Shown here one piece after another: positions 1 to 64,000 of a stretch of 64,000 nt of DNA; the stretch's first letter is position 1; the number at the start of each line of letters is the position of its first letter. Where the stretch lies: NCBI GenBank assembly GCA_012401045.1, contig GCA_012401045.1_4704.1. One strand, 5' to 3'. Both the position numbers and the translations under genes were made by a program. Below the pieces are notes generated by a model. The model saw only the letters and a list, made by a program, of their open reading frames with translations, had not been told where the DNA came from and did not search any database. This DNA comes from a phage.

Positions 1-26
1 AATCCGTTCCTTCGCTAACGTTGCTG

Positions 27-434
27 TTAGTTTGGCGCGCCTTCATTTACTTCCTCCTGCCACTTGATAAAATTACCACGCTCGGATCGCAGAACACCAC
101 CCAGATCGTACGATATACCTTTCTCTGTGACAATCCCCCCAATCTGGAGATCAACACGTTCCGTCGTCGGATCGATATACTTGACACGGACTTTCAATTC
201 CACGCGATCGTAATAACGCATTAAATAATCATACAACATCCGGTACGTCGCATCTTCCAATTTGGGTGCGCTATACTGCGACGTTGCAATGAGGTACGGT
301 AGTGAAACGATGGAACCTTGATAGCAATACGACTGGGAATAATTCGATATTGCGAAATTGGTCATTAACCCATCCAGCTTTTTACCCGACGCGGTTAAAA
401 AGCTCGACAGTCCCGGTAACGGATTCGATGCCAT
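27..434 (-). CDS. hypothetical protein (135 aa)
   Basis: Complete ORF packed 13 nt downstream of the next minus-strand ORF. No motif recognised. Confidence 0.55.
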   Translation of the reverse strand: MASNPLPGLSSFLTASGKKLDGLMTNFAISNYSQSYCYQGSIVSLPYLIATSQYSAPKLEDATYRMLYDYLMRYYDRVELKVRVKYIDPTTERVDLQIGGIVTEKGISYDLGGVLRSERGNFIKWQEEVNEGAPN

Positions 435-447
435 GAGGAACTCCTCT

Positions 448-897
448 TTAAGCGTAATTCATTCCAACCAATCTATCGTAGTTAGGCATATGCCCTAACT
501 CCAGTTCGACGGGCATGGATACATTGGTGCGTGGTGCGTAAAATGTTCGCGTATGCATATCGATATACCCACAGTCCAAATAAACAATATCGGACAACTC
601 CGTCGGATGTTTAGGTGCGGGAATCTTTAGTCGATTATAACACTCAAGCTGCCACCAGGCATGAAAAAAGTTATTGTAGGCGTACGATTTACTGTTGGCA
701 ATTTTAAGACCGTAGATCACCCATAACGCCGCCATGAAGTTGGTCGCATTAATTCGCATCGGTTGTTCATTATTGAGCATGTACGTGTAGGTAAACAACG
801 GTGTGTTACCATCACCGAAACGTCCGACCAAGGTATTGTTCGTGTGTTCGACCTCAAAGGAAAAATGCTGGCTGCTATTGCCATCAAAATGGATCAT
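448..897 (-). CDS. hypothetical protein (149 aa)
   Basis: Complete ORF. GAGGAG RBS lies 6 nt upstream of the ATG. Confidence 0.6.
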   Translation of the reverse strand: MIHFDGNSSQHFSFEVEHTNNTLVGRFGDGNTPLFTYTYMLNNEQPMRINATNFMAALWVIYGLKIANSKSYAYNNFFHAWWQLECYNRLKIPAPKHPTELSDIVYLDCGYIDMHTRTFYAPRTNVSMPVELELGHMPNYDRLVGMNYA

Positions 898-978
898 TCC
901 GTTCTCCTCAAGCTTTTCATTTCATAGAGTGGTGGAAATTCGTAGAAAGTTACAAAAATAAAAAAGAATGGGCAGCCC

Positions 979-1000
979 CTCCCCACCCGAAGGTAGGGAG
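979..1000 (-). terminator. intrinsic terminator
   Basis: CTCCCCACC-CGAA-GGTAGGGAG hairpin followed on the minus strand by TTCTTTTTTATTTTT. Confidence 0.7.
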
Positions 1001-1015
1001 AGACCGCAAATATAC

Positions 1016-1480
1016 TTAAACCAAAGCTGCGATAACGTCGTTAACATTACGGCCTCGCAACTCTGCCGCTAAACGAATAACTTCATCCAGGGAACGGTTT
1101 GTACGAATCTTGGCCACTTTCCAATTTTCAGGATACTGTTCGAAGTTAAGCAACCAAGTCATTACCTTTGCTTGTTCCATACCGTTGAGTTTGATTGTCG
1201 TGCGCGGATTGGCTTTGAACCACTTCTTGCTCAGCTGCGCCATACGGCGAACAGGGTAAGCGTAAGCGCGAGTCCAGTCTTTGGACAGATTGTCGAGTAA
1301 TTCACAGTAGCTGCTGTCGTAGTCTTTATTGATACGACGTAATAACCAGTTGGCGGTCATCTGATAAAGTTTATCATCTTCACGTAACCGCATACCTGCT
1401 ACTGCTAAATAAATGATAAGACCTGCGCCCAGGATGAGAGACAGGATAAACAGAATTTGGGTTTCTTGTGCTAAAGTCAT
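1016..1480 (-). CDS. membrane protein, N-terminal transmembrane helix (154 aa)
   Basis: N-terminus ILFILSLILGAGLIIYLAVAGM is a clear hydrophobic helix. GAGGA RBS is present. The gene has its own upstream TATATTAC motif and a downstream terminator. Confidence 0.65.
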   Translation of the reverse strand: MTLAQETQILFILSLILGAGLIIYLAVAGMRLREDDKLYQMTANWLLRRINKDYDSSYCELLDNLSKDWTRAYAYPVRRMAQLSKKWFKANPRTTIKLNGMEQAKVMTWLLNFEQYPENWKVAKIRTNRSLDEVIRLAAELRGRNVNDVIAALV

Positions 1481-1563
1481 TTTACTATCCTCGGATTTCG
1501 TTAGGATTTAATTTCCAATATAAGGGCAATGTGATATGCCTTATACAGTCGATTGATGTTGTA

Positions 1564-1584
1564 CATCACTTAAGTAATATAGCC
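1564..1584 (-). promoter_or_regulatory. early-type promoter motif (TATATTAC family)
   Basis: Minus strand reads GGCTATATTACTTAAGTGATG. It lies 94 nt upstream of the start at 1480, in an intergenic gap. Confidence 0.55.
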
Positions 1585-1599
1585 GTGAAAAATGTTGGA

Positions 1600-2397
1600 T
1601 TAACGTGTTCTCCTATCACGATGCGTATACGACTGAAGACCGATGTCCATATGCGGTAACGTCAGCGTCTGCCAGATCTGTCGTGCGTAACGATCGAGCG
1701 TATGATCATCAGTAACACAATCGACGGGTTCGATGAGGTGAGTCGTATACTGGCTTTTCTCAGAGAAAGGTTCGATGTTAGCTGTATCGCCTAATCCGCT
1801 TTTCACCGTGAAGACAAGACGTGTGACGATCATCGCCTTATGCTGCTGTTCATTATAACGAAGGCTGCGGTATACGGCATAGCTTCCTCCTTTTAGGCTT
1901 CGGGTATAACGAAGGTCGGAGGTCGTCTCGGAAATCTGATACAGCATCCAGTCCAACGTATCACGCCAGTACGCATCATCCACATCAGGAACCGTAATAC
2001 CGTACCGCGTAGGCAGCAATTCTAAAAGCAATTTATAAAGTCCGCGACGTAAGCCATGCTCTTCTGTTTCCGATAAACCGTTTCCAACATAACGTGAAAT
2101 ACGCGTACGTAAATACGTACGGATGAACATATTCGCCATCAGTGTTTTCACTCTGCTACTGGTATCCTCAAAGCGATCAACGCTGAAACTCGTTTCAATC
2201 AGCCGTCCATTAAAATACAATGCAGCAACATACATCGCGTTATTACTATCACGTTCAATGTTTAAACGACCGCAGATATTAGCCGCATCGTTCATGGTAA
2301 ATTCTAATTTATCGTGTTCGATACGATAGATAATATCCTCTTGGGTTGCCAGGCTCGCAATGCGACGGTAGCCCGGAGAAGTACGTTTTACACTCAT
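1600..2397 (-). CDS. hypothetical protein (265 aa)
   Basis: The ORF track starts at 2436, but that ATG lies in the flank of a terminator hairpin. The ATG at 2397 (MSVKRTSPG...) has a GAGGA RBS 5 nt upstream. Confidence 0.6.
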   Translation of the reverse strand: MSVKRTSPGYRRIASLATQEDIIYRIEHDKLEFTMNDAANICGRLNIERDSNNAMYVAALYFNGRLIETSFSVDRFEDTSSRVKTLMANMFIRTYLRTRISRYVGNGLSETEEHGLRRGLYKLLLELLPTRYGITVPDVDDAYWRDTLDWMLYQISETTSDLRYTRSLKGGSYAVYRSLRYNEQQHKAMIVTRLVFTVKSGLGDTANIEPFSEKSQYTTHLIEPVDCVTDDHTLDRYARQIWQTLTLPHMDIGLQSYTHRDRRTR

Positions 2398-2430
2398 AAT
2401 TGTCCTCGTTTTCAATTTTAAGATTGCATG

Positions 2431-2440
2431 CGGCATAAAC
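2431..2440 (-). promoter_or_regulatory. TTTATGCCG motif (middle/late-promoter-like), abutting a terminator hairpin
   Basis: Minus strand reads GGGTTTATGCCGCATGC. It lies 34 nt upstream of the start at 2397. Confidence 0.45.
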
Positions 2441-2465
2441 CCTCCCCGCCTTATGCAGGGAGGGT
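2439..2465 (-). terminator. stem-loop terminator
   Basis: ACCCTCCC / GGGAGGGT 8-bp stem, followed on the minus strand by TTTATG. Confidence 0.55.
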
Positions 2466-2479
2466 AGCCATTAAATGGA

Positions 2480-3118
2480 TTAACCTAATTTACCACCGGC
2501 GATGTTGGTGAAATCTTCGCCATCAGGAACTTGCAGTAGGATACGTGCCATGTCCCAGTTGGTTAATGTAATTGCTTTATCATCGATACTCAGTTCTGGT
2601 AGGTCGAGTTCATGATCATCAAACTCGTAGGAAATACTCCACGTTTCATCTGTTTTAGGATCGGTTATCAACACACCGTCTGTTACACGCATGTAGTCCG
2701 GGTGCAGTTCATTACTGAATGTGCTGAACGGATCGGTGTAACATTCAGCATATCCCTCGATCTGCTGACGCTGTGCCTTCGTACGTAATTCAGGGCACGC
2801 CATGATCAGTTGTCGAGATATACCGTTTGCGGCACGGAAGTCTTCCACGGTGTTACATGGCATAACCACATCGTCATGGAAGATGTTCTCCGATTGTCTC
2901 AACAGCGTCTTACGGAGTTCAGCATAGTTTATCTGATTGAATGCGTCGAACGTTGCTAACGATTCAGCGTAAAAATGCTTTACGTGTTCGCTTGCGCCGC
3001 CGAGGCTATTCATCAACTTGTGACCGTACTCCATGAAGCTTTTATCGAGACCGGAGGACATTTCTCCGAACCTCAGTGCACGATAACTGTCTCGTCCACC
3101 TGTAAATATTTGCGCCAT
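2480..3118 (-). CDS. hypothetical protein (212 aa)
   Basis: Complete ORF with an AAGGAGG RBS. It lies immediately downstream of the beta-prime exon 3 stop. No RNAP motifs seen. Confidence 0.6.
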   Translation of the reverse strand: MAQIFTGGRDSYRALRFGEMSSGLDKSFMEYGHKLMNSLGGASEHVKHFYAESLATFDAFNQINYAELRKTLLRQSENIFHDDVVMPCNTVEDFRAANGISRQLIMACPELRTKAQRQQIEGYAECYTDPFSTFSNELHPDYMRVTDGVLITDPKTDETWSISYEFDDHELDLPELSIDDKAITLTNWDMARILLQVPDGEDFTNIAGGKLG

Positions 3119-3133
3119 TACAGGCGTCCTCCT

Positions 3134-3358
3134 TTAGCAATGGTTGTTAGTTGCTTCTATTTCATCAAGATACGGTTCTACGTCATCGCCCTCCACGAAT
3201 TCGTTGAACCAACAGTCAATGGTAGAAATAACCGGCGACTGGTGTTCACATTTCTTAGATACCTTAAAAGGTACGTTATTATCCATCATACCGAGTTCGG
3301 GTCGAAAACGCCCGAAATGTTTCGCAGTCCAAATGTCTGGGACGATATGGTTGTTCAT
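3134..3358 (-). CDS. non-virion RNA polymerase beta-prime N fragment, exon 3 (74 aa)
   Basis: Begins MNNHIVPD..LGMMDNNVPF. This matches the universal beta-prime segment after the catalytic motif (DGD-x-M-N/A-x-H-x-P ... LMMSTNNILSP in E. coli). It is in frame with exon 2 when joined at 3358. Confidence 0.75.
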   Translation of the reverse strand: MNNHIVPDIWTAKHFGRFRPELGMMDNNVPFKVSKKCEHQSPVISTIDCWFNEFVEGDDVEPYLDEIEATNNHC

Positions 3359-3713
3359 CGTAGTGTTCAGCATGAGTCGCTACCTCATACCCGCAGCTTT
3401 ACCTGCAGCTTCCGGTGTTACCGGAATGTCCAGAATATATCTTATCCATATTCCAAATGGAACGTAGGACTTCCGCGCTGGATCTCGCTTGAGACCACGT
3501 ATTCGTTGAACGTTCTCCTGAACGGAGCTTCGCTGCTGATCGAACATTGTCACGTACGGTAGGCATCCCCGAAGGGATTGTCATTGAAGCCGCGTACATC
3601 CGCTACCTTGTTTCTACCTTATCGGTTCCTCTTACGAGGCGTAGCAGCCTTAGCCCTTCCCAGCAATTCACGGAATCCAAGCTCTTCCTTTCGGAAGGCA
3701 GGGCCTATGATTA
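3359..3713 (-). ncRNA. group I self-splicing intron 2 (ORF-less, 355 nt)
   Basis: Read on the minus strand: P AAUUGCUGGGAAGG (3668..3655), Q GAUCAGCAGC (3541..3532), R GUUCAACGAAUACG (3511..3498), S AAGAUAUAUUC (3443..3433). P7 is GAAUA/UAUUC and P4 is GCUG/CAGC. There is a GAAA-capped P2 and P9-type hairpins (e.g. UUCCGG-UAACA-CCGGAA, 3426..3410). The last nucleotide is G (3359). The boundaries rest mainly on reading frame and motif restoration. Confidence 0.75.
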
Positions 3714-3726
3714 AGCGTCACCGTCG
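3714..3726 (-). CDS. non-virion RNA polymerase beta-prime N fragment, 13-nt micro-exon 2 (completes Phe, encodes Asp-Gly-Asp-Ala)
   Basis: Minus-strand CGACGGUGACGCU. It is the only GAY-GGN-GAY between exon 1 and exon 3. It is complementary to the intron-1 guide sequence CCGUCG (P10). Confidence 0.75.
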
Positions 3727-4103
3727 CTGTTTATCGACTATATCTTCATCCTCGTTGCGAGGAGTCTCCCGTTTTGGTCTGTGTTTAACAGAGCCTACTC
3801 TACTCGACATCGCGTCTTTCGATAGTCTGTGAGCACACATCTTAACAAACATTCGTGGATTCCTAAACAGGTGAATGTTCTTGTTGAGATGCTTCGCTGC
3901 GGATTATTCCCGTCCTACCTCTTTTACCGTACCCAGTTCATTACGCTGGCCCTCATCTATGTCACCACGATGAGTTGGTGTGTAGTCCGATTACAGAAAC
4001 TTCCCGTCAATTAGAGAGCTTTAACTACGTTCCTGTTACCAGAAACCCGACTCCGACGGCATCAATAAATCAACATAAGTTATTGATTTAATTGAAAAAA
4101 CTG
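3727..4103 (-). ncRNA. group I self-splicing intron 1 (ORF-less, 377 nt)
   Basis: Read on the minus strand: P AAUUGACGGGAAG (4012..4000), Q AAUCCGCAGC (3905..3896), R GCUCACAGACUAUCG (3834..3820), S AAGAUAUAGUC (3746..3736). P7 is GACUAU/AUAGUC. The internal guide CCGUCG-GAGUCGG (4059..4047) pairs with the 5' exon end CCGACUU (U.G at the splice site) and with the 3' exon start CGACGG. The intron ends in G (3727). Confidence 0.88.
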
Positions 4104-5359
4104 AAGTCGGCATTATAACCTTTGAGGATCATCACGCTTAACCCGATGGTGTTATCCTGCGGATCGCGTTTAACCTTGGTGATTTCAAGACATTGGTTAC
4201 TGCTTCGGTCAAGTGATGGGTTTCGAACAAAGCCGCACACAATCCCATCGAACGGTGTATCAGCAATAAGCTCATCGTGCAGCTCGCTCATCATCGGATG
4301 ATAATTACGGACATGTTCCGCAACGAACGCACGCGCTGCTCTCGGTGAATAACCACGATGGAATAACTTGGATTGGATATGTTCTTTATTGGTTAAAGTA
4401 AATGGTGCGTATGGGAAATGCAGATGATAATAACGATGGTTCGCTGTTATCGAACTGATTACGGTACGCGTGGTGAATGGATGTAATGTACCTAATATGT
4501 TTTTACGTGTAATACCTTTCTTCTTACCGATGAACTCATCGAAAATCGCCGCGTGGTATTGCAGTAGCTTCAATTGCACTTTCGCCATCCAGTTTTCTTT
4601 CTTTCTGGCGCTCAAAGGTGTTGTTGGATGATAGATACTGTTCAACGTACCGATAGCATCGATCGCACCTTCCATTTTGCTATCCGCATAACGACCGGTT
4701 GGCGTATTCTCGATAACGAACATCATGGCCGCAGGAAAGCTGATATACTGACTGAAGAACTTATCACGATGGATACGGATGAATTCTCGTAGCGTGTCAA
4801 CTTTCTCCGTGTTCTTCGGTCCACGTAACGTCGGTCCTTTATACAAGATCTCCATGATGCGATCGAAGTTCTGTATAAAACTATTTACACCGCGACGTAT
4901 CCCGAATACATCGAATTGCTGCTCCAGATAGTTCTTGAGTTCGATGGGTCGTTTTACATTTGGACGGTAACTGGCATCAATGAGCCACGTCATCGTTTCA
5001 AAGCTTTTGATATTCAACTCGCTTGCCAGCACGAGATGGACCAACGGGTTAATGAACGCATCGATTCCTTCAGGAACACGCGCCCAAACCGTCGAACGAA
5101 TCTCCTGTTCTGCCGGGTAGGTCACAACCGTTTTACAGTTTGGACACACCGTGCCGAGTAGCTCACCACGATTGTAGAAACCACAACCACACTGTGGTGT
5201 GATATCCAGCGTATCGCTGGAGTAAACACGGGTGATAAAACTGTTTAATTTCTTCTTCTCTTCGACGACTTTTGTATCGTAATCATTCAACAAAATCGGC
5301 GTAAAAGGAAGTTCTGCGAGCTGTCTATCGAAACTCACGATATCGAGCATGATGGCCAT
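4104..5359 (-). CDS. non-virion RNA polymerase beta-prime N fragment, exon 1 (phiKZ gp55-like)
   Basis: Zn-ribbon CGCGFYNRGELLGTVCPNCKTVV resembles E. coli beta-prime [23 protein letters not shown]. The uninterrupted ORF ends ...KGYNADF-SFFN*, stopping in the middle of NADFDGD. It sits directly downstream of chimallin, as in phiKZ gp54-gp55. Confidence 0.85.
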
Positions 5360-5401
5360 GGGGTATCTCCTACAAATGAAAAAGAACGTTAGGACGTATA
5401 A

Positions 5402-5425
5402 GGGAGGGAGGTTGCCCTCCCTCCC
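5402..5425 (-). terminator. stem-loop after chimallin (probably partial terminator)
   Basis: Perfect 10-bp GGGAGGGAGG-TTGC-CCTCCCTCCC hairpin 27 nt after the chimallin stop. Confidence 0.65.
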
Positions 5426-5451
5426 GTCAGATTACATCGAACGTTCTTCCA

Positions 5452-7347
5452 TTAGAACAGATTGAATGCCCCACCCATGTTGTTAACGCCAACATTCGGA
5501 CGATCGCTACGTGCGTAGATGTTACCGGAGATGTTACCCAGACCACGAGCACGTGCTGCCATGTTACCACGAACAGCGGTACCTGCCAGATGCTGGATGT
5601 TCTCAGGACGGATGGTGAAGCCAGCATCAGCAGCGGCTTCGATCAGCGCCTGCAGTGCTAACGGATCGAAGTCGTAACGCATTGCCCAGCCGGTTTGTTC
5701 CCAGCTACCAGACAGAACACGATCGATGATTTCGTGACGAGCGACAACACGCTGAGACATCGTCATATCGGTACGGTCGAAGCTGTCTTCCCAAGCTTCT
5801 ACGGTATCCGGGTTAGTGATGTTCATCATGTACAGATCGTCCATATCACGAATATCGTGACGGTGACCATCCTGGTGGTTGTAGTGACCCAGCGGGATAC
5901 GGTTACCGGTAGCGTAGACCAGCGGTTGGCCGTATTGATATTTCTTGCTGAAGCAACCCAGGGTAACATCATCGAACGCACGGAAGAGGGCTTTGTAACC
6001 TTCGGAGATTTCACGGACTTCACCTTCAACTTTGCCCGTATAGATCTTCTCAGCCGCCGGGATCATACGCAGCAGCCAGCTGTACTCACCTTCTTCCGGT
6101 ACGTCGATAGAAATCAGCAGAGACGGATACAGTACCTGTTGCAGGAACTTGTAAATCTGCTCGTTGGTTTGAGTAGACAGATCCAGCGGTGCGGTAACTT
6201 CCGGATCCAGTACCATCGCCAGAGCACCCGGGTTATGCGGACCAATACCACGGGCAGCGTTGCTGATTAAAGACTGTGCCCACGCCATACCGCTGTTCAG
6301 CGTAGCGATGGTGCCAATCAGACCCAACACGAAAGTGTTCGGTGTGAACGCATCCAGCTCCAGCGGGTAAGCGCTGGTCATCACGTAACGCGGCTGGTAT
6401 TGTACAGTCGGCGGTACCGGATAACCGTTAACCAGAACAGGGCCTTGGTTGAAGGTCGGGTTCTGCGGGCTGTAAGTCAGGTCAATGTAACCGGTGGTGG
6501 CGACCAGACGCTGTTGACTATCGTAATCGCTCATCGCTTGACGGATGCGGTTAGAGATAGTTACAGTGATGTCAGAACGCACAGGGTTACCAACAATATC
6601 GCTGTCCTGCATACCGCTGGTGTTGTACTGAACGCTGCTGATTGGCTGATCGCTTGCCATCATGCCCAGGTTGAACTGCGGCAGACCCAGTTTATCACCG
6701 AGACGGATTTCGATCGCGGTTTGGATTGCGTTATCTGCAGCAGACAGCAGGGTGGTTGCCAGATGCGCAGATTCAGCGGTGATTTCATTGGTCACCACAG
6801 CCAGACCAGCGATACGAACAGTACCGTTAGACTTACCGCCAATAGCTGAGTACATTGCCGCCATGACTTCGTTGATGAACGTACCGTTCAGGTTATCAAC
6901 CCAGGTACGCGGTACCAGAATGTTACCATGCGGACCTTGTTCTTCACGACGCGGCAGCGGAGCCAGACCAGCAACCAGCGGAAGCACATAACCAAAGAAG
7001 TGGTTATGGTCACCAACTTTTGCACCACTCATAACGACCAGGGTCGGATACGGTACGCTGTACTGGTTCGGGTCAACCGCAACAAAGATGAAGTCGTTTT
7101 TGAACTGGGTATCTTCCAGATATTTCTCCATCAGACGACGGAGATTCAGTACCTGCTCGGAGCCAGTATTACGGCTAATACGACGGCTCAGTGTACGGTT
7201 GATCGTACGCATCGTATGAGTTACTTTAGGCTGGCCAGCAAAATCTGCAGCGGTTTCCAGCGCCTCATCAGCACGTTGTGCGGTGCGGGTTTCAGCTGCA
7301 CGAATTTCTACATTATCGTTACCGTTATTACGTACGTCTAAGCCCAT
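5452..7347 (-). CDS. chmA: chimallin, phage nucleus shell protein (631 aa)
   Basis: Size about 70 kDa, strongly biased (highly expressed) codon usage, own early-type promoter motif and terminator. It lies immediately upstream of the nvRNAP beta-prime gene, as phiKZ gp54 does. PhuZ and split RNAPs occur in the same window. Not verified by alignment. Confidence 0.72.
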   Translation of the reverse strand: MGLDVRNNGNDNVEIRAAETRTAQRADEALETAADFAGQPKVTHTMRTINRTLSRRISRNTGSEQVLNLRRLMEKYLEDTQFKNDFIFVAVDPNQYSVPYPTLVVMSGAKVGDHNHFFGYVLPLVAGLAPLPRREEQGPHGNILVPRTWVDNLNGTFINEVMAAMYSAIGGKSNGTVRIAGLAVVTNEITAESAHLATTLLSAADNAIQTAIEIRLGDKLGLPQFNLGMMASDQPISSVQYNTSGMQDSDIVGNPVRSDITVTISNRIRQAMSDYDSQQRLVATTGYIDLTYSPQNPTFNQGPVLVNGYPVPPTVQYQPRYVMTSAYPLELDAFTPNTFVLGLIGTIATLNSGMAWAQSLISNAARGIGPHNPGALAMVLDPEVTAPLDLSTQTNEQIYKFLQQVLYPSLLISIDVPEEGEYSWLLRMIPAAEKIYTGKVEGEVREISEGYKALFRAFDDVTLGCFSKKYQYGQPLVYATGNRIPLGHYNHQDGHRHDIRDMDDLYMMNITNPDTVEAWEDSFDRTDMTMSQRVVARHEIIDRVLSGSWEQTGWAMRYDFDPLALQALIEAAADAGFTIRPENIQHLAGTAVRGNMAARARGLGNISGNIYARSDRPNVGVNNMGGAFNLF

Positions 7348-7410
7348 TTGGGATTCCTCTTTTCTTAAACTTTATTAAATGACGTCATTGAATCAGCTTC
7401 TACTCGCTCA

Positions 7411-7430
7411 TTCACCTAGGTAATATAACC
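7411..7430 (-). promoter_or_regulatory. early-type promoter motif upstream of chimallin
   Basis: Minus strand reads GGTTATATTACCTAGGTGAA. It lies 73 nt upstream of the chimallin ATG. Confidence 0.6.
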
Positions 7431-7601
7431 CTGAAATTTTTTTCAATATTGGTGTAACCACATTGAACGATATAAACCCCTAGGCGAACGCTGCCGAGAA
7501 GCAACATTCTTTCTACATATAATCAGGATATGTCTGTAAACTTTTACTTCTCTTATTGAGAGTAAAGTCATATCCGTTTACTACCTTCTTACGGAGTTCG
7601 T

Positions 7602-8696
7602 ATGTTTCGTGTTTTAAATAACCTCCCGCGAACATCATCGGGTGTGCAGCCCGTCCCTCAGAAAGACTATCTAATACGCGAAGTTCAAAGAAACCTACAG
7701 ACAATCCAGAACCACTATCAAGGTTTTACCTTCGCGGTTCAGAGCGATCACATCCTTGCGTTACTGCTCGCACAGCTCCCTATGAGATACGACATCTCAG
7801 TACAAACTTACTACGATATGATTCTCGATCTTACTCCAGAATTGGGTAATCGTGTTAAGTTGACAACATCAAGATACGCGGGTAAGTTATTCGACGGTGC
7901 TTTCTATCCGGGATTGCACGAAGCTATTATCGCAACCGGTGAAAGTCGTCTTATTTCACGTGACGTTCTTGACAACTGGCGTAATTGGTCGCCGGTTAGA
8001 ATCGTGACACACCCATACGCAAATCTTCGTTACATTCCTCTTCACCGAAAGCAGGTTGAAGAAGGACGAGGTTTTGCGGTCATTATGGTTGATGTACCTT
8101 TATTAGCACTACAGTATCGAATGTGGTCTTTGGTCATGGGTCATAACGTCGACGGTAAATGGGTGGTTAAAGAACCGGTTACAAGCTTCCTTGCGAGTTT
8201 TCCGTTGGTCAACGCATTATATTCACACAACGATGTTGTTATACGCAATCGTTGTTTGTGGGTATCTCCGGCTAAGAATCCACTCAAATCACCAATTTAC
8301 GTTAACGACCTTGATAACGTATTCAGCCAAGTCGTTCTGTCCGTACAGCATCATTTATTACGAAGAAGACGAAGCTACACCGATATGCTTAAACAGATAC
8401 CGAGTTTATACGGGGATCAGTACCAAGCAACCCGAATGGGTTACACCGTCGATCTTCGACAAACCCGATGGGCAAGGGATCTGGGCTGTCTGTCGTTATG
8501 GCAACAACTCGTCACACTACAAAACGTATCTGAAAGCGTCGGGTTCAGCAGCCAGATCGATAACGACCTGTACCGTGCTGCCGACCGTAGTCTAAAAGAA
8601 GGTAACTGGGAGTCCTCTCCGTTACCTGGCGATTTAAGACGTGAAGTTATCGCACAGGTTGCCGACCTCTTAAAAATTCTTCCCGCTGGTGCATAA
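7602..8696 (+). CDS. hypothetical protein (364 aa)
   Basis: Complete ORF divergent from chimallin. It ends at a long bidirectional hairpin. Confidence 0.6.
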   Translation: MFRVLNNLPRTSSGVQPVPQKDYLIREVQRNLQTIQNHYQGFTFAVQSDHILALLLAQLPMRYDISVQTYYDMILDLTPELGNRVKLTTSRYAGKLFDGAFYPGLHEAIIATGESRLISRDVLDNWRNWSPVRIVTHPYANLRYIPLHRKQVEEGRGFAVIMVDVPLLALQYRMWSLVMGHNVDGKWVVKEPVTSFLASFPLVNALYSHNDVVIRNRCLWVSPAKNPLKSPIYVNDLDNVFSQVVLSVQHHLLRRRRSYTDMLKQIPSLYGDQYQATRMGYTVDLRQTRWARDLGCLSLWQQLVTLQNVSESVGFSSQIDNDLYRAADRSLKEGNWESSPLPGDLRREVIAQVADLLKILPAGA

Positions 8697-8715
8697 TAAC
8701 CTCCCTCCTCCCTTG

Positions 8716-8747
8716 CATCCTCCCAACCCGTAAGGGAAGGGAGGATG
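8716..8747. terminator. bidirectional stem-loop between convergent genes
   Basis: CATCCTCCC..CCC-GTAA-GGG..GGGAGGATG two-tier hairpin. Confidence 0.6.
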
Positions 8748-8762
8748 GGGTGGTGGGTTATG

Positions 8763-10916
8763 TTACTCTGCGGTTTCTTGCTTCGGTAAATAACTTGCTG
8801 CGATGTCTTGGGCTAACAATGTATTGTTTTTATTCGAGATGAAAATACCATAACTTTCCATTAACGCGTAATACGAACGCACGAGCGTAGAGATCAATCG
8901 ACGAATATCCATACCTTGAATAAAGATATCAGGAAGCCCGGAGGCTTCGATCACCGGTAATGGTATCGTTAAGTTGCTTATCGTTTTCTTATCGTTACGT
9001 ACAATCCAATCACGGAAACGTTGTTGTAACCCTTTATCCTCCCAGGAATCAATCCAATCGTTAAGAAGCGTTTTGTTCTTCGTCGCCAACGGCACACGAA
9101 CCCCAACATAGGGTGGTTCAGGGCAATGGCCGTACGATTGAGCAAACACCTCTTCCCACATATCGTAAGACTGTTTCGTTACTGCAACATGCGGTTTCAC
9201 TTTAACACGCGTTAAGAAATCAGGATCACCACGTTTCATAGACTCAACGATTTCGTTTTCTAACGAGATAATATCGTCAAGAACCAATCGAATGCTGATC
9301 TTCTCGTTACGTAACAGCTTATCCATGATACCACACATCATGCGTTCAACACGTTTGACGATCATTTTTGGTGCTGACGCATCACGCATAACCGGACCTT
9401 TCAATTCCAGCTTCGGTGGATTGATAGGAACCCCCTCACGCATGGTCATGTAACCGTAATAGTTTTTACCCATCGAGGTTAACGACAGAATCAAGAACAT
9501 ATATTCGTTCTTCATTTCCATCACGTACATATGCTCTTTCGCCACACCGATATTACCAGAACACATCGCCATCAGATGAACCGTAATCTGCGTAACCAGA
9601 TAGATAAGCGTGTTTGCTAAGCGCGTCGAAACTGGATTGATCTCCATATTTCCAAATCGCCACTGAACCCACTCCTGGCAGGTAAACACCGTCGAGTCGG
9701 TATCAGACAACACACCCACTTCACGGATTGCTGATGGGAAAGCATAAACACCAGCCGGTTGGTTCTCGGTACGCCAGAACGCCATAATCAAATCAGCATA
9801 GCTTTGAATACGCTGTAGCATTAATTTTGTCGTTGCTGCAGTAAGACGATAACCAAGCTCATTTCCTTTTTCTAGCGCTACGTAAATCGCTTCCCCATTC
9901 AAGAACTCCGTACATTGTGCTGTAATCCAAGCGACCGTGTTGTTATCCATGGAAGCAATAATGGCTTTAGCCTCTTCCATCGTTTCAACAGGTTCGGATG
10001 CCAGCTCGCATAACGAATCAAGAAAATCTCGAACAAATTCAGGATTAAGCTCACGTAACGAGTACAGGTTATTGCTGTACATGTAGCAGGCACGTTCCAA
10101 CGGTGTTAAACCAGTAATTAACTCCCGGATAGTCAGTTCTTTCTCTGGGTCGAAAGTATATCGATGCAAGCATTTCGATACGTTAGCCCAAACCTCTTCC
10201 GGCGTAGGGTAATGTAGTTTGTATTTTACCATTACCTGTTCAATGGCTTTACGATCGCTGTTGCGGACAATACTCACGATGTTTTCAATTGCGATATCAC
10301 AATCGTAATAATGGAAATTGCCCGCAAGGAAGCGTTCGTTGTTCGCATTGGCTGAACCTGAAGCACAGCGACACGTTGTCGTTAAACTTGGATGCGCAAT
10401 TGGATTATAAAAAGGGTTAAACTTGGACGCCTGGGTTCCTGACAAACTGTTGTTATCTAACTTGGTGTTGGTTTGTCGTTTATCGTGTAACTCAGCTTCA
10501 TCTTTACGTCCGTGTGCTTGCGCTATCGACATTTGTTTCTTTTGTTTCTTACGCAACTTACCGTTTTCAACCGCAAAGTCGCTTAGCACACTGGAACGTG
10601 TTTCACGTGGATAACAGTTAGCCCACACCGGCGTGATAATTAAATTATTTTCTTTAATATCATTGAAGTATTGGCTGAACTTGATGACTTCTTTTTCTCG
10701 ATTTCCTTCGGTGCGCTGTGTTAATACAAGGCAGTCGGGATCAACCATCCCGTATTTTCCACCAGGACGAACCGTATCAAGGACAAACTGCAACGCTTCC
10801 TGCTGTGATATCCCACGCATGCGCATTAAGAACAGGGTATAATCCTGTACCGCTTCTTTGGTCATATCCAACGTACGGCCATATCCGTTTTCATCGTAAA
10901 AGAACGGATTTTCCAT
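8763..10916 (-). CDS. DNA polymerase, family-B-like polymerase domain protein (717 aa)
   Basis: KLDNNSLSGTQAS..F resembles motif B (Kx3NSxYG). SLTTTCRCA resembles the TxxGR segment. VLSDTDSTVF resembles motif C (DTDS). No clear exonuclease motifs, so the exonuclease part is probably a separate gene. Confidence 0.5.
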   Translation of the reverse strand: MENPFFYDENGYGRTLDMTKEAVQDYTLFLMRMRGISQQEALQFVLDTVRPGGKYGMVDPDCLVLTQRTEGNREKEVIKFSQYFNDIKENNLIITPVWANCYPRETRSSVLSDFAVENGKLRKKQKKQMSIAQAHGRKDEAELHDKRQTNTKLDNNSLSGTQASKFNPFYNPIAHPSLTTTCRCASGSANANNERFLAGNFHYYDCDIAIENIVSIVRNSDRKAIEQVMVKYKLHYPTPEEVWANVSKCLHRYTFDPEKELTIRELITGLTPLERACYMYSNNLYSLRELNPEFVRDFLDSLCELASEPVETMEEAKAIIASMDNNTVAWITAQCTEFLNGEAIYVALEKGNELGYRLTAATTKLMLQRIQSYADLIMAFWRTENQPAGVYAFPSAIREVGVLSDTDSTVFTCQEWVQWRFGNMEINPVSTRLANTLIYLVTQITVHLMAMCSGNIGVAKEHMYVMEMKNEYMFLILSLTSMGKNYYGYMTMREGVPINPPKLELKGPVMRDASAPKMIVKRVERMMCGIMDKLLRNEKISIRLVLDDIISLENEIVESMKRGDPDFLTRVKVKPHVAVTKQSYDMWEEVFAQSYGHCPEPPYVGVRVPLATKNKTLLNDWIDSWEDKGLQQRFRDWIVRNDKKTISNLTIPLPVIEASGLPDIFIQGMDIRRLISTLVRSYYALMESYGIFISNKNNTLLAQDIAASYLPKQETAE

Positions 10917-10977
10917 AAATCCTCCAAAAGTTATTTAGTCTGTCTACATCATCTCGTATATCTGTTAAAAAAGAAGG

Positions 10978-10987
10978 ACGGCATAAA
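10978..10987 (-). promoter_or_regulatory. TTTATGCCGT motif, abutting a terminator hairpin
   Basis: Minus strand reads GGTTCTTTTTTATGCCGTCC. It lies 62 nt upstream of the DNA polymerase start. Confidence 0.45.
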
Positions 10988-10991
10988 AAAG

Positions 10992-11019
10992 AACCGATCC
11001 AGCCGAAGCCAGATCGGTT
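10992..11019 (-). terminator. intrinsic terminator
   Basis: AACCGATC / GATCGGTT stem followed on the minus strand by CTTTTTTAT. Confidence 0.7.
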
Positions 11020-11214
11020 AAAAAGGATAATAACTGACAGAAAGATATCGATGATGTTCGTGAAACAAGATCTTCTCTCGTGTACAATGATGCTAGATCA
11101 GAGGGAGGTTGTAACACGAGAGGTGGTCCGCCAAAGAAGGAATAAAAACACGAACCTATCTTATTTCACTGATGGCACTAACCACTCAAAATATATAGTA
11201 CCGTATGTAAAAGT

Positions 11215-11628
11215 TTACTGATTAATCAAGTCGTTAGCAACAATCTTGGTGTAACCTGCCTGATTAAGAATTTGATTAATTTTCGTCACGTCGGTCGCAT
11301 CCTCAATAACGATGCTGGGTTTATAGATCAGCGTCTTGGTAACGACGATTGTACTCTCCTTAATCCAAGGAATCCCTAGAATCACATACTCACCATCGGC
11401 TGTAATGACCTCGACGTAATTGTATTTCGTCGGATCGTTCGGTACACTAGACGGGAGCCGGGAATAAATCTGTTGGTGAATGGCGTCTACATCACGGCCG
11501 TTACGCACAGCCGTACGATAGTTGTACACGGCACTAATTTCTACTCCGTTGAAGTTAACCCCAAGTTCTGGGGCGTACACATCAAAACTCACAACAGAGC
11601 CAATCTTTTCTAAATCAGAAGCTGGCAT
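11215..11628 (-). CDS. hypothetical protein (137 aa)
   Basis: Complete ORF followed by a canonical hairpin plus U-run terminator. Confidence 0.6.
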   Translation of the reverse strand: MPASDLEKIGSVVSFDVYAPELGVNFNGVEISAVYNYRTAVRNGRDVDAIHQQIYSRLPSSVPNDPTKYNYVEVITADGEYVILGIPWIKESTIVVTKTLIYKPSIVIEDATDVTKINQILNQAGYTKIVANDLINQ

Positions 11629-11639
11629 AATAGCATCCT

Positions 11640-12161
11640 TTATTTAAAAATGTATTCATATCCGAAAGTCGTCGCTGACCAGACCCGGATAGATGATAGT
11701 GTTCCGCCACGATAAAACGTTTTTGTGAATTCCATATCCTGGACAACACGATAATAAACACGTCCGATAATACGCACGATAAGGTTTCGTGATAACGATC
11801 TCTCCTCGCAGTATTCATCGATAAAGTCATCGTCGATATCCGATAAGACAACATCCGCAATTTCTTGCAGTAGATTCCTCATCAGCATCTGCCTTCCTTC
11901 GGTACCCCACCCAGACAAACAGTAATCGTCTTCTGCCTGACTATAGATGTCGTTAACCGCCTGTTCGAGCAGTTGCTCAAGATAGTAGTCATCGCGTTTT
12001 ATAACGTGGCGACGGCGCTCAGTGGCGTATTTTTCCATCCTGTGTTTCTCTTGTTCGGCGTATGTATTAACGACGCCACAGTCTTTTCTGGATCGTCCCA
12101 CAATGCACGACGAAAACTGGATACTACCATAACGGTAGGATAGATTTGTACAACCTCCCAT
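11640..12161 (-). CDS. hypothetical protein (start uncertain: 12161 or 12038)
   Basis: The ORF overlaps the upstream ORF by 163 nt in the -1 frame. The C-terminal two thirds look protein-like and acidic. Confidence 0.45.
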   Translation of the reverse strand: MGGCTNLSYRYGSIQFSSCIVGRSRKDCGVVNTYAEQEKHRMEKYATERRRHVIKRDDYYLEQLLEQAVNDIYSQAEDDYCLSGWGTEGRQMLMRNLLQEIADVVLSDIDDDFIDEYCEERSLSRNLIVRIIGRVYYRVVQDMEFTKTFYRGGTLSSIRVWSATTFGYEYIFK

Positions 12162-12487
12162 CCGTAACGATGTGCGTTAGTCGTACGTCCGACATTGAAC
12201 AGACATAGCTGATTTAAGAAACAGAGCTGCATCTTCGTAAACAACACCATGTCTTCACGTTTAACGTATCCGAGGATATATGCATTCTCGAACGCCTCGC
12301 GTGACAAGACGGGACGATTAAGATACCGTAACGCTAATACCAACAACGTTGTTATGCGCAACGGATCTTCTGGGTCATTCATGGTGCTCAGCTCTGCTTG
12401 TAACCAGTCAGGGATAGTAACCGTCAGACGATAGGTATCTGTTCCACGATCAACCACATTCAATGTTGAAAAAGGCAACATATCCAT
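11999..12487 (-). CDS. hypothetical protein (162 aa)
   Basis: Complete ORF. Its last roughly 50 codons overlap the next ORF. Confidence 0.5.
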   Translation of the reverse strand: MDMLPFSTLNVVDRGTDTYRLTVTIPDWLQAELSTMNDPEDPLRITTLLVLALRYLNRPVLSREAFENAYILGYVKREDMVLFTKMQLCFLNQLCLFNVGRTTNAHRYGWEVVQIYPTVMVVSSFRRALWDDPEKTVASLIHTPNKRNTGWKNTPLSAVATL

Positions 12488-12944
12488 GAATTCCTTCTAG
12501 CTCGAGGTTGTTCTCGCCGGTCTTCGGTAATAACCCACTGGCCGTTAACATCTGTGTCATCGAGTAGTCAAAGCACGGGAATATCAGGTTAACGGTTTCC
12601 TGGATCGCGTCAACATAACTATAAATGGCTTCATAATACTCACCGTCATGATCTACGCTAACCAGTTCCTGACACAGTTCTTCGCTTATCATTTCATATA
12701 CCGGCGGATACCACGATTGAAATGGTCGCTGCATACGTAACGACCAATACTCGTACGTCGTATACTGAAGCACGTCGTAAGCCGATACGTTAATGCGGTC
12801 GAAGAAAGCATACTTGTCCATATGCTGATACAACATCGCCAGCACGGTTTCCAAGCACACCGATATCCGCACGCCGTCATCTTTCCCGTTAAGAAAATTA
12901 GGTTTCTGCCGATAACGCACAAATGCCGACGGCTTTGATTGCAT
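12450..12944 (-). CDS. hypothetical protein (164 aa)
   Basis: Start moved to the ATG at 12944 (MQSKPSAF...), which forms a TAATG stop-start overlap with the upstream gene. Confidence 0.55.
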   Translation of the reverse strand: MQSKPSAFVRYRQKPNFLNGKDDGVRISVCLETVLAMLYQHMDKYAFFDRINVSAYDVLQYTTYEYWSLRMQRPFQSWYPPVYEMISEELCQELVSVDHDGEYYEAIYSYVDAIQETVNLIFPCFDYSMTQMLTASGLLPKTGENNLELEGIHGYVAFFNIECG

Positions 12945-13429
12945 TATTCCACCACCAACCATAACGTCATACTCGTATCTAACGTAAAATTGAAATGCCA
13001 CCAATCTTCTACACGTGGAATCCACGTACGAAGGATTTGGTTAACTTCGCTTCGCATCACCGATAAACGACAACGAAAATCGAACTTCTCATCGTGGCCG
13101 TAGTCTTCATGCATGAAAACTTCATCCAAAACGAACTCAAGTTGCATGTCGACATCACGGCCAGAGATATTCCGTTTGTACAGATACAGTTCAATCGTGT
13201 CGTAAAGCAACGTGTGAATATCATAATTTCCGTTCGGTGAGAAATAAGGTAATCGCTCATCGAGCATCGTAAACAGATATTCGCTGTAGTTTAATAACGG
13301 GATGATGTACCGACGCCCTGTCTGTGGTGTGCGAATATGTATCGAAACCTGACTTGGGCGCGGAATAACCGACGGCTTAGAATCGTCTCTCTGAAATTGC
13401 TCTAAAGATCGCAACAAAGGTGGCCGCAT
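12944..13429 (-). CDS. hypothetical protein (about 161 aa, start uncertain)
   Basis: The first 66 codons of the tracked ORF are W/R-rich and overlap another ORF. The ATG at 13429 is the first plausible start. Confidence 0.45.
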   Translation of the reverse strand: MRPPLLRSLEQFQRDDSKPSVIPRPSQVSIHIRTPQTGRRYIIPLLNYSEYLFTMLDERLPYFSPNGNYDIHTLLYDTIELYLYKRNISGRDVDMQLEFVLDEVFMHEDYGHDEKFDFRCRLSVMRSEVNQILRTWIPRVEDWWHFNFTLDTSMTLWLVVE

Positions 13430-13808
13430 TGTAACTCTCCAACGCCCAATTGTAAGGCCCTTCCAACATGTGTTCCCATACGTGAATAAACTCACTACCG
13501 AAGACAGGCTCCAGCGCCATGGTGAGATTCGTAAGTTCTGACGCAGCCGCATGGTAAGCATCAACATGTCTTTCCATTGACGGATCGTCTTCATTGAAAA
13601 TACGTTCTGTGTCGCCAGCCCGCTCAATAAGTTCGGTAATGAGATCTGTCCATGTCTCGTGACACGTCATCATTTCCTGTTCTCGACTTAGTATGCCGAT
13701 GTCTGCGTGGACGCTGGACTCGAACCGGTCTAAAAGGACCCGAAGAACGTGCACCTTGTCGATGTATTTCACCGTTATCCAGGAAAGCGGTTGCCACCGA
13801 CTCAGCAT
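13377..13808 (-). CDS. hypothetical protein (start uncertain; possibly the continuation of 13624..14601 after a frame change)
   Basis: The protein-like sequence begins around KYIDKVHVLRVLLDRF. Candidate starts are ATG 13808 and GTG about 13776. Confidence 0.4.
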   Translation of the reverse strand: MLSRWQPLSWITVKYIDKVHVLRVLLDRFESSVHADIGILSREQEMMTCHETWTDLITELIERAGDTERIFNEDDPSMERHVDAYHAAASELTNLTMALEPVFGSEFIHVWEHMLEGPYNWALESYNAATFVAIFRAISERRF

Positions 13809-14601
13809 CCATCCGGTACTCGGGAACCCCAAACTCATATAGTACGGGTTGCACCGGACCGAAGACGGAGCGACGTTGTTTAAATCGCTCCTTAAGGGCA
13901 AGGCCTTGTTTAATATAAACGGGTTCATTGGCGAGTTGTTCCGCTTTTCGTTTTGCGTGAGCCAATCGAAGTTCTTCCAATTGCCCAAGCCATTCAAATT
14001 GTTCATCTGTTAGCTCCTGGGGACGTTCAACAATCGCGCCAGACGGGCAGATATTGATCGTAATGTTAATTGACGGCATCGCCATCACTCGAGGATTACT
14101 ATTACGTACGCGGACAACATGTTCGGTTGCTGATTTACGATCGACGCAATACTCTGTTTCTTGGAACTCAAATGCTTTTAACGGCGTTGGTTTTGTTTGA
14201 CGTTTAGGAACGCGGCCAAGATCAACAATATAGGCATAATCGCACACACGTTCTATTCCGTAAATACGGTTATCCGACCAGTTCTTACCAAACAGCTTGT
14301 TGTGATGATAAGACAAATATTCGGTTACCATACCCTGGACAACATCGAAATCTTCTCGAAATTCAGGTTGGTACCAAATCGGGCCGAGAATATCTGCGAA
14401 CGATTCATGACGATATCGAGGATCATGTCGAGTCCAGGTCATTCTCTGGTTAAGATCGAAATCCACCAACAACTCGGTTAATTGCAATTTTTCCTTCGGA
14501 GAAAGCTGGCGTTGATGATGCAAACTCAGACAATCGATAAGCGGTAATGAAACCCACGATGCTAATGTGTACAAATCGATCCTGGCTAATCTCTTGGTCA
14601 T
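13624..14601 (-). CDS. hypothetical protein (325 aa; last ~45 aa suspicious)
   Basis: Long ORF whose tail (RQGARSSGPFRPVRVQRPRRHRHTKSR...) is Arg-rich. The tail overlaps a better-looking frame. Confidence 0.5.
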   Translation of the reverse strand: MTKRLARIDLYTLASWVSLPLIDCLSLHHQRQLSPKEKLQLTELLVDFDLNQRMTWTRHDPRYRHESFADILGPIWYQPEFREDFDVVQGMVTEYLSYHHNKLFGKNWSDNRIYGIERVCDYAYIVDLGRVPKRQTKPTPLKAFEFQETEYCVDRKSATEHVVRVRNSNPRVMAMPSINITINICPSGAIVERPQELTDEQFEWLGQLEELRLAHAKRKAEQLANEPVYIKQGLALKERFKQRRSVFGPVQPVLYEFGVPEYRMDAESVATAFLDNGEIHRQGARSSGPFRPVRVQRPRRHRHTKSRTGNDDVSRDMDRSHYRTY

Positions 14602-14692
14602 ACTCTTTTCCTAAGTCCCCATTGTTTATACACACGATATCTGGGAATAGTTAAAATATACGGCGTAAAACGAAGCAGGAGAGTTTCTGACG

Positions 14693-15013
14693 TCATTTTC
14701 TCCCTCTTCGAATACTACCGATACCTCTTTCGTCTAAGACGTCCCAGGCACGCTTTATTTCATCCTCCGTTGCTCTGGTATCTGGAGGGACAACCATAAC
14801 ACAGTCGTGGAACGGCCAATGTGTAGGTCTGGGGTTAGCGAACAAATCATCCCATTCAAATGTCCATTCTTTCTTTGAGCGATTGTAGTAGAGTGTAAGG
14901 TACGTGTTGGTATACGCCGGATAACCGCGCATAACTTCAATATCCTTACGATCTTGCCGTTCCTGATTCCAATCGTTAAACCGCTTTCTTATTTTCTCCC
15001 ACCACTTTCCCAT
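14693..15013 (-). CDS. hypothetical protein (106 aa)
   Basis: Complete ORF with a GGAG RBS. A TTTATGCCGT motif lies 13 nt upstream. Confidence 0.6.
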   Translation of the reverse strand: MGKWWEKIRKRFNDWNQERQDRKDIEVMRGYPAYTNTYLTLYYNRSKKEWTFEWDDLFANPRPTHWPFHDCVMVVPPDTRATEDEIKRAWDVLDERGIGSIRRGRK

Positions 15014-15025
15014 GCTTTCTCCTAC

Positions 15026-15035
15026 ACGGCATAAA
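15026..15035 (-). promoter_or_regulatory. TTTATGCCGT motif, abutting a terminator hairpin
   Basis: Minus strand reads GGCTTTTATGCCGTGTAGGAG. It lies 13 nt upstream of the start at 15013. Confidence 0.45.
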
Positions 15036-15057
15036 AGCCTGCCCCGAAGGACAGGCT
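15036..15057 (-). terminator. intrinsic terminator
   Basis: AGCCTGCC..GACAGGCT hairpin followed by TTTTAT on the minus strand. Confidence 0.6.
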
Positions 15058-15066
15058 CGATAGAAC

Positions 15067-15267
15067 TTAACGACCATCCAATTTCAATGAAGGATGGTTG
15101 ACGATATGTGCGTGTTTTGCTGGGTCATATAGCTGATATGGAAAATAGCCATGCCATTGACGGCCTTGGCATTTCGTACACAGGAACTGACCAACACCTT
15201 GTCGATTCTCGTAAGCGAGTTCGGTACTATCAACATGACCGCAACGTTCGCAGATAAACAGCGACAT
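15067..15267 (-). CDS. small zinc-ribbon protein (66 aa)
   Basis: Two CxxC pairs (CERCGH ... CTKCQG). Followed by a terminator. Confidence 0.55.
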   Translation of the reverse strand: MSLFICERCGHVDSTELAYENRQGVGQFLCTKCQGRQWHGYFPYQLYDPAKHAHIVNHPSLKLDGR

Positions 15268-15304
15268 AGCGCATCCCCATTCACTTGAACCTTTTGGTTC
15301 GGCA

Positions 15305-16285
15305 TTAGAAAAGCAAGAAACCGCTATTCTTCGCTTCCGCTACAGTTTCGTCACCAACTTTCGGTGCCTGTTGACGCGCGTTACGATGTTCGATGTAACG
15401 TTTCGCTTCGTCAGCGATTTGTTTGATAATACCCCCTAAACGATCGGTACTTAAAACAAACGACGTCGCTTCACGAATTGGGCTGCTTTCAGGCACAAAA
15501 CCATCGCAGCTGTAAATAGCGCTAACGCCCATGACTTTTGTCGCGTCTTTCGGATAAAGCGTACAGAAAGCAATCGGGCTATCGTTCTCTTTCGTCCAAT
15601 CGTATCCCATGAACGTATTCAGTTCGGTGATCGTTGGTTCCAAACCGGTAACACGTGGATGGTTTAAGAAGTTTTCCAGGTCGGCGCTGTCAAGACGACG
15701 GTTCTCGCCAGAAAACAGAACACAAAGCTGGCTAATAACAACCTGCACGTCCAGGTTGACATCCTGCTCCGATTTCCCATTTTCGCCATTCATGTGATAG
15801 CTAACAATCACTGGACGTTTCAACCCTTCTGCAGCCGCCATCAGTCCTTTGAAGGTGCGATCGGCGTTGATCGTTTGACGCTCATCATCGAACGAGGCAA
15901 CGATGCAACACACCACACGTTCACCACGTTCCAGCAGGTTAGCAACCAACGCAGGACCTGCAACAGAACCTGAACCACCGCTCAGACTAAAGACCACGAT
16001 ATTAAATTTACCTGGCGTATGCTTATTCAGAATACCCGGGATTTGTGAACAGATCAGTTCAGCGTTCTCATCACGCTTCTTACCAGAACCGTCTAACTCA
16101 CGACCGGCTGCATCTTTAAAGATGTAAATATGATCGTCACCCAGTGTGCTATCGCGTAGGTTAGCGCGGCTGGTATCGACATACGTCATGCTGTGTAATC
16201 CTTTCGCGACTTCGCCTTCAAATGCTGAGCCGATTTCGCCACCACAACCACCGACAGCCCAAATATGTACTTGGTTCTCTTGCAT
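15305..16285 (-). CDS. phuZ: PhuZ, phage tubulin-like GTPase (326 aa)
   Basis: N-terminal WAVGGCGGEIG nucleotide-binding loop. Tubulin-signature-like SLSGGSGSVAGP. Acidic C-terminal tail. Length and layout match PhuZ of phiKZ-like phages. Confidence 0.85.
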   Translation of the reverse strand: MQENQVHIWAVGGCGGEIGSAFEGEVAKGLHSMTYVDTSRANLRDSTLGDDHIYIFKDAAGRELDGSGKKRDENAELICSQIPGILNKHTPGKFNIVVFSLSGGSGSVAGPALVANLLERGERVVCCIVASFDDERQTINADRTFKGLMAAAEGLKRPVIVSYHMNGENGKSEQDVNLDVQVVISQLCVLFSGENRRLDSADLENFLNHPRVTGLEPTITELNTFMGYDWTKENDSPIAFCTLYPKDATKVMGVSAIYSCDGFVPESSPIREATSFVLSTDRLGGIIKQIADEAKRYIEHRNARQQAPKVGDETVAEAKNSGFLLF

Positions 16286-16349
16286 GTGAACTCCTAACTT
16301 AATATGTATTTAACGTACAATGAATCTTTCTTTGCTAAAGGGGTGACCC

Positions 16350-17192
16350 ATGGGTGCTATTGACTACAGTGTAGATCGTATCTGTCGTACAATACCGGCA
16401 GATATCCTACAGTATTGCTATATCGATCGTTACGACTGGCGTAATCGCTATCCTCGTTCCGTAGAAGACATCATTACCGATTGGGTAATCCGTAAACGGG
16501 TTATCGGCGACATCGATATCTACGGGGGACTACAAACCGTTATTCCCCTTGATGATGCAGGTGTCACAATCGAAGAAGTCACCATTAACTGTTATGTTTT
16601 CCACATTCCGTTGGAAGCCACACAGGGACGTTATATCACGTCCGCATTATCCATTATTTCAGGGAGCGTGAACAACTACGGAATAAACTATAACGGGCAA
16701 TGGGGCGCTTTCAACCAAACCCAATTTCAACGTCAGCTTTGTGGGTGGAACCCCGCAAGCAACACGTTACAGCAAGGGATGAACGCGTTCGGTCCCATGA
16801 ACGTTCTTAGTACAGCCAACGTTGATATCATCGCCCCTAACACCATCATGGTGAACAACGTCACGCCTGTACAATTTCCCCTGAGCCTACGCTGTTTCCT
16901 TGCCCACGATCCGGAACTTACCAACCTCAGCATGGAGGTTTGGAACGACTTCTACAAACTCTGTTTATACGCCACGCAAAGTGACATCTACAACAGAACC
17001 GTTATCCGTCTCGATAGAGGTGTTACAGCACAAGGACAAGAAGTCGGTGCATTCAAGGAATACATCGATCGCTTTGCTGATGCTGAAAACACATATCAGG
17101 AATTCCTGAACGAAACGTGGGCAGGCGTTGCTGCCTGGAACGATCCGCAAACTAAACGTCGCGCCATTCGACTACAAACCGGTTACTTCTGA
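16350..17192 (+). CDS. hypothetical protein (280 aa)
   Basis: Lone plus-strand ORF with its own terminator (17206..17230). Confidence 0.6.
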   Translation: MGAIDYSVDRICRTIPADILQYCYIDRYDWRNRYPRSVEDIITDWVIRKRVIGDIDIYGGLQTVIPLDDAGVTIEEVTINCYVFHIPLEATQGRYITSALSIISGSVNNYGINYNGQWGAFNQTQFQRQLCGWNPASNTLQQGMNAFGPMNVLSTANVDIIAPNTIMVNNVTPVQFPLSLRCFLAHDPELTNLSMEVWNDFYKLCLYATQSDIYNRTVIRLDRGVTAQGQEVGAFKEYIDRFADAENTYQEFLNETWAGVAAWNDPQTKRRAIRLQTGYF

Positions 17193-17719
17193 TTAACGAC
17201 AGCTTCCTCCCTCGGTGTTTTCGAGGGAGGTATTTGCCGTTTAAACACTTTCAGCACGTTCGCAAATTCAGCGGCAATAATACAGGCCGAGGTTGATAGC
17301 TTATTACTGAAAATGAGATCGTCCGGTAAACAATCGAACTGAATACCGTATTGCGTCTTTGTCTCATCAACGATCAATGACGGTGTCGATCTTGTCTTCG
17401 CGATGTCGGTGATATACAAACGTAGAAATAATTCACCGTCTTCGCTATCCATAAAACGATAGGCGTTACCAGAAAACGCAACACATGGCGTAACGATAAA
17501 TTGAACACGATCGTCGGTCGGATGGATATTTAACCAACGTTCGATATCATTACTACTCACATTTCGCATATTTACTACGGTAAAAGCAAATAGCGTATCG
17601 TGATGTTTGGAATAATGCAGCACGTACGCCGCACCTTTCTTTTTGTGAATCCCTTCAATGTATTCTATTGTCGTATAGCCGGATTTATATAGCTTTACTT
17701 GCGGTTTATCACTCATCAT
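17183..17719 (-). CDS. hypothetical protein (178 aa)
   Basis: Start moved to the ATG at 17719 (MMSDKPQV...), which overlaps the upstream stop (ATGATGA coupling). Confidence 0.55.
   Translation of the reverse strand: MMSDKPQVKLYKSGYTTIEYIEGIHKKKGAAYVLHYSKHHDTLFAFTVVNMRNVSSNDIERWLNIHPTDDRVQFIVTPCVAFSGNAYRFMDSEDGELFLRLYITDIAKTRSTPSLIVDETKTQYGIQFDCLPDDLIFSNKLSTSACIIAAEFANVLKVFKRQIPPSKTPREEAVVNQK
17206..17230 (+). terminator. intrinsic terminator
   Basis: CCTCCCTCG-GTGTTTT-CGAGGGAGG followed by TATTTGCCGTTT. Confidence 0.6.
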
Positions 17720-18015
17720 AACAACCCTTCCCGTTTCATCGCGGCACGCATACTTGCGTAAAGCGCATTCTTCATTGCACCCGGACGCAACGGATAACAA
17801 ATCTCATATCGACGTCCTTGTTTTACAGCAATTTTCCTTCCATTCAGAAACAACGTGCCATTATCCAGCAACAACTCACCTTGTAGTACCATGAGTCCTG
17901 CTTTAACATGACGTCCTTCTTCTTTCGTTAAGACCTTATAGCCGTGTTTATCCAATAACCACAATTCGTAGATACCATGCGCAGCCTTCGGCATTACTTT
18001 CTTCTTCGTCGTCAT
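17716..18015 (-). CDS. hypothetical protein (99 aa)
   Basis: AAGGAGG RBS 7 nt upstream of the ATG. Confidence 0.6.
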   Translation of the reverse strand: MTTKKKVMPKAAHGIYELWLLDKHGYKVLTKEEGRHVKAGLMVLQGELLLDNGTLFLNGRKIAVKQGRRYEICYPLRPGAMKNALYASMRAAMKREGLL

Positions 18016-18027
18016 GGAAGATCCTCC

Positions 18028-18402
18028 TTAAACTCCTTGTCGGATCATCACCAACCGGAGCATGTTGTATTCCAATGTAGCGCTTTCTAATTCGAATTCA
18101 TATCGATACCAGAAATTCGGCTCTAATTGACCTACAACACATTTACGAACATCTGTCTGCACCTTCCTCGACAACACCTGTAACAGTTGTGTTATCTCCG
18201 GCTTGAAGTAATGCGCCAAACCTAACTGATCAGAATAAAACAGGCCACAATCAAAGATGGCCTGTAAAATAACATATTCAACCATCAGGTGACGCGCATC
18301 GGGGTCAGGGAATGGCGAACGTAAAGCGAGATCTAACACATCGACGATTGGGCCGACATAAATGGCGGCACGGTACTCACGAATAACACTGATGTTATCC
18401 AT
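18028..18402 (-). CDS. hypothetical protein (124 aa)
   Basis: Complete ORF within a minus-strand operon. Confidence 0.55.
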   Translation of the reverse strand: MDNISVIREYRAAIYVGPIVDVLDLALRSPFPDPDARHLMVEYVILQAIFDCGLFYSDQLGLAHYFKPEITQLLQVLSRKVQTDVRKCVVGQLEPNFWYRYEFELESATLEYNMLRLVMIRQGV

Positions 18403-18415
18403 GATAACCTATTCG

Positions 18416-19240
18416 TTAACTGTCGCTTTCTGACGTATCGACGTAGTTGAAAATACGATCCCGTAAACACTCGTAACGAGGCAACGCGCTAAGAATGATC
18501 ATCTTCAACTGCATCGCGATCGATACACGTTCTTCATCCGATGCATCGTCTCCCCATTTACCCGGCTTAACCTGAATGGGTTCGTGCGGATCCTGCGGGA
18601 ATATAAAGCTTAACAACAGATAATCCGTGCGGAACTCCCACACTTCTCGACCGTCGTTATCGGTTTCCTTACGCAACGTGAAGAGTTGACGTTCGGTGGT
18701 TGGATCCAACATCAGCGGTCGGCCACGAACAATCTCCAGTTTACGTGGGCTGACGAACGTCGTACGTTCAGGAAGGTATTTTTCAACATCATCCGTATCC
18801 AACAAGAACAAAATGATGTCGTCGAAATACTTCGGTGCGTACGTGTGTATCGGTTCACCGTCGCTATACGAAGAGATCTCTTGAAGTATTGGTGTCTTAC
18901 ACGAAAAGTTCTGGCATGAGCCGCGGGTGATCGGTAAGGTGGTCCATTGATGTTCTGTAGACAATTCAACAGGCACTAACGGATAGTCATCAATGAAAAC
19001 CACACACGTTGTACTAATGGGTATTCTTCCATCATTACCGGGTTCAAAAACCAAACGTATCTTACCGGTAATCAACGCCATCTCATCTGGCATTAAATGG
19101 CTTGCTGAACGGGCAAGTCTGAAACCGGCCGCCTGTTTATAAGGTTCGGGTTTATAGCCACGGACAATAAGAGAGACATCCGCAAGTTCAACGCTCACGA
19201 ACGCATCTTTGGTGTCTTCATTGTTCGTCGTTAACGTCAT
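18416..19240 (-). CDS. hypothetical protein (274 aa)
   Basis: Complete ORF with a 23-nt overlap with the upstream gene. Confidence 0.55.
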   Translation of the reverse strand: MTLTTNNEDTKDAFVSVELADVSLIVRGYKPEPYKQAAGFRLARSASHLMPDEMALITGKIRLVFEPGNDGRIPISTTCVVFIDDYPLVPVELSTEHQWTTLPITRGSCQNFSCKTPILQEISSYSDGEPIHTYAPKYFDDIILFLLDTDDVEKYLPERTTFVSPRKLEIVRGRPLMLDPTTERQLFTLRKETDNDGREVWEFRTDYLLLSFIFPQDPHEPIQVKPGKWGDDASDEERVSIAMQLKMIILSALPRYECLRDRIFNYVDTSESDS

Positions 19241-20255
19241 TGTTCATTTTCTCCATTGCAACGAATCGTTCAAGCTCGCGTAATAAACGCTCTTTTAACG
19301 CAGGATCAACTTCCGGAGCATGTTTATCGCGATACCATTCGGTCCCGTTGTATTGCAGGCTAACATGCCATGTTCCTAACGGGCTTTCCTCTGCAGCGGC
19401 GATGAAATTCTTAACGCCGGTTTTGGTAGGATACTCCATGATAGGAATAGCCTGCTTCAGATCCATTACGGTAAGATCCTGGAAGTTATAATCCAGGAGC
19501 GTTAATGCACGTTTGTCGCGTAACAGTAACCCGCAATCCAAGATAGTGAAATCGATACCCCAAAATTGTAGCTTACCGCCCGTACTGATAGGAATATGAC
19601 CGCGATAAACCGCGAGATAAATCTCACCTTTATCGGTTTCTTTATTGTATCCTGCGATGAATGCTGCGGTAATTAACGGCTGATCGCCTTTCGCAAAGAA
19701 AACAGGATGCGTACGATAAAGCCAATCATTACGGATTAAATCGGATACCTGACCTAAACGTGCCGTGGGCACCATTGTCGATCCTAAGTCACTATTACTA
19801 ACTTCGAATTGGTAATATTCAAACAGAACACCGTCGACTTCTTCTTTAGCGTATGGTTCACGATCCGGATTAGCGAGTATATAACGCAACTTATTATCGA
19901 TTTCGGCTACGCGTTCCTCATGGGTATCCATAAGGCTAGTGACGACGAAAGCAGCCAGATTACGTACGCTAAGGAACACGTCGTCTTTCTCCTGGTCGCT
20001 TAGTCCTTCTTCATCTGCTAGCGTTGTCCAATGCAGTGGTCCCTCCACCATTTTCAACCATTTGTCTTCACGCTCTGGGTAAACAAAGGGCTTGTGTACA
20101 GGAACGCTGGTATGCTGCACACGCAATAGTAACGAACAAGGGGATTGCATTATCGACTCCCATGGCACTATACCACTCGTGACAGCGATGACGTGACGAT
20201 TAAGAACAAGAGAAGCTGAATAAGTAATGTTATCTAATCCTGGTAATTGATCCAT
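19218..20255 (-). CDS. hypothetical protein (345 aa)
   Basis: First gene after the 308-nt AT-rich intergenic region. Confidence 0.6.
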   Translation of the reverse strand: MDQLPGLDNITYSASLVLNRHVIAVTSGIVPWESIMQSPCSLLLRVQHTSVPVHKPFVYPEREDKWLKMVEGPLHWTTLADEEGLSDQEKDDVFLSVRNLAAFVVTSLMDTHEERVAEIDNKLRYILANPDREPYAKEEVDGVLFEYYQFEVSNSDLGSTMVPTARLGQVSDLIRNDWLYRTHPVFFAKGDQPLITAAFIAGYNKETDKGEIYLAVYRGHIPISTGGKLQFWGIDFTILDCGLLLRDKRALTLLDYNFQDLTVMDLKQAIPIMEYPTKTGVKNFIAAAEESPLGTWHVSLQYNGTEWYRDKHAPEVDPALKERLLRELERFVAMEKMNNDVNDEQ

Positions 20256-20510
20256 GATAGAAATCCTTAGTATGTTTGATATGTTGTTTAATTAACATAT
20301 TAAGTTTAAAAGAGGTTATGTTTTACGTATTGTTAATAACGTATTCTTATCTCTATTAAGTTATGTTCTATCTAAAGATAGTAAACAGATATAATGCTCC
20401 CCACCTCCCCATTCTCCCAAGTAATACTGGCCTACCGGCTCTCTCCTTTTTAAGGGAGAGAGTAAGCATTCAGTATTGCTCAAATGAATAAGCAAAACAG
20501 TATAAACTTA

Positions 20511-20534
20511 CCGTCTCGAGTTATCTCGAGACGG
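20511..20534 (-). terminator. stem-loop terminator
   Basis: Perfect 10-bp CCGTCTCGAG-TTAT-CTCGAGACGG hairpin 30 nt after the stop at 20564. A second hairpin lies at 20439..20462. Confidence 0.6.
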
Positions 20535-20563
20535 CGTAGTAGTATCTGTTTATCTCTTTTATG

Positions 20564-20917
20564 CTAACAGCCTATTTCTGCATGAACCTTTAACGATTCG
20601 AATACATCTTGCTTCTTTATCATCGTCTTGTATAAACGTGATTGAGCAATGATCTTTATCCATTGTTGTGGATCGCGTAAATTCACATTTTCAAAACGGG
20701 GTGGGGTATTATCTCCGTCGAGTCGGATATACCCTAAGAGCAATCCTTCATGGTCTCCTCGACGGATTTCGATATGCGGTTTGAGGAAGACATGATTGTC
20801 TGGTGGATACCAGCTTACGGTGTAGTAATGGTTTCCTGAAACAACGAATTCGTGAACGGCTTTTGTCTCATCGTCAATGACCGCATTTACGCTGGGAATC
20901 ATTAATTTTTGAAGCAT
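20564..20917 (-). CDS. hypothetical protein (117 aa)
   Basis: Complete ORF followed by two hairpins. Confidence 0.55.
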   Translation of the reverse strand: MLQKLMIPSVNAVIDDETKAVHEFVVSGNHYYTVSWYPPDNHVFLKPHIEIRRGDHEGLLLGYIRLDGDNTPPRFENVNLRDPQQWIKIIAQSRLYKTMIKKQDVFESLKVHAEIGC

Positions 20918-21501
20918 GGGACATAAACCTCCATCAACATCGCATAAAGCGCACCAAGCCCATGCAGGACTTGGTTAGGTGCAAAGGTCGGAGTGTAGCA
21001 TACTTGTTCGGTTGGTGCTTGTTGACGTAAGTCTAACGGATCTCCGTTGATAAGCATCTGCAGGAGATCAGCATCATCTTGCAATGTGTCTTCATCGATA
21101 TACGCATCAACACAAAGCAGTCGGTGTAACTGTTCTGGTTTAATTGAAATACCTACAACCATGCAGTTGTTGTAGGTGGCGTTGTCCAGAAAGAAGTGAA
21201 TGACGCCCGCTTGAGGATCGCCACCGTAGTGGAGCCAACGCGTAAAACCAGCCGACATCATCCATAGCGGGTTGTGTTGTAACGCACTGACGACGCGGGT
21301 CTCGAAATCCAAACCAAACTTCTGGAAGATTGCGCCCATCTGGAAACGATCTTCATCGAGACGGTAACGGAATATACAGGCATCCGATCCCGTTGAGTTA
21401 TCATACACCGAAAGATACCCACGATGGATTTCCACGGTAACATTGTTGTCGTCAAGCGTGGCGCTCGCAACGCCGTTAGAAAAGGTTGGAACAAAGCTCA
21501 T
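20902..21501 (-). CDS. hypothetical protein (199 aa)
   Basis: Complete ORF with a 4-nt overlap with the upstream gene. Confidence 0.55.
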   Translation of the reverse strand: MSFVPTFSNGVASATLDDNNVTVEIHRGYLSVYDNSTGSDACIFRYRLDEDRFQMGAIFQKFGLDFETRVVSALQHNPLWMMSAGFTRWLHYGGDPQAGVIHFFLDNATYNNCMVVGISIKPEQLHRLLCVDAYIDEDTLQDDADLLQMLINGDPLDLRQQAPTEQVCYTPTFAPNQVLHGLGALYAMLMEVYVPCFKN

Positions 21502-22049
21502 CTTGTAATCCTTAATTTACCTGAATGAATTATCGTTGATGGGTCCACGACGCGACCGTATTTCGCGTTACGTAATACACGATGCCCAAAGAAGTCAGCG
21601 GTTTCCAAAACAACCGTGTAACAACCCAGCTGATGTTGATGTCCCCAAAACCGTTCAATGGGAATCCAGCAGGGCGACATGCCTTTGTGTCGCCAATCCG
21701 TAACACAGCCGAATTCAGCAAACTGTTCAGTAAACCACTCGTCAATGTCGGTATCCGTAAAGAGAAACACGTGGTTTTTAACCAGATAAGCGAACCCAGG
21801 ATAAAAAAGCTGAGGGTCATCTGGGTCACGGAGATAAACACGAAGTTTGTCTAGCGTACCCTCGACAACGATTGTATCGGGTAATCCTGGCGGCGTGAAC
21901 CGAAGTTGGAAGTTATCCTCGTTTGCCGAGGCGTTAACCAAATACCCCAGTTGAAGGGGTCGATGCAATTCGAAAAGGTTAAACGTTAATGCATATTCGA
22001 TATACTCTAATCCTATATTCATGTCTGACCTATGTGGTATGGACGGCAT
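21498..22049 (-). CDS. hypothetical protein (183 aa)
   Basis: GGAAGG RBS. A variant early-type motif lies 32 nt upstream. Confidence 0.55.
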   Translation of the reverse strand: MPSIPHRSDMNIGLEYIEYALTFNLFELHRPLQLGYLVNASANEDNFQLRFTPPGLPDTIVVEGTLDKLRVYLRDPDDPQLFYPGFAYLVKNHVFLFTDTDIDEWFTEQFAEFGCVTDWRHKGMSPCWIPIERFWGHQHQLGCYTVVLETADFFGHRVLRNAKYGRVVDPSTIIHSGKLRITR

Positions 22050-22070
22050 TGCATTGCCTTCCGCGAGTGT

Positions 22071-22091
22071 AATCAGGAAGGTAATGTAGGT
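22071..22091 (-). promoter_or_regulatory. variant early-type motif
   Basis: Minus strand reads ACCTACATTACCTTCCTGATT, one mismatch to TATATTACCT. It lies 32 nt upstream of the start at 22049. Confidence 0.4.
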
Positions 22092-22160
22092 TTATTTTAA
22101 TCTCCATTTCGCGATGATATGACAGTCTTTATTACGTTTACCATCTGAGGGAGCATGCTC

Positions 22161-23399
22161 ATGTCTTCTATTTTACAGGTGTTTAATGCGCATGCGGAAG
22201 GCATTGACATCGACGAGTATTTTGTTAATCAGGTTATCCGTTACGCGACACGCTTCCGTACGCAAGACCAAGAACACATGCGTTTTTTCGGTGGGGTTCT
22301 GTTAGGTGTACAGAAAATCCGATTCACAACAAGACATAACGATACATGGTTTTCAGACGTCTTGATGATGGATGAAGAAAGCTTACGACGCGATTTGAGT
22401 AAACTACCCTTCTACAATACGCAGACCAACCGTGTTGCCTCAAACGCCTTTAACCTAAGTTGCTGTTGGTTGCTTTATGCGATCTTCCACAGCAAACAAA
22501 TCAAAAAAGAAAAGGTTCGTGAAGCCGGGATGCTTGCAGCAATGCAAGTCCTCCATTATAAATTCATTTGCGGTCTGGTAGCACGACGTTATCCTTATAA
22601 CGCCGATCCGGCTATCGCCATTAAGGCGTACGATGAGTTAACCCTCAAATCAGGCATCAAGCGCATGAATAGCTGGAATGAGTACATCGACGAACGCTGT
22701 AACGCCATCATTGCGCGCAATAGCACGCATTTCAGTCGCTGGTCAACCCTGGAACCAGATAGTGTCGCCGAACGTTTTGTGCGTGATGTGAATACCGGAA
22801 TCCGTAAGGTTATCAACCGTATCACCGATACGTACTATGCGATGTATGAAGAGGGTAAGAAGATAGGCACGTCCTCTCAAACTGTAGAATTAGACGACGG
22901 CCTCGCTGTTCGCGATATCAAACGCAACGAAACCACTTATCGTCAATATCTGTTCGAAATCGCTTATGACCGAACAAGTTTCGTTAAACGTGAACTCATG
23001 GTCGTCATCCTCGACGTGCATCATACTACCAATCTTTTATCCCTTGAGCGAGCGTTAAGCTATATCAGCGCTAACGTAGAACGACCGACAAGAGACGGAA
23101 AACAGGTCTCTCAGATGTTGCGGCTTGTAATGGAGCATGCTATCGAGTATATCATCTTGAATAAGGTCGATATGCGCGATCTTACGTTCTTATTCTACAT
23201 GCGTAACGTGTACACGTCCAACCGTACCAGCAACCCGAAACTGTTAGAACTGCGTAAACTTGGCTCTGAAGTCATTAAGAAAGCAACCAACGCGAGAAAC
23301 GACGCTGAAGCTGCAGCGACACGTACCGGTGTCTTTCTGTATATCCTGCTTCGTGTGTTTAGCCGTAACTATTACGTTCGACGTGCGATGTCACGTTAA
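22161..23399 (+). CDS. hypothetical protein (412 aa)
   Basis: Start moved to the ATG at 22161 (MSSILQV...), 7 nt after a GAGGGAG RBS. Confidence 0.6.
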   Translation: MSSILQVFNAHAEGIDIDEYFVNQVIRYATRFRTQDQEHMRFFGGVLLGVQKIRFTTRHNDTWFSDVLMMDEESLRRDLSKLPFYNTQTNRVASNAFNLSCCWLLYAIFHSKQIKKEKVREAGMLAAMQVLHYKFICGLVARRYPYNADPAIAIKAYDELTLKSGIKRMNSWNEYIDERCNAIIARNSTHFSRWSTLEPDSVAERFVRDVNTGIRKVINRITDTYYAMYEEGKKIGTSSQTVELDDGLAVRDIKRNETTYRQYLFEIAYDRTSFVKRELMVVILDVHHTTNLLSLERALSYISANVERPTRDGKQVSQMLRLVMEHAIEYIILNKVDMRDLTFLFYMRNVYTSNRTSNPKLLELRKLGSEVIKKATNARNDAEAAATRTGVFLYILLRVFSRNYYVRRAMSR

Positions 23400-23551
23400 C
23401 AATGTAACGGTAAAACTTTACTGACGTTGGTTATTATTTGAAGCATAGGGCTTCACCCAGGAGTACCATCCCTTTAAGTCGTTTATCCTCTCCTGGTTAA
23501 CTGTCGTTCTCTCACAGTGCTCGACAGACCAAAAATGCTCAGGCCTCATAG

Positions 23552-23580
23552 CCTCCTCTGGGAATGGAACCCAGAGGAGG
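23552..23580. terminator. bidirectional stem-loop between convergent genes
   Basis: 11-bp CCTCCTCTGGG / CCCAGAGGAGG stem. Confidence 0.6.
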
Positions 23581-23592
23581 ACTATGTTTGCC

Positions 23593-23901
23593 TTAAAATT
23601 CAACGCGACCTTTTGTCGTAAACAATACACCTCTTTGCCAACAGAAAAGATCCTCCGATTGAGCGCAAACACGAATACCCGCATCGAATAGATGTTTTGT
23701 TCTAGCGCTTAAACAATCAGGATCTTCTACATACAACAGAAGACGTTGGCATTTATTTTGAATGCGTTCGACAAGGATGTTCTTATCGCTTAAAATAAAA
23801 TGCGCGTTATCTGTTAAGTTATCGTCGGTTTCCAGCTGCTTGACAAGTTTGATTAAAATACGTAATTGCTCAAGTGTGTCATGATCAAGTGAATCACCCA
23901 T
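23593..23901 (-). CDS. hypothetical protein (102 aa)
   Basis: Start moved to the ATG at 23901 (MGDSLDH...) with a GAGG RBS. The tracked start is a TTG. Confidence 0.5.
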   Translation of the reverse strand: MGDSLDHDTLEQLRILIKLVKQLETDDNLTDNAHFILSDKNILVERIQNKCQRLLLYVEDPDCLSARTKHLFDAGIRVCAQSEDLFCWQRGVLFTTKGRVEF

Positions 23902-23948
23902 GGCGTACCTCAACGTTATACGTCGTTTGTATTATAATACGCTATCGT

Positions 23949-23972
23949 CTCCCCGCCAGTATTAACGGGGAG
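23949..23972 (-). terminator. stem-loop after terminase
   Basis: CTCCCCG / CGGGGAG stem 15 nt after the terL stop. Confidence 0.45.
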
Positions 23973-23986
23973 TCTGCAGACTACTC

Positions 23987-26218
23987 TTAGAAAAAACCGC
24001 CCGGGCGGTATTGACCCATCGTCATCCACGCATTACGAGAAATATTCCGTTCATTCGAAGAGCGGCTTATTTGACGATAAGTATTCGCTCGTTCCTCCCT
24101 TGCTTTCGTGATCATCGCATCAATAGAAACAGCCGCTGAATCCTCCCCACGTATTTTTCCTTTATACGTAAGAAGCTCTGCCTCCAATCGATCCAAGATA
24201 AGGCCGTTGGTTTCGGTCTTAAGCAACTCATAGATTTCAGCAACGCGTTGACGTAGCTTCGCCTGCTGTTGGTTAAGATACGCTTCATACGGATCGATTT
24301 CACCCGTTACAGATGCTGGTAAACGACTCATGACTTTAAGTGGATCGATACCGTAATGGATCTGTTTCTTAGCACGCTTGATGAACCACATCGCTAACAT
24401 CCATGCGAACGTCATGTCATCGTGCATTCCATCCTGGTGATCGACACGCCCATCTTTGATAACCAATCCGAGGATCTCGGAACACAGCATCTTGTCACGT
24501 AACTGCCCGCGGGTTTCTACAATACCTTCCATCAAGATGTCGGAATACAACTCCATACGTTTGCGCGCATCCGTTGTGAAGCCTAAATGCCGTTTACGTT
24601 GAGCATACCAACTTTCATCACGCATGCTCAATGGTAATTTCAGGTCTTCGAACATCGCTGGATTATCAGCATGCCTGTCTACAATCGTGTTGTATACGCG
24701 TTTGAACACGTCGATGCCCGCTTGCCGCAAGAACTCTTCAATTGCGTCTAACAGCATGATTGCACTGCTTTTACGTTCAGGAATCAACGTAACGTTCTTA
24801 AAACGCATCATGAAGTTGGCCATCCAACGAGCAAAAGAAAGCAGACTCAGTTTATTAAAACGTCCTGTCGCAACAACTTCTGCTGTTTCTACATCCACCA
24901 TCACCAAACCGATAGCGTCACGACCTATTGCATCGCTGGTGTCTAAACCAGCAACCACCTTATTGTTCTGCATGTATGTCTCGATTTTACCTCGAGGTAT
25001 ATACCAGTTAATGCAGTAGCCTTCAGGTGAGATCTCGATATGGTCGATTTCACGTTGTCCCGCCATGATCATCTCAACCATCTCAGCGGTTAACGGGCTT
25101 TCTGCTGAACCGTTGGTCCAGATGTTCATGTAGTCGCGGTCTTTCTGAAGTTTATCACCTTCCGTTTCGTTCATGGTTTTTGCTAACCATTCATCACTGA
25201 AGCCCAGCTGAGCGTGGTTCCATTGTGCCCCGATCCTGACGGTTGCTTTGCTGAGCTCGCACGGCACGTTGTTCAATACCGTCTGATGCAGATGCTTTTC
25301 ATTACGGCAGTCAAAGAAACTTTCAGAGAACGGCGCTGAACGCATGAAAACTTCATAAGCCCATTTGCCTTCGCGTTTATCCAATTCACCTGCTGTTGTC
25401 GTATAGATGATACTCGTCAGGTCGCCGTTGCTTAATGCTTCATCGCGTGCCGCACCCATCGCACCGATACCAGCAGGAACAATGATTTCGATGTATTTCG
25501 TAAACGCGGTTTCGTCGCTATGAAATAGCGGGGTTGTTAGACCACGGCCGATGTTTGTTGCTTGTTTCTTATCCGAACGTGGAATCTTTACCGATAACTT
25601 GTTCTTGAAACGTGTGTAGGTTACGTTCTCTTTGTTCGATGAATCACGGCTATCCAGCGTCCAGAGATACGCAGGCAGCAGATCACGTATACTACGCACA
25701 TCTTCTACTGTTTTCGTACGGGCATCACCGTCTTTTGTTAACTGAATAACCTCGGTGTTTCGACTACGAACATAGGTTAGATAGCAGAACAATCCTAACA
25801 TGGTCATGGATTTACCCGTCTGACGTATCTGTATCTGATACCAGTTCGTTCGGGTAAATATTCCCCAGAGCATCGGAATGTTACCGCGGTTAGCACGGAA
25901 TGAAATTTTGTTATCACCCGCTTTAGCCGGAACACGCATCACTTCACGGAAGAAGTACCATGGATTAAGATAGCATTCCGCACTGATCATCTGAATCTGT
26001 TCTGACGTCAAATTCGGTGCGTGGGGATCAACACCAATCAATCTTGGGTTTAATAACGCCATGAAAAACGCAGAGTTCCGGACACCGAATTCACGACGAT
26101 ATAAGATCGCTAAATCACGCCAACTTGTGTTTGTTGTTTCCCAGTGTGGAACAGCCTGAGGAAAATAATCCCAATCTTCCTCAAACAAGATGATTTTCTT
26201 CGGATCGACAATCGACAT
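23987..26218 (-). CDS. terL: terminase large subunit (743 aa)
   Basis: Walker-A-like QIRQTGKSMT near residue 130. C-terminal nuclease-like acidic segment (VAGLDTSDAIGRDAIGLVMVD). Size and organisation are typical of jumbo-phage TerL. Confidence 0.75.
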   Translation of the reverse strand: MSIVDPKKIILFEEDWDYFPQAVPHWETTNTSWRDLAILYRREFGVRNSAFFMALLNPRLIGVDPHAPNLTSEQIQMISAECYLNPWYFFREVMRVPAKAGDNKISFRANRGNIPMLWGIFTRTNWYQIQIRQTGKSMTMLGLFCYLTYVRSRNTEVIQLTKDGDARTKTVEDVRSIRDLLPAYLWTLDSRDSSNKENVTYTRFKNKLSVKIPRSDKKQATNIGRGLTTPLFHSDETAFTKYIEIIVPAGIGAMGAARDEALSNGDLTSIIYTTTAGELDKREGKWAYEVFMRSAPFSESFFDCRNEKHLHQTVLNNVPCELSKATVRIGAQWNHAQLGFSDEWLAKTMNETEGDKLQKDRDYMNIWTNGSAESPLTAEMVEMIMAGQREIDHIEISPEGYCINWYIPRGKIETYMQNNKVVAGLDTSDAIGRDAIGLVMVDVETAEVVATGRFNKLSLLSFARWMANFMMRFKNVTLIPERKSSAIMLLDAIEEFLRQAGIDVFKRVYNTIVDRHADNPAMFEDLKLPLSMRDESWYAQRKRHLGFTTDARKRMELYSDILMEGIVETRGQLRDKMLCSEILGLVIKDGRVDHQDGMHDDMTFAWMLAMWFIKRAKKQIHYGIDPLKVMSRLPASVTGEIDPYEAYLNQQQAKLRQRVAEIYELLKTETNGLILDRLEAELLTYKGKIRGEDSAAVSIDAMITKAREERANTYRQISRSSNERNISRNAWMTMGQYRPGGFF

Positions 26219-26230
26219 ATAAACTCCTCC

Positions 26231-26257
26231 GATGGAGGGTGCCGAGCACCCTCCATC
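26231..26257 (-). terminator. stem-loop (partial terminator) upstream of terL
   Basis: Perfect 12-bp GATGGAGGGTGC-CGA-GCACCCTCCATC hairpin. Confidence 0.55.
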
Positions 26258-26268
26258 GTTGTATTACC

Positions 26269-28008
26269 TTATGCGACTTTACTAATAACGACTGCTGTGA
26301 TACCGAGATGTAGGTCGACGCCATTCTGTACTTTAATCCAGCGGATATACAGGTTAGCGTTATCCTGTCCCGTACCACCTGGGACGTTATTGTTCCTATT
26401 CCATTGCGAGATTTCGAAACGTTTCTGCACGTTAGGACCAACCATGATTTCAAAGTGGGTCGGTTCTGGTGCTTTCGATTCCGTTTTCTCAAGATAGAGC
26501 GGATGTGTCGCGTAGTAAAGTTGGTTCAACCATTCACCCAGATCTGAGTGTTTGTTCGTCAAGTCAACATACGCGTTACCAGCAACATCGTAAGTAAACA
26601 ACGCTTTCGTGTTACGACCGTACACATCCGTTGTCGTCGGCGTTGTTTGCGAGCTGAACGTTACTGTCCAGTAATCACCGGATGTTGCCGAACCTGCTTG
26701 CAATAGCGTCATTCGAATAGTCTGCGTATGACGTACGCGTTTGTAAACGGTAGGATCGACTTCATCTAACCAGATGTTGTACGCAAATTCCTGAGGTTGT
26801 CCGTATTTCTTCGGATTAAACTCAGGGCTGTTCAGTGCCAATTGTACTTTATCGGTTACGTTGTAGTAACGTTCACGGTCGACGTTGTACAACCAGAACA
26901 CCAGCTCGTATCCCACAGCATCAGATACCCATTGCGGATAGCAGAACAGTTTAACACTGTAAGCCCCTTTCGCTTCTTTAGAAACGACGGTATAAGGCAC
27001 ACTGATGTGTTTCACCGCTCCTGGTAACGCGTAGGATGTGTCCTCATCGTCGTCCAGGTAGTAGTGTAACGCCAGCGGATGTTTGCTGTTGATGACCTGG
27101 GACGTGAAGACGTTAAGGCCGTCCAACACAACCTTGTTACCAGTAACCGGCCAATGTTTAATGGAACCATCACTGTAAGTGACTTCAGCCTGAAGGTCGA
27201 CGGAATCCAGGTTGACGTTGATCGGTAACTCAAGCAGTTTGGTATCGCTGCTGCTCAGCCACGTTGATTTCAGTCGTACCCCGTCTTCCAGAATATATTT
27301 AATACCCTGGTCTGGGGTGCGTACATAGTCAGTGATACGAACGATCATGCGTTTCATGGATAGCGGCTGCGGACCGTCACCATAACCTACTACCATCACC
27401 TGCTCAAAATCTTCGACAGGCTTAATGCAGTAACCTTCACGAGGTGCCCAGATAGCTTTATTCGTTCCGTCTTTGTAAGCGATAAGCTGACACGGAATGA
27501 AATCGCTGATCTTATTCCCGCTGTTGTCATACATCGCACTGATGATTTCGCCTTTGGCGCTGATATCAGAACCGCGGAACACTGCGATACGTCGAATATC
27601 CGAGCCATGCAGATGGAAACGACGATCGATGTTCATTGTAGCAGGGATCGTGTTCGTATTAATCAATACACGCCATGTATCGTACGACCACGTCGGGTCA
27701 ATACCTTCAAAGGTTGTCGTCCCATCGCCCTGACCATCGAACGGAGCAGACAGCTGACCGATAAGTTTAAGGGTACTTAGTTTTGTGCGATCGTCTACGG
27801 CGATAACACGGTACACCGCATTCGTATCCCAGTCTTCAACTTTATCGTCCACGTTGGGGACGTAAAGTTTCCAGTCTTCTTCAACGCCATTATAGATCTC
27901 TTTATACGCATAGGTGGTATAGCGTCTGTCGAGATCCTGAATAGCGAGTTTATCCGGATGCTGTTGTGCATAAAGCACCGGATTGGTAATCTCTCTTCCC
28001 ATTATCAC
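26269..28008 (-). CDS. putative virion structural protein (579 aa)
   Basis: Large ORF in the operon between the sheath-divergent promoter region and the terminase. Function inferred from context only. Confidence 0.4.
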   Translation of the reverse strand: MIMGREITNPVLYAQQHPDKLAIQDLDRRYTTYAYKEIYNGVEEDWKLYVPNVDDKVEDWDTNAVYRVIAVDDRTKLSTLKLIGQLSAPFDGQGDGTTTFEGIDPTWSYDTWRVLINTNTIPATMNIDRRFHLHGSDIRRIAVFRGSDISAKGEIISAMYDNSGNKISDFIPCQLIAYKDGTNKAIWAPREGYCIKPVEDFEQVMVVGYGDGPQPLSMKRMIVRITDYVRTPDQGIKYILEDGVRLKSTWLSSSDTKLLELPINVNLDSVDLQAEVTYSDGSIKHWPVTGNKVVLDGLNVFTSQVINSKHPLALHYYLDDDEDTSYALPGAVKHISVPYTVVSKEAKGAYSVKLFCYPQWVSDAVGYELVFWLYNVDRERYYNVTDKVQLALNSPEFNPKKYGQPQEFAYNIWLDEVDPTVYKRVRHTQTIRMTLLQAGSATSGDYWTVTFSSQTTPTTTDVYGRNTKALFTYDVAGNAYVDLTNKHSDLGEWLNQLYYATHPLYLEKTESKAPEPTHFEIMVGPNVQKRFEISQWNRNNNVPGGTGQDNANLYIRWIKVQNGVDLHLGITAVVISKVA

Positions 28009-30599
28009 TCACCTTTGATTGTGTAAAACTTCGTGAAGTCCACGCGATCTTTCAAGAACTCACGACTGACGCGTTCTAAGAACCGCAGTTGTTTAACCGT
28101 AACTTCAAGCGGCGTCCAACTGTCGTGTGGATGAATAGAGACCATCCGCCAATCGTAATTACGTAACGCAGGATCGTAGTCATAGAACCATTTATACGGC
28201 TCCATGAAATCCATCAACTTAACGTCCTGCATATCAGGATCGGGATCGATAACACCGTTGATAAGATCGTACGTTACCGCCATCAGCGTTGGACTGATCA
28301 GCTGATATTTGTTTTCGATTGTGACCGGCGTATCGTACTTCACGCGAGGGAAATACAACGACATATAGTCTTCAACGCGTTTGTCGGTTTCAAGACTCTT
28401 ATCGCGTAGGTAATACGTGTCTGTATTAACCAGACCACGGATGGGGGCAATAACACGGTAGATCGCATAAGGCACCCCATCGTTGACTTTGATGTCGGCA
28501 GGGTATTGCGTGTCCTCTGCGGTAACCACTTCGCTACGATCGTAAATACGTCCACCAACCACAATACGAACAACATGGTCGTCACGAACATTAAACACGT
28601 CGTCGTAAGAAAGCTGATTATGCATCGTCCAACCGGTATCGTAAACGGTTTCACCGGTTAAGTCCGTACGTGGAAAACCAGTACATCTCACGGTAACCGT
28701 GTGCGTGTTCCCTTCACTGAAATACCGTTTCGCGTTGATCATGATCGTTGGCCATTTTACGATATAATCGATATCGCGTACCAAGCTGTAGCTTTTGGTT
28801 GCTCGCTCGTCACCTAACCATACTTCGATTTGACCAGGTTCGAAAGGCAGCGGATATTCAACATCAATACCCGTCGTAACATCCAACCATACGGTGTGGT
28901 TACGATGTTGTATTGTGGTCTTATACGCTAAGAAGTAGGTGTCGAACAATACTAAACCGGTTTGCTTTCTTCCATCCAACGACCATTTTATTACCCCGTT
29001 CTCTTCCGTTACCACAGAAGCATCGTCGGTAACATCCTTCCATGTGTTCGCGACAGGTTGTCCGTTACGAAGATTTACGCTATAACAGCGGTAACTCGCC
29101 CATTCACGGATTGGGACGTCGGCAACACCCATCACGTAATCAAGCGTTCTCCCACCAACACCCGATCGACCCTCAACATAGGACGTGGTTTCATATTGCG
29201 GATAAAAATGTCGGCCTGCCGGATGTTGCGTGATACCCAATAATAGACCGTCACTGTCGTACTCAAAGAACGTCGCATTTGCACGTAAACCCCATGGTAC
29301 TTCAGCGGTAGGGGTACCCATATCGTCAGTAACGCGTTGTGGACTATCTGCAACCAGTTTTGCCATCGCGTTATACCCGTAAGCGGAGGTCACCATGTCG
29401 ATCGTGATATTGCTTTCCTTATTACGCATGATGCGTGTATAATCACTGGCTTCAAGCGTGCGTGCAAAGAACTCGGGTATATTAGCGTTCTGTTCTAACA
29501 TCGCACCGACGATGATGTCGTCTGGAAGTTTATACAATTCGTGGATGCGGTTATGTTCAAAGGTTAACTGCGTTTTCAAACCGCTATCACGGACAACCAC
29601 TTCCAGGGTTAAATCACGAAGCGATTCTGCTCCATCAACCCGTTCAACGAAGTAGCTGACATAATCAACAGGAATCCCGTAATCACGATGTGTGAGCATG
29701 CGGATACTATTTTCCTGGTTGGTGTGGTAATAACGTCCTTTTCCGTTAGGCCCTTTCACGTAGATATCAACGTCATCACGATACCGGATTTTAGTATCCG
29801 CTTCATCTTTCGGCGGATGAATAAGATACTTCACTTTTTTGTCCAGATCGCTGTTGTACGTTTTAAGATCTTCTACACGGAAGCTGTACCGATGAACAAC
29901 GGTACCATCATAGACGACCTGAATGCTATCACCGATCTTAAAACTTGACGGTGGAATGTCTTCAACCGCTTCACCATTGATACTGCAGTGCGTCCAGCCG
30001 ATACCGGTTTCCTGAATCTTTTTACGCCAGGCGTATAGCTGACGCTGCCACTGTAGAACCTGTGTCGAGCTGGTTACAATCCCCCCAAGGACATGCACTT
30101 CACGCCCCGTCGGTTTCGTGTATGACGGATAGCCTTCTGCGAAGTCGGCGTTGAGATAGGTGCGCCAGTAATAATCACCAACGCCAAGGTCAGCGATATT
30201 CGGTTGGTCGAGCACACAGACCAGCATCGTTTCGTTTTCCAGATTACCCGTCCACGTTAATGTCAACGGGAATTCTTTACCGTCCTCGGTATAGATATTG
30301 TAATACGATCCCTTCACCTCACAGAACTTGCTGAGTTCTCGCCACCACAACCGACCCGCCCCGACATTAAAATCCTCCCCCATATGTCGTCCAATAACAA
30401 ACACATGGAACGTATTGGTATCATCAGGAAGATTGAATGTACGATGCCAAGCCGTAAAGTTTTTTACTGCGCCGGTCTTTCCGGTAATACGACGCATCTT
30501 GATACGATGCTGGTTGTCCATTAATGGACGGCAGTTCACATTCAGCGCAGCATGATTTATCAAGTATTGCGCTGTAGGATTAGAAGCGTTCAACACCAC
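28005..30599 (-). CDS. putative virion structural protein (864 aa)
   Basis: Large ORF translationally coupled to its neighbours. Function inferred from context only. Confidence 0.4.
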   Translation of the reverse strand: MVLNASNPTAQYLINHAALNVNCRPLMDNQHRIKMRRITGKTGAVKNFTAWHRTFNLPDDTNTFHVFVIGRHMGEDFNVGAGRLWWRELSKFCEVKGSYYNIYTEDGKEFPLTLTWTGNLENETMLVCVLDQPNIADLGVGDYYWRTYLNADFAEGYPSYTKPTGREVHVLGGIVTSSTQVLQWQRQLYAWRKKIQETGIGWTHCSINGEAVEDIPPSSFKIGDSIQVVYDGTVVHRYSFRVEDLKTYNSDLDKKVKYLIHPPKDEADTKIRYRDDVDIYVKGPNGKGRYYHTNQENSIRMLTHRDYGIPVDYVSYFVERVDGAESLRDLTLEVVVRDSGLKTQLTFEHNRIHELYKLPDDIIVGAMLEQNANIPEFFARTLEASDYTRIMRNKESNITIDMVTSAYGYNAMAKLVADSPQRVTDDMGTPTAEVPWGLRANATFFEYDSDGLLLGITQHPAGRHFYPQYETTSYVEGRSGVGGRTLDYVMGVADVPIREWASYRCYSVNLRNGQPVANTWKDVTDDASVVTEENGVIKWSLDGRKQTGLVLFDTYFLAYKTTIQHRNHTVWLDVTTGIDVEYPLPFEPGQIEVWLGDERATKSYSLVRDIDYIVKWPTIMINAKRYFSEGNTHTVTVRCTGFPRTDLTGETVYDTGWTMHNQLSYDDVFNVRDDHVVRIVVGGRIYDRSEVVTAEDTQYPADIKVNDGVPYAIYRVIAPIRGLVNTDTYYLRDKSLETDKRVEDYMSLYFPRVKYDTPVTIENKYQLISPTLMAVTYDLINGVIDPDPDMQDVKLMDFMEPYKWFYDYDPALRNYDWRMVSIHPHDSWTPLEVTVKQLRFLERVSREFLKDRVDFTKFYTIKGE

Positions 30600-31527
30600 G
30601 GCATGCCTCCAGGAGGTATTTCATGTTGGCTTGGAAATCATTGACGTCACGCGCCATACGACGCTGATCCGCCATGAGACGAGCCAACACGGTATCACGG
30701 TAACCACGATCGTGGTCAGCAGCAGAGCATAAAAGAATAAATGTTGGTGGATGCTCTAAAGCAATCCCAGCAACTTCTTTACTATAACCCCCAACCCAGC
30801 TGTAAGCGGTGATTTCAAACAACAACGCTTGGGTTAACGTGTTCAAACGGGGACTAATATTACTTTCTTTTAATGCTGTTACGAAAGCTGCCATGTTAGG
30901 GATATAACCCAGGTTTTCGGTTACGATACCGATGCTCGCAAAATCGTAACGAAGCGTTGTCTGGATGGTGCGCACCATAGTTAGTCTTTCATTATTTGTA
31001 AGGCTATCTTTAAACAGGCAAAGATAATACCATGCTGTTATGATGGCAACATCACGACGTTGTTGAAGGTCCAGCCCTAAACGTTGTGTGATTTGTCCGC
31101 TAATCCAATCACAAAAGACACGCATCGGGATAGGGCCAAGACGTTCAAAAGGACGTGTGCCCAAGGATTCCCATCCTACCTGAAGATACGCACGTGATTG
31201 AAGAAAGTTATATTCACGTTCGTTAACAACGGTAGTACGCGATCCTGGGCGTGAAGTATCTGTTGGGGTGCGCGCGTAAGCGCGTTGGTCGATAACAACG
31301 CGCTGTCCGTCCATCACTGTTTTAATGACCAACGGATGACCAAAAGAAGGGATATCGTCCAACGTATTTTTGTTGCCGATGACTTCGAGAACGGGAGTGT
31401 TTACGCCACTTTCTTCACCGGGTGCACTTAACAATCCGCCGACGTAAGCAACTTCGATAGCGGTTCGGATACGGTCAATGCCTTTTAGTTTTGTTCCAAC
31501 AGTTGTGTCGTAAGGAGAGATGAACAT
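30580..31527 (-). CDS. putative virion structural protein (315 aa)
   Basis: First gene of the operon divergent from the sheath gene. A TATGCCGT motif lies 17 nt upstream. Confidence 0.4.
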   Translation of the reverse strand: MFISPYDTTVGTKLKGIDRIRTAIEVAYVGGLLSAPGEESGVNTPVLEVIGNKNTLDDIPSFGHPLVIKTVMDGQRVVIDQRAYARTPTDTSRPGSRTTVVNEREYNFLQSRAYLQVGWESLGTRPFERLGPIPMRVFCDWISGQITQRLGLDLQQRRDVAIITAWYYLCLFKDSLTNNERLTMVRTIQTTLRYDFASIGIVTENLGYIPNMAAFVTALKESNISPRLNTLTQALLFEITAYSWVGGYSKEVAGIALEHPPTFILLCSAADHDRGYRDTVLARLMADQRRMARDVNDFQANMKYLLEACRGVERF

Positions 31528-31543
31528 ATGTAATTCCTTTATT

Positions 31544-31553
31544 ACGGCATATA
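31544..31553 (-). promoter_or_regulatory. TATATGCCGT motif
   Basis: Minus strand reads TTCTTATATGCCGTAATAAAGG. It lies 17 nt upstream of the start at 31527. Confidence 0.4.
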
Positions 31554-31601
31554 AGAAAACGGGTTAAGCACACAGATTTACGCATAATTGTAATATTTTA
31601 C

Positions 31602-31610
31602 GTTATGCCT
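31602..31610 (+). promoter_or_regulatory. GTTATGCCT motif upstream of the sheath gene
   Basis: Plus strand reads TTTACGTTATGCCTATGAC. It lies 61 nt upstream of the ATG at 31671. Confidence 0.35.
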
Positions 31611-31670
31611 ATGACATTGTGTCACGTGTGCAATTATGTCATACAATTTCCTTAAATTAAGGAGAGTTCC

Positions 31671-33743
31671 ATGAGGCTTAAGAATAGCACGCCTCGCGCG
31701 ATTTTTACGGGCTTTAAAGAGGGTCTTACCACGGATCCGGTTACAGCCCCAGAGATCACGCCCATTCACCTCCCGTATGTTTTCATTCAGGGTGGTCGTG
31801 GTAAAGAGGACACCTTGCTGTTAACAGGGGACGCCCTGTCTACAGTCTACGGTGAAGATATGCTGAACTACCGCAGTAAGTACGCTTCTCCAGCAACACT
31901 GATTGCTCGCCAGGCGGCTTCTACAGGTAGCGCGATCTTCACAAAACGTTTGGTTGCGCCGGATGCAACGGCAGCACGCATCCGTATCGGTGTTGAAGTG
32001 GTCGCCGATAAACTGGTCGTTTACCAGCGTAACGCTGACGGGTCCTTTATGAAGGACACCGACGGCAACAAAATCCCTGACGGCGATAAAACCGTTGACG
32101 GGGTGAAAATGCGTTGGATTGTTAACCACGACAAAGATGCCGTAGCGCCTAACGCCTTCGGTAAAGATGAAGTGGTTATCGGACAAATGACCGCAGCTGA
32201 TGGTACCCAGAGCAACTACTATCCTATTCTGGATGGAATGGTGAGCTGGCGTGGTGCCGAAGGGGACAACATCGGCTTACGTCTGGAAGCACCGACCGCG
32301 CTGAGCAGCAACCCTACCCGTACCGATATCATCGAACGTATCGGTGCTTTCCTGTACCGCATTCAGTTCGTGGAACGTAAGTCTTCACGAACTGCGCCGA
32401 CGGTCATTCGTACGATCAGCGGTATGGAACAAGAAACCTTCGCGTTGCAGGAAGGTGTTATCCAGCCTGATGACGAAACCGATCTGTCCTTCGGTAAAGT
32501 GGTCGTTGATGCCTACGAGTATAATGAAACGGGTAACACCCCGATCTTTGCTCCGATGGATCAGATGCATCTTTATCAGAAGAACATCGATGAAGTCGTC
32601 AAGAAGCTGTACGAATCTGAAAGCAAAGTTAACAAAGATCTGTTAACCGACGTTGAATTCGTCGAAGGTCAGATGAACATCTTCACCGGTGTCGATTACA
32701 ACGGCATCCCGTATCAAACCATCGAAGTTCTCGATGCGGATCAGGGCGGCGTCATCTTTGATGGTACCAGCACCTTCTACGCAATTGATGGTAGCGACGG
32801 TGACGTCGACTGGGATACCTTCGACGCGTTAGCGAAACAGCAGTTCGAATCGTTCGGCAGAATGGGCGAAGATCTGGAAGACATGGCTTTCTATCCGTTC
32901 TCCATCGTGTATGACATTGGTTACAAAGTCGACACGAAGAAAGCGATGGCAAACGTCTTGTCTCTGCGTCCGGATGTCATGATCATTGCGTCAACCCATA
33001 CCTGGAAGGGTGTGGAACTGAATGTCGATGAAGAAAGCTCCATGGGCGCGATGCTGCGTAACTACTATCGTCTGCATCCAGAAAGCGTGCTTTACAATAC
33101 CCCGGCTTGCCGTGCTGCGGTATTCATGCAATACGGTGAAAGCATCGAAGCGCCAAGCCTGGGTAAAGTTCCGTTGACGCTGGAAGTTGCTAATAAACTT
33201 GCAACTTACATGGGTGCTTCGGATGGTGTTATCCGCGGTACCCGCATCGATAACAACCCCGGTAACGTTGTCACAACGATGCGTAAAATCAACAAGACGT
33301 ATCGTAACGCAACGGTCCGCGATCGTGATTGGGAAAACGGCTTGAACTATGTTCAGACCTACAACCGTAATTCCAACTTCTTCCCGGCTTGGGGCACGAT
33401 CTACAATAACGACCGTTCGGTATGGCGTTCGTTGATCAACGTGATCATCGGTTGCGATCTGACTCGCGTGTGCTATCGTCTCTGGGCAGAAACCACCGGT
33501 ACTACAGGAATGGATGAAACCCTGTTCCTGAAACTGATGGGCGAACGCTTCCTGGAATACACCACGGGCCGTTACAACGACCATGTGACTGTTAAGGGAC
33601 GTTTCTACCTGGATAAAGAAGACGGTTACAACGGCTTCAGCTATCACGGCGATATCAGCCTGATCGGCGATCCAGGCATGACCGTGGGTACGTTTACCAT
33701 CACCGGGCTGCGTCGTAACACCGAAGCAGCAGAAGCGGCGTAA
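31671..33743 (+). CDS. probable tail sheath protein (690 aa)
   Basis: AAGGAGAG RBS and highly biased codon usage. The size is close to the phiKZ sheath (about 695 aa as I recall). It is followed directly by a tube-sized gene. Not verified by alignment. Confidence 0.55.
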   Translation: MRLKNSTPRAIFTGFKEGLTTDPVTAPEITPIHLPYVFIQGGRGKEDTLLLTGDALSTVYGEDMLNYRSKYASPATLIARQAASTGSAIFTKRLVAPDATAARIRIGVEVVADKLVVYQRNADGSFMKDTDGNKIPDGDKTVDGVKMRWIVNHDKDAVAPNAFGKDEVVIGQMTAADGTQSNYYPILDGMVSWRGAEGDNIGLRLEAPTALSSNPTRTDIIERIGAFLYRIQFVERKSSRTAPTVIRTISGMEQETFALQEGVIQPDDETDLSFGKVVVDAYEYNETGNTPIFAPMDQMHLYQKNIDEVVKKLYESESKVNKDLLTDVEFVEGQMNIFTGVDYNGIPYQTIEVLDADQGGVIFDGTSTFYAIDGSDGDVDWDTFDALAKQQFESFGRMGEDLEDMAFYPFSIVYDIGYKVDTKKAMANVLSLRPDVMIIASTHTWKGVELNVDEESSMGAMLRNYYRLHPESVLYNTPACRAAVFMQYGESIEAPSLGKVPLTLEVANKLATYMGASDGVIRGTRIDNNPGNVVTTMRKINKTYRNATVRDRDWENGLNYVQTYNRNSNFFPAWGTIYNNDRSVWRSLINVIIGCDLTRVCYRLWAETTGTTGMDETLFLKLMGERFLEYTTGRYNDHVTVKGRFYLDKEDGYNGFSYHGDISLIGDPGMTVGTFTITGLRRNTEAAEAA

Positions 33744-33758
33744 TGAGAGGAGTCCATA

Positions 33759-34649
33759 ATGCGTCCTGATAATACCCTACTCGGTGAACAGGGTGTTGGT
33801 GCTCTTAGCAACGCGGCTATGGTCGATATTCGTGCAGGTGCCCAAAACGGGTACATCAGCAATATCGGTACGTACGTTGCTAACGCCAACTACATTCCGA
33901 ACCAAATGTTCTGTCTCCTGCTGGAGGCACCACGTGGTTTCAACTATCTACCTAACCCGGATGTACAGATTGGTTATCTGAAGGCGTTGGTAGAAGAAGT
34001 TGCGCATTCGATTACCGGTCTGCAACGCGGATTGGAAGTTGAATTCGTTAGCGTCCCGGTTTCTGGTTCCGGTGAAATCCAGGAAGAAGTCTCTGACGTT
34101 AAACGTCCTCGCTCTAACCCGACTTTCGGGATCTATGAGAAAGAAGGTCGTTCCGTTAGTTACTTCCTGGAACAATGGATCACGTATCTGTTGATGGATC
34201 CGGATGCCAAATACCCGATGTTGTCGTCTATCGTATCCACTGGTGGTCCAACCGACCTGCTGGCGGATTATCGTAGCGCAACAATGCTGTTCGTTGAGCC
34301 AGACCGCCAACACAAAAAAGTGGTTAACGCCTGGCTGTGCACGAACATGATGCCTCACGGTACCGGTGACTGGACATCACGTCGTAACAAGAACGATGCG
34401 CCAAACGTGGTAGAATTGAGCATTCAGTTCACAGCGTTAACACAGACCAACTACGGCGTGCGTGCTTTTGCACAACGTCTGCTGGATAAGATGAACCTGC
34501 TCAAAGTGAACCCGGATTTCCGTCCGGCTTATCTGAGCGACATCGATCCGGCTGTGGCAGCGCAGAAGGTTGGCTACACCTTCGACTTTGATAACAACGA
34601 TACCTTTGAGGTACCGAATACTTATCAAAACGTAACACCTCGCGTGTAA
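33759..34649 (+). CDS. probable tail tube protein (296 aa)
   Basis: Immediately downstream of the putative sheath gene. Strong GAGAGGAG RBS, biased codon usage, strong bidirectional terminator after it. Confidence 0.5.
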   Translation: MRPDNTLLGEQGVGALSNAAMVDIRAGAQNGYISNIGTYVANANYIPNQMFCLLLEAPRGFNYLPNPDVQIGYLKALVEEVAHSITGLQRGLEVEFVSVPVSGSGEIQEEVSDVKRPRSNPTFGIYEKEGRSVSYFLEQWITYLLMDPDAKYPMLSSIVSTGGPTDLLADYRSATMLFVEPDRQHKKVVNAWLCTNMMPHGTGDWTSRRNKNDAPNVVELSIQFTALTQTNYGVRAFAQRLLDKMNLLKVNPDFRPAYLSDIDPAVAAQKVGYTFDFDNNDTFEVPNTYQNVTPRV

Positions 34650-34674
34650 CGTAAAAAAAAAAGCATATTAACCT

Positions 34675-34711
34675 CCCTTCCTTCCCCGGCCTTGACGGCT
34701 AGGGAAGGAAG
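34675..34711. terminator. bidirectional intrinsic terminator
   Basis: 11-bp CCTTCCTTCCC / GGGAAGGAAGG stem plus an inner stem. It is flanked by an A-run on the left and a T-rich run on the right. Confidence 0.75.
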
Positions 34712-34724
34712 GTTTATGGTTTAT

Positions 34725-35264
34725 TTACTGTTTGTTCGTGGCTTCACGAATGAAAATGACATCAGGATATTCTTGAGATTCAATGAATTCAGGATTACGA
34801 TAACGACGAATATGACGCATCGTTGTACAAGCAAGTTTGTAAAGATGTTCCTCCTCACGTTGTGTTAATAACATCAGTTGCGCGTCTGGAATCACGAATG
34901 GGAGTCTTTCATTCACGTATTCCCGAAGGTCATCGAGATCATCGTGATGAATGCCCTCTGAGAGCTTATATAACGCTTCCAGCAATTCTAATCCACCGAA
35001 CTGGTAACTTCCTATTGTCGTCTTAAACAATGCGCCAGAACGCGTGGTGGATGCTCTATCGGCGACATCGTATTGTTCTAACATATATCCGTAGACCATG
35101 CTACGTCGATCCAGTGTATCCGTAACGAGATTACGCCACCGTTCCAGTCTTTCGAGCGCTTTGTCGATAGAGTAAACGATCATGCCATGTTCATCCAACT
35201 CTTCCGCAATACCCAATAGTTCATTGTTGTTAGGTTTTGCTGCACCGATAAGAAAAACACTCAT
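34725..35264 (-). CDS. hypothetical protein (179 aa)
   Basis: Complete ORF with a 1-nt stop-start overlap with the upstream gene. Confidence 0.55.
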   Translation of the reverse strand: MSVFLIGAAKPNNNELLGIAEELDEHGMIVYSIDKALERLERWRNLVTDTLDRRSMVYGYMLEQYDVADRASTTRSGALFKTTIGSYQFGGLELLEALYKLSEGIHHDDLDDLREYVNERLPFVIPDAQLMLLTQREEEHLYKLACTTMRHIRRYRNPEFIESQEYPDVIFIREATNKQ

Positions 35265-35677
35265 TACTCAAACTCCTTATTCCAAAACTCGATTAATGAA
35301 TCGAGCTGTTCCTTACTGGTTATCTCACCTCCCCTAACAAAATGAAATCGTTCTTGAATGGCGATCTTTTCAAGGATATCGGTAAGCAAATGACGGTGAC
35401 AGAAATTTCCTGCAGGACAATAACACCCTAACACCACAACCGGATGGGAGAATAAAGCCAACCATTCCGGTGTATGATCAACAAAGCTTTTGCGCATAAG
35501 CGCGTAGTAGCCTGTGGTATATTCATCCTCGGTTAACGTTTTTGATTTGATTCCTGTAACAAGTTCCCATGAAGGTGCGAAGAGTGGGTTACCTGTTTTC
35601 ACCGTCGTGTCCAGTAGGAACGCTCGTGTGTCTGAAAGCCAACGATATTTGGCTAATTGAAGGGTGTATAAAAACAC
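35264..35677 (-). CDS. DUF488-like protein (137 aa)
   Basis: VVLGCYCPAGNFCHRHLLTDIL resembles the conserved LLCxE..CHR segment of the DUF488 family. GTG start. Confidence 0.45.
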   Translation of the reverse strand: MFLYTLQLAKYRWLSDTRAFLLDTTVKTGNPLFAPSWELVTGIKSKTLTEDEYTTGYYALMRKSFVDHTPEWLALFSHPVVVLGCYCPAGNFCHRHLLTDILEKIAIQERFHFVRGGEITSKEQLDSLIEFWNKEFE

Positions 35678-35717
35678 AGCGCTAACCCCAAAGGATAAAA
35701 ATAAAACCTTGACATAA

Positions 35718-35752
35718 CCACCACCGCAACCCCATACAGGGCTACGGTGGGG
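35718..35752 (-). terminator. stem-loop terminator after the 159-aa gene
   Basis: Imperfect CCACCGCAACCCC / GGGCTACGGTGG hairpin. Confidence 0.45.
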
Positions 35753-35780
35753 TCATACAGAGAGACGTGTTAAGTTACAA

Positions 35781-36260
35781 TCAGTCTTTCAGCAGCTCAG
35801 CTGCATACGCACTGATGTTGTCGCGAATATGCTTAACCTGAGTTGTTGGGAAAGATTTCTTATACGCGGTGGTCAGGCGTCCGTAAACCTGTTTCTTCTC
35901 GTTAGAGCCGAAACCAACTTCAGCGCTACGTTGAACCGTTGCGGACACAACGTCTTTGCCCAGCGGCAGGGTTACAGAAACAACGTCAACCTGCTTGTTA
36001 TCCGCCATGAACTGCGCGCCAACGCGACCTACCGCCAGACCATGAGCCAGACCGATATCGGTGGTCAGTTTCTGTGCTTTTTCCAGGATTTCTTTTTCTT
36101 CCGGCGTTACCAGAGTACCCAGGAAATCACTGCCTAACTTCTGGCTACCAGATTCGTCCAGTTTAATACCAGCGGCGATTTTATCAGAAAGAGCCTGAAC
36201 TTCCGGACGTACGTTAGAAGTGGTTTCAGTCGCTACGGTGGTTTCTACAGCTTCAGACAT
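35781..36260 (-). CDS. hypothetical, probably abundant early protein (159 aa)
   Basis: Monocistronic unit with a TATATTACCT motif 124 nt upstream and a hairpin terminator downstream. Codon usage resembles that of chimallin and sheath. Confidence 0.6.
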   Translation of the reverse strand: MSEAVETTVATETTSNVRPEVQALSDKIAAGIKLDESGSQKLGSDFLGTLVTPEEKEILEKAQKLTTDIGLAHGLAVGRVGAQFMADNKQVDVVSVTLPLGKDVVSATVQRSAEVGFGSNEKKQVYGRLTTAYKKSFPTTQVKHIRDNISAYAAELLKD

Positions 36261-36373
36261 GTTAATACTCCAATTAGTTTTTTCGATCGATCAAAAGGAT
36301 AAAATCAGAAGATTCTTTCTTCATAGGGAAAACACAAGTCGGTTAAGGTTTACTTCTTAAACTCCTTGCGTTC

Positions 36374-36394
36374 TATCAGTTAGGTAATATAGAC
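36374..36394 (-). promoter_or_regulatory. early-type promoter motif
   Basis: Minus strand reads GTCTATATTACCTAACTGATA. It lies 124 nt upstream of the start at 36260. Confidence 0.55.
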
Positions 36395-36395
36395 C

Positions 36396-37196
36396 TCAAC
36401 TTTTTTCCAATAATGCTGCAACGTTCCGCGCGAAACGAATTACCTTGTAATTGCGGGTCTGTTTGATATCTTCTTCCCCATCACTGTCACCTTCAGACGG
36501 ATCTTCCCACATGAAGTCTTGTTCGTCCGCTTTCTGTAAGTAGCGGTATAACTGCACCATGCTGCGTGCGGTCGGAGAGATAGCGCGAAGCTCATCCAAT
36601 TCTTCATCCGTGAGCAGAACATGCGGTGAACGCAGTGGTTCCATTGTTGTATTACACAACAGACGAATCAGCAGATCGACGCACGGAATAACCGAACCTG
36701 GTGAGGCGATTTCTGGGTGTAATGTATAACCCCAATATACGGTGTTAAAATACGTCAAAACAGCAGGTAGTGACGGATGTTCCATCGCACGGCCAATTTG
36801 CTGTCTTACGATAGATGCACGATCGTTCAATACATCGAAAGTAATCTGCTGCGGTTCCATAACCGCAAGTGAAATACCGTATGCGTCAGCCACACCCAGG
36901 ATTTCATGAAGGGCCGAACGTTCTTCTTCGGTGGATATTGTCCCGATTGCCTTACGCCCTGCAAGGTCAATCAGCATCGGTGAAACAGCTTCTTTAACCG
37001 CATTAAAAGAAGCCTGGTAAGCGTGTTTGTGAATATACAGTGTCCACGCTAATGCGCGCTCAGCCGCATGAAGCAGATCGACATAAGACAGTTCTTGATG
37101 GCATGGGCCATACACACTCACAGCAAGCTTGGTGGCTTTCTCAGAGGCTTGCATAATAACATCTGGTGATTTAGGCATATCGCGTTCTTCTTGCAT
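36396..37196 (-). CDS. hypothetical protein (266 aa)
   Basis: Complete ORF. An alternative start is MPKSPDV at 37178. Confidence 0.55.
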   Translation of the reverse strand: MQEERDMPKSPDVIMQASEKATKLAVSVYGPCHQELSYVDLLHAAERALAWTLYIHKHAYQASFNAVKEAVSPMLIDLAGRKAIGTISTEEERSALHEILGVADAYGISLAVMEPQQITFDVLNDRASIVRQQIGRAMEHPSLPAVLTYFNTVYWGYTLHPEIASPGSVIPCVDLLIRLLCNTTMEPLRSPHVLLTDEELDELRAISPTARSMVQLYRYLQKADEQDFMWEDPSEGDSDGEEDIKQTRNYKVIRFARNVAALLEKS

Positions 37197-37284
37197 CTTT
37201 TAAATTCCTACTTAACAATAAAGTTCATATACGGCGTATGTATCCGTAGAATAATGGGTTCTGGTAAGATCTTACATCAAAATG

Positions 37285-37294
37285 ACGGCATAAA
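37285..37294 (-). promoter_or_regulatory. TTTATGCCGT motif, abutting a terminator hairpin
   Basis: Minus strand reads GGTACTTTTTATGCCGTCATTT. It lies 89 nt upstream of the start at 37196. Confidence 0.45.
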
Positions 37295-37299
37295 AAGTA

Positions 37300-37325
37300 C
37301 CTCCTTACCCATGTGGGTAAGGAGG
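37300..37325 (-). terminator. intrinsic terminator
   Basis: CCTCCTTACCC / GGGTAAGGAGG stem followed on the minus strand by TACTTTTTAT. Confidence 0.7.
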
Positions 37326-37478
37326 TTCGTCCATCACGACGAAAGGACGTTATGTGACGCGGTGTCCATAACGGCCCTGGTAGCAGGCATCAAAGATAAC
37401 AAAAAGGATGTAAGTTGAGCTAAACCACCTAAATACGGTAACGATTACTTCCGTACACAATATAACGCAACATCTTTT

Positions 37479-38288
37479 TTACCAATGATTAAAGCTGCCC
37501 GCTTTAACGACATCACAACGTAGGTGGTTACGTAACTGATCCAGGAAGACAACCGGACTGTCGCCAGACAACATAGCCAGCGCGTGTTGGCCACCGGAAC
37601 GAACAACAAGCTCATCGACCATTGGTGCTGTAATCGGGAGATCATACGCATCCATGATTGCTTTGGCTTCCTGTTCTACGTCTTTCTGGAACCCTTCCAT
37701 CGTCGGAGAGTCATATTTGGTTGCAAACTCGATCCCAGGCAAGTTAACGTAATCGTAAGTCATGACACGGGTCATAACACGACGGCGCTCACGTTGCCAG
37801 ATCTGAGGATCGGTTAACGCGCGAACCGAAAAACACACGTTCACCAACGGCGTTTCAAAATCTTTACGTAATGGATCACCGTACGGCCCGCAAGGAATAA
37901 CATCCCCCATCACCATCACGACAGGACGACCACGACGATCGCGTCCCGCTTCTTCTAACCAAATCTTAGAAAAGCAATGGCTTACCTTCGTTTCTTCGAT
38001 TCGTAACGCTCGCTGCAAAAAGCTGGTTGCATCCTGACCGATCTCTGGTTTAGGGTGACCGTATTCACCTTTCAACGAACGATTGCGTGCGTTTGTTTGC
38101 AGTAAGCTGTTTTCCAGAAACAGCGGTTTCGAACGCTCAAGTTCGTAATATTCTTCGGTATTGTTAAAACAGTTAAATCCGCCGATAACACAGGTGTAGG
38201 CACCGTCAGCATTAGGACGGATAATACCTTTCTTATTCACACCAAGATAACTGGTGCAAACAAGATTACTAATTGGTGGTTGCATCAT
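37479..38288 (-). CDS. probable prohead protease (269 aa)
   Basis: LKGEYGHP and CFSVRAL resemble the His and Ser blocks of T4 gp21-type prohead proteases. Its position relative to the vRNAP genes mirrors phiKZ gp175 to gp180. Confidence 0.45.
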   Translation of the reverse strand: MMQPPISNLVCTSYLGVNKKGIIRPNADGAYTCVIGGFNCFNNTEEYYELERSKPLFLENSLLQTNARNRSLKGEYGHPKPEIGQDATSFLQRALRIEETKVSHCFSKIWLEEAGRDRRGRPVVMVMGDVIPCGPYGDPLRKDFETPLVNVCFSVRALTDPQIWQRERRRVMTRVMTYDYVNLPGIEFATKYDSPTMEGFQKDVEQEAKAIMDAYDLPITAPMVDELVVRSGGQHALAMLSGDSPVVFLDQLRNHLRCDVVKAGSFNHW

Positions 38289-38366
38289 AACCCCTTTATA
38301 AGCAACTGAATGAAAAAAGCGTTACATTCCCGCTTTTACGTCAGAAGGTGACGCGTAAGCGTTATA

Positions 38367-39098
38367 TCACCATTCATACGATCCGGCGCACTGATGCCCC
38401 AACAGTACCAACGCGTCGTCTTTGGCAGCTAGGTATTTCTCTAACGTTATCCGTGAAACAGACACATTAGAGAAATCCATCACACCTAAGCGATGATCGT
38501 AATGGTTAATTTGCATCCGGTAATAACCTTTCTTTACCACCAGAAACTCGCCTTGACGCAACCATAGCGGAACGTTATCAACCTCCGCATGGATATAAAA
38601 CACCGGACATTCTGTCGTAACGGAGTTTTCCTTCCCATCGCTATCTGTAATCTTCCCTTTGGGAACAGCCGCGATAAAACATTCTCCGATACGCTCGGTT
38701 TGATACCCGTTTGGATAGCGCGGATCGTGAAATAACCAGTGCTCATCGCTAATATCAACATCGGATAATAACGTACGATGTGGACGTAAGGCGATATCAA
38801 ACGGAACACGATAAATAACGTACCCGCCTAACCAATGGGCTAAGTGACCGCCAGAAAAATACTGCTTGATTGCGGTACTGTAACCGTATATACAACCCAT
38901 CAAACTGCTGGACACACAGATCCTTGGAAACGACCCGTCTTCCATACGCAAGGTACGTTGAGGGATACGTGGCATCATCGTTTTCAGTTCGGTATCGGTG
39001 CTAATATGCAATAAACCGAAAGGAAGCGTTTTGCTCGGCACCCACGCACAACGTTCCATAATCGCTCTTGGGACAATAGTCTCGATAGACGATAACAT
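38367..39098 (-). CDS. hypothetical protein (243 aa)
   Basis: Complete ORF. Confidence 0.55.
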   Translation of the reverse strand: MLSSIETIVPRAIMERCAWVPSKTLPFGLLHISTDTELKTMMPRIPQRTLRMEDGSFPRICVSSSLMGCIYGYSTAIKQYFSGGHLAHWLGGYVIYRVPFDIALRPHRTLLSDVDISDEHWLFHDPRYPNGYQTERIGECFIAAVPKGKITDSDGKENSVTTECPVFYIHAEVDNVPLWLRQGEFLVVKKGYYRMQINHYDHRLGVMDFSNVSVSRITLEKYLAAKDDALVLLGHQCAGSYEW

Positions 39099-39099
39099 A

Positions 39100-39810
39100 T
39101 CACCCCCTCAGAATCGCTTCTGTTTCGCTGATCGTATCCGCAGGATAAACCAAACTACTATCGATTGCGTTATTCACGTAACCACCCATTAAGTTGGTGA
39201 TGGTGTTTGTACCACTATCGATAATGTTTCGTAATCCGATATCGATGGCTTTTAACGTGCTGCGTTCCTCATCCGAAAGCAAACGCCATGCTCGACGACG
39301 ATCGTTGGGGTCACGTGTGGTGATAGAAGCCAGAACAGAATAGATGCTGCTATCCGCATTCAGTTTAACGCCTGCCAATTTCGCTGACGTGTAGAGCAGC
39401 TGATATTTTTCTTTCTCAGTGTACCACCATGGCACTTTACCGAGCGTATAGATCTCGTTATACATCAGCCATGGGAAAGAGTTTCGCATCACGACATCGG
39501 TTGACACCAACACCGTGTCACCGGGAAGAAACACAAACTCATAAAACGGCTGGCCATCCATGGTAATTTCACGGATGTCAGACGGGTCGATATGGAGCTG
39601 GGTCAATGCGTGGCTGACACCATACTGACCATCGGGAAGAATAATCGGGCAGCACGCACAAACCCGGTTCTCACTCCCGATGATAGATAAACCCAATCCC
39701 TCGTAACGGACGGGTGTCAGAATCGAACACCCGCCACGAGTAACAACAGATTTATCTTCTTGTATGTCCCAGTCCGCAAGCACCGCAGCACCGTTGCGGA
39801 CAAGCGCCAT
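39100..39810 (-). CDS. hypothetical protein (236 aa)
   Basis: Complete ORF abutting its neighbours. Confidence 0.55.
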   Translation of the reverse strand: MALVRNGAAVLADWDIQEDKSVVTRGGCSILTPVRYEGLGLSIIGSENRVCACCPIILPDGQYGVSHALTQLHIDPSDIREITMDGQPFYEFVFLPGDTVLVSTDVVMRNSFPWLMYNEIYTLGKVPWWYTEKEKYQLLYTSAKLAGVKLNADSSIYSVLASITTRDPNDRRRAWRLLSDEERSTLKAIDIGLRNIIDSGTNTITNLMGGYVNNAIDSSLVYPADTISETEAILRG

Positions 39811-41334
39811 TTACACCTCGCTAATCTGGATAACGTAAAGCTGCTGGGCCACGTAATCGGTGGTCAGATGCATCGTTGCGATGGTCGCTGCTTCGAACAC
39901 CGTGAGTTCAGGACGTTCACGCATAATCAAATCGATCTCATCGATGAGACGGTTAACGCCTTGAGCGTCTTCGTGATGCATGGTTTTCACGTACAGCGTA
40001 CGGAAATACTGCTGGAAGTTAGCTACGTCGGTATCGGTAAGGGTAGCAACTTCACCACGTACGATTTCCATAACCTTCTTACGGGTATCTTCATCGAGGT
40101 CCACTGTAATCAGGTCAGCAAATACGCCCTGCAATGCCAACGCGTATGCACGTAAGCGGTTTGCGGCCTGCTGACTGGCTTTCATGTTGATGTAGTTACG
40201 GTAATGCTGCATGAAGCCTGCACCGTTAGCCAACAGCTCATCTTTACTGATGAGTTCACGTTCTAACAGGACAGCTGCGGTCAGTGCTTCCGGCGAACCA
40301 CCTTCTTGCAGATAACCCATGTAGACATCTGCGTTAACGAAAATCGTCATCGTTGACGCATCTTCAGCACGTTGAATCTGAGAAGCCGACGGTGCAGAAA
40401 GAATCAGCTCACCACGCTCCATACGCAGGATACGATCACGACCGACGCGGGCCATCCCGTTGATCGCCGCAGCGCGAGCTTGTTGCATTTTAGCGCGGTA
40501 GTTTTCAAGCATCATGTCGTTGCCGTCCTGGATATCTTCCAGCAGGTTAACGGCCCACATATAGCAGAGGAATGCAGGAGTTGCCGCAGCGCGGGAACCG
40601 TGGAATGCAACGTTATCGCTATCCGGATATGTAATCAGATAAGCGGTGTTGTTCGAAGAAGGAGCGGAACCACGGAAGAAATAGTTGTAGATGTCTTCCA
40701 GTGCCTGATCGCTCATCCCTTCCGTTGCTTGCTGTACAAAACGATCCAGGTTTTCATTACCGGTATACAGCAACGTACGCAGCTTATCGCCGGTGATAAA
40801 CGCAAGCTTTTCGGTTGGGGTGAAATCGTTATTAATCGAAATCAAGCCATTGAGATCGTAATCGCTAACTAAGGCCTGGTATTCTTCGGAGTTATAAAAC
40901 TCAGGGTAGTAACTCAGACTTACTGTCGGGATCAGTTTCGGTGCCAGGATGATCGAATCGATGCGTTTTTCCAGTTCCGGGTACAGTGCACGGCATTTCG
41001 GCAGGATGGTATTACGCGCCAACTCTTTGGCATACACCACTTTTTCCACCACGTCTTGAACTGCGGTCTGTAAAACTTCATCGTGGATATAAACCTCGCG
41101 TTCGCTGGCAGGTGCTACAGCGCCATCTTCGGTTTCATCAAGTGTTTCAGCAACAACCATACGTTCAGCACTAAGCTGCACCAACGCATCTGCGTCTTCC
41201 GGTGGCTGGTTCCAATGCATGGTTTCACAAACCGCGGCTAACGGCGTGCCCGGAATGGCTGCGACGATTTGATTACGTTTGATAAACCCTTCGACAATGG
41301 GCTCAACAGCATAGACGGTTTTATTGGTGATCAT
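39811..41334 (-). CDS. hypothetical protein (507 aa)
   Basis: Complete ORF with biased codon usage. Possibly a virion protein, judged from context only. Confidence 0.55.
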   Translation of the reverse strand: MITNKTVYAVEPIVEGFIKRNQIVAAIPGTPLAAVCETMHWNQPPEDADALVQLSAERMVVAETLDETEDGAVAPASEREVYIHDEVLQTAVQDVVEKVVYAKELARNTILPKCRALYPELEKRIDSIILAPKLIPTVSLSYYPEFYNSEEYQALVSDYDLNGLISINNDFTPTEKLAFITGDKLRTLLYTGNENLDRFVQQATEGMSDQALEDIYNYFFRGSAPSSNNTAYLITYPDSDNVAFHGSRAAATPAFLCYMWAVNLLEDIQDGNDMMLENYRAKMQQARAAAINGMARVGRDRILRMERGELILSAPSASQIQRAEDASTMTIFVNADVYMGYLQEGGSPEALTAAVLLERELISKDELLANGAGFMQHYRNYINMKASQQAANRLRAYALALQGVFADLITVDLDEDTRKKVMEIVRGEVATLTDTDVANFQQYFRTLYVKTMHHEDAQGVNRLIDEIDLIMRERPELTVFEAATIATMHLTTDYVAQQLYVIQISEV

Positions 41335-41567
41335 TACTGCGCTCCCTCCAACGCATTACTACCTACGGGTTCTTTGGTTTCCAGACGGCTGTTTAAGCGC
41401 GCAGCAACCGCATCTTCCAATCCCAACGGCATAACCTTTTTGTTCACGTCAGGATCGGCGGCATCATTACCAACGGTTTGACGTACGACCTCAGCAACCA
41501 ACGTTACCGCGTTCGTCAGCGCAACAAAGCTCGCTGCCCGAGCCGTGTTAAGTTGTTCTTGGTTCAT
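41334..41567 (-). CDS. hypothetical protein (77 aa)
   Basis: Small ORF with a 1-nt overlap with the downstream gene. Confidence 0.5.
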   Translation of the reverse strand: MNQEQLNTARAASFVALTNAVTLVAEVVRQTVGNDAADPDVNKKVMPLGLEDAVAARLNSRLETKEPVGSNALEGAQ

Positions 41568-41642
41568 TCACTTTTCCTTTTAATGTCAGAGCATCGCATT
41601 CTTGACGTACGTCAAGAAGGTACTGCGTTCAGCGAAATAAAC

Positions 41643-41668
41643 GAGCAGGGGCATGAAGCCCCCTGCTC
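41643..41668 (-). terminator. intrinsic terminator after vRNAP beta
   Basis: GAGCAGGGGC / GCCCCCTGCTC stem followed on the minus strand by GTTTATTT. Confidence 0.65.
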
Positions 41669-44600
41669 TTATTTAGCGTCGTTAAAGTAAATATCAACAG
41701 CTCGTTCCGTTGCGTAGAGGAGACCAAGATTCACAGTCCCAACCACTTCCGGTGAACCGATGATACGGTTAGCGATACTGGTGCCACTGAAGATAGCATC
41801 AAGGGTGTGCCCGTCTTCGGTTTTGTTCACACCATGACCCACGGAAGAGACAACGGATTTCGCTTGAGCTGCGAAGGTACCTTTATCGCCCATCCCCGCA
41901 CCAAGGTCGTAACGCATGAAAATACGGATTGCGATCTGGTTCTCGCCTAACGGATTACCGTCTATTCTCACGTTACTGTTATTGATACGCCCCGTAGCTG
42001 CTTCGTTGAGTTTCAGTTCCTTAACGCGTTTAGCTCGCGCTTTATCTGCATCACCGACGAGCGCCGCCATGGTTTCACTCATATCCTCAATCTGAGCGCG
42101 GTACAACACATCGATCTGTACAACTTCACCATGAACGTCAGCACGTGGGTTATACTGACTCATACGACGTAATGCTTCAACGGCTTCCTGACTCTCATCA
42201 CTCAGATCGGTCGCAATCGGTTCTTCCAGTGTTGCAAGGATCGTTCGTGGTTCAACATGATCGCCGATTTTCACGAGACCACGAATGTTGAGATGGGCGT
42301 CAACGATGAGCGTACGGCTCTTAATCGATGGTGTTACGAGACGATCGGCAAGATTGTCGAAGATATACGAACTGTCCTCGTGAGTCTCTGGAATATCCAG
42401 AATACCGACAAGAGACAGAACACCTGCGCGCCAAACAACCTGACCTGGGTTCCACCAATCGCGTTTAAAATAAAGACGATGGAAGACCACCACATCCTGA
42501 TCCTTAACGCGATCCCCGACTTTATAATCGGTAATAAGATCGTGAGGATAATACTTACCTGGTCCTTTCCCGATTATCGTGCCGAGTTGGAAAACCTCTT
42601 CTCCTAACTCTGGATCGTCGTATTGTATCGTAAGCGCAGTTTTGGTGACCTTCTTAACAACACCATCGCCTTGGGCAGCTGCTGCGAAGAGCTTACCAAC
42701 ACGATGCGCGATAACGGTCTCACCGCCGGTGCGCCACGGTTGTACATCGTAACCCTCAGCGGCAATCATGCGGTTGTGTTGGATCCCGACGAAGACCAGA
42801 CGTTTTCCATCATCACGGTCTACGGCTGGAACAGCTAACGCCGACGTACTCATTACCGATGAGATACCGTCTGTCTTTTCATCGAATGGTCGTGTTTCAC
42901 CATACACCGACACGATATTAGCATTAGGTGCAAGGTAAGCTGAGATACCCACATCCCCACTATCTTTCGTACCCTCTGACACAATACCAACATCGGACTT
43001 GTCGTATTCACGATCACGTGCGCGTCGAAGCGATGTCTTTGAACGACCCCCGATACCGGTCATCGTTGCTTCTTCACCCTGCTTGATATCCAGCATCGGG
43101 TTGGTTTCATCGATCACGATGGACGCGCTGTCGTCGAGAATTTGGTTCCAGACGCTTACCGGACTGATTGAGATTTTCTGGCGATTTCCTTGACTGCTGT
43201 TCTCATTCTGACGAATAGCGCCAACCAGATCCTTATACACCAATTCAGCGAACTTATCGTACGTTTTAAAACGTTGGTAGTTCACATCGTTGGTGTTAGG
43301 TGCCCAGTCATCCAGAAGCAGTTCAACAGCACGCAGTAACAACATGGCGAAATCGGTAGGTTCTCCCATGTTCTGTAGCAACGTACGGCTTACCGGATCA
43401 ACGAAAAGACGCTCCATGAGTTCAAGTTCGCGTAAATGGCGAACCTTAAGTCCAGCACCATCAACAACGTTAAAATAGATATCTCGATTGTCGAAAGCAC
43501 CGCGAGCGTAACCGATGTAGTTACGGTATTCGTTAAACCCACCCAGCAACAACGTCGTCATGCGATCGTCTTTACTGAAGATCAAACTTTCGTCATCAAA
43601 GCTCACCGCGAATTCATCGGGTGCTAATCCCATACGAGAACCGCGAGGTACCGTACGATAGTTCGCTTTAAGATGTTCTAATAACGGGGTAAGTCCACCC
43701 AGATAACTTAGAACGACACCAACCGGAATACGTACACCCATGAATTCAAGATCGGCGGCTTCGATCGGCATCTTAGCCGCATTGATACCGAAGAAATCAG
43801 GGAACGTCCCTACAGGTGTTGGTGTTTGTCCTGACTGACAGATATAGAGCTGATTGCGTTTATCGATTGCTAAGAATTCACCCAGCGTGTTACGCGCAAA
43901 CGTCAGGAGCCCTTCGGCTAACTGTTCGTTGAACCGATCTTCCCCGATGAACTCCGGCAATGTCTTTGTATCGAGACGTATATCCCAATCAGCAAATTGG
44001 ATTTGGGTATAGTTGCGTGCAAGCACAGCGAAGTAATACGGGACTTTGACGGCCGGATCAAAGACGTTACCACGTTTTAACGTGGTTAAGGGTGAGGACT
44101 TATCGTAATACATCGCTGTAAGTTGGCGTGTTAACCAACGACCGGCGTTATTAACGACACGCTCTGAACGTTTAACAAACACCTTACCGTAGGCGGTACT
44201 CAACGCAACTTCGGATGATGATACCTTTCTAATAGGTTTATCAACACGTTGTTTACGCATCCGGTATTTGATGCCGTTAACGACATAAATGCCGTCCTTA
44301 CGAACCTTCGGCAACATCACCGGGAACGTGGTTGGGACACCGCCTACAGGGGCCAGTTTAATCGTGATAACTTGATAATCCCCCATCACGTCAACAACAT
44401 CTTCAACTTTATATCCCGTGACAGGGTAACCTGCCTGTTGTACGGCAACAACAGCGGCTGCGATGTCCTTTTGCATCACGTGTTCAACGTAATGTTTATC
44501 CCACACCGCAAGCGTCGATTTACATAGGCTCTTATCGACGATAACATCCGCTTCCGGCATAACCTTTGCTGGCGCTAATTTCGCGGCTTTTGGTTTAACT

Positions 44601-46015
44601 TCAACATACTCAGCAAGTGTTAATCCAGAACCGTCGGGTGCTTCGATTTCATGGATGGCGTCGGCATTACGCATCGCTGCTTTATATTGGACACCGCTTA
44701 ACTGACCCGCATCCGCCAGATCGCTCGCGCGCACCAACACCGCATCCGATAACGACTGAATATATTCACCGTGTGTTTTTGGTAACGTTGCCGCGTCAAA
44801 GACATCAACCTTTTCTTCTTCGGTATCGTCGGTAACGACCTCGAAGAGATCGTCGGTAATGTCCTGATCTTCATCGGGTTGGAAATCCGGCTGTACTTCT
44901 ACCCCGGGTACTTCACGGACATCTTCGAACGAGCGTTCTACAATGGCGTTCCACGCATCAGCGTCATCGTCTTCATCCGACCCACCAACCAACTCCGCTT
45001 CTAACTCATCGGGATCAAGAACAGTGGCCAGATCCTCACCGTTAGGAAGCACGACGTCGCGATCATCGTACTCTGCATCCGGGCTGTCCGCAAGAATATC
45101 TCGCTCTTGACGAAGAACCTGTTCCTCTTCTTGTTTCTGTTCTTCTTCATTCGCGCTCTGCGACCATAGACGTGTTACCGCCATCATCCAACGACGCTGG
45201 AAGGTTTCGAGTGTCGTTTTATCGAGTTCTTCCCCTTCCTTTACAAGCCCGGTACGCCATTCTTCCAACAGGCCGAGATTCAGCGTAAAGAAGTACACGC
45301 CGTCTGTAAATACAACGTTAAGCTTATCCAGCGTGGCTCTGTCTAACGAAGCCATCGTGCTGTTCTCACGATCGGTTCCCAGCCAGCGGAAGAAGTCAAA
45401 GAACGACAGCTCCTCCGGCGTAGCGAAATTCATGAGGTTGTTACGGGTCGGTGCCTGTTGCGTGGTACGCATCAACGAAATCTTCGGCAATGTTGACGGT
45501 ATACGGAACAACAGAAAGTGTTGGCGATCGCTTTGCTGCGCGATTTCGTTGGCTTTCGACCAAATTGTTTTACGTACGTTGAACCATTCATCATACCAAC
45601 GGGTGAGCGTTGGACGATAGATGTACATGTGGTTAAGATGTGCGTAGTTAGCAACGATCTGAGCGTTGATGTTTTTCTCCACCGTACTTAGATCGGTAAC
45701 CAAACGAAAACGACGATGTGACGCACGATAATCCAATTTCGCTCGTGGGAGCTGGAATCGCTGATCACGTCGAGGTGCACCCTGTTTGGTTGCGAGATCA
45801 TCAGCAAACGAAATCCATAGTTGAGCACTTTCTTTACTCAACATGTATTCGTTTTCTGGAGGACCTATCAATGAAGGATCCGTTGCGGTGTAATGATAGA
45901 CAGCATAACGTGGCAGCTGCAATAGCTGCACTAAACGTAATCTCGGTGACAATAGCTCTTGGTAGCGTCTGACGCCAAACTGTCGGTAGTAATCAAGGTA
46001 TTTAAGTTTTGCCAT
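41669..46015 (-). CDS. virion RNA polymerase beta subunit, N-terminal/major fragment (1448 aa, phiKZ gp178-like)
   Basis: NPMLDIKQGEEATMTGIGGRSKTSLRRARDREYDKSDVGIVSEGTKDSGDVGISAYL aligns by eye to E. coli beta [57 protein letters not shown]. The C-terminal GDKGTFAAQAKSVVS..EDGHTLDAIFSGTSIANR matches [35 protein letters not shown]. The protein ends right after this block. Confidence 0.85.
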   Translation of the reverse strand: MAKLKYLDYYRQFGVRRYQELLSPRLRLVQLLQLPRYAVYHYTATDPSLIGPPENEYMLSKESAQLWISFADDLATKQGAPRRDQRFQLPRAKLDYRASHRRFRLVTDLSTVEKNINAQIVANYAHLNHMYIYRPTLTRWYDEWFNVRKTIWSKANEIAQQSDRQHFLLFRIPSTLPKISLMRTTQQAPTRNNLMNFATPEELSFFDFFRWLGTDRENSTMASLDRATLDKLNVVFTDGVYFFTLNLGLLEEWRTGLVKEGEELDKTTLETFQRRWMMAVTRLWSQSANEEEQKQEEEQVLRQERDILADSPDAEYDDRDVVLPNGEDLATVLDPDELEAELVGGSDEDDDADAWNAIVERSFEDVREVPGVEVQPDFQPDEDQDITDDLFEVVTDDTEEEKVDVFDAATLPKTHGEYIQSLSDAVLVRASDLADAGQLSGVQYKAAMRNADAIHEIEAPDGSGLTLAEYVEVKPKAAKLAPAKVMPEADVIVDKSLCKSTLAVWDKHYVEHVMQKDIAAAVVAVQQAGYPVTGYKVEDVVDVMGDYQVITIKLAPVGGVPTTFPVMLPKVRKDGIYVVNGIKYRMRKQRVDKPIRKVSSSEVALSTAYGKVFVKRSERVVNNAGRWLTRQLTAMYYDKSSPLTTLKRGNVFDPAVKVPYYFAVLARNYTQIQFADWDIRLDTKTLPEFIGEDRFNEQLAEGLLTFARNTLGEFLAIDKRNQLYICQSGQTPTPVGTFPDFFGINAAKMPIEAADLEFMGVRIPVGVVLSYLGGLTPLLEHLKANYRTVPRGSRMGLAPDEFAVSFDDESLIFSKDDRMTTLLLGGFNEYRNYIGYARGAFDNRDIYFNVVDGAGLKVRHLRELELMERLFVDPVSRTLLQNMGEPTDFAMLLLRAVELLLDDWAPNTNDVNYQRFKTYDKFAELVYKDLVGAIRQNENSSQGNRQKISISPVSVWNQILDDSASIVIDETNPMLDIKQGEEATMTGIGGRSKTSLRRARDREYDKSDVGIVSEGTKDSGDVGISAYLAPNANIVSVYGETRPFDEKTDGISSVMSTSALAVPAVDRDDGKRLVFVGIQHNRMIAAEGYDVQPWRTGGETVIAHRVGKLFAAAAQGDGVVKKVTKTALTIQYDDPELGEEVFQLGTIIGKGPGKYYPHDLITDYKVGDRVKDQDVVVFHRLYFKRDWWNPGQVVWRAGVLSLVGILDIPETHEDSSYIFDNLADRLVTPSIKSRTLIVDAHLNIRGLVKIGDHVEPRTILATLEEPIATDLSDESQEAVEALRRMSQYNPRADVHGEVVQIDVLYRAQIEDMSETMAALVGDADKARAKRVKELKLNEAATGRINNSNVRIDGNPLGENQIAIRIFMRYDLGAGMGDKGTFAAQAKSVVSSVGHGVNKTEDGHTLDAIFSGTSIANRIIGSPEVVGTVNLGLLYATERAVDIYFNDAK

Positions 46016-46018
46016 GGG

Positions 46019-47665
46019 TTAGGCTCCACGAGGTCCCGTTAAGTTGCGTAATAGGAACGCAACCGTATCGTAACCAATATCGATGTTGAATTTATTTTTA
46101 CCACTTACCCAGAAAGCTCGCTTCTTGTGCGAGTTGGTAATTTCGTCAATAGCTTCCATGGAATAAAGAACGTTAACCGAGACCGTATCACCATCAAAGT
46201 CCCCACCAAGTCCGGCGAGGTATGGCGCAGGGACAATAGTCGTTTCTACGAACGAAGCATTAGGTAACCAGTCGGGGTATTCCCATGCGATAAATCGTTC
46301 ATCCGTTATTGGTTCCCAGTTACTATCCAGTTCGGTTTTCGGTTTTGCGGCGACGGTTGTACGTGCGTAACAGGTTAACGGGATAACGGATTGCATACCT
46401 GATACCGGATAACGTGTTACCATCGCAGCCAGGTTATTCCAGTACTTATATCCGGCAATATAGATAAGCTCGGTGTAAGTAATGGGGTGAACATCCGCGC
46501 CAGGTTTATTCAACATCTCCGGGGGTAATTCACTCATGCCACGGAATAACCGAAACGAATCGTTGTTCACATAGACGAGGCAAAGATATCGTCCATTGAC
46601 CATGATAGGCTCGTTACGCACGCCAGGATCGCTTAAGGTGTTCAGTAAACGTTCTATTCCGTCCCATGTTGTAAAGTCATCGATGGTGTCTGGATCAAGC
46701 GTGACGCGCTCACGTTCCATCGTTTCGGTATCAGTAAGTTCAACTTCTGTAACATCACGGACAAATATTTCCTGCAAAATACCGGTACGTAACGCATGTT
46801 GCGTTACTGGGAGAGCGGCTTTACTCATCTGGTATAACCCTAACTGAACCGCGGTACAGGAAGGCTGGTTAGGCGACCCTAATACCTCCGTTGTGGGGTT
46901 AATTGCCGAAATAACGTTACGGGTTGAGTTCCAAACGCGACGTGAACCAAACTTACCTTGGAAGATCCCTTTCTTACCCTGGAACATATCCAACAGTAAA
47001 GCGTAGATATCGTTGAATGTTCTCTGTAAGCTCCAGCGCTGGCCGTCGTAAACGGGATCGGAATAATCTTTTAATCCATCAGGGACGGTGTTAGAAATTG
47101 CAAGGAAACGACGATACAACTCCGTGATTTCTTGCTCGCTTTCATACCCACCTTCTTTTACTTCTATTTCACGTAAGCCTGCAGGCAATACCAGTAAGTG
47201 ACGGGTCATCGCTTTGAACATGTTCTCTTCGACAACTTTAATTCGTAGCTCTCGTTGAGCTGAACCCGTTGAAACGAACTTGATATCCGCGACGTGTTGT
47301 GCAAAGAACCCGTATCCTGTTTGTCCTGTTAATGCATCAGACGCAACGAAGTCGCGTTGTTCGGGATCCCACCGAGCGTACGCCTTCCCCGACATGATAT
47401 CGCCATAGAGGTGTTTTAATCGAATGAGACGGTCGTAAATGACAGGATGCAGGATTTCAACCTTGCATTCAATCACCGCAAATCGACGGTCTCGATCTTC
47501 ACTACCCGCACTACCAAAGATGGTGTAAGAATAGAAACCATCATCGTGGAAATTACCGGTGCTTGGGTCACGAATGCTCATGCTCGTGATCTTGGGGAGA
47601 AAACGTAACTGCTGTTTATCGAGGTGTAAAATACTAATATTAAACGGCTCTCTGACTTTAGCCAT
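46019..47665 (-). CDS. virion RNA polymerase beta-prime subunit, N-terminal fragment (548 aa, phiKZ gp180-like)
   Basis: RRFAVIECKVEILHPV resembles RMGHIELAAPVAHIW. An intact catalytic GGDFDGDTVSVNV is present. Start set at the ATG at 47665, 8 nt after an AAAGAGGAG RBS. Confidence 0.85.
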   Translation of the reverse strand: MAKVREPFNISILHLDKQQLRFLPKITSMSIRDPSTGNFHDDGFYSYTIFGSAGSEDRDRRFAVIECKVEILHPVIYDRLIRLKHLYGDIMSGKAYARWDPEQRDFVASDALTGQTGYGFFAQHVADIKFVSTGSAQRELRIKVVEENMFKAMTRHLLVLPAGLREIEVKEGGYESEQEITELYRRFLAISNTVPDGLKDYSDPVYDGQRWSLQRTFNDIYALLLDMFQGKKGIFQGKFGSRRVWNSTRNVISAINPTTEVLGSPNQPSCTAVQLGLYQMSKAALPVTQHALRTGILQEIFVRDVTEVELTDTETMERERVTLDPDTIDDFTTWDGIERLLNTLSDPGVRNEPIMVNGRYLCLVYVNNDSFRLFRGMSELPPEMLNKPGADVHPITYTELIYIAGYKYWNNLAAMVTRYPVSGMQSVIPLTCYARTTVAAKPKTELDSNWEPITDERFIAWEYPDWLPNASFVETTIVPAPYLAGLGGDFDGDTVSVNVLYSMEAIDEITNSHKKRAFWVSGKNKFNIDIGYDTVAFLLRNLTGPRGA

Positions 47666-47910
47666 GGAGACACTCCTCTTTACCACCACCGGCTGCGGCG
47701 GTATCATCTGAACACACGAGAGACGTAATGGGTGATGGCGTCACCCATCGCTTCCTTGCTTGAGGCGAGGAAGTTATTAGGTTACGTACCTGCCTGATTT
47801 TATCAGGTGGGCGATGTGTGAAGTTACGCTTCAACATTATCAATGCCGAAGGTAAACTTCGTGCATCACGTTCCAACGTAACATGGGAACGTATCGAACT
47901 GGAGGTATAC

Positions 47911-50900
47911 ATGGTAGATAAAACCCGTGTTGAGGGTGATGATAATTGGGACAACTGGGATGAAGACTTCTCCCTGGATCTCGATTTTAACGAACCCAAA
48001 GACGATCGTAAACCGATAACACGCTTTGCGATAGGAGCGGTTAAAGGTGCTGCTGAGGATCTTACTTCCTACGAAAGAATGAAGGAGATCGCCAGAAACG
48101 CATTGCCTAAGGGCTACAGCGACGGTATGGATCTTATTGATTCCGCCGTCGGATCCACGAAGGAACTATACAATGAAGCCGTTCGTGACGTTCTTCCTAA
48201 GGTCCAAAGCTCAAAACGGTTAGCCGCACAACTGACCAAGAAATACCGTGCGAGCATGCCCGATTTCTCGAAGAAAATTCTTGAGCAATGGGAGCGAGAA
48301 GCCAAGGAAGAAGACGAACGTAAACAAGCTGAAGAAACCCTTCGTCAACGCATGGCGAGCGCGGGGGACGATGAGATCGCCCGCAAGGTTGCCGAGGCAT
48401 TAGGCGAATCAGCAAACCAAAGCGCGGATCAGTTCGCTGAACAGCAAGCGAAAGAGAGTATCCGTGACGATATCGCTGACAAACGGTACGCTGTAACCAA
48501 CAAACAAATGAGTGCGATGCAAGAAGGCGTCGCCAAGATGGTTGGTTTCAACAATGAATTCGCTGCACGCTACATGCGTAAAAGCCTGGAACTGAAATAT
48601 CGTTCCTTAGCGATTCAACGTGCAAGTTTTGATCAGCATAAAAAGTTAGCCGAAGTCTATATCGGTTTATTACAAAACATCCAGAAGAATACGGCTTTAC
48701 CTGATGCGGCTAAAGCAAAAATGTCGGAAGAATTCCGCCGTAGCGCGTACCAACGTTTCTTTGGTAATGCGTTAGATGCGATGAGTTCTTTCGAGAACCG
48801 TTTCTTTGCCGATGTTAAGAAAAACCTTGCCACCAACGCATTAGGTGCTTTAAAAGGCGTCGTGTCTGGCGCAAACGATGCGTTATACGGTTTAAACGAA
48901 GCACGTGACTCGATATCCATGATGGATGGGATGGGGTCAGATGGCGATATTAAGGAAATGCAAGGAAAGATGTTGGGTCAGTTCATTGGCTCAACTGTCG
49001 CACCATGGATGGCTAATAAAGGCAGGATGGCGTTACGCGATTTAGCAAAACGTCACCCCAATGCTAAATTCGCTAGCGCGTTAAAAGCCGTGGATCAAGG
49101 TGGTGAGGCTGCCGCTTACACAACGCGTAATCTCGGTAAACTGCTCCAGGAAGATATTCGTAAGAACGAATTCAATCTTAGCGATCCGTTTTACAAGCAA
49201 TTGTTACGCGGTGCAGGGCGTTGGGCGTTCAACATGGACAGCGGACGTAACTTCCGCGTGATGAACGACACCGCTGAAACACTGGCAGAGCAAACATCTT
49301 TCGACGGTTTAACCTACCGCAGCATCAACGAGGTTATTCCAGGCTTTCTTGCACGCATTCTGAAAAGCAGTGAAGGCATCCGCACCGGAAACAGCGATCC
49401 TGACTACGAGGTCTATGACGGCATCAGCGGGCAATTCGTGTCTCAGCGCACGCGTGAGCAAAGCGTCAACGACACGCTGTTTAACAAACGTTCATTTGGT
49501 TATTACGCCAGCCGTTTCAACGAGGTTATCTCGGTCATCGATCCCGATAAGCAATTATCGGAAAAAGCCAGGAAGGCACTGGCTAAACAGTTGGCACGAG
49601 ATAGCGACGCGAACATCGCATTCGACCCGGCTCGTTTTACGGATGAAAGCAACTTCGATCGTAGTATCGACCGTGACGCTATTAAGGAACTTTCCACGTA
49701 CTTTCGTGACCGTTACGGTATTCGTGACGATATCAACGATAAGGGGGAACGTCATCAGGTCATTGGAAACCGCGGGCAATATTACACGGAACGTAACCGA
49801 GCCGATCTTCGTTACGGTAATCTGAAATCTTTACAACCGGATATCCAGCGTAACCTTAACCTGCTGAAACGTACTGGTGACGTCCAATATCTGGAACGGA
49901 TCGGGATTGTAACGAGAAATAGCGACGGAAGTTACTCGGTTAATCACGATAGGTATTTCTCTGAAATCGATCGGTACATCGACCGGCCGGAGTACGCTGA
50001 CCGCGGCGATGTTAATACGCGATTAACCGCTCAGGAAACAAGAGCGCTGGCGCTGGGTTATCGTGACGCAAAACCATCAGCTGGTGACGTCCAAAATGTC
50101 GGCCTGCCGAACATCGGTCGTAAGGCTGCTGGAACAGTAACCGTTGATGAAAACATCGGCTACGATAAATGGTGGAACGACACAGGTGTTATCACCACAT
50201 CGCTTGAAGAACAGAATCGAGCGTGGCAAGAGCTTTATCTCGAGGCGTTGTCCGAAGCATCCGAACAACGTGTTGAAATGCTTGCGCTGCTGAAAGCCAT
50301 TTCTGAGAAAGACTGGTCTAATAACGTTTCGCTGGATGGTGAAGATGTACCTGAAGGTACAGCACCCATTTCATTTATCGATCGTGCCAAACAAAAACTC
50401 GGCGGACGCAACCTGTTTAAAGGCGGCCGCAATCTCCTCTGGAAAGGAATTAAAAATACCGCACGTTTAGGTGTTAAAGGCGCACGCTGGGGTGCAGAAC
50501 GCACGTTGGGTAGTTTGGTAAATTCTGGCCGACGCATTATCAATTTCAACCGCTTCGTGTTCGGCGCATTATCCAAGGTTGATCAGGTTCCGTTTGACAT
50601 TTACGTTAAAGGGGAATCCCAACCACGCATATTGGTTGCTAAACTTCGTCAGGGGTTATACTTCGATGAAGCGACAGGAAAAGCCGTAAAACGGATGAAG
50701 GATATCAAAGGCCCACTCGTTGATGCGGATGGAAACATCGTAATCAGCAACGAGGATATCGAGAAAGGGTTGGTCACTCGCGCTGGTCGTGCCTTTGAGA
50801 ATTCAGGACTTAAAGCATGGGCACGTGAAGGTCTTAATGGAATAACGACGGCATTAAGTCTCCCACGGATGTTAAAACGCGGTGCGGTTGAGATCTACAA

Positions 50901-53900
50901 ACAGCTTGACAAAACACCCGACGTTTACGTCAAGGGAGAATCAACGCCTCGTCTGTTGTCCATGGTGTTAGCAGCGGGTGGGTATTTCCGTCGCTCGGAT
51001 GGACAAGTCATCAAAAATCTTGAAGACATCGATGGTGATGTTGTTGATGCACAAGGTAACGTCGTACTTACGCTTGCCGACATGCAGAAAGGACTTGTCG
51101 ATAAATACGGTAAAGCGATTCGTCGTTTAAAAGAAAAGCTCATCAACTTCGGTGTAAAAGCTTTTACGTTACCGTTAACGTTGCTACGTAAGACAAAGGA
51201 CATCCTTAAAGCCCTTCCAGGTAAAACCGTTAACGGTCTACGGCGGATGGGATTAAATTTCCAATCACCTGACGCGTTACTGGTGGGAACAACGTCGAGC
51301 ATGGTAGATCGCCTCGATGCTATTTACCAGCTTCTTGACCAGCGTATGCCGGGAGGTGATAAGGATTACCGCGATTGGAATGGCGATGGTGTTCGAGAAG
51401 GATCGTTGGAAGACCTGAAACGTAAGCGTGAAGCCAAGGAAAACGGTAAGGATGACATCGGCAAAGATTCCAATAAAGGAGAAGAAAAGGAGAAGAAACG
51501 AGGGTTACTCGGAAGCCTTTTCGATATGCTCGGTGATACCGCAATAGGTAAACGTCTCATGGCGAGTCCGCTTGGAAAAATTCTGGGTGGTCTTGGGGCG
51601 GTGTTAAGCGGCGGTGCGTCGTTAACTGGGTTGTTGGGCAAAGGTCTCATTAGAGGAACCGGCGCGCTGGTCAAGGGAGGACTAAGTGCGGCAGGATGGT
51701 TAGGACGTGGTGCGTTAATGGCGGGTGGGGCCGCGTTGAACGCCGTTGGTGGGTTATCGGGATTAGGTGCATTCCTCATCTCACCTGTTGGGCTTGCTAT
51801 CGCTGGCGGTGCGTTGGCTGCTTATGCTGGATGGAAGATCTATCAGCATTTCGCCGAGAAGCCTGACCCGATGCAGAAGCTCCGTCTTATTGCATACGGT
51901 GCAAAAGGGGACGATAAAGACTTCAATAAGAAGCTGCTTGCGACAGAAACATACCTCACCGACCATGTGGTTATGACCGGGGATACCATCGGATTCGATC
52001 CGAAAGCCGACTCGGAAAAGATTCTCGAAATCTGGGAATTGTCTCTGGAAGATTCCGACCGAATGAACGAATGGAAACGCTGGTATCTGCATCGTTTTAT
52101 TCCTGTTTTCGCTCGCGCGTACAAACTCTGGAAAGAGCATATGCCGGACGAGAAGAAATACATGGAAATGGATAAATATCCGAACGGTGAGAACAAAGTG
52201 AAATGGTCGGAAGCGTTTATCTGGCCTTCCGATAGTCCTGATGGTCCGTATTACGTCGAAGCTAACCCGTTGGGTTCTTCTGGTGCGACGCGTTATATTG
52301 CTGGTCAAGACGTCAAAACCTTGATGCTGAAACAACTCGAAGCCATCAAGAAAGAGTACCAGAATCAGATTAAGCAATACACTCATGATGAGGCTATTGC
52401 TGATTGGTCACGGATGTCTGACACACAACGTAAATCCGTTGCGCCTAACGCATTACGTGGTCAGAAAGCGTCATTACGTTTTAACGATAAACGTTACAAC
52501 AGCGCTGGTGCTAAAGGACGACAGAAACTGGATGCAACCGCGGTTATTGAAAGCGTAGACCGCCGTGGTAGGAAATGGGTTGCCGGTGGATACATCGATG
52601 AACTCACCAGTCTTCGTGTTCGTGCGTACGGTATTAAGGTTCCGTTGTTAAGTCAGATAAAAGTGCTGATGGAACTTGAAGACGCTGTAGAACCTGGCGT
52701 TGTCGCTGAAGGTAAAGGTGTTAAATACGGTGGCGATCTTGTCGCGCTCTACAAGAAATTCGCGACGAAGTTCGGAAGAGACGTTAACAGCAAGCATGAT
52801 CAGGATATCTGGTTTGCTTGGATGAACAACCGTTTCCTGCCCGTCTTTTTAACCTATTACCAACAAGTTAGCGACATGGGCGGTCAAGGACTTCTGTCCG
52901 ACGTGGTACAGAACCTGAAAGACAGCCAACGCTGGGAAATCGGTGAAGCACTTGTCGCAACGCAATACCGTGATGAGAAAGGTACACTGCAGCCTGTATG
53001 GTCCTGGAATAGTTGTGGTTTCTCCGGTACTGAAGCTAACACCACCAGCAGTTCAACAAAGAGCCAACTCGATCTGTTAAAAGAATATGCGGATAAAGAG
53101 AAGGTTCGTGAGAAGAACGCGGAAGCATCGCAAGAGGATACCGATAAATTATCGAAGATCCAAGAGCTGATGATGAAGCAGGCTGGGTACGAGAAGAAAG
53201 ACGGTGTCTGGCAGAAGAAATCTCGCATTACCGGCGGGATGAGTAACTCCGAAGCGAATTACAACCCCAATAGGAATAAGGTCGGTGAAAGCAGCTTTAC
53301 GGCTTCGGCTACTTCCAATGCGGGATTAGGGTCAACCGGCGATCTTACCGGATTGCCTAACATGGGCTTACAGAAACCTGCAATGGGACCAGGTCCTGAA
53401 GCTGGACGTCGTGCGCTTGTTAAATCCGCTGTAAAACGCGGCATTACCGATCCGATGGAAATGGCGATGTTCCTTGCGAACATCGAACATGAATCGGGGA
53501 ACTACACTCACGTACGTGAGGGGAACTATAAGACACCAGAGCGTCTTAAACAGGTCTTCCCTTACAAATTCCGTGATGTGCAGGATGCCGCACAGACGAT
53601 CAGCATGGGTCCGGAAGTGGTATTCGAACGTGTGTATGGTAATCGTAAAGATCTCGGAAACACACAGAAAGGAGACGGGGCGAAGTATTTAGGACGTGGC
53701 TTCATTCAGGTTACCGGTAAAGCTAACTACGCTCGTCTGTCCAAGACCTTGAATAAGGATCTTGTCAGCGATCCGACCTACCTGGAAACGCCGGAAGGTG
53801 CAGCGGAAGGTAGTGTCGCATGGTGGCTCAACCGAGGTAACGTATTACGCGATCCCGCAAAACGGGGTGACGTACGCCAAGTTCGTTATCTAGTTAACGG

Positions 53901-54576
53901 TGGCTATAACGGATTACGTGATGTTGAACAACGTTCTGCATATTGGATTCAGGCAGCTAAGAATGGCACCCTGAAGAAAATGATGGACGAGTTATCAGGG
54001 TCAACATCAGACGATCAAGCTGAAGGACCGACCACTGCCGAACAGGTGAAGAACGAAGCAGCACAAGAGGCAAACGGAACACCTGCTGTAAGCAACGATC
54101 CGCAAGCCCCAGTATCTTCTACCACCCCTGAAGCTAAACCGTCTGCGGCTGCCGGGACGGCCCCAGCACCTGGGGAAGCATCACCAACGCCTGGAAGTTT
54201 CGAAACAGCAAAAGCCGCGGCAGGACAACCGACATCAACTCCAGCACCTAGCGATTTGCCGTCAAACCCAGGCGCAAATCGAGGGATATCGGTTCCGAAT
54301 ACACCTGCACAGGTTGCGCAGTCTGCGACACAAACGTCGGCTGCAAGTGAGAACTTCTACGGTAGCGCAGGTGAAATTCTCCGACAGCAGCTGACCACAC
54401 AGCAGAACATCGAGAAGAACACCGGTAGAACGAATGAACTTATTTCGGAATTAATCCAAGCCGTTAAGGGTTCTTCTATCGGTAAGGGTTCTGCAAGTCC
54501 TTCTCAACAACAGACGATGTCACTACCTAATCGTCCGCAAGGAATCTCTCCAACACGGACAAGGTACGCACAGTAG
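47911..54576 (+). CDS. giant virion protein with tape-measure-like Gly-zipper segment and C-terminal GH19-type peptidoglycan hydrolase domain (2221 aa, phiKZ gp181-like)
   Basis: Start at the ATG at 47911, 6 nt after a GGAGG RBS. The N-terminal half is coiled-coil rich. A Gly/Ala/Leu hydrophobic segment spans about 51505..51845. NIEHESGNY...YLGRGFIQVTGKANY is a GH19 signature. The tail is rich in Pro, Ala, Ser and Thr. Confidence 0.75.
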   Translation: MVDKTRVEGDDNWDNWDEDFSLDLDFNEPKDDRKPITRFAIGAVKGAAEDLTSYERMKEIARNALPKGYSDGMDLIDSAVGSTKELYNEAVRDVLPKVQSSKRLAAQLTKKYRASMPDFSKKILEQWEREAKEEDERKQAEETLRQRMASAGDDEIARKVAEALGESANQSADQFAEQQAKESIRDDIADKRYAVTNKQMSAMQEGVAKMVGFNNEFAARYMRKSLELKYRSLAIQRASFDQHKKLAEVYIGLLQNIQKNTALPDAAKAKMSEEFRRSAYQRFFGNALDAMSSFENRFFADVKKNLATNALGALKGVVSGANDALYGLNEARDSISMMDGMGSDGDIKEMQGKMLGQFIGSTVAPWMANKGRMALRDLAKRHPNAKFASALKAVDQGGEAAAYTTRNLGKLLQEDIRKNEFNLSDPFYKQLLRGAGRWAFNMDSGRNFRVMNDTAETLAEQTSFDGLTYRSINEVIPGFLARILKSSEGIRTGNSDPDYEVYDGISGQFVSQRTREQSVNDTLFNKRSFGYYASRFNEVISVIDPDKQLSEKARKALAKQLARDSDANIAFDPARFTDESNFDRSIDRDAIKELSTYFRDRYGIRDDINDKGERHQVIGNRGQYYTERNRADLRYGNLKSLQPDIQRNLNLLKRTGDVQYLERIGIVTRNSDGSYSVNHDRYFSEIDRYIDRPEYADRGDVNTRLTAQETRALALGYRDAKPSAGDVQNVGLPNIGRKAAGTVTVDENIGYDKWWNDTGVITTSLEEQNRAWQELYLEALSEASEQRVEMLALLKAISEKDWSNNVSLDGEDVPEGTAPISFIDRAKQKLGGRNLFKGGRNLLWKGIKNTARLGVKGARWGAERTLGSLVNSGRRIINFNRFVFGALSKVDQVPFDIYVKGESQPRILVAKLRQGLYFDEATGKAVKRMKDIKGPLVDADGNIVISNEDIEKGLVTRAGRAFENSGLKAWAREGLNGITTALSLPRMLKRGAVEIYKQLDKTPDVYVKGESTPRLLSMVLAAGGYFRRSDGQVIKNLEDIDGDVVDAQGNVVLTLADMQKGLVDKYGKAIRRLKEKLINFGVKAFTLPLTLLRKTKDILKALPGKTVNGLRRMGLNFQSPDALLVGTTSSMVDRLDAIYQLLDQRMPGGDKDYRDWNGDGVREGSLEDLKRKREAKENGKDDIGKDSNKGEEKEKKRGLLGSLFDMLGDTAIGKRLMASPLGKILGGLGAVLSGGASLTGLLGKGLIRGTGALVKGGLSAAGWLGRGALMAGGAALNAVGGLSGLGAFLISPVGLAIAGGALAAYAGWKIYQHFAEKPDPMQKLRLIAYGAKGDDKDFNKKLLATETYLTDHVVMTGDTIGFDPKADSEKILEIWELSLEDSDRMNEWKRWYLHRFIPVFARAYKLWKEHMPDEKKYMEMDKYPNGENKVKWSEAFIWPSDSPDGPYYVEANPLGSSGATRYIAGQDVKTLMLKQLEAIKKEYQNQIKQYTHDEAIADWSRMSDTQRKSVAPNALRGQKASLRFNDKRYNSAGAKGRQKLDATAVIESVDRRGRKWVAGGYIDELTSLRVRAYGIKVPLLSQIKVLMELEDAVEPGVVAEGKGVKYGGDLVALYKKFATKFGRDVNSKHDQDIWFAWMNNRFLPVFLTYYQQVSDMGGQGLLSDVVQNLKDSQRWEIGEALVATQYRDEKGTLQPVWSWNSCGFSGTEANTTSSSTKSQLDLLKEYADKEKVREKNAEASQEDTDKLSKIQELMMKQAGYEKKDGVWQKKSRITGGMSNSEANYNPNRNKVGESSFTASATSNAGLGSTGDLTGLPNMGLQKPAMGPGPEAGRRALVKSAVKRGITDPMEMAMFLANIEHESGNYTHVREGNYKTPERLKQVFPYKFRDVQDAAQTISMGPEVVFERVYGNRKDLGNTQKGDGAKYLGRGFIQVTGKANYARLSKTLNKDLVSDPTYLETPEGAAEGSVAWWLNRGNVLRDPAKRGDVRQVRYLVNGGYNGLRDVEQRSAYWIQAAKNGTLKKMMDELSGSTSDDQAEGPTTAEQVKNEAAQEANGTPAVSNDPQAPVSSTTPEAKPSAAAGTAPAPGEASPTPGSFETAKAAAGQPTSTPAPSDLPSNPGANRGISVPNTPAQVAQSATQTSAASENFYGSAGEILRQQLTTQQNIEKNTGRTNELISELIQAVKGSSIGKGSASPSQQQTMSLPNRPQGISPTRTRYAQ
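50596..51243 (+). repeat. internal tandem duplication, 2 x 324 nt (108 aa), inside the giant virion protein
   Basis: DIYVKGESQPRILVAKLRQGLYFDEATGKAVKRMKDIKGPLVDADGNIVISNEDIEKGLVTRAGRAF is repeated as DVYVKGESTPRLLSMVLAAGGYFRRSDGQVIKNLEDIDGDVVDAQGNVVLTLADMQKGLVDKYGKAI, exactly 324 nt later. Confidence 0.8.
53404..53950 (+). other. GH19 (chitinase-like) muramidase domain within 47911..54576
   Basis: Catalytic-Glu region ANIEHESGNYTHVREG and the GRGFIQVTGKANY motif. Confidence 0.65.
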
Positions 54577-54586
54577 TCATTAGTTA

Positions 54587-54607
54587 AGGGCGGGAATCTC
54601 CCGCCCT
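54587..54607 (+). terminator. stem-loop (attenuator-like) between the giant gene and the next gene
   Basis: AGGGCGGGA-ATC-TCCCGCCCT hairpin followed by CTTCTT. The next RBS and ATG lie only 19 nt downstream. Confidence 0.5.
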
Positions 54608-54625
54608 CTTCTTGAGGAATGTTAC

Positions 54626-56767
54626 ATGGGTATTCTTGTTCAAAACGCCCTAATCACCAAACAAGCGTTTTTATTACCAGGCGATAGCAGCACTCTGAGC
54701 GCCGACATGATTAAAGCGAGACATACACCGTATTCCTACGATAACGTCGATGATACCACCTTAGGTGGGAACTGGGTGCTTAACCCGCCGCCGCAATATA
54801 CAAAATTTGCCGACATCAAAGAACGCCGACGTGCGGTTATGCCGGGATCAACGGGCATGGGTCGAGGCTATAGTGAAAGCATTAACAGCTTTAAAGAGGT
54901 CGTTACATTACGATTCGGTAAACCTCGCTTTACAGGCGCAAGTATCTTCTTTACTGATTTCTACGATGCGGATGTTGCCGTAACGGTTAAAACCGGTCGC
55001 GATCCCGGTATTCTTTATTACGCAGCCAAAGCGTATACCACCGTTCTTTCTTACCTCACACCTCTACCCTACTTGTATATGGTTGGACGTATCGGTCGAT
55101 ATTTCCTGGGTAAGCCTACCAGTCAATATTACTATCAAGTACCAACCATGCACGTGTATTGGGCGTCTTTCCAAACACTGGTAAACCAAACAGCGATAAA
55201 CATGGGTCTTATCGCCGGTGCCGGTAAAGATAAAGGCTATGTGGAAGAAGGGGGTACCGTACTCCACCAATATTCAATCGGTGGTCAGAACGTTGAAGAA
55301 TTCATCAACTACGCCTCTAAGACGCTACCGGGGATTTATAAGAAAGGTGGTGGGATCGATATCTACCAGATCGCAACACGACGTCAGCGCATACAGAACG
55401 CATGGGTACGTCGTATTCAATCCATGATGGAAAACGATTACTCGTCTTACGAGGAGTTCTGGAACGATCTTGATAAACGACTTGATAGCGGAGCATTTCC
55501 ATCGGATGTAACCGGCCGTACGTTAACGCAGTATCTCGCCGACACGCAGAAGTCTGCTGTTTACAGTGCGACAGCTGGTGATAATAAACAAACGATGGAC
55601 GACCTTTTATTCGGAAGGGCCTCATACACCAACAAGGACGCTGATGCCAACTTCAATGTCTCTGCAGTCACCTCCGACGGCGGTACGTCAACACAAAGTC
55701 AGGGTACAACAGCCAATGTCGGTAATTCGACATCAGGGACAACGCAAGCTTCAACAGCAGCATCGACGGCTGGAGGTGCGAACGTACAGAGCAAAGGAAT
55801 CGGGCAAACGAACGCAGCCGAAGAAGCTACATTTCTTGATCTGATGGATGCTGAACTGGCTGACGGTGCCCAGTTTATCAGTTTTCGAGTCGATTCTGTC
55901 ACCAGTGTAACCGAAACGTTTTCAAACAGCGCTTCAGAAAGTTCTATTGCACAGACGATGAATAGCCGTGCACAAGCGAACATCGAACGTCGTTTCACCC
56001 TTTCCGGTGGTAATACAGGTTGGGCTGTACTAGACGAAGCAATCAAAGCCGGTTCCGATCTCGTCAACGGTGCTATTTCCGGGATGGGTCTGGATGGTAT
56101 TTTTGGGGCCTTCATGGGTTCCGGCTTCGCTGACATTCCGAAATTCTATTCTGGATCGTCAGTAAGTCTACCGCGCGCCGATCTGACGATGGAATTGCGT
56201 TCCTGGAGTGGGGATCGTTGGTCGATCTTTACGAACCTCATGGTGCCTCTTTTAGCTATCCTTGCAGGTGGTTTACCTCAGGCTACCGGTAAATCGTCCT
56301 ACGGGATGCCGTTCATGTGTGAATGTTATATCCCTGGTAAAGTCCAGATTAAAATGGGTCTTATCGACAACATCACTGTGACGCGTCACGTTGGAAACGT
56401 GCCATCAACACGTGAGCGGTTACCGTTGGGTATCGATGTCAGCTTCAGCGTTTATGACCTGTCGTCCATCGTCGCCATGCCGATCACAACGACGGCCGCA
56501 TCGATCGCAAAATTGGATCCTCGTGGCTTCTTAAGTGATCTTCTTGCTGACGATACCCCACTCAACAACTATCTTGCTGTATTATCAGCATTGACGCTTA
56601 CGGAACAAGTTTACATGATTCCTGATTTAAGTCGTCGCATGCATAAAACCATGGCTGATATCGATAGTTTCTGGAGCAAAGGTAATTTTGCTAGCTGGTT
56701 GTCTGACACCATGCCTGGCAGGATAGCATCAGGGCTGTTATGGAAACGTACAGAACGTCCGTTCTGA
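54626..56767 (+). CDS. putative virion protein (713 aa)
   Basis: Follows the giant protein after a leaky-looking hairpin. Central Ser/Thr/Ala/Gly-rich linker. Function inferred from context only. Confidence 0.45.
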   Translation: MGILVQNALITKQAFLLPGDSSTLSADMIKARHTPYSYDNVDDTTLGGNWVLNPPPQYTKFADIKERRRAVMPGSTGMGRGYSESINSFKEVVTLRFGKPRFTGASIFFTDFYDADVAVTVKTGRDPGILYYAAKAYTTVLSYLTPLPYLYMVGRIGRYFLGKPTSQYYYQVPTMHVYWASFQTLVNQTAINMGLIAGAGKDKGYVEEGGTVLHQYSIGGQNVEEFINYASKTLPGIYKKGGGIDIYQIATRRQRIQNAWVRRIQSMMENDYSSYEEFWNDLDKRLDSGAFPSDVTGRTLTQYLADTQKSAVYSATAGDNKQTMDDLLFGRASYTNKDADANFNVSAVTSDGGTSTQSQGTTANVGNSTSGTTQASTAASTAGGANVQSKGIGQTNAAEEATFLDLMDAELADGAQFISFRVDSVTSVTETFSNSASESSIAQTMNSRAQANIERRFTLSGGNTGWAVLDEAIKAGSDLVNGAISGMGLDGIFGAFMGSGFADIPKFYSGSSVSLPRADLTMELRSWSGDRWSIFTNLMVPLLAILAGGLPQATGKSSYGMPFMCECYIPGKVQIKMGLIDNITVTRHVGNVPSTRERLPLGIDVSFSVYDLSSIVAMPITTTAASIAKLDPRGFLSDLLADDTPLNNYLAVLSALTLTEQVYMIPDLSRRMHKTMADIDSFWSKGNFASWLSDTMPGRIASGLLWKRTERPF

Positions 56768-56780
56768 TATTCACCGCATA

Positions 56781-56818
56781 AACCCCTCTCCCTTCCCTGA
56801 TGGGTTGGGAGAGGGGTT
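56781..56818. terminator. bidirectional stem-loop between convergent genes
   Basis: 12-bp AACCCCTCTCCC / GGGAGAGGGGTT stem with an inner CCC-TGAT-GGG stem. Confidence 0.65.
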
Positions 56819-56821
56819 ATG

Positions 56822-57889
56822 TTAACCCAACGTCACCGTCGGTAAATCAGGATAAAGTTTCTTCAAGCCTGCCATCGTGGTGGCAGTTGTATAATTCTTA
56901 CCCATCGCAGCAAGAGATGCGTATTTCCTACTGCGGGAGAAAAGAGAATAGAACCCACTGGATGTTTCCATCCACATCGTGAGGAGTTCTGCATCATTAC
57001 CGTGATAGTTCGTTTTACTCCATCCTGGTTTAAACGCATCAGCAAAATCAATTAAACGCGATGCTTCAGCGTCGTATTCTTTAAGGGTAATATACGATGG
57101 GATACGGTAGTTACGAAACAATAACGTAATGAGTTCAGGGACAACGCTACGGGCACGTTCAGCAGTAATAAGTTCGGTGATAACGGCAGCTGTACGGAAA
57201 TCGCCGTTAAGGCCAACGCTGCTTAACGATTCCGCTAAAGTGGTTGCCATCGCCACTTTATCCTCCGCTGATCCAGAGTCATACAGACTACGTACGTCGA
57301 TATAGTTGCCCGCTAATGCGGCTTGACGAATCAACGATGTGACAACCGTCCGGTTCGTCTTATAGTCGTTGTAGCTGAATTCGGTTCGCGTTTTCCCTTG
57401 ATCGTCGAGATACCGATCAACAATCGTCGACAGTTTATAATACTCGTCGCCAGACATCAGACTATCGAGAAGCTTAACGTTTCCATCTTTATCAATAAGC
57501 TTCCCTAACGCACCATTGGATTGCTGGTTAATGGTACTGTAAATCTGGTCTTTTACTTGCGATAGAATGTTATCGGTTGACGATATATTCAGGCCAGTAA
57601 CATCTTTGATCTTATTCATCAACGCGTTTTCATTCAGGGAGATTTTGCCTCCGCTGATATCGATGAAAGAATTAAGATCGCTTATGGAAATCAGGTTTCC
57701 TGTTAACGCCGATAATGTACTATTGATACTGTTCGTAATACTGCTGCGAAAACTGGTTAACGCATCCGCCGCTGAAACAGCGGTACCGCTAACCGCTTTA
57801 AGGAGCGTATCACGCCCTGTCGAAAAATCGCTGGTGATGGTTTTGATCTTGGACGTATCTATACTCGGCAGTTTGTCGTAAAGACTCAT
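56822..57889 (-). CDS. hypothetical protein (355 aa)
   Basis: Start moved to the ATG at 57889 (MSLYDKLPS...), 6 nt after an AGGAGG RBS. The tracked start lies in the terminator/promoter region. Confidence 0.6.
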   Translation of the reverse strand: MSLYDKLPSIDTSKIKTITSDFSTGRDTLLKAVSGTAVSAADALTSFRSSITNSINSTLSALTGNLISISDLNSFIDISGGKISLNENALMNKIKDVTGLNISSTDNILSQVKDQIYSTINQQSNGALGKLIDKDGNVKLLDSLMSGDEYYKLSTIVDRYLDDQGKTRTEFSYNDYKTNRTVVTSLIRQAALAGNYIDVRSLYDSGSAEDKVAMATTLAESLSSVGLNGDFRTAAVITELITAERARSVVPELITLLFRNYRIPSYITLKEYDAEASRLIDFADAFKPGWSKTNYHGNDAELLTMWMETSSGFYSLFSRSRKYASLAAMGKNYTTATTMAGLKKLYPDLPTVTLG

Positions 57890-57918
57890 CACGTCCTCCT
57901 GAAAAAGAAAAAAGAAAT

Positions 57919-57928
57919 ACGGCATAAA
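57919..57928 (-). promoter_or_regulatory. TTTATGCCGT motif, abutting a terminator hairpin
   Basis: Minus strand reads GGTAGGCTTTATGCCGTATTTC. It lies 30 nt upstream of the start at 57889. Confidence 0.45.
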
Positions 57929-57955
57929 GCCTACCCACACAATGGTGGGTAGGCT
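57928..57955 (-). terminator. intrinsic terminator
   Basis: 11-bp AGCCTACCCAC / GTGGGTAGGCT stem followed by TTTATGCCGTATTTCTTTTTT on the minus strand. Confidence 0.7.
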
Positions 57956-57971
57956 AAGATCAACATCGATG

Positions 57972-58484
57972 TTAAACTTCTTCGTTTTCTGAACCTAATG
58001 ATTCAGCATCTGGATCGTCAACAGGAATGGTTGCATCAAAATACCGTTTCGTATGCGTGGTTGTATATCCTACGCTATCTGTGATGGAAATCGTAAACGT
58101 GACTTCCCTTGCACGGATTAAGCGTAGTTTATTCATGAAGTTACGGAACGGCATCGATCCCCGATTCAACTCCTTAATGACGTTTCCCCGAATACTGGAA
58201 ATGTCTTTATTCGTTTTATCAGGGTGTCGTTTCTTCACATCACGCATATGTCGGGTAATATACGAATTGAGCTGATTTGCGCCGATCCCTCTCTCCGTAT
58301 AAATCTGCAACAGGAACTCCGTAAGGAAATCCTGTCTACCCGTAGGCGTCCAGAAATTGTTACCGTGATTGTAGTTAGTCGCTCGTCCTCGATTGCTTTG
58401 AGGATTTTCATCATCGCTTTCATCACGACGCTTAAGCGGATTAATGCGTGCGCGGAAAGAGACTTCATTATATTTATTTGTCAT
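57972..58484 (-). CDS. hypothetical basic protein (170 aa)
   Basis: Start moved to the ATG at 58484 (MTNKYNEV...), which forms an ATGA overlap with the upstream stop. Confidence 0.55.
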   Translation of the reverse strand: MTNKYNEVSFRARINPLKRRDESDDENPQSNRGRATNYNHGNNFWTPTGRQDFLTEFLLQIYTERGIGANQLNSYITRHMRDVKKRHPDKTNKDISSIRGNVIKELNRGSMPFRNFMNKLRLIRAREVTFTISITDSVGYTTTHTKRYFDATIPVDDPDAESLGSENEEV

Positions 58485-58996
58485 AATACACCAGTGTACT
58501 GACTGAGTGCGAAGGTTAGGAGTTCGCAACAGTCTCTCGCTAGTTTCCTTGTTTTGCGTAATCCATAAGCCGCATCCAAATCGTCACGTTCCGCCAGCGC
58601 GTCTAACCACGTCGCAAGTATGCGTCCATACTCGATAACGTCACGCATGAGAACGTCGAACCGGATAACACGACCATCGGCATCAGCAAGCCAACGATTG
58701 AACGTGATTTGTGGTGCTAGTATTGCATATGTTCTCTCCTCTAATGCGATTATGTTTATGTTGCCTTCGTTATCGAACGCTTGATGCCAACGGCGAAGGT
58801 CAAGCATCAACGACTCAGCGTCCATATACCACAACGGTAAATACGTTTTACGTGCAACGCGTATATCGTAGATGTTGTGAACCCAGGACGTTGTTTTGTA
58901 AAGCAACAAGAGTTCGTTTAACCGTTGCCTATCATCTTGAAACGTCTTCCTTTTATAACGTTGGAACGCACGCCTCAAGAAAAAGCGATGTAACAT
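58481..58996 (-). CDS. hypothetical protein (171 aa)
   Basis: First gene downstream of a TATATTACCT motif. Confidence 0.55.
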   Translation of the reverse strand: MLHRFFLRRAFQRYKRKTFQDDRQRLNELLLLYKTTSWVHNIYDIRVARKTYLPLWYMDAESLMLDLRRWHQAFDNEGNINIIALEERTYAILAPQITFNRWLADADGRVIRFDVLMRDVIEYGRILATWLDALAERDDLDAAYGLRKTRKLARDCCELLTFALSQYTGVL

Positions 58997-59077
58997 GGCA
59001 TCACCTATGTATCATTCTTGCAGGCATCAATGAAGCCATCACAAGAAGGTAACGTTATACGTCGCCTTCATGACTGT

Positions 59078-59098
59078 CATCATGAAGGTAATATAGTC
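59078..59098 (-). promoter_or_regulatory. early-type promoter motif
   Basis: Minus strand reads GACTATATTACCTTCATGATG. It lies 92 nt upstream of the start at 58996. Confidence 0.55.
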
Positions 59099-59129
59099 CT
59101 GTTATTTTTTTCAATACGGAGAATGTAAA

Positions 59130-59759
59130 ATGAGCGAATATGGTGTTGCCCCCGTAGATGATGAACCGCAAGAAGCACCTGATAAATTCGAGGTCCGTCT
59201 TGACGAAACCCGTAATATCCGCCAACGATTTATTCAACGCCTTGAAATGCTGTTAGATAGCGAATTCAAAGATTTCGAGCTTAATCCTGGCGCTGATAAC
59301 AAAGCCATCGTCGACGTCGAAAACGTCGACCGAATAGGTAAGCTGTTGTTGAAATCGTTGGGCGATAACGACAAAGTCGACTTAACGTTGAAACGTATCA
59401 GTGCCGACCAGGCCATGAATGACAGCGCACTGAAAACAGCACAAGCCCTAACCGAAACCATGCTGCGCCGCTTAGGTCAGATGGATCAACATCCTCTCGC
59501 AGCAGGGGCTGTTTATGAAGGCGAAGTCGTGAAGCCAGTCACGCCTGAAGAACGTGATCGTCGACTTGGTTTTGCGTCATTGGAAGAGTTCGATAGCAAG
59601 GAGTTCTCACCAGGCGTTCTCATCCAGGGACGTGTCGAAGAAACCAGCGATGCTTTCTATGCTAGAATGGCTCAACTGACGGCGTCGGTTCGTGAGGAGG
59701 TATCTCAGAAGATGGCTGCAGATCATCAGTCTTCGGAGGCGTCACACGAGGAGGAATAA
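59130..59759 (+). CDS. hypothetical acidic protein (209 aa)
   Basis: GGAG RBS. The 3' end overlaps the convergent gene by 98 nt. Confidence 0.55.
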   Translation: MSEYGVAPVDDEPQEAPDKFEVRLDETRNIRQRFIQRLEMLLDSEFKDFELNPGADNKAIVDVENVDRIGKLLLKSLGDNDKVDLTLKRISADQAMNDSALKTAQALTETMLRRLGQMDQHPLAAGAVYEGEVVKPVTPEERDRRLGFASLEEFDSKEFSPGVLIQGRVEETSDAFYARMAQLTASVREEVSQKMAADHQSSEASHEEE

Positions 59760-60450
59760 AATAACTGAACCATTTTATTCCAAAGAACCGCATGAACATC
59801 ACAGGCGCGTTAGAAAGTTCGATTGCTTCGTAAAGTTTGTCATAAGCCAGATCGGAATCAGGGATGGTTTCACTGATTCGTCTGGCTACAACCAATACGT
59901 TACAAATCGGATTGTCTTCTAACAGCATCTGATTGGGGAGGTGCCAGCGTTTGAAATCGTAAAAGAACATCGCATTATACGTCTTACGGATTTCTGACGG
60001 ATGCAGTGTGGCCGGATGACGGTAAATAATCTCAACGCTATCTTGCGCGCCGAGGTATTGCTGGATGCCTTCTTTTAACGCAATTGCAGCATCTCCCACA
60101 AATTCAAACGGGTACGTATTCACATGAACCGAAAAATCCGGTGCGGCAATCCCTGTCAAGCGGTCTTTCATGTAGTCCGCAACCACGTAACATAATCGCC
60201 ACATCAACTCCGTCGGAATACATTTATCAAGAATGGTTTCATCGATATTTGCCAACGCACCCTTAAACTCTTCGTAAGTGTAAGTAACACCCGCCTGCTT
60301 TTCCGGCTCCAGGTTATAGGGTCGGTAATGCCATTTCTTCCCCCACTTTCTGATAGCCTCAGGATCCAACGTTGTTGCTACCGCCATTTCGATATCAAGC
60401 AGCGCCTCGAGTTCTACGTACACCGTCACTAACGCCGCATTTCCAGTCAT
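59662..60450 (-). CDS. hypothetical protein (262 aa)
   Basis: Complete ORF. The Pro-rich last ~35 aa run through an AT-rich hairpin and the convergent gene. Confidence 0.5.
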   Translation of the reverse strand: MTGNAALVTVYVELEALLDIEMAVATTLDPEAIRKWGKKWHYRPYNLEPEKQAGVTYTYEEFKGALANIDETILDKCIPTELMWRLCYVVADYMKDRLTGIAAPDFSVHVNTYPFEFVGDAAIALKEGIQQYLGAQDSVEIIYRHPATLHPSEIRKTYNAMFFYDFKRWHLPNQMLLEDNPICNVLVVARRISETIPDSDLAYDKLYEAIELSNAPVMFMRFFGIKWFSYFIPPRVTPPKTDDLQPSSEIPPHEPTPSVEPF

Positions 60451-61154
60451 CGTTGCTCTCCAGCTTCACCGGTTAACATCTGCATATCGGGAGACGTTTT
60501 AATTTTCTTCTCGTACTCTTTTGTTTGTTTGAATACCAACTCACCGATTTCTTCCAATTCTTCAACGGTGACGGTATGCAAATAAAGCAACGGAATAATC
60601 CAGGTATTCGCACGAAGCATATCCCGAATATCATCAACGGTGGGTAATTCCGTAAAGAACTGTTCGTCTACCGCGAATAAATCCCGGGCGATACCATCCA
60701 CCAGTTTATGATTGCTTTCATGGATCCATGCAAAACTTCCAGCAAGATGATCGATAAGCATATCGATGTCATCGACCGTTGAGAACACTGTACGCCGAAC
60801 GTGCGTTGTGAGGTCCATCGTAAAACCCATTAACGAAGGGGTTTCCTCAGAACGGAGTTCACGCCAAAGACGGATCATGTTTTCAGGGATAAACAAATCA
60901 TGGATGAACGTCACACTGAATTTCGTAACCCAGTCACGAATTGTTGCACCTTTGGAATATTGTTGCGGTGGGGAATACAAATACACCCAACGTTTTGTGT
61001 ACGCGATAACTTCCTTTCGCATCGCCGCATCTAAAACAAGCACGTAACGATCGGAAGCAAGCTCTTCTAATAAAAGCTCGAACGCAGTATCACTCTCTGG
61101 GGAGAACGATCGTTTTATTTCTGCGATACGTCGTGATAACCGACCACGTAACAT
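60447..61154 (-). CDS. hypothetical protein (235 aa)
   Basis: Complete ORF with a 4-nt overlap with the downstream gene. Confidence 0.55.
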   Translation of the reverse strand: MLRGRLSRRIAEIKRSFSPESDTAFELLLEELASDRYVLVLDAAMRKEVIAYTKRWVYLYSPPQQYSKGATIRDWVTKFSVTFIHDLFIPENMIRLWRELRSEETPSLMGFTMDLTTHVRRTVFSTVDDIDMLIDHLAGSFAWIHESNHKLVDGIARDLFAVDEQFFTELPTVDDIRDMLRANTWIIPLLYLHTVTVEELEEIGELVFKQTKEYEKKIKTSPDMQMLTGEAGEQR

Positions 61155-61156
61155 AA

Positions 61157-61831
61157 TTAGCCCTCATCAAGGTTATTCTGGAGATGCATCGCGGTGAGGA
61201 TAACGCCAACCGCCGAAACCGATTTTGCCTTGCTGTCTTCAGGGAGCTGCTCCAAGCTTACGGTACCTGTTTCTAACAGCATGCGGTTCATTGCGTTGAA
61301 CTTCTTATCGTCACCACCACGAGCCTGCATCAGCTCTCGGTTCACGTTCGGCATCGACCGTCCTAACGTCGCTTGCATTTCCGGCTGGCTCCAAGTGGAA
61401 CCTTTACTATCACCCGTCGGCTGATTGGTGAGCTGGTCCTTGGTGTTGTTGTTTTTCGGAATCGAAATTTTAGCACTCAACGTTTCGGCTTGTCGGCGGT
61501 TTGGAATCAGGTACAATCTGGTTGGGCGGTCACGAAGCACCAATTGCCCTGTTTTCTGGTCGGTGAGATAAATGCGTTGGAAGAAAGGGAAACCGTATTT
61601 CTTACCGACTTCCAACGCACGTTTTATCGTCACCTCGTTTTTGTTCATGTTGGGTACCCAGATGGGTAGAATCTCTTTCTTATCCCGACATAAACGCATA
61701 TAGGCATCAAACGTCTCATCATCGATTTCAGCAAAACGTTTTTTGTAAATAGCGTAAGTCGGGCTCGATTCACCCACCAGGTCTTTGATATACCCAAGAA
61801 TGAATTTTTCTGCTGCAGCGCGGTTGGACAT
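61157..61831 (-). CDS. RNA polymerase beta subunit, C-terminal fragment (224 aa; phiKZ gp123- or gp149-like)
   Basis: [57 protein letters not shown] aligns by eye to E. coli beta [75 protein letters not shown] matches [38 protein letters not shown] matches EMLTVKSDDVNGRTKM. Confidence 0.7.
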   Translation of the reverse strand: [224 protein letters not shown]

Positions 61832-61840
61832 AAACGTCTC

Positions 61841-62182
61841 CTATTGTCGTGTCTGTTGCGGAAATACCCGAAACACCTGGACAATGATGTTCTTGTCCTC
61901 GCGGTTGGCGATGTCGATCATGTGTTTTGTTCCAGGACTTTTGAAATCCCAGAACGCAATTAAATGCGTAATGACATCGCCCATCCACTCATTGCGTCTG
62001 AATCCAGCACCTTTACGATAAGGACCATCCCAATCGGCAGGAAACGTGGTGTATTTAAACCCGTAATCCTTCGCGTAGCGGCGCACATGCAAATCAGCGC
62101 CTGAATGCGCACCGCCAGCAATGAGATGAACTTTGTCGTGAGGAAGGTTGTGTAACATCTGGTTCATACGCTTTTCGAACAA
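61841..62182 (-). CDS. DUF2493/SLOG-family protein (homology extends upstream to ~62227 without a start codon)
   Basis: LIAGGAHSGADL...FPADWDGPYRKGAGFRRNEWM matches the DUF2493 pattern (hGGAxGAD...FPADW..G..AG..RN..M). The first strand, RVGVSGSRYW, is encoded upstream of the only start candidate (TTG 62182). Confidence 0.55.
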   Translation of the reverse strand: MFEKRMNQMLHNLPHDKVHLIAGGAHSGADLHVRRYAKDYGFKYTTFPADWDGPYRKGAGFRRNEWMGDVITHLIAFWDFKSPGTKHMIDIANREDKNIIVQVFRVFPQQTRQ

Positions 62183-62235
62183 GGGATAATCATCCCAGTA
62201 GCGTGATCCCGATACCCCTACACGATAGGGTTCGC

Positions 62236-62556
62236 TTATCTTCCACCGCGCAATGACTTTACGTTGCGTGCGATAAAGGGTGCAACGTAATCACGGAAAT
62301 TATGGATCCATCCTTTAATGGGTTGGTTGTCTAGTAAGCACTCACGTACCGAAAACGTACTTACTTCTAATACACCAAACTGTAGTCGCCAATAGCGATT
62401 GATTTCAGCTTGGGTATGTTCTAATGTCATGTACTCAGGAACACGAGCCAATAGGTCGTGTTTAAATTGCTCAGCAATCGCTGGTTGATGTGACGCAATT
62501 GTCTGCGTGATAACATCAATCAGTTCATGTGCATGCTTGATAGCAGGTGCGGTCAT
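62236..62556 (-). CDS. hypothetical protein (106 aa)
   Basis: Complete ORF. Its 3' end overlaps the start-less N-terminal coding region of the DUF2493 homologue, which is in the -1 frame. Confidence 0.55.
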   Translation of the reverse strand: MTAPAIKHAHELIDVITQTIASHQPAIAEQFKHDLLARVPEYMTLEHTQAEINRYWRLQFGVLEVSTFSVRECLLDNQPIKGWIHNFRDYVAPFIARNVKSLRGGR

Positions 62557-62568
62557 TTATTTAGCCTT

Positions 62569-64000
62569 TTATTTTTTACTCGGACGATTCAATGCGGGTA
62601 CCGGGTTCTTTGGTTGCTTTGTCTTTTCATCCATCCAGTACGGGAAGTACTCACCAGTACGCATACGCAATAAGTCCATTGTGGACAGGAACGGCAGCGG
62701 GTTAGGATCGTCCAGATACGTCCAGTAACCACGCGTGTTTAACAATACATCCCAATCGAAACCTTTTGCTTTAAGATCGTCGTACAGTTCCTGTGGGGTG
62801 CAATACAGCTGTGGGTTTTCGTAAACCTCTTGACGCCAGAGATTATGCATTTGACACAGCTCCGACGTAATTTCCAGAGCACGCTGTAAATACTCATCCT
62901 CTTCGCAGAGTGAACGAATGGTCGTACGCTGCAACGCAACATCCGGATAAATATCCAAATATACCGTTGAAGCACCATCAGCTGACTTACCACCTGACGC
63001 ATGCATACCCCAACCACGCATCCAATCTTTATCACGCAGGTAGTGGTATTCCGTTAATGATGGTTTAACCCCTTCGCTCTGACTAACCACAATCGGGAAC
63101 GGTAAGCCGGTGGGTCCGTTTTTAGCGCGCATGTTAAAGACTTGAATCAACTGCAGATCGGTATCCCCGATAAGGTTGTCACCAGGCCCACGCGGATAAA
63201 GGACGCGTTTATCCGCGTTCTGAAGAATCGTCAGTTTATCGATTTTCCAGAGGTTATTCGTATAAAACGTGAAGCGTTCCGGGACGTTCTTAAACTTCTC
63301 ATCGCCCTTAAACCCTTTCAGTTTTCGTACCGGTTGCTGTCCCGGCATACCACCAACGTTTACACCGTCACCAAGGTGGGCGGTCATGGTAATGTAGATA
63401 CCCGCCGACGCTGTGAGTACTGGCATCTGTGATAGAATCTGGCTTTTCGCAGCTGCTGAACGCATCGCTTCAGCATTCAGTTTTGCGCCACCCGCGGTTT
63501 CTTTATCGAACAGTGCATCAACGGCATCGATTGGTAATCCAGAGAAACTGTCGATGAGTACAACGGTCGGCAACCACCAGGTATAGTTCTCACCATGTTT
63601 ATTAATAAACGGAACGGCTTTGCGTTGAGATTTATCTTTGACCTTATCGTCACGGAATTTCTTAATCGCATCAAACCAAATGTTACCGCTCATCTGAACA
63701 GCATCGGTGATAAACACACGTTCTTCTTCGAAAAGATCAACACCTGCGATATTAGACATGTTCATCGCAAGCGTTAAGATACGTGTTGTCGTTAACGACA
63801 TTTCGGTGTCGTAAACGCTACTATTGCTGTTTGCGTAACGATCGATAACGCGTAACAAGCGAAACATTATGAACGTGGTTTTGTTCATGTTGCCGCGAGC
63901 GCCTGCGCCCTCAACAAGCATCATGCCGCCGTTACAAATGCTTTCACCGTGTTTACCGATATAGTACCGACCGCCAGATGTGGGAATATCCATTAAGCAA
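62569..64000 (-). CDS. UvsX/RecA-like recombinase (partial, 5' end beyond the window)
   Basis: MMLVEGAGARGNMNKTTF resembles the T4 UvsX Walker A region LLILAGPSKSFKSNF. VVLIDSFSGL resembles Walker B VVFIDSLGNL. AMRSAAAKSQIL resembles the RecA L2-adjacent region. The frame stays open upstream of the ATG at 63993 to the window edge. Confidence 0.65.
   Translation of the reverse strand, partial: CLMDIPTSGGRYYIGKHGESICNGGMMLVEGAGARGNMNKTTFIMFRLLRVIDRYANSNSSVYDTEMSLTTTRILTLAMNMSNIAGVDLFEEERVFITDAVQMSGNIWFDAIKKFRDDKVKDKSQRKAVPFINKHGENYTWWLPTVVLIDSFSGLPIDAVDALFDKETAGGAKLNAEAMRSAAAKSQILSQMPVLTASAGIYITMTAHLGDGVNVGGMPGQQPVRKLKGFKGDEKFKNVPERFTFYTNNLWKIDKLTILQNADKRVLYPRGPGDNLIGDTDLQLIQVFNMRAKNGPTGLPFPIVVSQSEGVKPSLTEYHYLRDKDWMRGWGMHASGGKSADGASTVYLDIYPDVALQRTTIRSLCEEDEYLQRALEITSELCQMHNLWRQEVYENPQLYCTPQELYDDLKAKGFDWDVLLNTRGYWTYLDDPNPLPFLSTMDLLRMRTGEYFPYWMDEKTKQPKNPVPALNRPSKK

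Follow-up and report, generated by a model that had tools for sequence, protein, structure and literature searches.

Staphylococcus phage Twort reportedly has three group I introns in orf142, with exon skipping. In Bastillevirinae, the DNA polymerase and terminase genes contain two or three introns (PMC11878797). PMC11512511 mentions introns in phiKZ gp55, the mature form of which has been deposited as PHIKZ055/PHIKZ056.1 (PDB 7ogp). In PhiPA3, an intron of the virion RNA polymerase gene (gp211/209) encodes gp210, which is an HNH nicking endonuclease (Birkholz et al. 2024, PMC11620839). The competition between phages by such an intron nuclease, which a first-pass annotation of the present locus had brought up, is real (PMC11620839), but it concerns the beta gene of the virion polymerase and not the beta-prime motif. 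As for very small exons, those of less than about four codons between introns "occur regularly in mitochondrial genes" and are overlooked by automatic annotation (MFannot, PMC10352661). Leaving aside the exon lengths of Twort, a literature search found no report of 13-nt phage exons or of three introns within ~30 nt, and no paper on the tandem-intron arrangement described here, which is unannotated in Escherichia phage Goslar.

The window, meaning the whole 64,000-nt stretch of phage DNA analysed here, is 98% identical to Goslar. It belongs to a Goslar-like jumbo phage of E. coli. Two ORF-less group I introns, spaced by 13 nt, were confirmed to interrupt the gene for this phage's own RNA polymerase (catalytic subunit) exactly at the metal-binding motif. 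In my reading, to which I give a probability of about 0.93, this gene of the phiKZ gp55 family is interrupted within the NADFDGD codons by two ORF-less phage IA-like group I introns, and splicing joins three exons to produce a 497-aa subunit. A sparser version of this arrangement is already known from phiKZ, where a single intron lies in the same motif.

The split gene and its restored product

The features of the locus are listed in Table 1. The chimallin gene next to the split gene is in synteny with phiKZ gp54-gp55. A 423-aa ORF (4088..5359, minus strand) ends with ...KGYNADFSFFN* and hence stops within NADFDGD, as had been noticed from the letters alone; its match to PHROG 2987 ("RNA polymerase beta subunit") covers the first 419 of 478 profile positions. 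The 79-aa ORF at 3134..3373(-) was suspected to continue the gene and indeed matches positions 424-475 of the same profile. Thus, only about four residues are absent between the two ORFs. The 745 nt separating the parts contain exactly one DGD-coding 9-mer, at 3725, and no credible ORF was found in either intron in the ORF list of the window, both in agreement with the first-pass annotation. Exon 1, which is 100% identical in protein sequence to Goslar gp247, has the 3′ end ...GCC GAC TT and therefore a final U.

Table 1. Features of the split RNA polymerase locus and related genes in the window
Feature	Position	Strand	Basis or remark
Exon 1 of the phiKZ gp55 homologue (N-terminal beta-prime part, non-virion RNA polymerase, nvRNAP)	4104..5359	-	ORF; PHROG 2987 positions 1-419
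Intron 1 (site c), ORF-less group I, 377 nt	3727..4103	-	RF00028 match
Internal guide of intron 1, CCGUCG-GAGUCGG	4047..4059	-	13 nt antisense to the ligated junction
Micro-exon, 13 nt, CGACGGTGACGCT	3714..3726	-	Sole DGD-coding 9-mer of the gap
Intron 2 (site d), ORF-less group I, 355 nt	3359..3713	-	RF00028 match; family fold
Short guide region of intron 2	3703..3710	-	UAGGC (3707..3703) pairs with GCU-UA (P1); UCAU (3710..3707) can pair with exon 3 AUGA (P10)
Exon 3, ATG AAC AAC CAT..., 74 codons and stop	3134..3358	-	PHROG 2987 positions 424-475
Chimallin (nuclear shell protein) gene, directly upstream of the split gene	5452..7347	-	Pfam PF25677, PHROG 4795
Paralogous beta-prime-like subunit, 562-aa ORF, uninterrupted GGDFDGD	46019..47707	-	PHROG 2986

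When 4104|3726 and 3714|3358 are joined, as originally proposed, a 1494-nt ORF of 497 amino acids is obtained, reading GYNADFDGDAMNNHIVPD. Across the motif the joined product reads NADFDGDAMNNH, the predicted ligated RNA being ...GAC UU|C GAC GGU GAC GCU|AUG AAC... and the predicted peptide across the splice junctions being GYNADFDGDAMNNHIVPDIWTAK. NADFDGD, the double-psi beta-barrel motif, is complete only after this splicing in silico. The spacing had been said to be that of bacterial, archaeal, and eukaryotic enzymes. No gap opens when the spliced product is aligned with the uninterrupted homologues of Eowyn, RAY, PhiPA3, and Xoo-sp14, and phmmer matched it to phiKZ gp55 (PDB 7ogp chain A, E=1.1e-74) over residues 21-476, across the motif, exon 3 falling on the gp55 residues that come after DFDGD. 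The Pfam RNA_pol_Rpb1_2 match to the beta-prime subunit is weak. One statement has to be corrected: the three aspartates were said to come from three exons, but the first lies in exon 1 and the second and third in the micro-exon, so that two exons supply them; it is the motif together with the following residues that spans three exons. The spliced CDS differs from that of Goslar by 24 synonymous and 1 non-synonymous codons and from that of a Goslar-like genome (L137) by 120 and 5, respectively; by the latter ratio, all three exons are under strong purifying selection.

Two group I introns around a 13-nt exon

In a targeted Rfam search of 1.15 kb, RF00028 matched intron 1 at 3727..4094(-) with 49.3 bits (E=3e-11) and intron 2 at 3413..3723(-) with 20.9 bits (E=0.0095), over model positions 1-253 in both cases. 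The suggested covariance-model check thus gave two full-length matches, but both fall under the curated gathering score of 50, an operational and not a biological criterion, and therefore a default Rfam scan of the window is silent. In an E-value search of the whole window, intron 1 was detected with E=1.6e-9, and no group I intron was found besides those at the split gene. The Goslar record annotates the homologous 377 nt as Intron_gpI, the Goslar copy scoring 46.9 bits. In Goslar coordinates (NC_048170.1), exon 1 runs to 169655, intron 1 takes up 169654..168215, the micro-exon 168214..168202, and intron 2 168201..167847, and exon 3 starts at 167846.

The RNA folds and guides described here, like the junctions and the restored protein, were obtained by computation. 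For intron 1, RNAalifold found P1, P2, P3, and P8, and a P7 (GACUA/UAGUC) was read from the sequence; its last nucleotide is the omega-G at 3727. The 3′ half of its guide (GAGUCGG) pairs with CCGACUU of exon 1 to form P1 with U.G at the splice site, and the adjoining 5′ half (CCGUCG) pairs with CGACGG of the micro-exon to form P10 (-8.6 kcal/mol). This guide is the only 13-mer of intron 1 that is antisense to the ligated junction, and such a 13-mer occurred in 0 of 5000 shuffles. Relatives with the exon sequence CAGAUUU have the guide GGAUCUG, which amounts to two compensatory exon/guide pairs. Among phage genomes, distant blastn hits of intron 1 were confined to a ~90-nt likeness in the P5 region to introns of PhiPA3 (gp65/66) and of some Bacillus phages.

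Intron 2 is preceded by U (3714) and ends with G (3359). Its family was aligned using 12 sequences from two insertion sites, which are ~71% identical between the sites. RNAalifold, given no prior structure, produced a group I architecture (P1-P9.2, with a P7.1 hairpin). With P7 added, 99.6% of the cells were paired and, by alignment-based counting of compensatory pairs, 35 of 93 pairs were compensatory, compared with 1-4 in slid controls and 0/500 in shuffles. P3, P4, P6, P7, and P8 are 100% paired and P5 97.9%; covariation was seen in P6, P7, and P8, with zero compensatory changes in P3, P4, and P5. The P7 variants are GAAUA/UAUUC, GAUCA/UGAUC, and GAGUA/UACUC. In P1, GC-U pairs with G-GC, with U.G at the splice site, and its pairs covary (U-A/A-U and A-U/C-G). 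The two duplexes are very short and weak (P1 -2.8 kcal/mol; P10 -0.5 kcal/mol, which is marginal), so the splice sites of intron 2 rest mainly on comparative evidence.

No DNA relative of intron 2 beyond the Goslar group was found by distant blastn against phage genomes, and nhmmer with three intron-family profiles found no additional copies in the window. A 15-mer of the intron 2 core, TTCCGTGAATTGCTG, was found in >120 stretches of IMG/VR; this number is about that expected by chance, and by blastn only Goslar-like contigs were related, so the candidate was dropped.

Intron-less alleles and diversity among relatives

Natural alleles that are uninterrupted across both intron sites of the window exist in relatives that are ~97% identical. 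The allele reads GACTTTGACGGYGACGCRATGAAC in L132-L134 and GATTTCGACGGGGACGCGATGAAC in L138, and in all of them the 13-nt exon is contiguous with both flanking exons. Furthermore, a Logan contig (SRR32224763_123, hereafter L142) matches Goslar with 100.000% identity along 6.7 kb and lacks exactly intron 1, including its endonuclease gene, and intron 2, with the 13-nt exon retained. L142 is probably cDNA; if it is DNA, it represents a precise intron-free allele and not splicing. A second run, SRR17070135, concerns a phage with L010-type exons and, if transcriptomic, would document the same junctions there, including the variant with C at -1; a literature search for the two run accessions gave nothing. 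Together with the RF00028 matches, the covariation of intron 2, the guide of intron 1, and the gap-free protein alignments, these alleles and L142 uphold the original proposal of tandem group I introns flanking a 13-nt exon.

Among 12 Goslar-like genomes, whose exons are 91-99% identical, six intron combinations were found at four sites within ~30 nt, and some genomes have three tandem introns with two 13-nt micro-exons, whereas the L132-type configuration has an intron at site b only. The last intron nucleotide is G in all 25 introns examined in these genomes, and the 5′ exons end in U throughout, with the sole exception of a C at site d of L010. Exact look-ups, which are an insensitive kind of search, found in the collection neither the product with only intron 1 removed (...DFDGDA*) nor the exon-skipped product (...NADL*). 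Complete E. coli genomes searched with the locus gave no match. An RNA-seq time course of Goslar exists (bioRxiv 10.1101/2023.09.20.558163).

Splicing model and alternative explanations

In the proposed model, a single pre-mRNA would be transcribed from the whole gene, and each intron would be excised by the two usual transesterifications. Intron 1 would pick its 5′ splice site via CCGACUU/GAGUCGG and align the 13-nt exon via CGACGG/CCGUCG, and the P1 of intron 2 would use GCU, the final three bases of the same exon. Thus, the micro-exon would have two roles, being the 3′ exon for intron 1 and the 5′ exon for intron 2, and its contacts with the two ribozymes would not overlap. Ligation would yield the 497-aa subunit with an intact active site. 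I infer that the splicing is autocatalytic, and likewise the order of the two reactions.

It may be that the group I RNAs are genuine and yet self-splice inefficiently, either needing a phage or host protein or being deliberately inefficient so as to limit the supply of the polymerase subunit. The minimal guide pairing of intron 2 and the need for two ribozymes to fold 13 nt apart speak for this, and in phiKZ the predicted introns were not seen to be spliced by long-read transcriptomics in the conditions of that study (PMC10914365). In addition, transcription is separated from translation in nucleus-forming phages (PMC12908238), so that ribosomes cannot help the introns to fold, as they do for T4 according to the citation in PMC10914365. 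However, the catalytic cores are complete and conserved, and a Goslar-identical, probably fully spliced contig from a public run argues that the mature form was abundant in the sample. On balance, I consider inefficient splicing unlikely, although it retains some weight.

Far less probable is a composite reading, in which a twintron or one large intron takes up the whole interval, or the use of other junctions, the 13 nt being no exon. The weakness of P1 and P10 in intron 2 could be taken in this sense, as could the Rfam match of intron 2, which stops at 3413, 54 nt short of the proposed 3′ splice site. These 54 nt are, however, occupied by the covarying hairpins P9.1 and P9.2. Moreover, excision of 4103..3359 as a whole would lose DGD and shift the frame, the product ending in ...NADL*. 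A twintron is contradicted by the retention of the 13-nt spacer in the mature sequence, that is, in intron-free L142 as well as in the natural intron-less alleles, and by the relatives that have intron 1 alone or intron 2 alone, each at its own site.

That the gene is decaying or truncated, with the 423-aa and 79-aa ORFs separate or dead and catalysis provided by the second, uninterrupted beta-prime-like subunit of the window, is hardly credible, even though GenBank/RefSeq lists a 423-aa "RNA polymerase beta subunit" and a 79-aa hypothetical protein for Goslar, because the two subunits belong to separate PHROG families (2987 and 2986) that correspond to the two distinct chimallivirus polymerases (PMC8287921), the 120:5 ratio argues for selection on all three exons, joining the exons recovers the reading frame precisely, and the RNAs in between retain covarying ribozyme folds. 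A DGD encoded elsewhere had been named as a possible objection to tandem splicing; an uninterrupted DFDGD does exist in the 562-aa paralogue, presumably a subunit of the virion RNA polymerase, but a paralogue from the other polymerase is no replacement. On the same evidence, a pseudogene, a single large intron, and translational bypass were rejected.

Homing and intron ecology

Compared with the window, intron 1 of Goslar has 1065 nt extra, inserted at 3728..3731(-) in the 3′ tail of the intron. The insert holds an endonuclease gene (gp186; 336 aa, HNH_3 and NUMOD1) flanked by a perfect 14-bp inverted repeat, a finding that backs the early suggestion of homing. The site-a intron of L138 encodes a 323-aa I-HmuI-like protein (HNH). 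HNH endonuclease genes thus occur in two intron variants among the Goslar-like genomes. Of the marks of a mobile intron, presence/absence polymorphism at the site among close relatives was found, and an endonuclease gene was not found in either intron of the window. The introns of the window are ORF-less derivatives or ancestors of the endonuclease-bearing forms and not carriers themselves, and they may be remnants or beneficiaries of endonuclease-driven homing.

A tentative idea, which I hold to be possible and no more probable than that, is that the 30-nt stretch coding for YNADFDGDAM is a battleground of intron stacking. Introns armed with an endonuclease, at sites a and c, would attack the alleles of co-infecting relatives that have none, and ORF-less introns at sites b, c, and d would break the recognition sequences and thereby confer immunity. 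In this view, the b/d intron family has moved between two sites that lie 18 nt from each other and have the 5′ context AYGCU in common, which would point to reverse splicing directed by the guide and not to homing by an endonuclease. If so, near-identical phages would fall into incompatibility groups according to how many introns they carry and which ones. With six configurations, two endonuclease variants, and a tractable host, these phages offer a system for studying introns as weapons or immunity, after PhiPA3 and phiKZ.

The locus matters in two further respects. As predicted for automatic annotation, the Goslar record splits the gene into a truncated subunit and a hypothetical protein, and the same mis-annotation is present in every Goslar-like genome examined. 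Goslar is a model nucleus-forming phage of E. coli, and core-genome and proteomic analyses thus miss the true 497-aa catalytic subunit. With regard to the RNA mechanism, two or three ribozymes would have to act on 13-nt exons without skipping, which makes the locus a natural test case for interference between adjacent introns.

Comparison with known systems

The phiKZ gene 55 intron shares with the present introns the gene family, the synteny downstream of chimallin, and the motif. However, phiKZ has a single intron at another nucleotide position with a degenerate endonuclease remnant, and the intron of the phiKZ-like phage T2P separates AAT|GCG (N|ADFDGD; 80.4 bits), whereas in the window two introns, and in relatives three, are spaced by 13 nt and lie at positions that phiKZ does not use. 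The PhiPA3 gp210 intron resembles the present ones in being of group I and in interrupting a chimallivirus RNA polymerase gene where conserved aspartates are encoded, and an HNH I-HmuI-like endonuclease is common to it, Goslar intron 1, and the L138 intron. In contrast, the PhiPA3 intron is single and endonuclease-bearing and lies in the gene for the RpoB-like beta subunit of the virion polymerase, while those of the window are tandem and ORF-less and lie in beta-prime of the non-virion enzyme. The mini-exons of organellar group I/II introns (e.g., fungal mitochondrial cox1) are likewise tiny and missed by annotation. Their splicing is often maturase-assisted, whereas the present case is a bacteriophage mRNA, in which two of the three catalytic aspartates come from the micro-exon.

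Two introns in the motif of a polymerase gene

The region under study, on the minus strand of the window, is 98.3% identical to that of Escherichia phage vB_EcoM_Goslar, a nucleus-forming jumbo phage. The first-pass annotation held that a 423-aa ORF breaks off inside the polymerase motif NADFDGD before a stretch without a credible ORF, and the ORF and PHROG 2987 ('RNA polymerase beta subunit') analyses bear this out. Between the 423-aa ORF and a 79-aa ORF lie about 700 nt in which no ORF is credible, and the profile matches stop at position 419 and resume at 424; therefore, about four residues are missing between the ORFs. As proposed, the 745-nt intervening stretch has exactly one DGD-coding 9-mer (at 3725), and joining the exons 5359..4104, 3726..3714 and 3358..3134 gives a 1494-nt ORF of 497 aa containing GYNADFDGDAMNNHIVPD. 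It was wrong, though, that the catalytic aspartates come from three exons; two exons supply the triad, because exon 1 encodes the first Asp and the 13-nt micro-exon the remaining two.

The spliced protein aligns without gaps to uninterrupted homologues (NADFDGDALGG, ...ELNV, ...QLNL, ...ALNV), and the expected homology to phiKZ gp55 was recovered across the motif against the solved structure (E=1.1e-74). The spliced coding sequence has 24 synonymous and one non-synonymous codon differences from Goslar, and 120 and five from the related locus L137; judged from these counts, it is under strong purifying selection. The prediction that such a gene would be annotated as truncated holds for Goslar, whose GenBank and RefSeq records have only intron 1 and a truncated gene. 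The observation is real, and its reading as two tandem group I introns around a 13-nt exon is supported.

The stop codon of chimallin and the start codon of the polymerase gene are separated by a spacer with a perfect G/C-rich hairpin of 10 bp, closed by a GCAA loop (GGGAGGGAGG GCAA CCTCCCTCCC) and with no U-tract after it. If the start site reported for Goslar (91 nt upstream) applies, the hairpin is part of the 5′ UTR. The window also encodes a paralogous beta-prime-like subunit pair, presumably of the virion polymerase. Its GGDFDGD is uninterrupted, and the intron pile-up is thus specific to the gene of the non-virion enzyme in this genome.

Features of the window and intron insertions in related loci (slash, insertion point; L-numbers, compared loci)
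Feature	Position	Strand	Description
Chimallin gene	5452..7347	-	Pfam PF25677; precedes the 423-aa ORF in minus-strand order
423-aa ORF	4088..5359	-	ends ...KGYNADFSFFN, stop; PHROG 2987 positions 1-419 of 478
79-aa ORF	3134..3373	-	residues 6-57 match PHROG 2987 positions 424-475
10-bp hairpin	5402..5425	-	GCAA loop
Paralogous subunit pair	46019..47707 and 41669..46015	-	PHROG 2986 and 3148
Intron 1, RF00028 match	3727..4094	-	full-length; 49.3 bits, E=3e-11
Intron 2, RF00028 match	3413..3723	-	full-length; 20.9 bits, E=0.0095
Site a			GGGT/AT, in the Tyr codon; 30.3 bits vs RF00028
Site b			GCT/GAC
Site c			GAYTT/C
Site d			GCT/ATG
Window			introns c + d, both ORF-less
Goslar			introns c + d; endonuclease gene in intron c
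L011, L135, L136, L137, L139			introns a + c + d in tandem (in L011, 5244..6365); 13-nt micro-exons ATAATGCAGATTT and CGACGGKGAYGCT
L010			introns b + d; 18-nt micro-exon
L132, L133, L134			intron b only
L138			intron a only; endonuclease gene in intron a
phiKZ-like phages (T2P)			AAT/GCG (N/ADFDGD); Rfam 80.4 bits
PS119XW	L141 ~1661..2021		GAT/CAA (DGD/Q); Rfam 75.7 bits
KpGz_1	L004 5216..5694		AAT/GCT; Rfam 40.2 bits
pEa_SNUABM_54	L005 5264..6639		GGT/GAC, with HNH gene; Rfam 47 bits

Guides and folds of the introns

Each intron is preceded by U and ends in G. The intron 1 guide (4059..4047), the 13-mer CCGUCG-GAGUCGG, is the exact antisense of the ligated CCGACUU/CGACGG save for a U.G wobble, and a comparable guide arose in 0 of 5000 shuffled introns. 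In five relatives, the exon reads CAGAUUU and the guide GGAUCUG, which amounts to two compensatory pairs and one U-A to U.G change. Intron 2 has a short P1 (GCU/UA with UAGGC, -2.8 kcal/mol), whose pairs covary, and a marginal P10.

A default Rfam scan of the whole window returned no match of any kind; the gathering score of RF00028 is 50 bits. When 3100..4250 was searched in E-value mode, the two full-length matches anticipated earlier did appear, but both fall below the gathering score, intron 1 just so. A whole-window E-value search still recovers intron 1 (E=1.6e-9) and no other group I intron. Since the Rfam match of intron 2 is weak, it was tested comparatively with 12 homologues from Goslar-like contigs, representing two insertion sites with ~71% identity between them. 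Without prior structure, RNAalifold recovered P1-P4, P5 with extensions, P6, P8, P9, P9.1 and P9.2, together with a hairpin P7.1 between P7 and P3′; such a hairpin is typical of subgroup IA. After the P7 pseudoknot (GAAUA/UAUUC, GAUCA/UGAUC or GAGUA/UACUC, depending on the member) was added, pairing reaches 99.6% of cells, with compensatory changes in 35 of the 93 pairs, compared with 1-4 in slid controls and 0 of 500 shuffles reaching the observed value. The 54 nt past the Rfam match are the covarying hairpins P9.1 and P9.2. Because the fold is recovered and its pairs covary, intron 2 is, on this comparative evidence, a structured RNA that truly belongs to group I.

At sites a, b and d, the introns end in an almost identical 3′ module, made up of the P9.2 hairpin GUAUGGAGUAGCGAACCAUAC and UGAAGAU (93% identity across 45 nt; L011 5559..5604, L010 5549..5593, window 3443..3364). 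Their cores are from different families, suggesting that neighbouring introns have recombined or that the module is an element with a common function.

Intron-bearing and intron-free alleles

Scans of IMG/VR and metagenomes with exon 1 yielded eleven further Goslar-like loci, Goslar itself among them, and parsing each against the coding frame gave a single unique solution. Four insertion sites lie within the codons for K-G-Y-N-A-D-F-D-G-D-A-M. The b-only and a-only alleles run uninterrupted across c and d (GACTTTGACGGYGACGCRATGAAC, GATTTCGACGGGGACGCGATGAAC). Uninterrupted homologues that align differently at this point had been named as a possible refutation; these, as read from their sequences, are natural intron-less alleles at c and d encoding exactly the product predicted for the window. 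In alleles without intron d, this codon is GCA or GCG, against GCT in intron-bearing ones, which fits a requirement for U at -1. L010 has C (GCC) before its site-d intron (5620..5976), and its P1 would thus pair C-G at the splice site, where U.G is near-universal; since an intron-free contig with identical exon sequence (L143) exists, the C variant may still splice.

By exact look-up, both 497-aa spliced proteins were found in assemblies of public sequencing runs. Across 6.7 kb (171128..169654 and 167846..162622 in Goslar), contig SRR32224763_123 matches Goslar with 100.000% identity, precisely without the 1440-nt intron c (endonuclease gene included) and the 355-nt intron d; the 13-nt exon is kept. 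Since neither intron is missing from the sequenced Goslar genome and a time course of Goslar RNA-seq is on record (bioRxiv 10.1101/2023.09.20.558163), the simplest reading is that this contig is probably an assembled spliced transcript (cDNA). A contig of SRR17070135 has L010-type exons without introns and starts 83 nt before the start codon, near the reported transcription start 91 nt upstream (bioRxiv 10.1101/2023.09.20.558163).

Hundreds of database entries named 'hypothetical protein' under Salmonella enterica, E. coli, Shigella and Enterobacter are truncated exon-1 and exon-3 ORFs of Goslar-like phages, in contigs of ~240 kb; thus, assemblies of enterobacterial isolates commonly include the genome of a Goslar-like jumbo phage. 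No Goslar-like locus was found in the complete E. coli genome set.

Proposed splicing and intron movement

Most likely, a single pre-mRNA would be transcribed and then undergo two guanosine-initiated splicing reactions. Micro-exon bases 1-6 would contact the intron 1 guide and bases 11-13 the intron 2 guide, so that the two recognitions would not compete for sequence. Exon skipping, whose product would read ...NADL and then stop, should be disfavoured, since the P10 guide of intron 1 is not complementary to exon 3 (-0.1 kcal/mol). Autocatalysis, the splicing order and any protein dependence are inferences.

Compared with the window, Goslar has an extra 1065 nt placed four bases short of the intron 1 end (L009 5630..6694; NC_048170.1 ~168217..169281), encoding a 336-aa HNH_3 + NUMOD1 protein. 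A perfect inverted repeat of 14 bp (TTACGTGCACCGAC / GTCGGTGCACGTAA) flanks this cassette. At this point, the window reads only 'AC', and the cassette boundary is thus clean. The repeat would close the endonuclease ORF into a stem near the 3′ end of intron 1. In L138, the P1 loop of the site-a intron encodes an I-HmuI-like protein. An ORF-less intron may shield the target when it sits beside an intron with an endonuclease gene. The b and d introns are homologous and both preceded by AYGCU; by sequence, the family appears to have shifted 18 nt to a site matching its own 3-nt guide, as expected for reverse splicing.

Comparison with known introns

Beyond the Goslar-like phages, introns cut this motif at positions other than a to d (see table). 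Across chimalliviruses, at least seven nucleotide positions are used within a motif stretch of ~33 nt. In the GenBank records of Serratia phage KpGz_1, Erwinia phage pEa_SNUABM_54 and Pseudomonas phage PS119XW, the motif intron is unannotated, and what is annotated of the gene consists of truncated or hypothetical ORFs. The group I intron of phiKZ gene 55 was already known (the PDB chain is named PHIKZ055/PHIKZ056.1), and gp55 is among the phiKZ genes with introns (PMC11512511). Other chimallivirus polymerase-gene introns are known in phiKZ gp71-73 and PhiPA3 gp65-66, and PhiPA3 gp211/209 has an intron with the gp210 nuclease (PMC11620839). In the literature searchable here, I found no description of the second Goslar intron, the 13-nt exon, the three-intron arrangement or the population polymorphism. 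Two or three introns in a single phage gene have precedents (PMC11878797), and mini-exons between organellar introns are common (PMC10352661). The Goslar-like arrangement is unusually dense, yet not categorically new.

Follow-up and report, generated by a model that had tools for sequence, protein, structure and literature searches.

A probable second, ORF-less group I intron beside a 13-nt micro-exon in the non-virion RNA polymerase beta'-N gene of a Goslar-like phage

The virion RNA polymerase beta gene of phage PhiPA3 contains the gp210 group I intron, which adjoins catalytic aspartates conserved in this subunit of a chimallivirus RNA polymerase. That intron is polymorphic among related phages and encodes an active nicking HNH endonuclease mediating interference competition (Birkholz et al. 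2024, PMC11620839). Two to three group I introns clustered at conserved sites of one gene are known from Twort orf142, which has three, and from the DNA polymerase and terminase genes of Bastillevirinae (PMC11878797). In the gp55 homolog of the phiKZ-like Pseudomonas phages T2P, U5, and U1B, an intron (Rfam 80 bits) occupies the same host gene and catalytic-loop region as the locus described here, and the record of Escherichia phage Goslar (MK327938 / NC_048170) carries an annotated Intron_gpI, hereafter intron 1. The literature searched contained no account of intron 2 in Goslar or of any group I intron located at NADFDGD, and it reported neither so short an exon (13 nt) flanked by phage group I introns nor a micro-exon encoding a catalytic triad, which is not proof of novelty.

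The window (the whole 64-kb stretch of DNA that was analysed) comes from a Goslar-like giant E. coli phage, 98% identical to Goslar. Its segment 3713..3359 on the minus strand is very probably an ORF-less group I intron, the second of two in the gene for the non-virion RNA polymerase beta'-N subunit, a minus-strand homolog of phiKZ gp55 and Goslar gp188. The catalytic Asp-Gly-Asp of the enzyme is encoded by a 13-base micro-exon between the two introns.

Exons, introns, and junctions of the beta'-N gene

The gene consists of the following parts.

4104..5359, minus strand: exon 1, ending in GGT TAT AAT GCC GAC TT (G Y N A D F-), from the ORF list and homologs
3727..4103, minus strand: intron 1, a 377-nt group I intron (RF00028 49.3 bits, E 3.6e-11; Intron_gpI in the Goslar record)
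3714..3726, minus strand: micro-exon of 13 nt, CGACGGTGACGCT / CGACGGUGACGCU, from the spliced ORF and intron-less homologs
3359..3713, minus strand: intron 2, a group I intron of 355 nt lacking an endonuclease gene (RF00028 20.9 bits; covariation; empty-site alleles; nhmmer matches to validated introns)
3134..3358, minus strand: exon 3 (ATG AAC AAC CAT ... stop), from the spliced ORF, the ORF list, and the Goslar record

Exon 1 is 98% identical to the Goslar "RNA polymerase beta subunit", and the stretch of exon 3 is annotated in the Goslar record as a separate hypothetical protein. The last base of intron 1, G3727, is followed by the micro-exon and then by intron 2, which opens on an in-frame UAA and has G3359 as its last base, directly before ATGAAC; a terminal G is present in all 12 aligned intron-2-type sequences. 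Excision of intron 1 (4103..3727) and intron 2 (3713..3359) yields an in-frame 497-aa ORF containing GYNADFDGDAMNNHIVPD. Across both junctions, the predicted spliced mRNA reads AATGCCGACTT, CGACGGTGACGCT, and ATGAACAACCAT, and the predicted tryptic peptide of its product is GYNADFDGDAMNNHIVPDIWTAK.

The micro-exon encodes the last base of the Phe codon and Asp-Gly-Asp-Ala and completes the NADFDGD motif, and intron-less homologs show YNADFDGDAMN at its position. The 497-aa product aligns with these homologs free of gaps, with GYNADFDGDAMNHH at this site in P0002 (65% identical), YNADFDGDEMNNH in P0003, and NADFDGDQLN, no gap being required, in PhiPA3 and 201phi2-1. Against Pfam PF00623, the doubly spliced product scores 36.9 bits and is the only version above the cut-off of 25.3; omission of the micro-exon lowers the score to 16.5 bits, and no match was obtained with exon 1 alone. 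The sequence-only reading had proposed a second complete group I intron 13 nt past intron 1, with boundaries placed to restore DGDA followed by MNNHIVP. These boundaries agree with the intron-less homologs and with the empty-site alleles of sister phages, and the intron itself is borne out by ORF restoration, covariation, and homology to validated group I introns.

The annotated 79-aa ORF (3373..3134) has an artificial start inside helix P9.2 of intron 2. Goslar gp188 and the downstream 79-aa "hypothetical protein" form one 497-aa beta'-N subunit, which corrects the annotation of a core gene; Goslar is a model nucleus-forming phage, and the 13-nt micro-exon encoding the DGD lies outside every annotated feature of its records. 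Four intron-2 ORFs on both strands matched no Pfam or PHROG family, and no homing endonuclease ORF was found in intron 2, the longest same-strand ORFs (57 and 66 aa) being without a Pfam or PHROG match.

Fold, guide sequence, and homology of intron 2

The elements of intron 2, all on the minus strand, are listed below; the coordinates that had been read from the sequence for P, Q, R, S, the guide, and the hairpins proved exact throughout.

3703..3716: P1 hairpin, GCU-UA (3716..3712) with UAGGC (3707..3703), from RNAalifold and the 12-sequence alignment
3710..3703: guide UCAUAGGC (UCAU-A-GGC), read from the sequence
3681..3699: P2, GAAA-capped hairpin, 4 of 7 pairs changed on both sides, 100% of cells paired
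3697..3684: GAAA hairpin, read from the sequence
3471..3675: P3 domain, P3 being 3675..3669 with 3477..3471, from the helix map and pair counts
3668..3655: P element AAUUGCUGGGAAGG, read from the sequence
3665..3660 with 3539..3534: P4, inside P3, from the helix map
3656..3653 with 3545..3542: P5, inside P3, from the helix map
3647..3552: branched P5 extension of about 96 nt, inside P3, from the helix map
3541..3532: Q element GAUCAGCAGC, read from the sequence
3533..3510: P6 and P6a, inside P3, from the helix map
3511..3498: R element GUUCAACGAAUACG, read from the sequence
3432..3506: P7 pseudoknot, GAAUA (3504..3500) with UAUUC (3437..3433), extended by A3506-U3432
3496..3481: extra hairpin GGUCUC-AAGC-GAGAUC (P7.1), read from the sequence and in the helix map
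3470..3444: P8, between the P7 strands
3443..3438: J8/7 (AAGAUA), between the P7 strands
3443..3433: S element AAGAUAUAUUC, read from the sequence
3426..3410: P9, with changes on both sides
3408..3391: P9.1, the second of the three 3' hairpins (P9, P9.1, and P9.2) read from the sequence
3390..3370: P9.2, with changes on both sides, followed by the 3' tail CUGAACACUACG

The fold was evaluated on a five-sequence alignment and on an alignment of 12 intron-2-type sequences. RNAalifold unaided recovered P1-P6, P7.1, P8, and P9-P9.2, and with P7 added, 98.3% of cells were paired in the five-sequence alignment. Changes on both sides occurred in 32 of its 105 pairs, compared with 8.0±2.2 in shuffled alignments (0/500 as high) and one to two pairs in slid controls. 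The 12-sequence alignment agrees, and the full P1-P9.2 fold, including the P3/P7 pseudoknot of a group I core, is supported by covariance. P7 occurs in three versions, all fully paired (GAAUA/UAUUC, GAGUA/UACUC, and GAUCA/UGAUC), and the MFE z-score of intron 2 is -2.7. A helix pairing GGUG of the exon with CACU of the 3' tail, given by MFE folding and RNAalifold, was rejected as not conserved, and small RNAalifold helices at alignment columns 228-237 and 295-305 were replaced by the covarying P7 pseudoknot.

J3/4 (AAU), the R element (GUUCAACGAAUA), and J8/7 together with the 3' strand of P7 (AAGAUAUAUUC) agree with the consensus columns of RF00028. The G3504-C3433 pair beside the bulged C3505 is the putative guanosine-binding site, an assignment that follows established group I anatomy. 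P3 also encloses the 5' strand of P7 and P7.1, and this single hairpin (3496..3481) stands between P7 and P3', where subgroup IA2, typified by the phage introns of T4, SPO1, and Twort, has two (P7.1 and P7.2).

The short guide UCAU-A-GGC expected from the sequence was recovered, with GCU/GGC as the exon pairing and a 4-bp P10 that UCAU (3710..3707) can form with exon-3 AUGA (3358..3355). P1 had been described by its GCU/GGC pairing, which stands, and was incomplete, as two further intron pairs make it a 5-bp hairpin. These intron pairs covary across the 12 aligned sequences, with U-A occurring 11 times and A-U once at pair 14/21, and A-U seven times and C-G four times at pair 15/20. The 5' splice site is marked by the wobble U3714·G3705, with U·G in 11 of the 12 sequences and C-G in L008_2, whose C in place of the U before the splice site is a single observation. 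A proposed extension of P1, GGUG with UGCC (3700..3697), does not hold; it is broken by the GGGG micro-exon of L133-L135, and C3697 belongs to P2. The duplex energies of intron 2 are -2.8 kcal/mol for P1 and -0.5 kcal/mol for P10. A 3-bp exon-guide pairing, CAU/GUG, suffices for the Azoarcus ribozyme, and the same calculation gives +1.1 kcal/mol for it.

The guide of intron 1 is arranged differently.

4048..4059, minus strand: internal guide of intron 1, CCGUCG-GAGUCG, read from the sequence and from duplex energies

GAGUCG pairs with the 5' exon CGACUU as P1 (-5.8 kcal/mol), and CCGUCG with CGACGG, the opening 6 nt of the micro-exon, as P10 (-8.6 kcal/mol), so that the guide comprises 6+6 bp, and it is placed after an extra hairpin. 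Intron 1 lies 13 nt upstream of intron 2 in the same gene and strand. Both introns have a group I core of phage type with helices inserted between P7 and P3', and in both an in-frame stop comes soon after the 5' splice site. In Goslar, intron 1 holds an HNH/NUMOD endonuclease cassette near its 3' end, which is missing from intron 1 of the source phage, whereas intron 2 has no ORF and has the branched P5 extension. The Q-proximal segments of the two introns are indeed near-identical, but the common ancestry suggested on that basis was not upheld: nhmmer detected no similarity between the introns beyond the family consensus, to which the shared CAGCGAAGC belongs, and their Rfam scores are 49 and 21 bits.

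RF00028 matches 3723..3413 end to end, including P, Q, R, and S, with E=0.012 when 1.4 kb was searched; the score of 20.9 bits falls far short of the gathering score, 50. At the gathering threshold, Rfam reported nothing in the whole 64-kb window, not even intron 1 (49.3 bits), and an E-value scan of the window reported intron 1 only. The low score may be the reason that the Goslar record annotates intron 1 only, and the long P5 insertion, the variant P7, and the short P1 are candidate causes of it. An intron-2 profile (nhmmer, positions ~170-354) matched introns that pass RF00028 at 80-105 bits with E-values of 1.8e-14 to 1e-9, including the phage introns of T2P (80 bits), L050 (105 bits), and L073 (92 bits). 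The Rfam and profile matches, the covariation, and the MFE z-score together exceed what is expected by chance. An exact 15-mer scan of viral contigs gave many matches, some probably by chance, and an nhmmer filter was applied.

Alleles among related phages

Four introns (0, A, 1, and 2) occupy four sites within the 31 nt encoding G-Y-N-A-D-F-D-G-D-A-M in near-identical genomes. At least eight combinations occur: {0+HEG}, {A}, {1}, {0,1}, {A,2'}, {1,2}, {1+HEG,2}, and {0,1,2}, where HEG is a homing endonuclease gene. The Goslar-type introns 0, A, and 2 all score below the RF00028 gathering score. A whole set of group I introns in chimalliviruses thus escapes the standard Rfam threshold, and the intron content of jumbo phages is therefore probably under-counted.

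Comparison with sister phages showed the intron-2 site empty and the same coding sequence uninterrupted there (GACGCT directly before ATGAAC), in agreement with the proposed boundaries. The empty sites are found in Goslar-like contigs as follows.

L139-L146: CGACGGAGACGCT followed by ATGAAC
L130-L132: GACGGCGACGCA followed by ATGAAC
L136: GACGGGGACGCG followed by ATGAAC

The intron-1 site is empty in L130 and L136, and intron 1 occurs without intron 2 in L143 and L139-L146; the idea that intron 1 is never without intron 2 was overturned by alleles {1} and {0,1}. L008 carries an ortholog of intron 2 without intron 1, adjoining intron A. Introns 1 and 2 are separated by 13 coding nt and each is found without the other, and hence they do not constitute a twintron. 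A 74-aa exon-3 ORF considered as a marker of L008-type alleles (C before the splice site) marks intron-2-less alleles instead. Presence/absence polymorphism demonstrates gain or loss of intron 2, though it has no endonuclease ORF. In about 22 loci, intron 2 is never alone and always has intron 1 or A 13-18 nt upstream. Intron A, a paralog with P1 and P2 identical to those of intron 2, lies eight codons upstream, likewise after an exon triplet GCU, and is the sole intron of the locus in L130-L132.

Splicing, spread, and comparison with known introns

The boundaries of the insertion, its RNA fold, its homology to group I introns, and its optional presence among sister phages are shown by the sequences; the chemistry, the autonomy, and the order of the two splicing events are inferred. 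P1 would form from GCU of the micro-exon and the first two intron bases with UAGGC (3707..3703), placing U3714·G3705 at the cleavage site, and a free guanosine bound at the P7 pair G3504-C3433 would attack after U3714. The terminal G3359 would then occupy the guanosine site while UCAU (3710..3707) holds exon-3 AUGA as P10, and exon ligation would join GCU to AUG. Intron 1 would splice independently, its 6+6-bp guide binding exon 1 and the initial six bases of the micro-exon, and the two splicing events together would create NADFDGDAM, the catalytic Mg-binding loop.

It is rather unlikely that intron 2 is a non-autonomous group I intron that splices efficiently only once the upstream intron is gone, or with help from the neighbouring ribozyme or from a protein, either a chaperone or a maturase. 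Its weak P1 and P10, its constant company of intron 1 or A, and its lack of an ORF to act as a cis maturase would all fit such a need. However, the L008 ortholog adjoins intron A, so dependence cannot be specific to intron 1; paralog A, with identical P1 and P2, occurs alone; three base pairs are enough for Azoarcus, at a less favourable calculated energy; and in a small sample of closely related phages, co-occurrence may be mere linkage. Dependence on intron 1 or a cofactor had been suggested from the weak guide, but a 3-bp pairing alone does not imply it, and no evidence supporting dependence on intron 1 was found.

The Goslar GenBank and RefSeq records annotate the gene exactly as if it were split, with a 423-aa truncated beta' fragment and a 79-aa protein on either side of a retained, structured non-coding RNA, and chimallivirus polymerases do naturally occur in several polypeptides. 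Such a polymerase would nevertheless lose the DGD of the catalytic NADFDGD, the start of its 79-aa part falls within P9.2, the sister phages are uninterrupted at the intron-2 site, and the covarying group I fold has its U·G and terminal G exactly at the frame-restoring points, which makes a truly split gene scarcely credible. Excision of both introns and the micro-exon as one unit, by exon skipping or as a composite intron, would join exon 1 to exon 3; exon skipping by adjacent group I introns has reportedly been seen in Twort orf142. The product here would be NADF-MNNH without the DGD, at 16.5 bits below the Pfam cut-off, the P10 guide CCGUCG of intron 1 matches the micro-exon rather than exon 3, and the introns are independent in alleles {1}, {0,1}, {1,2}, and {A,2'}. 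As the normal route it is therefore very improbable, although exon skipping could be a minor by-product.

As to how an ORF-less group I intron such as intron 2 is kept, we tentatively suggest that the 31-nt stretch is a site of intron and endonuclease conflict, in which hitch-hiking and/or immunity maintain intron 2. It may persist and spread by being co-converted through the I-HmuI-like nicking endonucleases of the neighbouring introns, only 13-18 nt away; instead of this or in addition to it, its insertion may destroy the target of a competitor endonuclease and so make co-infecting phages immune, in the manner described for PhiPA3 and phiKZ. Paralog A would record a guide-directed, reverse-splicing jump of the same ribozyme to a neighbouring site, and the uncoupling of transcription from translation by the phage nucleus may make stacked introns and 13-nt exons tolerable. 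The natural allele series could be used to ask how neighbouring ribozymes manage to fold and splice when a 13-nt exon separates them and how ORF-less introns spread, and it bears on whether the stacking of introns at the polymerase active site serves phage-phage competition.

Among the known systems, the T2P-type intron has a 3' half homologous to intron 2 (nhmmer E 3e-14), including P9.2, and its tail CUGAACAUAACG is near-identical to that of intron 2; the module of P9.2 and tail is thus common to both and, with a different tail, to introns 0 and A. It differs in its site six codons upstream (between N and ADFDGD), in having no P5 extension, in its remnant HNH ORF, and in being alone in the gene. 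The Azoarcus pre-tRNA-Ile intron likewise has a 3-bp exon-guide pairing with U·G at the cleavage site, but it is a subgroup IC3 intron of a tRNA gene, has a compact length of ~205 nt, and is clamped by GAAA loop-receptor contacts. The PhiPA3 gp210 intron (PMC11620839) is in another subunit gene and encodes an endonuclease, whereas intron 2 encodes nothing. In mitochondrial cox1, an essential enzyme gene, neighbouring group I introns at conserved positions likewise enclose micro-exons, such as the placozoan 1-bp exon (PMC5436844) and those of fungal mitogenomes, but these exons are organellar, some are trans-spliced, and they have no comparable allele series among near-identical genomes. Intron 2 is of a known kind, a group I intron, in an unusual arrangement.

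Host gene and intron content

The window shares 98% identity with the nucleus-forming chimallivirus Escherichia phage vB_EcoM_Goslar, and intron 2 interrupts a minus-strand gene located between those encoding chimallin and DNA polymerase. Named 'RNA polymerase beta subunit' (gp188) in the Goslar records, this gene is a homolog of phiKZ gp55, 201phi2-1 gp107, and PhiPA3 gp054, which encode the beta'-N subunit of the non-virion RNA polymerase.

Layout of the locus
10916..8763, minus: family B DNA polymerase gene, divergent
7347..5452, minus: chimallin gene (PF25677)
4104, minus: 3' end of exon 1 (...AAT GCC GAC TT)
4103..3727, minus: intron 1, 377 nt
3726..3714, minus: micro-exon CGACGGTGACGCT, 13 nt
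3713..3359, minus: intron 2, 355 nt
3358, minus: start of exon 3 (ATG AAC AAC)

Removal of both introns yields a 497-aa in-frame ORF (...ILKGYNADFDGDAMNNHIVPD...), which aligns without gaps over both junctions with homologs lacking introns, including P0002 (496 aa, 65% identical; LILKGYNADFDGDAMNHHSAPD at the junction), P0003 (62% identical; YNADFDGDEMNNHIPPD), and the proteins of PhiPA3 and 201phi2-1 (NADFDGDQLNLTLMPD). The doubly spliced protein matches Pfam PF00623 (RNA_pol_Rpb1_2) at 36.9 bits, above the cut-off of 25.3, through residues 371-428, which cover both junctions; a version skipping the micro-exon scored only 16.5 bits, and the unspliced exon-1 ORF had no match to PF00623. The exon 1 reading frame continues five codons into intron 1 before a TAA, and an in-frame UAA opens intron 2. 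No credible ORF was found in intron 2 on either strand, and the annotated 79-aa ORF (3373..3134) starts within its P9.2 helix. The exact products of this ORF (window 3134..3373, minus) and of a 423-aa ORF (window 4088..5359, minus) occur on 389 and 118 contigs, respectively. Many of these are ~240 kb long and belong to NCBI assemblies named as Salmonella enterica, E. coli, Shigella, or Enterobacter; genomes of Goslar-like phages therefore accompany the sequencing of enterobacterial isolates, whether through a carrier state or contamination.

Contigs of Goslar-like phages from IMG/VR, metagenomes, and Logan/ENA, with exon 1 99-100% identical in protein sequence, vary in intron content.

Intron alleles (0, A, 1, and 2, group I introns; 2', the L008 ortholog of intron 2; HEG, homing endonuclease gene; a slash marks the insertion site)
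{1,2}: the window
{1+HEG,2}: Goslar
{0,1,2}: L009, L133, L134, L135, L137
{A,2'}: L008
{A}: L130-L132; empty site 2, GACGGCGACGCA/ATGAAC
{0+HEG}: L136; sites 1 and 2 empty, ATAATGCTGATTTCGACGGGGACGCGATGAAC
{0,1}: L139-L142, L144-L146; empty site 2, CGACGGAGACGCT/ATGAAC
{1}: L143

The empty site-2 alleles show that intron 2 is an optional insertion in a continuous coding sequence, and they agree with the boundaries proposed in the sequence-only reading; the remaining one-base ambiguity is settled by the U(-1)/terminal-G rule. The observation of intron 2 is confirmed, and its interpretation as a second group I intron is supported.

Family assignment and RNA structure

The Rfam group I intron model RF00028 aligned end-to-end (model positions 1-253) with 3723..3413, matching its consensus P, Q, R, and S columns. 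Intron 2 scored 20.9 bits (gathering score, 50), with E 0.012 when 1.4 kb was searched, and intron 1 scored 49.3 bits. At the gathering threshold RF00028 had no match in the whole window, and a whole-window scan by E-value returned intron 1 only; the low score may explain why the Goslar record annotates intron 1 alone. An intron-2-type nhmmer profile, from Q to the 3' end (positions ~170-354), matched other phage introns (E 1e-14 to 1e-9) that pass RF00028 at 80-105 bits. One of these, from the phiKZ-like phage T2P, lies in the same gene, has P9.2 in common with intron 2, and ends in an almost identical tail (CUGAACAUAACG against CUGAACACUACG). Intron 2 also carries the group I hallmarks of a U·G at the 5' splice site, a terminal G, and a P3/P7 pseudoknot, with a G-C pair of P7 adjoining a bulged base, and is probably IA-like because a helix sits between P7 and P3'. 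In L008, L009, L130, and L136, none of introns 0, A, 1, and 2 reached the RF00028 gathering score. Chimallivirus genomes probably hold more group I introns than routine annotation reports.

All motif coordinates of the sequence-only reading proved exact.

Elements of intron 2
3710..3703, minus: guide UCAUAGGC
3697..3684, minus: GAAA hairpin
3668..3655, minus: P
3541..3532, minus: Q
3511..3498, minus: R
3496..3481, minus: extra hairpin
3443..3433, minus: S
3426..3410, 3408..3391, and 3390..3370, minus: three 3' hairpins

The micro-exon and intron were aligned in five rows, comprising the window, Goslar, L009, the diverged L008 ortholog 2', and the L008 paralog A, which is ~78% identical over the 5' half. 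RNAalifold recovered unaided P1, P2, P3, P4, P5, a branched P5 extension, P6/P6a, the P7.1 hairpin, P8, P9, P9.1, and P9.2. P7 is beyond its prediction because it crosses P3, and was entered by hand; in three lineages it reads GAAUA/UAUUC, GAGUA/UACUC, and GAUCA/UGAUC. Its addition gave a structure of 105 pairs; across the five sequences, 98.3% of the cells are standard pairs, and 32 pairs changed on both sides versus 8.0±2.2 in shuffles (0/500 reached 32) and 1-2 when partners were slid by 1-3 columns. With 12 distinct sequences, 96.4% of cells were paired and double-change cells numbered 105 versus 34±4; where part of the P5 extension paired less well, the A-type rows were shifted by one column. 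P3, P4, and P9.1 had no both-side changes, so no covariation evidence comes from these helices. The single-sequence MFE of intron 2 is -125.3 kcal/mol (z = -2.7).

P8 (3470..3444) contains CCUAC...UAUGG, resembling the 11-nt GAAA-tetraloop receptor (CCUAAG...UAUGG), and P2 (3697..3684) has a GAAA cap in 12/12 sequences; an L2-P8 tertiary contact is possible. Paralog A retains the GAAA loop, with a plain, UUCG-capped P8.

Guide pairing and relation to intron 1

P1 has exactly 3 bp with the exon (GCU/GGC), position -4 of which is an unpartnered C or U, and two intron pairs lengthen P1 to GCU/UA with UAGGC. Among the 12 sequences, the first of these pairs is U-A in 11 and A-U in one, and the second is A-U in seven and C-G in four. 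The further extension GGUG/UGCC suggested earlier is unsupported, since its pairing is lost in L133-L135 and it runs into P2. P10 (UCAU/AUGA) has 4 bp in the window and 3 bp in the L008 ortholog, and is absent in paralog A. P1 and P10 had been read as much weaker than those of intron 1, correctly: their duplex energies are -2.8 and -0.5 kcal/mol, versus -5.8 and -8.6 kcal/mol for the intron 1 guide CCGUCG/GAGUCG (4059..4048) on exon 1 CGACUU and micro-exon CGACGG, respectively.

The sequence-only reading suggested that splicing of intron 2 may depend on intron 1. No positive evidence for such dependence was seen, given that an exon-guide pairing of 3 bp suffices in the Azoarcus ribozyme, that paralog A, with P1 and P2 identical to those of intron 2, is found alone (L130-L132), and that another intron adjoins the L008 ortholog. 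However, intron 2 was never observed without an upstream neighbour intron. Micro-exon bases 1-6 form the intron 1 P10 and bases 11-13 the intron 2 P1, so both helices can coexist. The splicing of intron 2, its autonomy, and its order are inferred.

Introns and endonucleases at the catalytic loop

The four introns of Goslar-like phages occupy four sites (G/Y, NA/DF, F/D, and A/M) within a 31-nt span. Group I introns in the same gene of Pseudomonas phage T2P (L005 1741..2222; N/ADFDGD) and Xanthomonas phage LucasX (L006 ~1729..2153; LKA/PNADF) bring the total across chimalliviruses to six sites within ~ten codons of the catalytic loop. In L009 (4744..5865), as in L133, L134, L135, and L137, three group I introns are consecutive: AAAGGGT is followed by intron 0 (~365-nt), the 13-nt micro-exon ATAATGCAGATTT, intron 1, a 13-nt micro-exon, and intron 2, and 27 nt of coding sequence are therefore broken by three ribozymes.

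I-HmuI-like HNH/NUMOD endonuclease genes are present in Goslar intron 1 and L136 intron 0. The window lacks the 1065-nt Goslar cassette (L001 3171..4235), which holds an HNH_3/NUMOD1 I-HmuI-like ORF flanked by a 12-bp inverted repeat (ACGTGCACCGAC/GTCGGTGCACGT) and maps to 3728..3731 (minus) at the 3' end of intron 1; the window reads GATAA-ACAG and Goslar GATAA-[cassette]-AG. The endonuclease gene is a clean presence/absence polymorphism in an otherwise 98%-identical intron. In L136 (862..2238), intron 0 occurs alone, and its 323-aa endonuclease ORF occupies the P1 loop, after the 5' splice site and before the guide GCCC.

Intron A (4752..5101 in both L008 and L130-L132), a paralog of intron 2 of 350 nt, is nearly identical to it in the P1-P2 and P3-P4 strands. 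Its insertion point follows GGATACAAYGCT (N-A/D-F); like intron 2, it is preceded by the exon triplet GCU and has the guide GGC, a likeness that may stem from guide-directed transposition, or from recombination, between neighbouring sites. The P9.1-P9.2-tail module is common to introns 0, A, and 2'. In P1-P2, the window intron 2 and paralog A are nearly identical and the L008 ortholog differs, which suggests inter-intron recombination. The L008 ortholog also lacks the early in-frame stop, and a C replaces U before its 5' splice site (5107..5125; GATGCC/AGAGCC...), by which C-G would replace the near-universal U·G; this is seen in one contig and may be either a variant that splices or a sequencing error.

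A P3-P4 15-mer also retrieved unrelated viral contigs (L049 2913..4755, L044 363..1590, and L118 1970..2611) with two or three closely packed, Rfam-passing group I introns, two matches in L049 being ~19 nt apart. Phages may have tandem introns separated by very short exons more often than is documented.

A second intron for Goslar gp188, or any group I intron at NADFDGD, is described nowhere in the searchable collection of literature. Intron 2 is new and unannotated; group I introns themselves are known, with an intron in PhiPA3 gp210 and a self-splicing intron in PhiPA3 gp65-66 published. Multi-intron phage genes and, in mitochondria, micro-exons between group I introns have likewise been documented; the unusual feature here is the arrangement, a 13-nt micro-exon for the catalytic triad together with combinatorial intron stacking in sister phages.

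Follow-up and report, generated by a model that had tools for sequence, protein, structure and literature searches.

In a 64,000-nt stretch of phage DNA (contig GCA_012401045.1_4704.1, referred to below as the window), the open reading frame for an RNA polymerase subunit stops inside the universal catalytic motif NADFDGD: left unspliced, the frame at 5359..4088 ends in GYNADFSFFN*. The locus raises the question of what interrupts this motif, and how an interrupting element with almost nothing between its catalytic core and its last nucleotide could define its own 3′ end. The genome is 98.3% identical to that of Escherichia phage vB_EcoM_Goslar, a nucleus-forming jumbo phage, and the open reading frame directly upstream of the polymerase gene encodes chimallin, which forms the nuclear shell, in the same order as in Goslar. 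The split gene encodes the N-terminal β′ subunit of the phage non-virion RNA polymerase, a homolog of phiKZ gp55, and its first exon matches the Pfam family RNA_pol_Rpb1_2 (E 5.8e-9). The gene is divided as follows.

4104..5359, minus strand: exon 1, non-virion RNA polymerase β′ N-terminal subunit, from the list of open reading frames, Pfam and a PDB match
3727..4103, minus strand: intron 1, 377 nt, group I of the IA type; it contains no ORF and lacks a P9 hairpin
3714..3726, minus strand: micro-exon CGACGGUGACGCU, 13 nt, encoding -DGDA, from reading-frame reconstruction and gap-free alignment
3359..3713, minus strand: intron 2, group I, 355 nt; its family differs from that of intron 1, and it is a homolog of the phiKZ-type gp55/56 intron
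3134..3358, minus strand: exon 3, which begins MNNHIVPD... and runs to the stop codon; the Goslar annotation lists it separately as a hypothetical protein

The 3′ end of exon 1 reads GGU UAU AAU GCC GAC UU (G Y N A D F-), and its frame meets an in-frame UAA at 4090..4088, at the base of a hairpin (P1.1) of intron 1; unspliced, it would give a truncated product of 423 aa. The sequence-only reading had placed the splice sites of intron 1 at 4104/4103 and 3727/3726, and joining at these positions rebuilds the Phe codon UU|C of the motif (GAC UU + C GAC GGU GAC GCU, giving N-A-D-F-D-G-D-A). Removal of both introns restores NADF|DGDA|MNN, with exon 3 starting at AUG AAC AAC, and gives a product of 497 aa, about 57 kDa; the predicted ligated junctions in the transcript are ...GCCGACUU|CGACGGUGACGCU|AUGAAC. 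The 497-aa product aligns without gaps across both junctions to the solved phiKZ gp55/56.1 subunit (PDB 7ogp_A, PHIKZ055/056.1; E 1.1e-74), and also to 201phi2-1 gp107, where NADFDGDQLNMTLLPD stands against NADFDGDAMNNHIVPD. A related 237.5-kb viral contig (L008) without intron 1 reads through the site as GAC UUU GAC GGU GAU GCC and serves as an empty-site control.

Intron 1 is one of several introns stacked within eight codons of the polymerase motif. Intron 2 is separated from it by only the 13 nt of the micro-exon in 13/13 contigs that carry intron 1, and both introns use this exon for pairing: its first 6 nt are the P10 strand of intron 1, and its last 3 nt are P1 of intron 2. Intron 2 has an Rfam score of 20.9 bits (E 0.025) and a 3′ tail like that of the T2P/phiKZ-type intron, which scores 80.4 bits; 3713..3359 is the only pair of boundaries with a U at -1, a G at the 3′ end and the right frame.

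The 3′ splice site of intron 1 might be sought elsewhere, for example at a cryptic G or at the end of intron 2, with intron 1, micro-exon and intron 2 excised as one piece. Tandem group I introns are able to skip a middle exon (PMC10136302), and the P1 of intron 2 is only 3 bp. Skipping, however, would remove the DGD of NADFDGD, and only the three-exon product gives the gap-free alignment with homologs. Position 3727 is also the sole G between P7′ and the micro-exon, and P10 is perfect and conserved for it. We regard a different 3′ splice site as vanishingly improbable. For Goslar-like phages, the appropriate annotation of β′ is a single spliced gene with three or four exons rather than separate hypothetical proteins.

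The Rfam model Intron_gpI (RF00028) covers 4094..3727 on the minus strand over model positions 1-253 of 253, with 49.3 bits (E 7.7e-11 when 3 kb were searched, 1.6e-9 for the entire window). The gathering cut-off of the family is 50 bits and intron 1 falls 0.7 bit short of it, so that a default Rfam scan of the window is silent; the match was found by a permissive scan. The shortfall arises because P9 (17 model positions) is deleted and because the model places its P1 on the AU-rich P1.1 hairpin, after which it handles the true guide and P2 as an insertion. The alignment to the covariance model stops at G 3727, the nucleotide that had been named as the 3′ end. Plain minimum-free-energy folding of intron 1 failed to reproduce the group I fold. 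No sense-strand ORF that overlaps the intron exceeds 44 aa, and the longest gave no Pfam match, in agreement with the earlier view that this copy encodes no homing endonuclease. The identification of a group I intron is thus borne out by the full-length model match, by pairs that are kept in relatives and by the restored exon motif. From these comparisons of sequence, intron 1 is very probably a functional IA-type group I intron situated in the Phe codon of the polymerase NADFDGD motif.

The curated structure contains 113 pairs, all standard in the window sequence, and is drawn with the P3/P7 pseudoknot. Position i of the intron corresponds to window coordinate 4104 - i. The strings of the P, Q, R and S elements were each checked in the sequence and lie where the sequence-only reading had put them.

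4012..4000, minus strand: P, AAUUGACGGGAAG
3905..3896, minus strand: Q, AAUCCGCAGC
3834..3820, minus strand: R, GCUCACAGACUAUCG
3746..3736, minus strand: S, AAGAUAUAGUC
4104..4110, minus strand: 5′ strand of P1, exon CCGACUU, pairing with 4053..4047 (exon -7..-1 with intron 51-57)
4047..4059, minus strand: internal guide CCGUCG-GAGUCGG, with the P10 strand at 4059..4054 and the P1 strand at 4053..4047
3726..3721, minus strand: downstream exon CGACGG, which forms P10 with intron 45-50 in 6 Watson-Crick bp
4062..4095, minus strand: P1.1, AU-rich hairpin, intron 9-42, from folding and pair counts, in all copies
4029..4046, minus strand: P2, intron 58-75, 7-bp stem with a GUAA tetraloop; two one-sided wobble changes and no breaks
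4018..4014 with 3770..3766, minus strand: P3, intron 86-90 with 334-338, from the curated structure
4009..4003 with 3903..3898, minus strand: P4, intron 95-101 with 201-206, A97 bulged
3999..3995 with 3911..3907, minus strand: P5, intron 105-109 with 193-197, from the curated structure
3994..3912, minus strand: three-way P5 extension, intron 110-192, 83 nt, including a hairpin with a GUGA tetraloop
3833..3897, minus strand: P6, P6a and P6b, intron 207-271, a long hairpin with one compensatory C-G to U-A change
3829..3822 with 3741..3735, minus strand: P7, intron 275-282 with 363-369, bulged A276 (3828)
3816..3806, minus strand: P7.1, intron 288-298, 3 bp, weak
3795..3776, minus strand: P7.2, intron 309-328, 7 bp, one compensatory C-G to U-A change
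3763..3749, minus strand: P8, intron 341-355, hairpin UCCUCG-CAA-CGAGGA

P1 comprises 7 bp ending in a U.G pair at the cleavage site, and the 6 bp of P10 directly abut it on the guide, as the sequence-only reading had proposed for both helices. The GUAA-capped P2 and the CAA-loop P8 were found at 4046..4029 and 3763..3749. P4 and P7 contain the CGGG/UCCG and GACUAU/AUAGUC pairings described before, which are extended in P4 by U95-A206 and G96-C205, next to the bulged A97, and in P7 by C275-G369 across the bulged A276. The G-C pair 3827/3736 of P7 is presumably the guanosine-binding site. The P1 loop had been read as carrying an AU-rich insertion of roughly 45 nt with its own hairpin; it is indeed AU-rich (~80% A+U) and forms a hairpin, but the loop measures 44 nt (4103..4060) and the hairpin is longer than proposed, 12-14 bp with one bulge. 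The P3/P7 pseudoknot has the topology expected for group I introns, and a complete core of P3 to P8 with P, Q, R and S is present. Subgroup IA is common in phages, and intron 1 is assigned to it because the 51-nt segment 3821..3771, from the P7 5′ strand to P3′, folds into two hairpins, P7.1 and P7.2.

Pattern and protein searches found intron 1 in 13 contigs, and nine distinct sequences were aligned. Standard pairs occupy 98.3% of the cells formed by the 113 modelled pairs and nine copies, compared with 38-42% when the partners are slid by 1-3 columns. Compensatory double changes occur at 5 pairs (two of them in P1, the others in P5b, P6b and P7.2), a P5b pair varies as GC/GU/AU, and the observed covariation score exceeds that of every shuffle. 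P3, P4, P7 and P8 are 100% paired in the nine copies, with P7 invariant. The terminal G, P10 and P1 with its U.G pair are all present, and P10 is kept in 9/9 copies, where the only changes are from C-G to U.G. Since identity among the relatives is 92-98%, few independent events underlie the covariation.

The most telling variation lies in the guide, which fits its own exon in 13/13 contigs, either as CCGACUU/GAGUCGG or as CAGAUUU/GGAUCUG. The exon variants GCC GAC UU and GCA GAU UU are synonymous and the guide differs accordingly, so that P1 shows two double compensatory changes and one wobble change across the 13 contigs. That the guide follows the exon throughout would be hard to explain unless P1 is used. 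In a set of seven sequences, 18 of the 21 variable helix columns stay paired; the 3 non-pairs lie at the ends of peripheral hairpins, which were probably drawn too long. A metagenome scan with an 18-nt Q/P6 pattern gave 50 matches, mostly by chance in bacterial DNA, with five loci that are true relatives.

These patterns bear on whether the short intron is instead a decaying, non-splicing remnant, in which a deletion took the endonuclease gene together with P9 and left the polymerase gene broken. In the established model of the homing cycle, the endonuclease gene is lost first and the intron afterwards, and the Rfam score is slightly under the cut-off. The retained pairing and the guide that tracks synonymous exon changes speak against decay, and the exons are undamaged and in frame. 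The catalytic Asp triad of the middle/late RNA polymerase is encoded by the very gene that is split, and the short allele is present in six contigs, one of them close to a complete genome in length. A non-splicing remnant is therefore highly unlikely.

What sets the intron apart is its 3′ end.

3727..3734, minus strand: 3′ tail AUAAACAG, intron 370-377, with the terminal G at 3727 and CA at 3729..3728

P9 is a usual feature of group I introns and lies outside the catalytic core. No hairpin is possible in the tail of intron 1, and the same short tail occurs in 5 other contigs, which upholds the near-absence of a P9 region noted from the window alone. The distance between P7′ and the terminal G had been given as 9 nt; it is very short as stated, but amounts to 8 nt after AUAGUC, or 7 if C275-G369 is counted. 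The window copy has neither P9 nor P9.0, and the spacing is 7-8 nt in all six contigs, the window included. In the literature P9 counts as an essential paired region, and a group I intron that lacks it has been called "very unusual" (PMC3873408). One candidate substitute, a pairing of the tail UAAACA with the P6b loop UGUUUA, was rejected, as a match of at least 6 nt occurs in 18% of shuffles; it is unsupported across the relatives. No specific pairing or covariation links the tail of intron 1 to any other element. An intron in an indispensable active-site codon appears to persist without a helix that is usually deemed standard architecture.

The sequence-only reading had suggested a search of related phages for copies with and without an endonuclease, and both were found. 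The window and Goslar agree as far as GUCGAUAA and resume their agreement at AG|CGACGG; the interval measures 1065 nt in Goslar and 2 nt in the window. The Goslar copy, which is 1440 nt long, carries in place of the window CA an insert that starts with UUACGUGCACCGAC and ends with GUCGGUGCACGUAA, and these form a perfect stem of 14 bp, with its 3′ strand directly next to the terminal G. The stem closes a loop of ~1040 nt, in which a Shine-Dalgarno sequence and an ORF of 336 aa were found; the encoded protein has the domains HNH_3 and NUMOD1. Among phage genomes, its best full-length homolog is PhiPA3 gp210, at 23% identity. A search of viral contigs for the endonuclease returned Goslar itself only, and a protein search found an endonuclease 90% identical to that of Goslar on contigs L063-L068.

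The long form, with stem and endonuclease gene (together the cassette), is present in 7 contigs, Goslar and L063-L068, and its insertion point is constant. The short form is found in 6 independent contigs, one of near-genome length (237,972 bp), with ~7% sequence divergence. Across the 13 contigs, the CA of the short allele stands just before the terminal G, exactly at the position of the hairpin in the long allele. When an upstream intron (I0) is also considered, all four combinations of I0 and cassette occur among the 13 contigs.

I0 absent, cassette absent: the window only, intron 1 of 377 nt
I0 absent, cassette present: Goslar, L063 and L066, intron 1 of 1440-1443 nt
I0 present, cassette absent: L006, L020, L022, L027 and L059, intron 1 of 376-380 nt
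I0 present, cassette present: L064, L065, L067 and L068, intron 1 of 1445 nt

Because sister copies carry the stem and the HNH gene at the CA, the short tail represents one state of a polymorphism for presence or absence of the insert, and alignment identifies the window intron as the endonuclease-free allele of a polymorphic intron. Identities of the cassette and of the ribozyme core do not run in parallel.

Goslar against L063: cassette 83.3%, ribozyme core 96.5%
L063 against L064: cassette 99.8%, ribozyme core 95.2%

L063 and L064 differ in I0 status. The 3′ flank of L063 (P8 variant, tail GACAAA, exon GGGGAU) is of the L064/JACXXQ01 type and its 5′ part is of the Goslar type. Cassette and 3′ flank evidently move between backgrounds by recombination, as is expected for homing. 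All 28 nucleotides of the stem agree in Goslar and L063, although the cassettes are only 83.3% identical; conservation across such divergence argues that the stem matters when the 3′ end is remote, and by this measure it is under selection there. The occurrence of the cassette on both intron backgrounds, together with its 17% divergence, rules out a recent gain unique to Goslar. Both alleles are, on this reckoning, old, and the short one is compatible either with an uninvaded ancestor or with a deletion product; no simple microhomology at the CA junction accounts for gain or loss of the cassette. An exchange of a stem and endonuclease gene for two nucleotides, with a 99.8%-identical cassette on different intron backgrounds, makes this allele series an unusually clean system for the entry and exit of homing-endonuclease genes in introns.

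While the sequence, the structure, the covariation, the exon restoration and the allele series are observed, catalysis and a dependence on P10 alone are inferred, and intron anatomy combined with established group I chemistry would give the following course. The 13-nt contiguous guide would form P1 with the final 7 nucleotides of the exon, placing the U.G pair at the cleavage site, and exogenous guanosine bound at the P7 G-C pair would attack the 5′ splice site at 4104/4103. The 5′ half of the guide and the first six nucleotides of the micro-exon would form the G+C-rich, 6-bp P10, and the terminal G 3727, 7-8 nt from P7′, would enter the same pocket for exon ligation. Since neither P9 nor P9.0 can form, the choice of the 3′ splice site would have to rest on P10 and the short tether: P10 would stack on P1, and the tether would hold the sole available G beside the P7 pocket. 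P9.0 or P10 can be dispensed with singly but their joint removal is not tolerated (PMC11417360), and a choice based on P10 is in line with this. As a conjecture, compensating tertiary contacts may be provided by the L2 GUAA loop, the L5b GUGA loop and the P5 extension. The phage that carries the intron transcribes in a ribosome-free nucleus (PMC12908238), so that splicing is probably uncoupled from translation.

A possible reading, which we put forward tentatively, is that the short allele is a natively P9-less but competent ribozyme with a P10-only choice of its 3′ site, that the Goslar stem is a clamp belonging to the cassette, and that the cassette moves by itself. The 14-bp stem would then draw the remote terminal G back to the core, and the cassette would hop between intron copies by nicking near the exon-2 side. 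If this is true, the population keeps the pre- and post-invasion states of one group I intron and offers a natural test of the model in which an endonuclease gene invades an intron, in a phage where splicing takes place in a ribosome-free nucleus.

Alternatively, the intron may be genuine while its P9-less allele needs outside help for folding or for 3′ site choice. The helper may be an RNA chaperone of phage or host, a maturase, or a structure lent by intron 2; for example, intron 2 has a GAAA-capped P2 hairpin that starts ~37 nt downstream of P7′ and might stand in for L9. P9 is normally retained, and the closest relatives outside the Goslar clade all keep a 5-bp, GNRA-capped P9, so that the short allele may splice poorly or need assistance. 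The regard of P9 as essential (PMC3873408), the perfectly conserved stem of the sister copies amid 17% cassette divergence, and the constant position of intron 2 after the 13-nt micro-exon in every contig all fit such a need. Against it, no pairing or covariation of the tail was found, the sole candidate being the 6-nt match to L6b that shuffled sequences reproduce, and there is no maturase-like ORF inside or beside intron 1. A 6-bp P10 with a very short tether is, besides, a sufficient known substitute for P9.0 (PMC11417360). We consider dependence on a helper unlikely. The short and stem-bearing alleles are natural matched pairs that allow a direct test of the contribution of P9/P9.0 relative to that of P10.

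The ribozyme core in Goslar has already been flagged in GenBank. An Intron_gpI feature in the Goslar record (MK327938 / NC_048170, 169269..169645) is the same intron, at the same site and in the same gene, with a core 97-98% identical to that of the window and with identical P1 and guide. This automatic database feature is a raw covariance-model match (locus 2807..3183); its 3′ end lies 13 nt inside the stem and is not the splice site, and the split polymerase gene is entered in the record as separate CDSs. The Goslar genome paper makes no mention of introns, the PhiPA3 intron paper does not treat intron 1, and our literature search found no description of intron 1, intron 2, the cassette polymorphism or the micro-exon. 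Both the form without P9 and the polymorphism of the cassette appear to be undescribed.

Outside the Goslar clade, the closest ribozyme relatives are the introns in the PhiPA3 non-virion RNA polymerase beta gene (gp065 region) and in the Bacillus SIOphi terminase gene, which score 79 and 73 bits with Rfam. Common to them and the window intron are the distinctive three-way P5 extension, the R/S core, the sequence of Q/P6 and the two hairpins that lie between P7 and P3′. They differ in lying in other genes, in having no long P1.1 hairpin, and in an ordinary 5-bp P9 just after P7′ (with a GAAA loop in PhiPA3). As these introns keep a normal P9, its lack is a peculiarity of the short allele and not of the family. 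That polymerase genes of phiKZ contain introns with endonucleases was predicted long ago (PMC10914365). The phiKZ gp55/gp56 intron, whose sequence was taken here from phage T2P, splits the polymerase subunit at the same motif as intron 1, and its spliced product, PHIKZ055 + PHIKZ056.1, is structurally solved. In contrast to intron 1, it lies two codons upstream (N|ADFDGD), has P9 and a 3′ extension, and belongs to the family of intron 2.

The T4 sunY (nrdD) intron is the classic case of an endonuclease gene that invaded a pre-existing intron. It is IA2-type with the endonuclease ORF in its 3′ terminal region, and its remote 3′ splice site is returned to the core by 3′-terminal pairings and P10, in parallel with the Goslar allele. 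The endonuclease is of a different kind, I-TevII being GIY-YIG-like and that of the Goslar allele HNH, and no natural sunY allele is known in which two nucleotides stand in place of the whole P9 region and the ORF. The model of Loizos et al. for T4 sunY is treated in PMC3984707. The Clostridioides difficile IStron likewise combines an IA2 ribozyme with a large mobile insertion at the 3′ end and a 3′ splice site beyond it (PMC3984707, PMC4227781), but it carries a transposon of the IS605 family in place of a homing endonuclease, and it differs in host gene and biology. A natural group I intron without P9 has been modelled in the trans-spliced Pr.rnl.1 of Prasinoderma mitochondria, whose authors suspected a missing third piece or accessory factors (PMC3873408); that intron is a fragmented organellar IB intron, whereas the window intron is a contiguous phage IA intron with stem-bearing sister alleles. 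A related intron endonuclease, studied functionally in PhiPA3, mediates competition between PhiPA3 and phiKZ (PMC11620839), and from this precedent the dense and variable intron load at the polymerase motif may affect co-infection among E. coli/Salmonella jumbo phages. Beside these systems, the main interest of intron 1 lies in its natural allele series, more than in its existence.

The polymerase active site is a point at which group I introns pile up in Goslar-like and phiKZ-like phages. Within the motif G-Y-N-A-D-F-D-G-D-A-M of the non-virion RNA polymerase beta' N-terminal subunit, five distinct intron positions are found across these phages:

Position 1: in the Y codon (U|AU)
Position 2: N|A
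Position 3: A|D
Position 4: in the F codon (UU|C)
Position 5: A|M

A single polymerase gene holds up to three introns, and the micro-exons between them measure 13, 13 or 18 nt. The pile-up was located in three related loci:

L006, 1165..1548, minus strand
L008, 5247..5602, plus strand
L004, 2228..2699

The corresponding features downstream of intron 1 in the window are as follows:

3714..3726, minus strand: micro-exon of 13 nt, separating intron 1 from intron 2
3359..3713, minus strand: intron 2, a second group I intron, of a different family from intron 1

Intron 2 is a homolog of the phiKZ gp55/56 intron, and its Rfam score is only 20.9 bits. Just 3 bp (GCU/GGC) make up the P1 helix of this intron, and 4 bp (AUGA/UCAU) make up its P10. 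Directly 5' of the 5' splice site of intron 2, the locus L008, which lacks intron 1, carries a C instead of a U.

At the 3' splice site of intron 1, the 3' end of P7' (GUCG, 3735..3738, minus strand) is complementary to the start of the micro-exon (CGAC, 3723..3726, minus strand). From this complementarity, the two segments could form an alternative 4-bp hairpin that spans the splice site and competes with P7 and P10. At the other end of the intron, the reading frame of exon 1 extends five codons into intron 1 before it reaches a stop codon:

4088..4090, minus strand: in-intron stop UAA, at the base of the AU-rich P1.1 hairpin and upstream of the guide sequence

The homing-endonuclease cassettes in intron 1 of contigs L063 (ERZ27286049 k141_31814) and L064 (ERR12832516_150) are 99.8% identical, whereas the intron cores beneath them are only 95.2% identical, and the two contigs differ in the presence of the upstream intron. 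L063 appears to be recombinant, the crossover having taken place within intron 1. The cassette also occurs on a 2.3-kb contig (L067, AAJPOU010000051.1) of the Salmonella enterica serovar Kentucky assembly GCA_008102125.1, which suggests that Goslar-like phages are associated with Salmonella as well.

In the public annotation of Goslar (NC_048170, locus 1542..4830), the beta' subunit is broken into separate coding sequences. Intron 2 is not annotated there, and the ncRNA feature covers the span of the model match rather than the true 1440-nt intron. The coding sequence of Goslar gp247 runs as far as the stop codon inside intron 1, while exon 3 corresponds to gp185, annotated as a "hypothetical protein."
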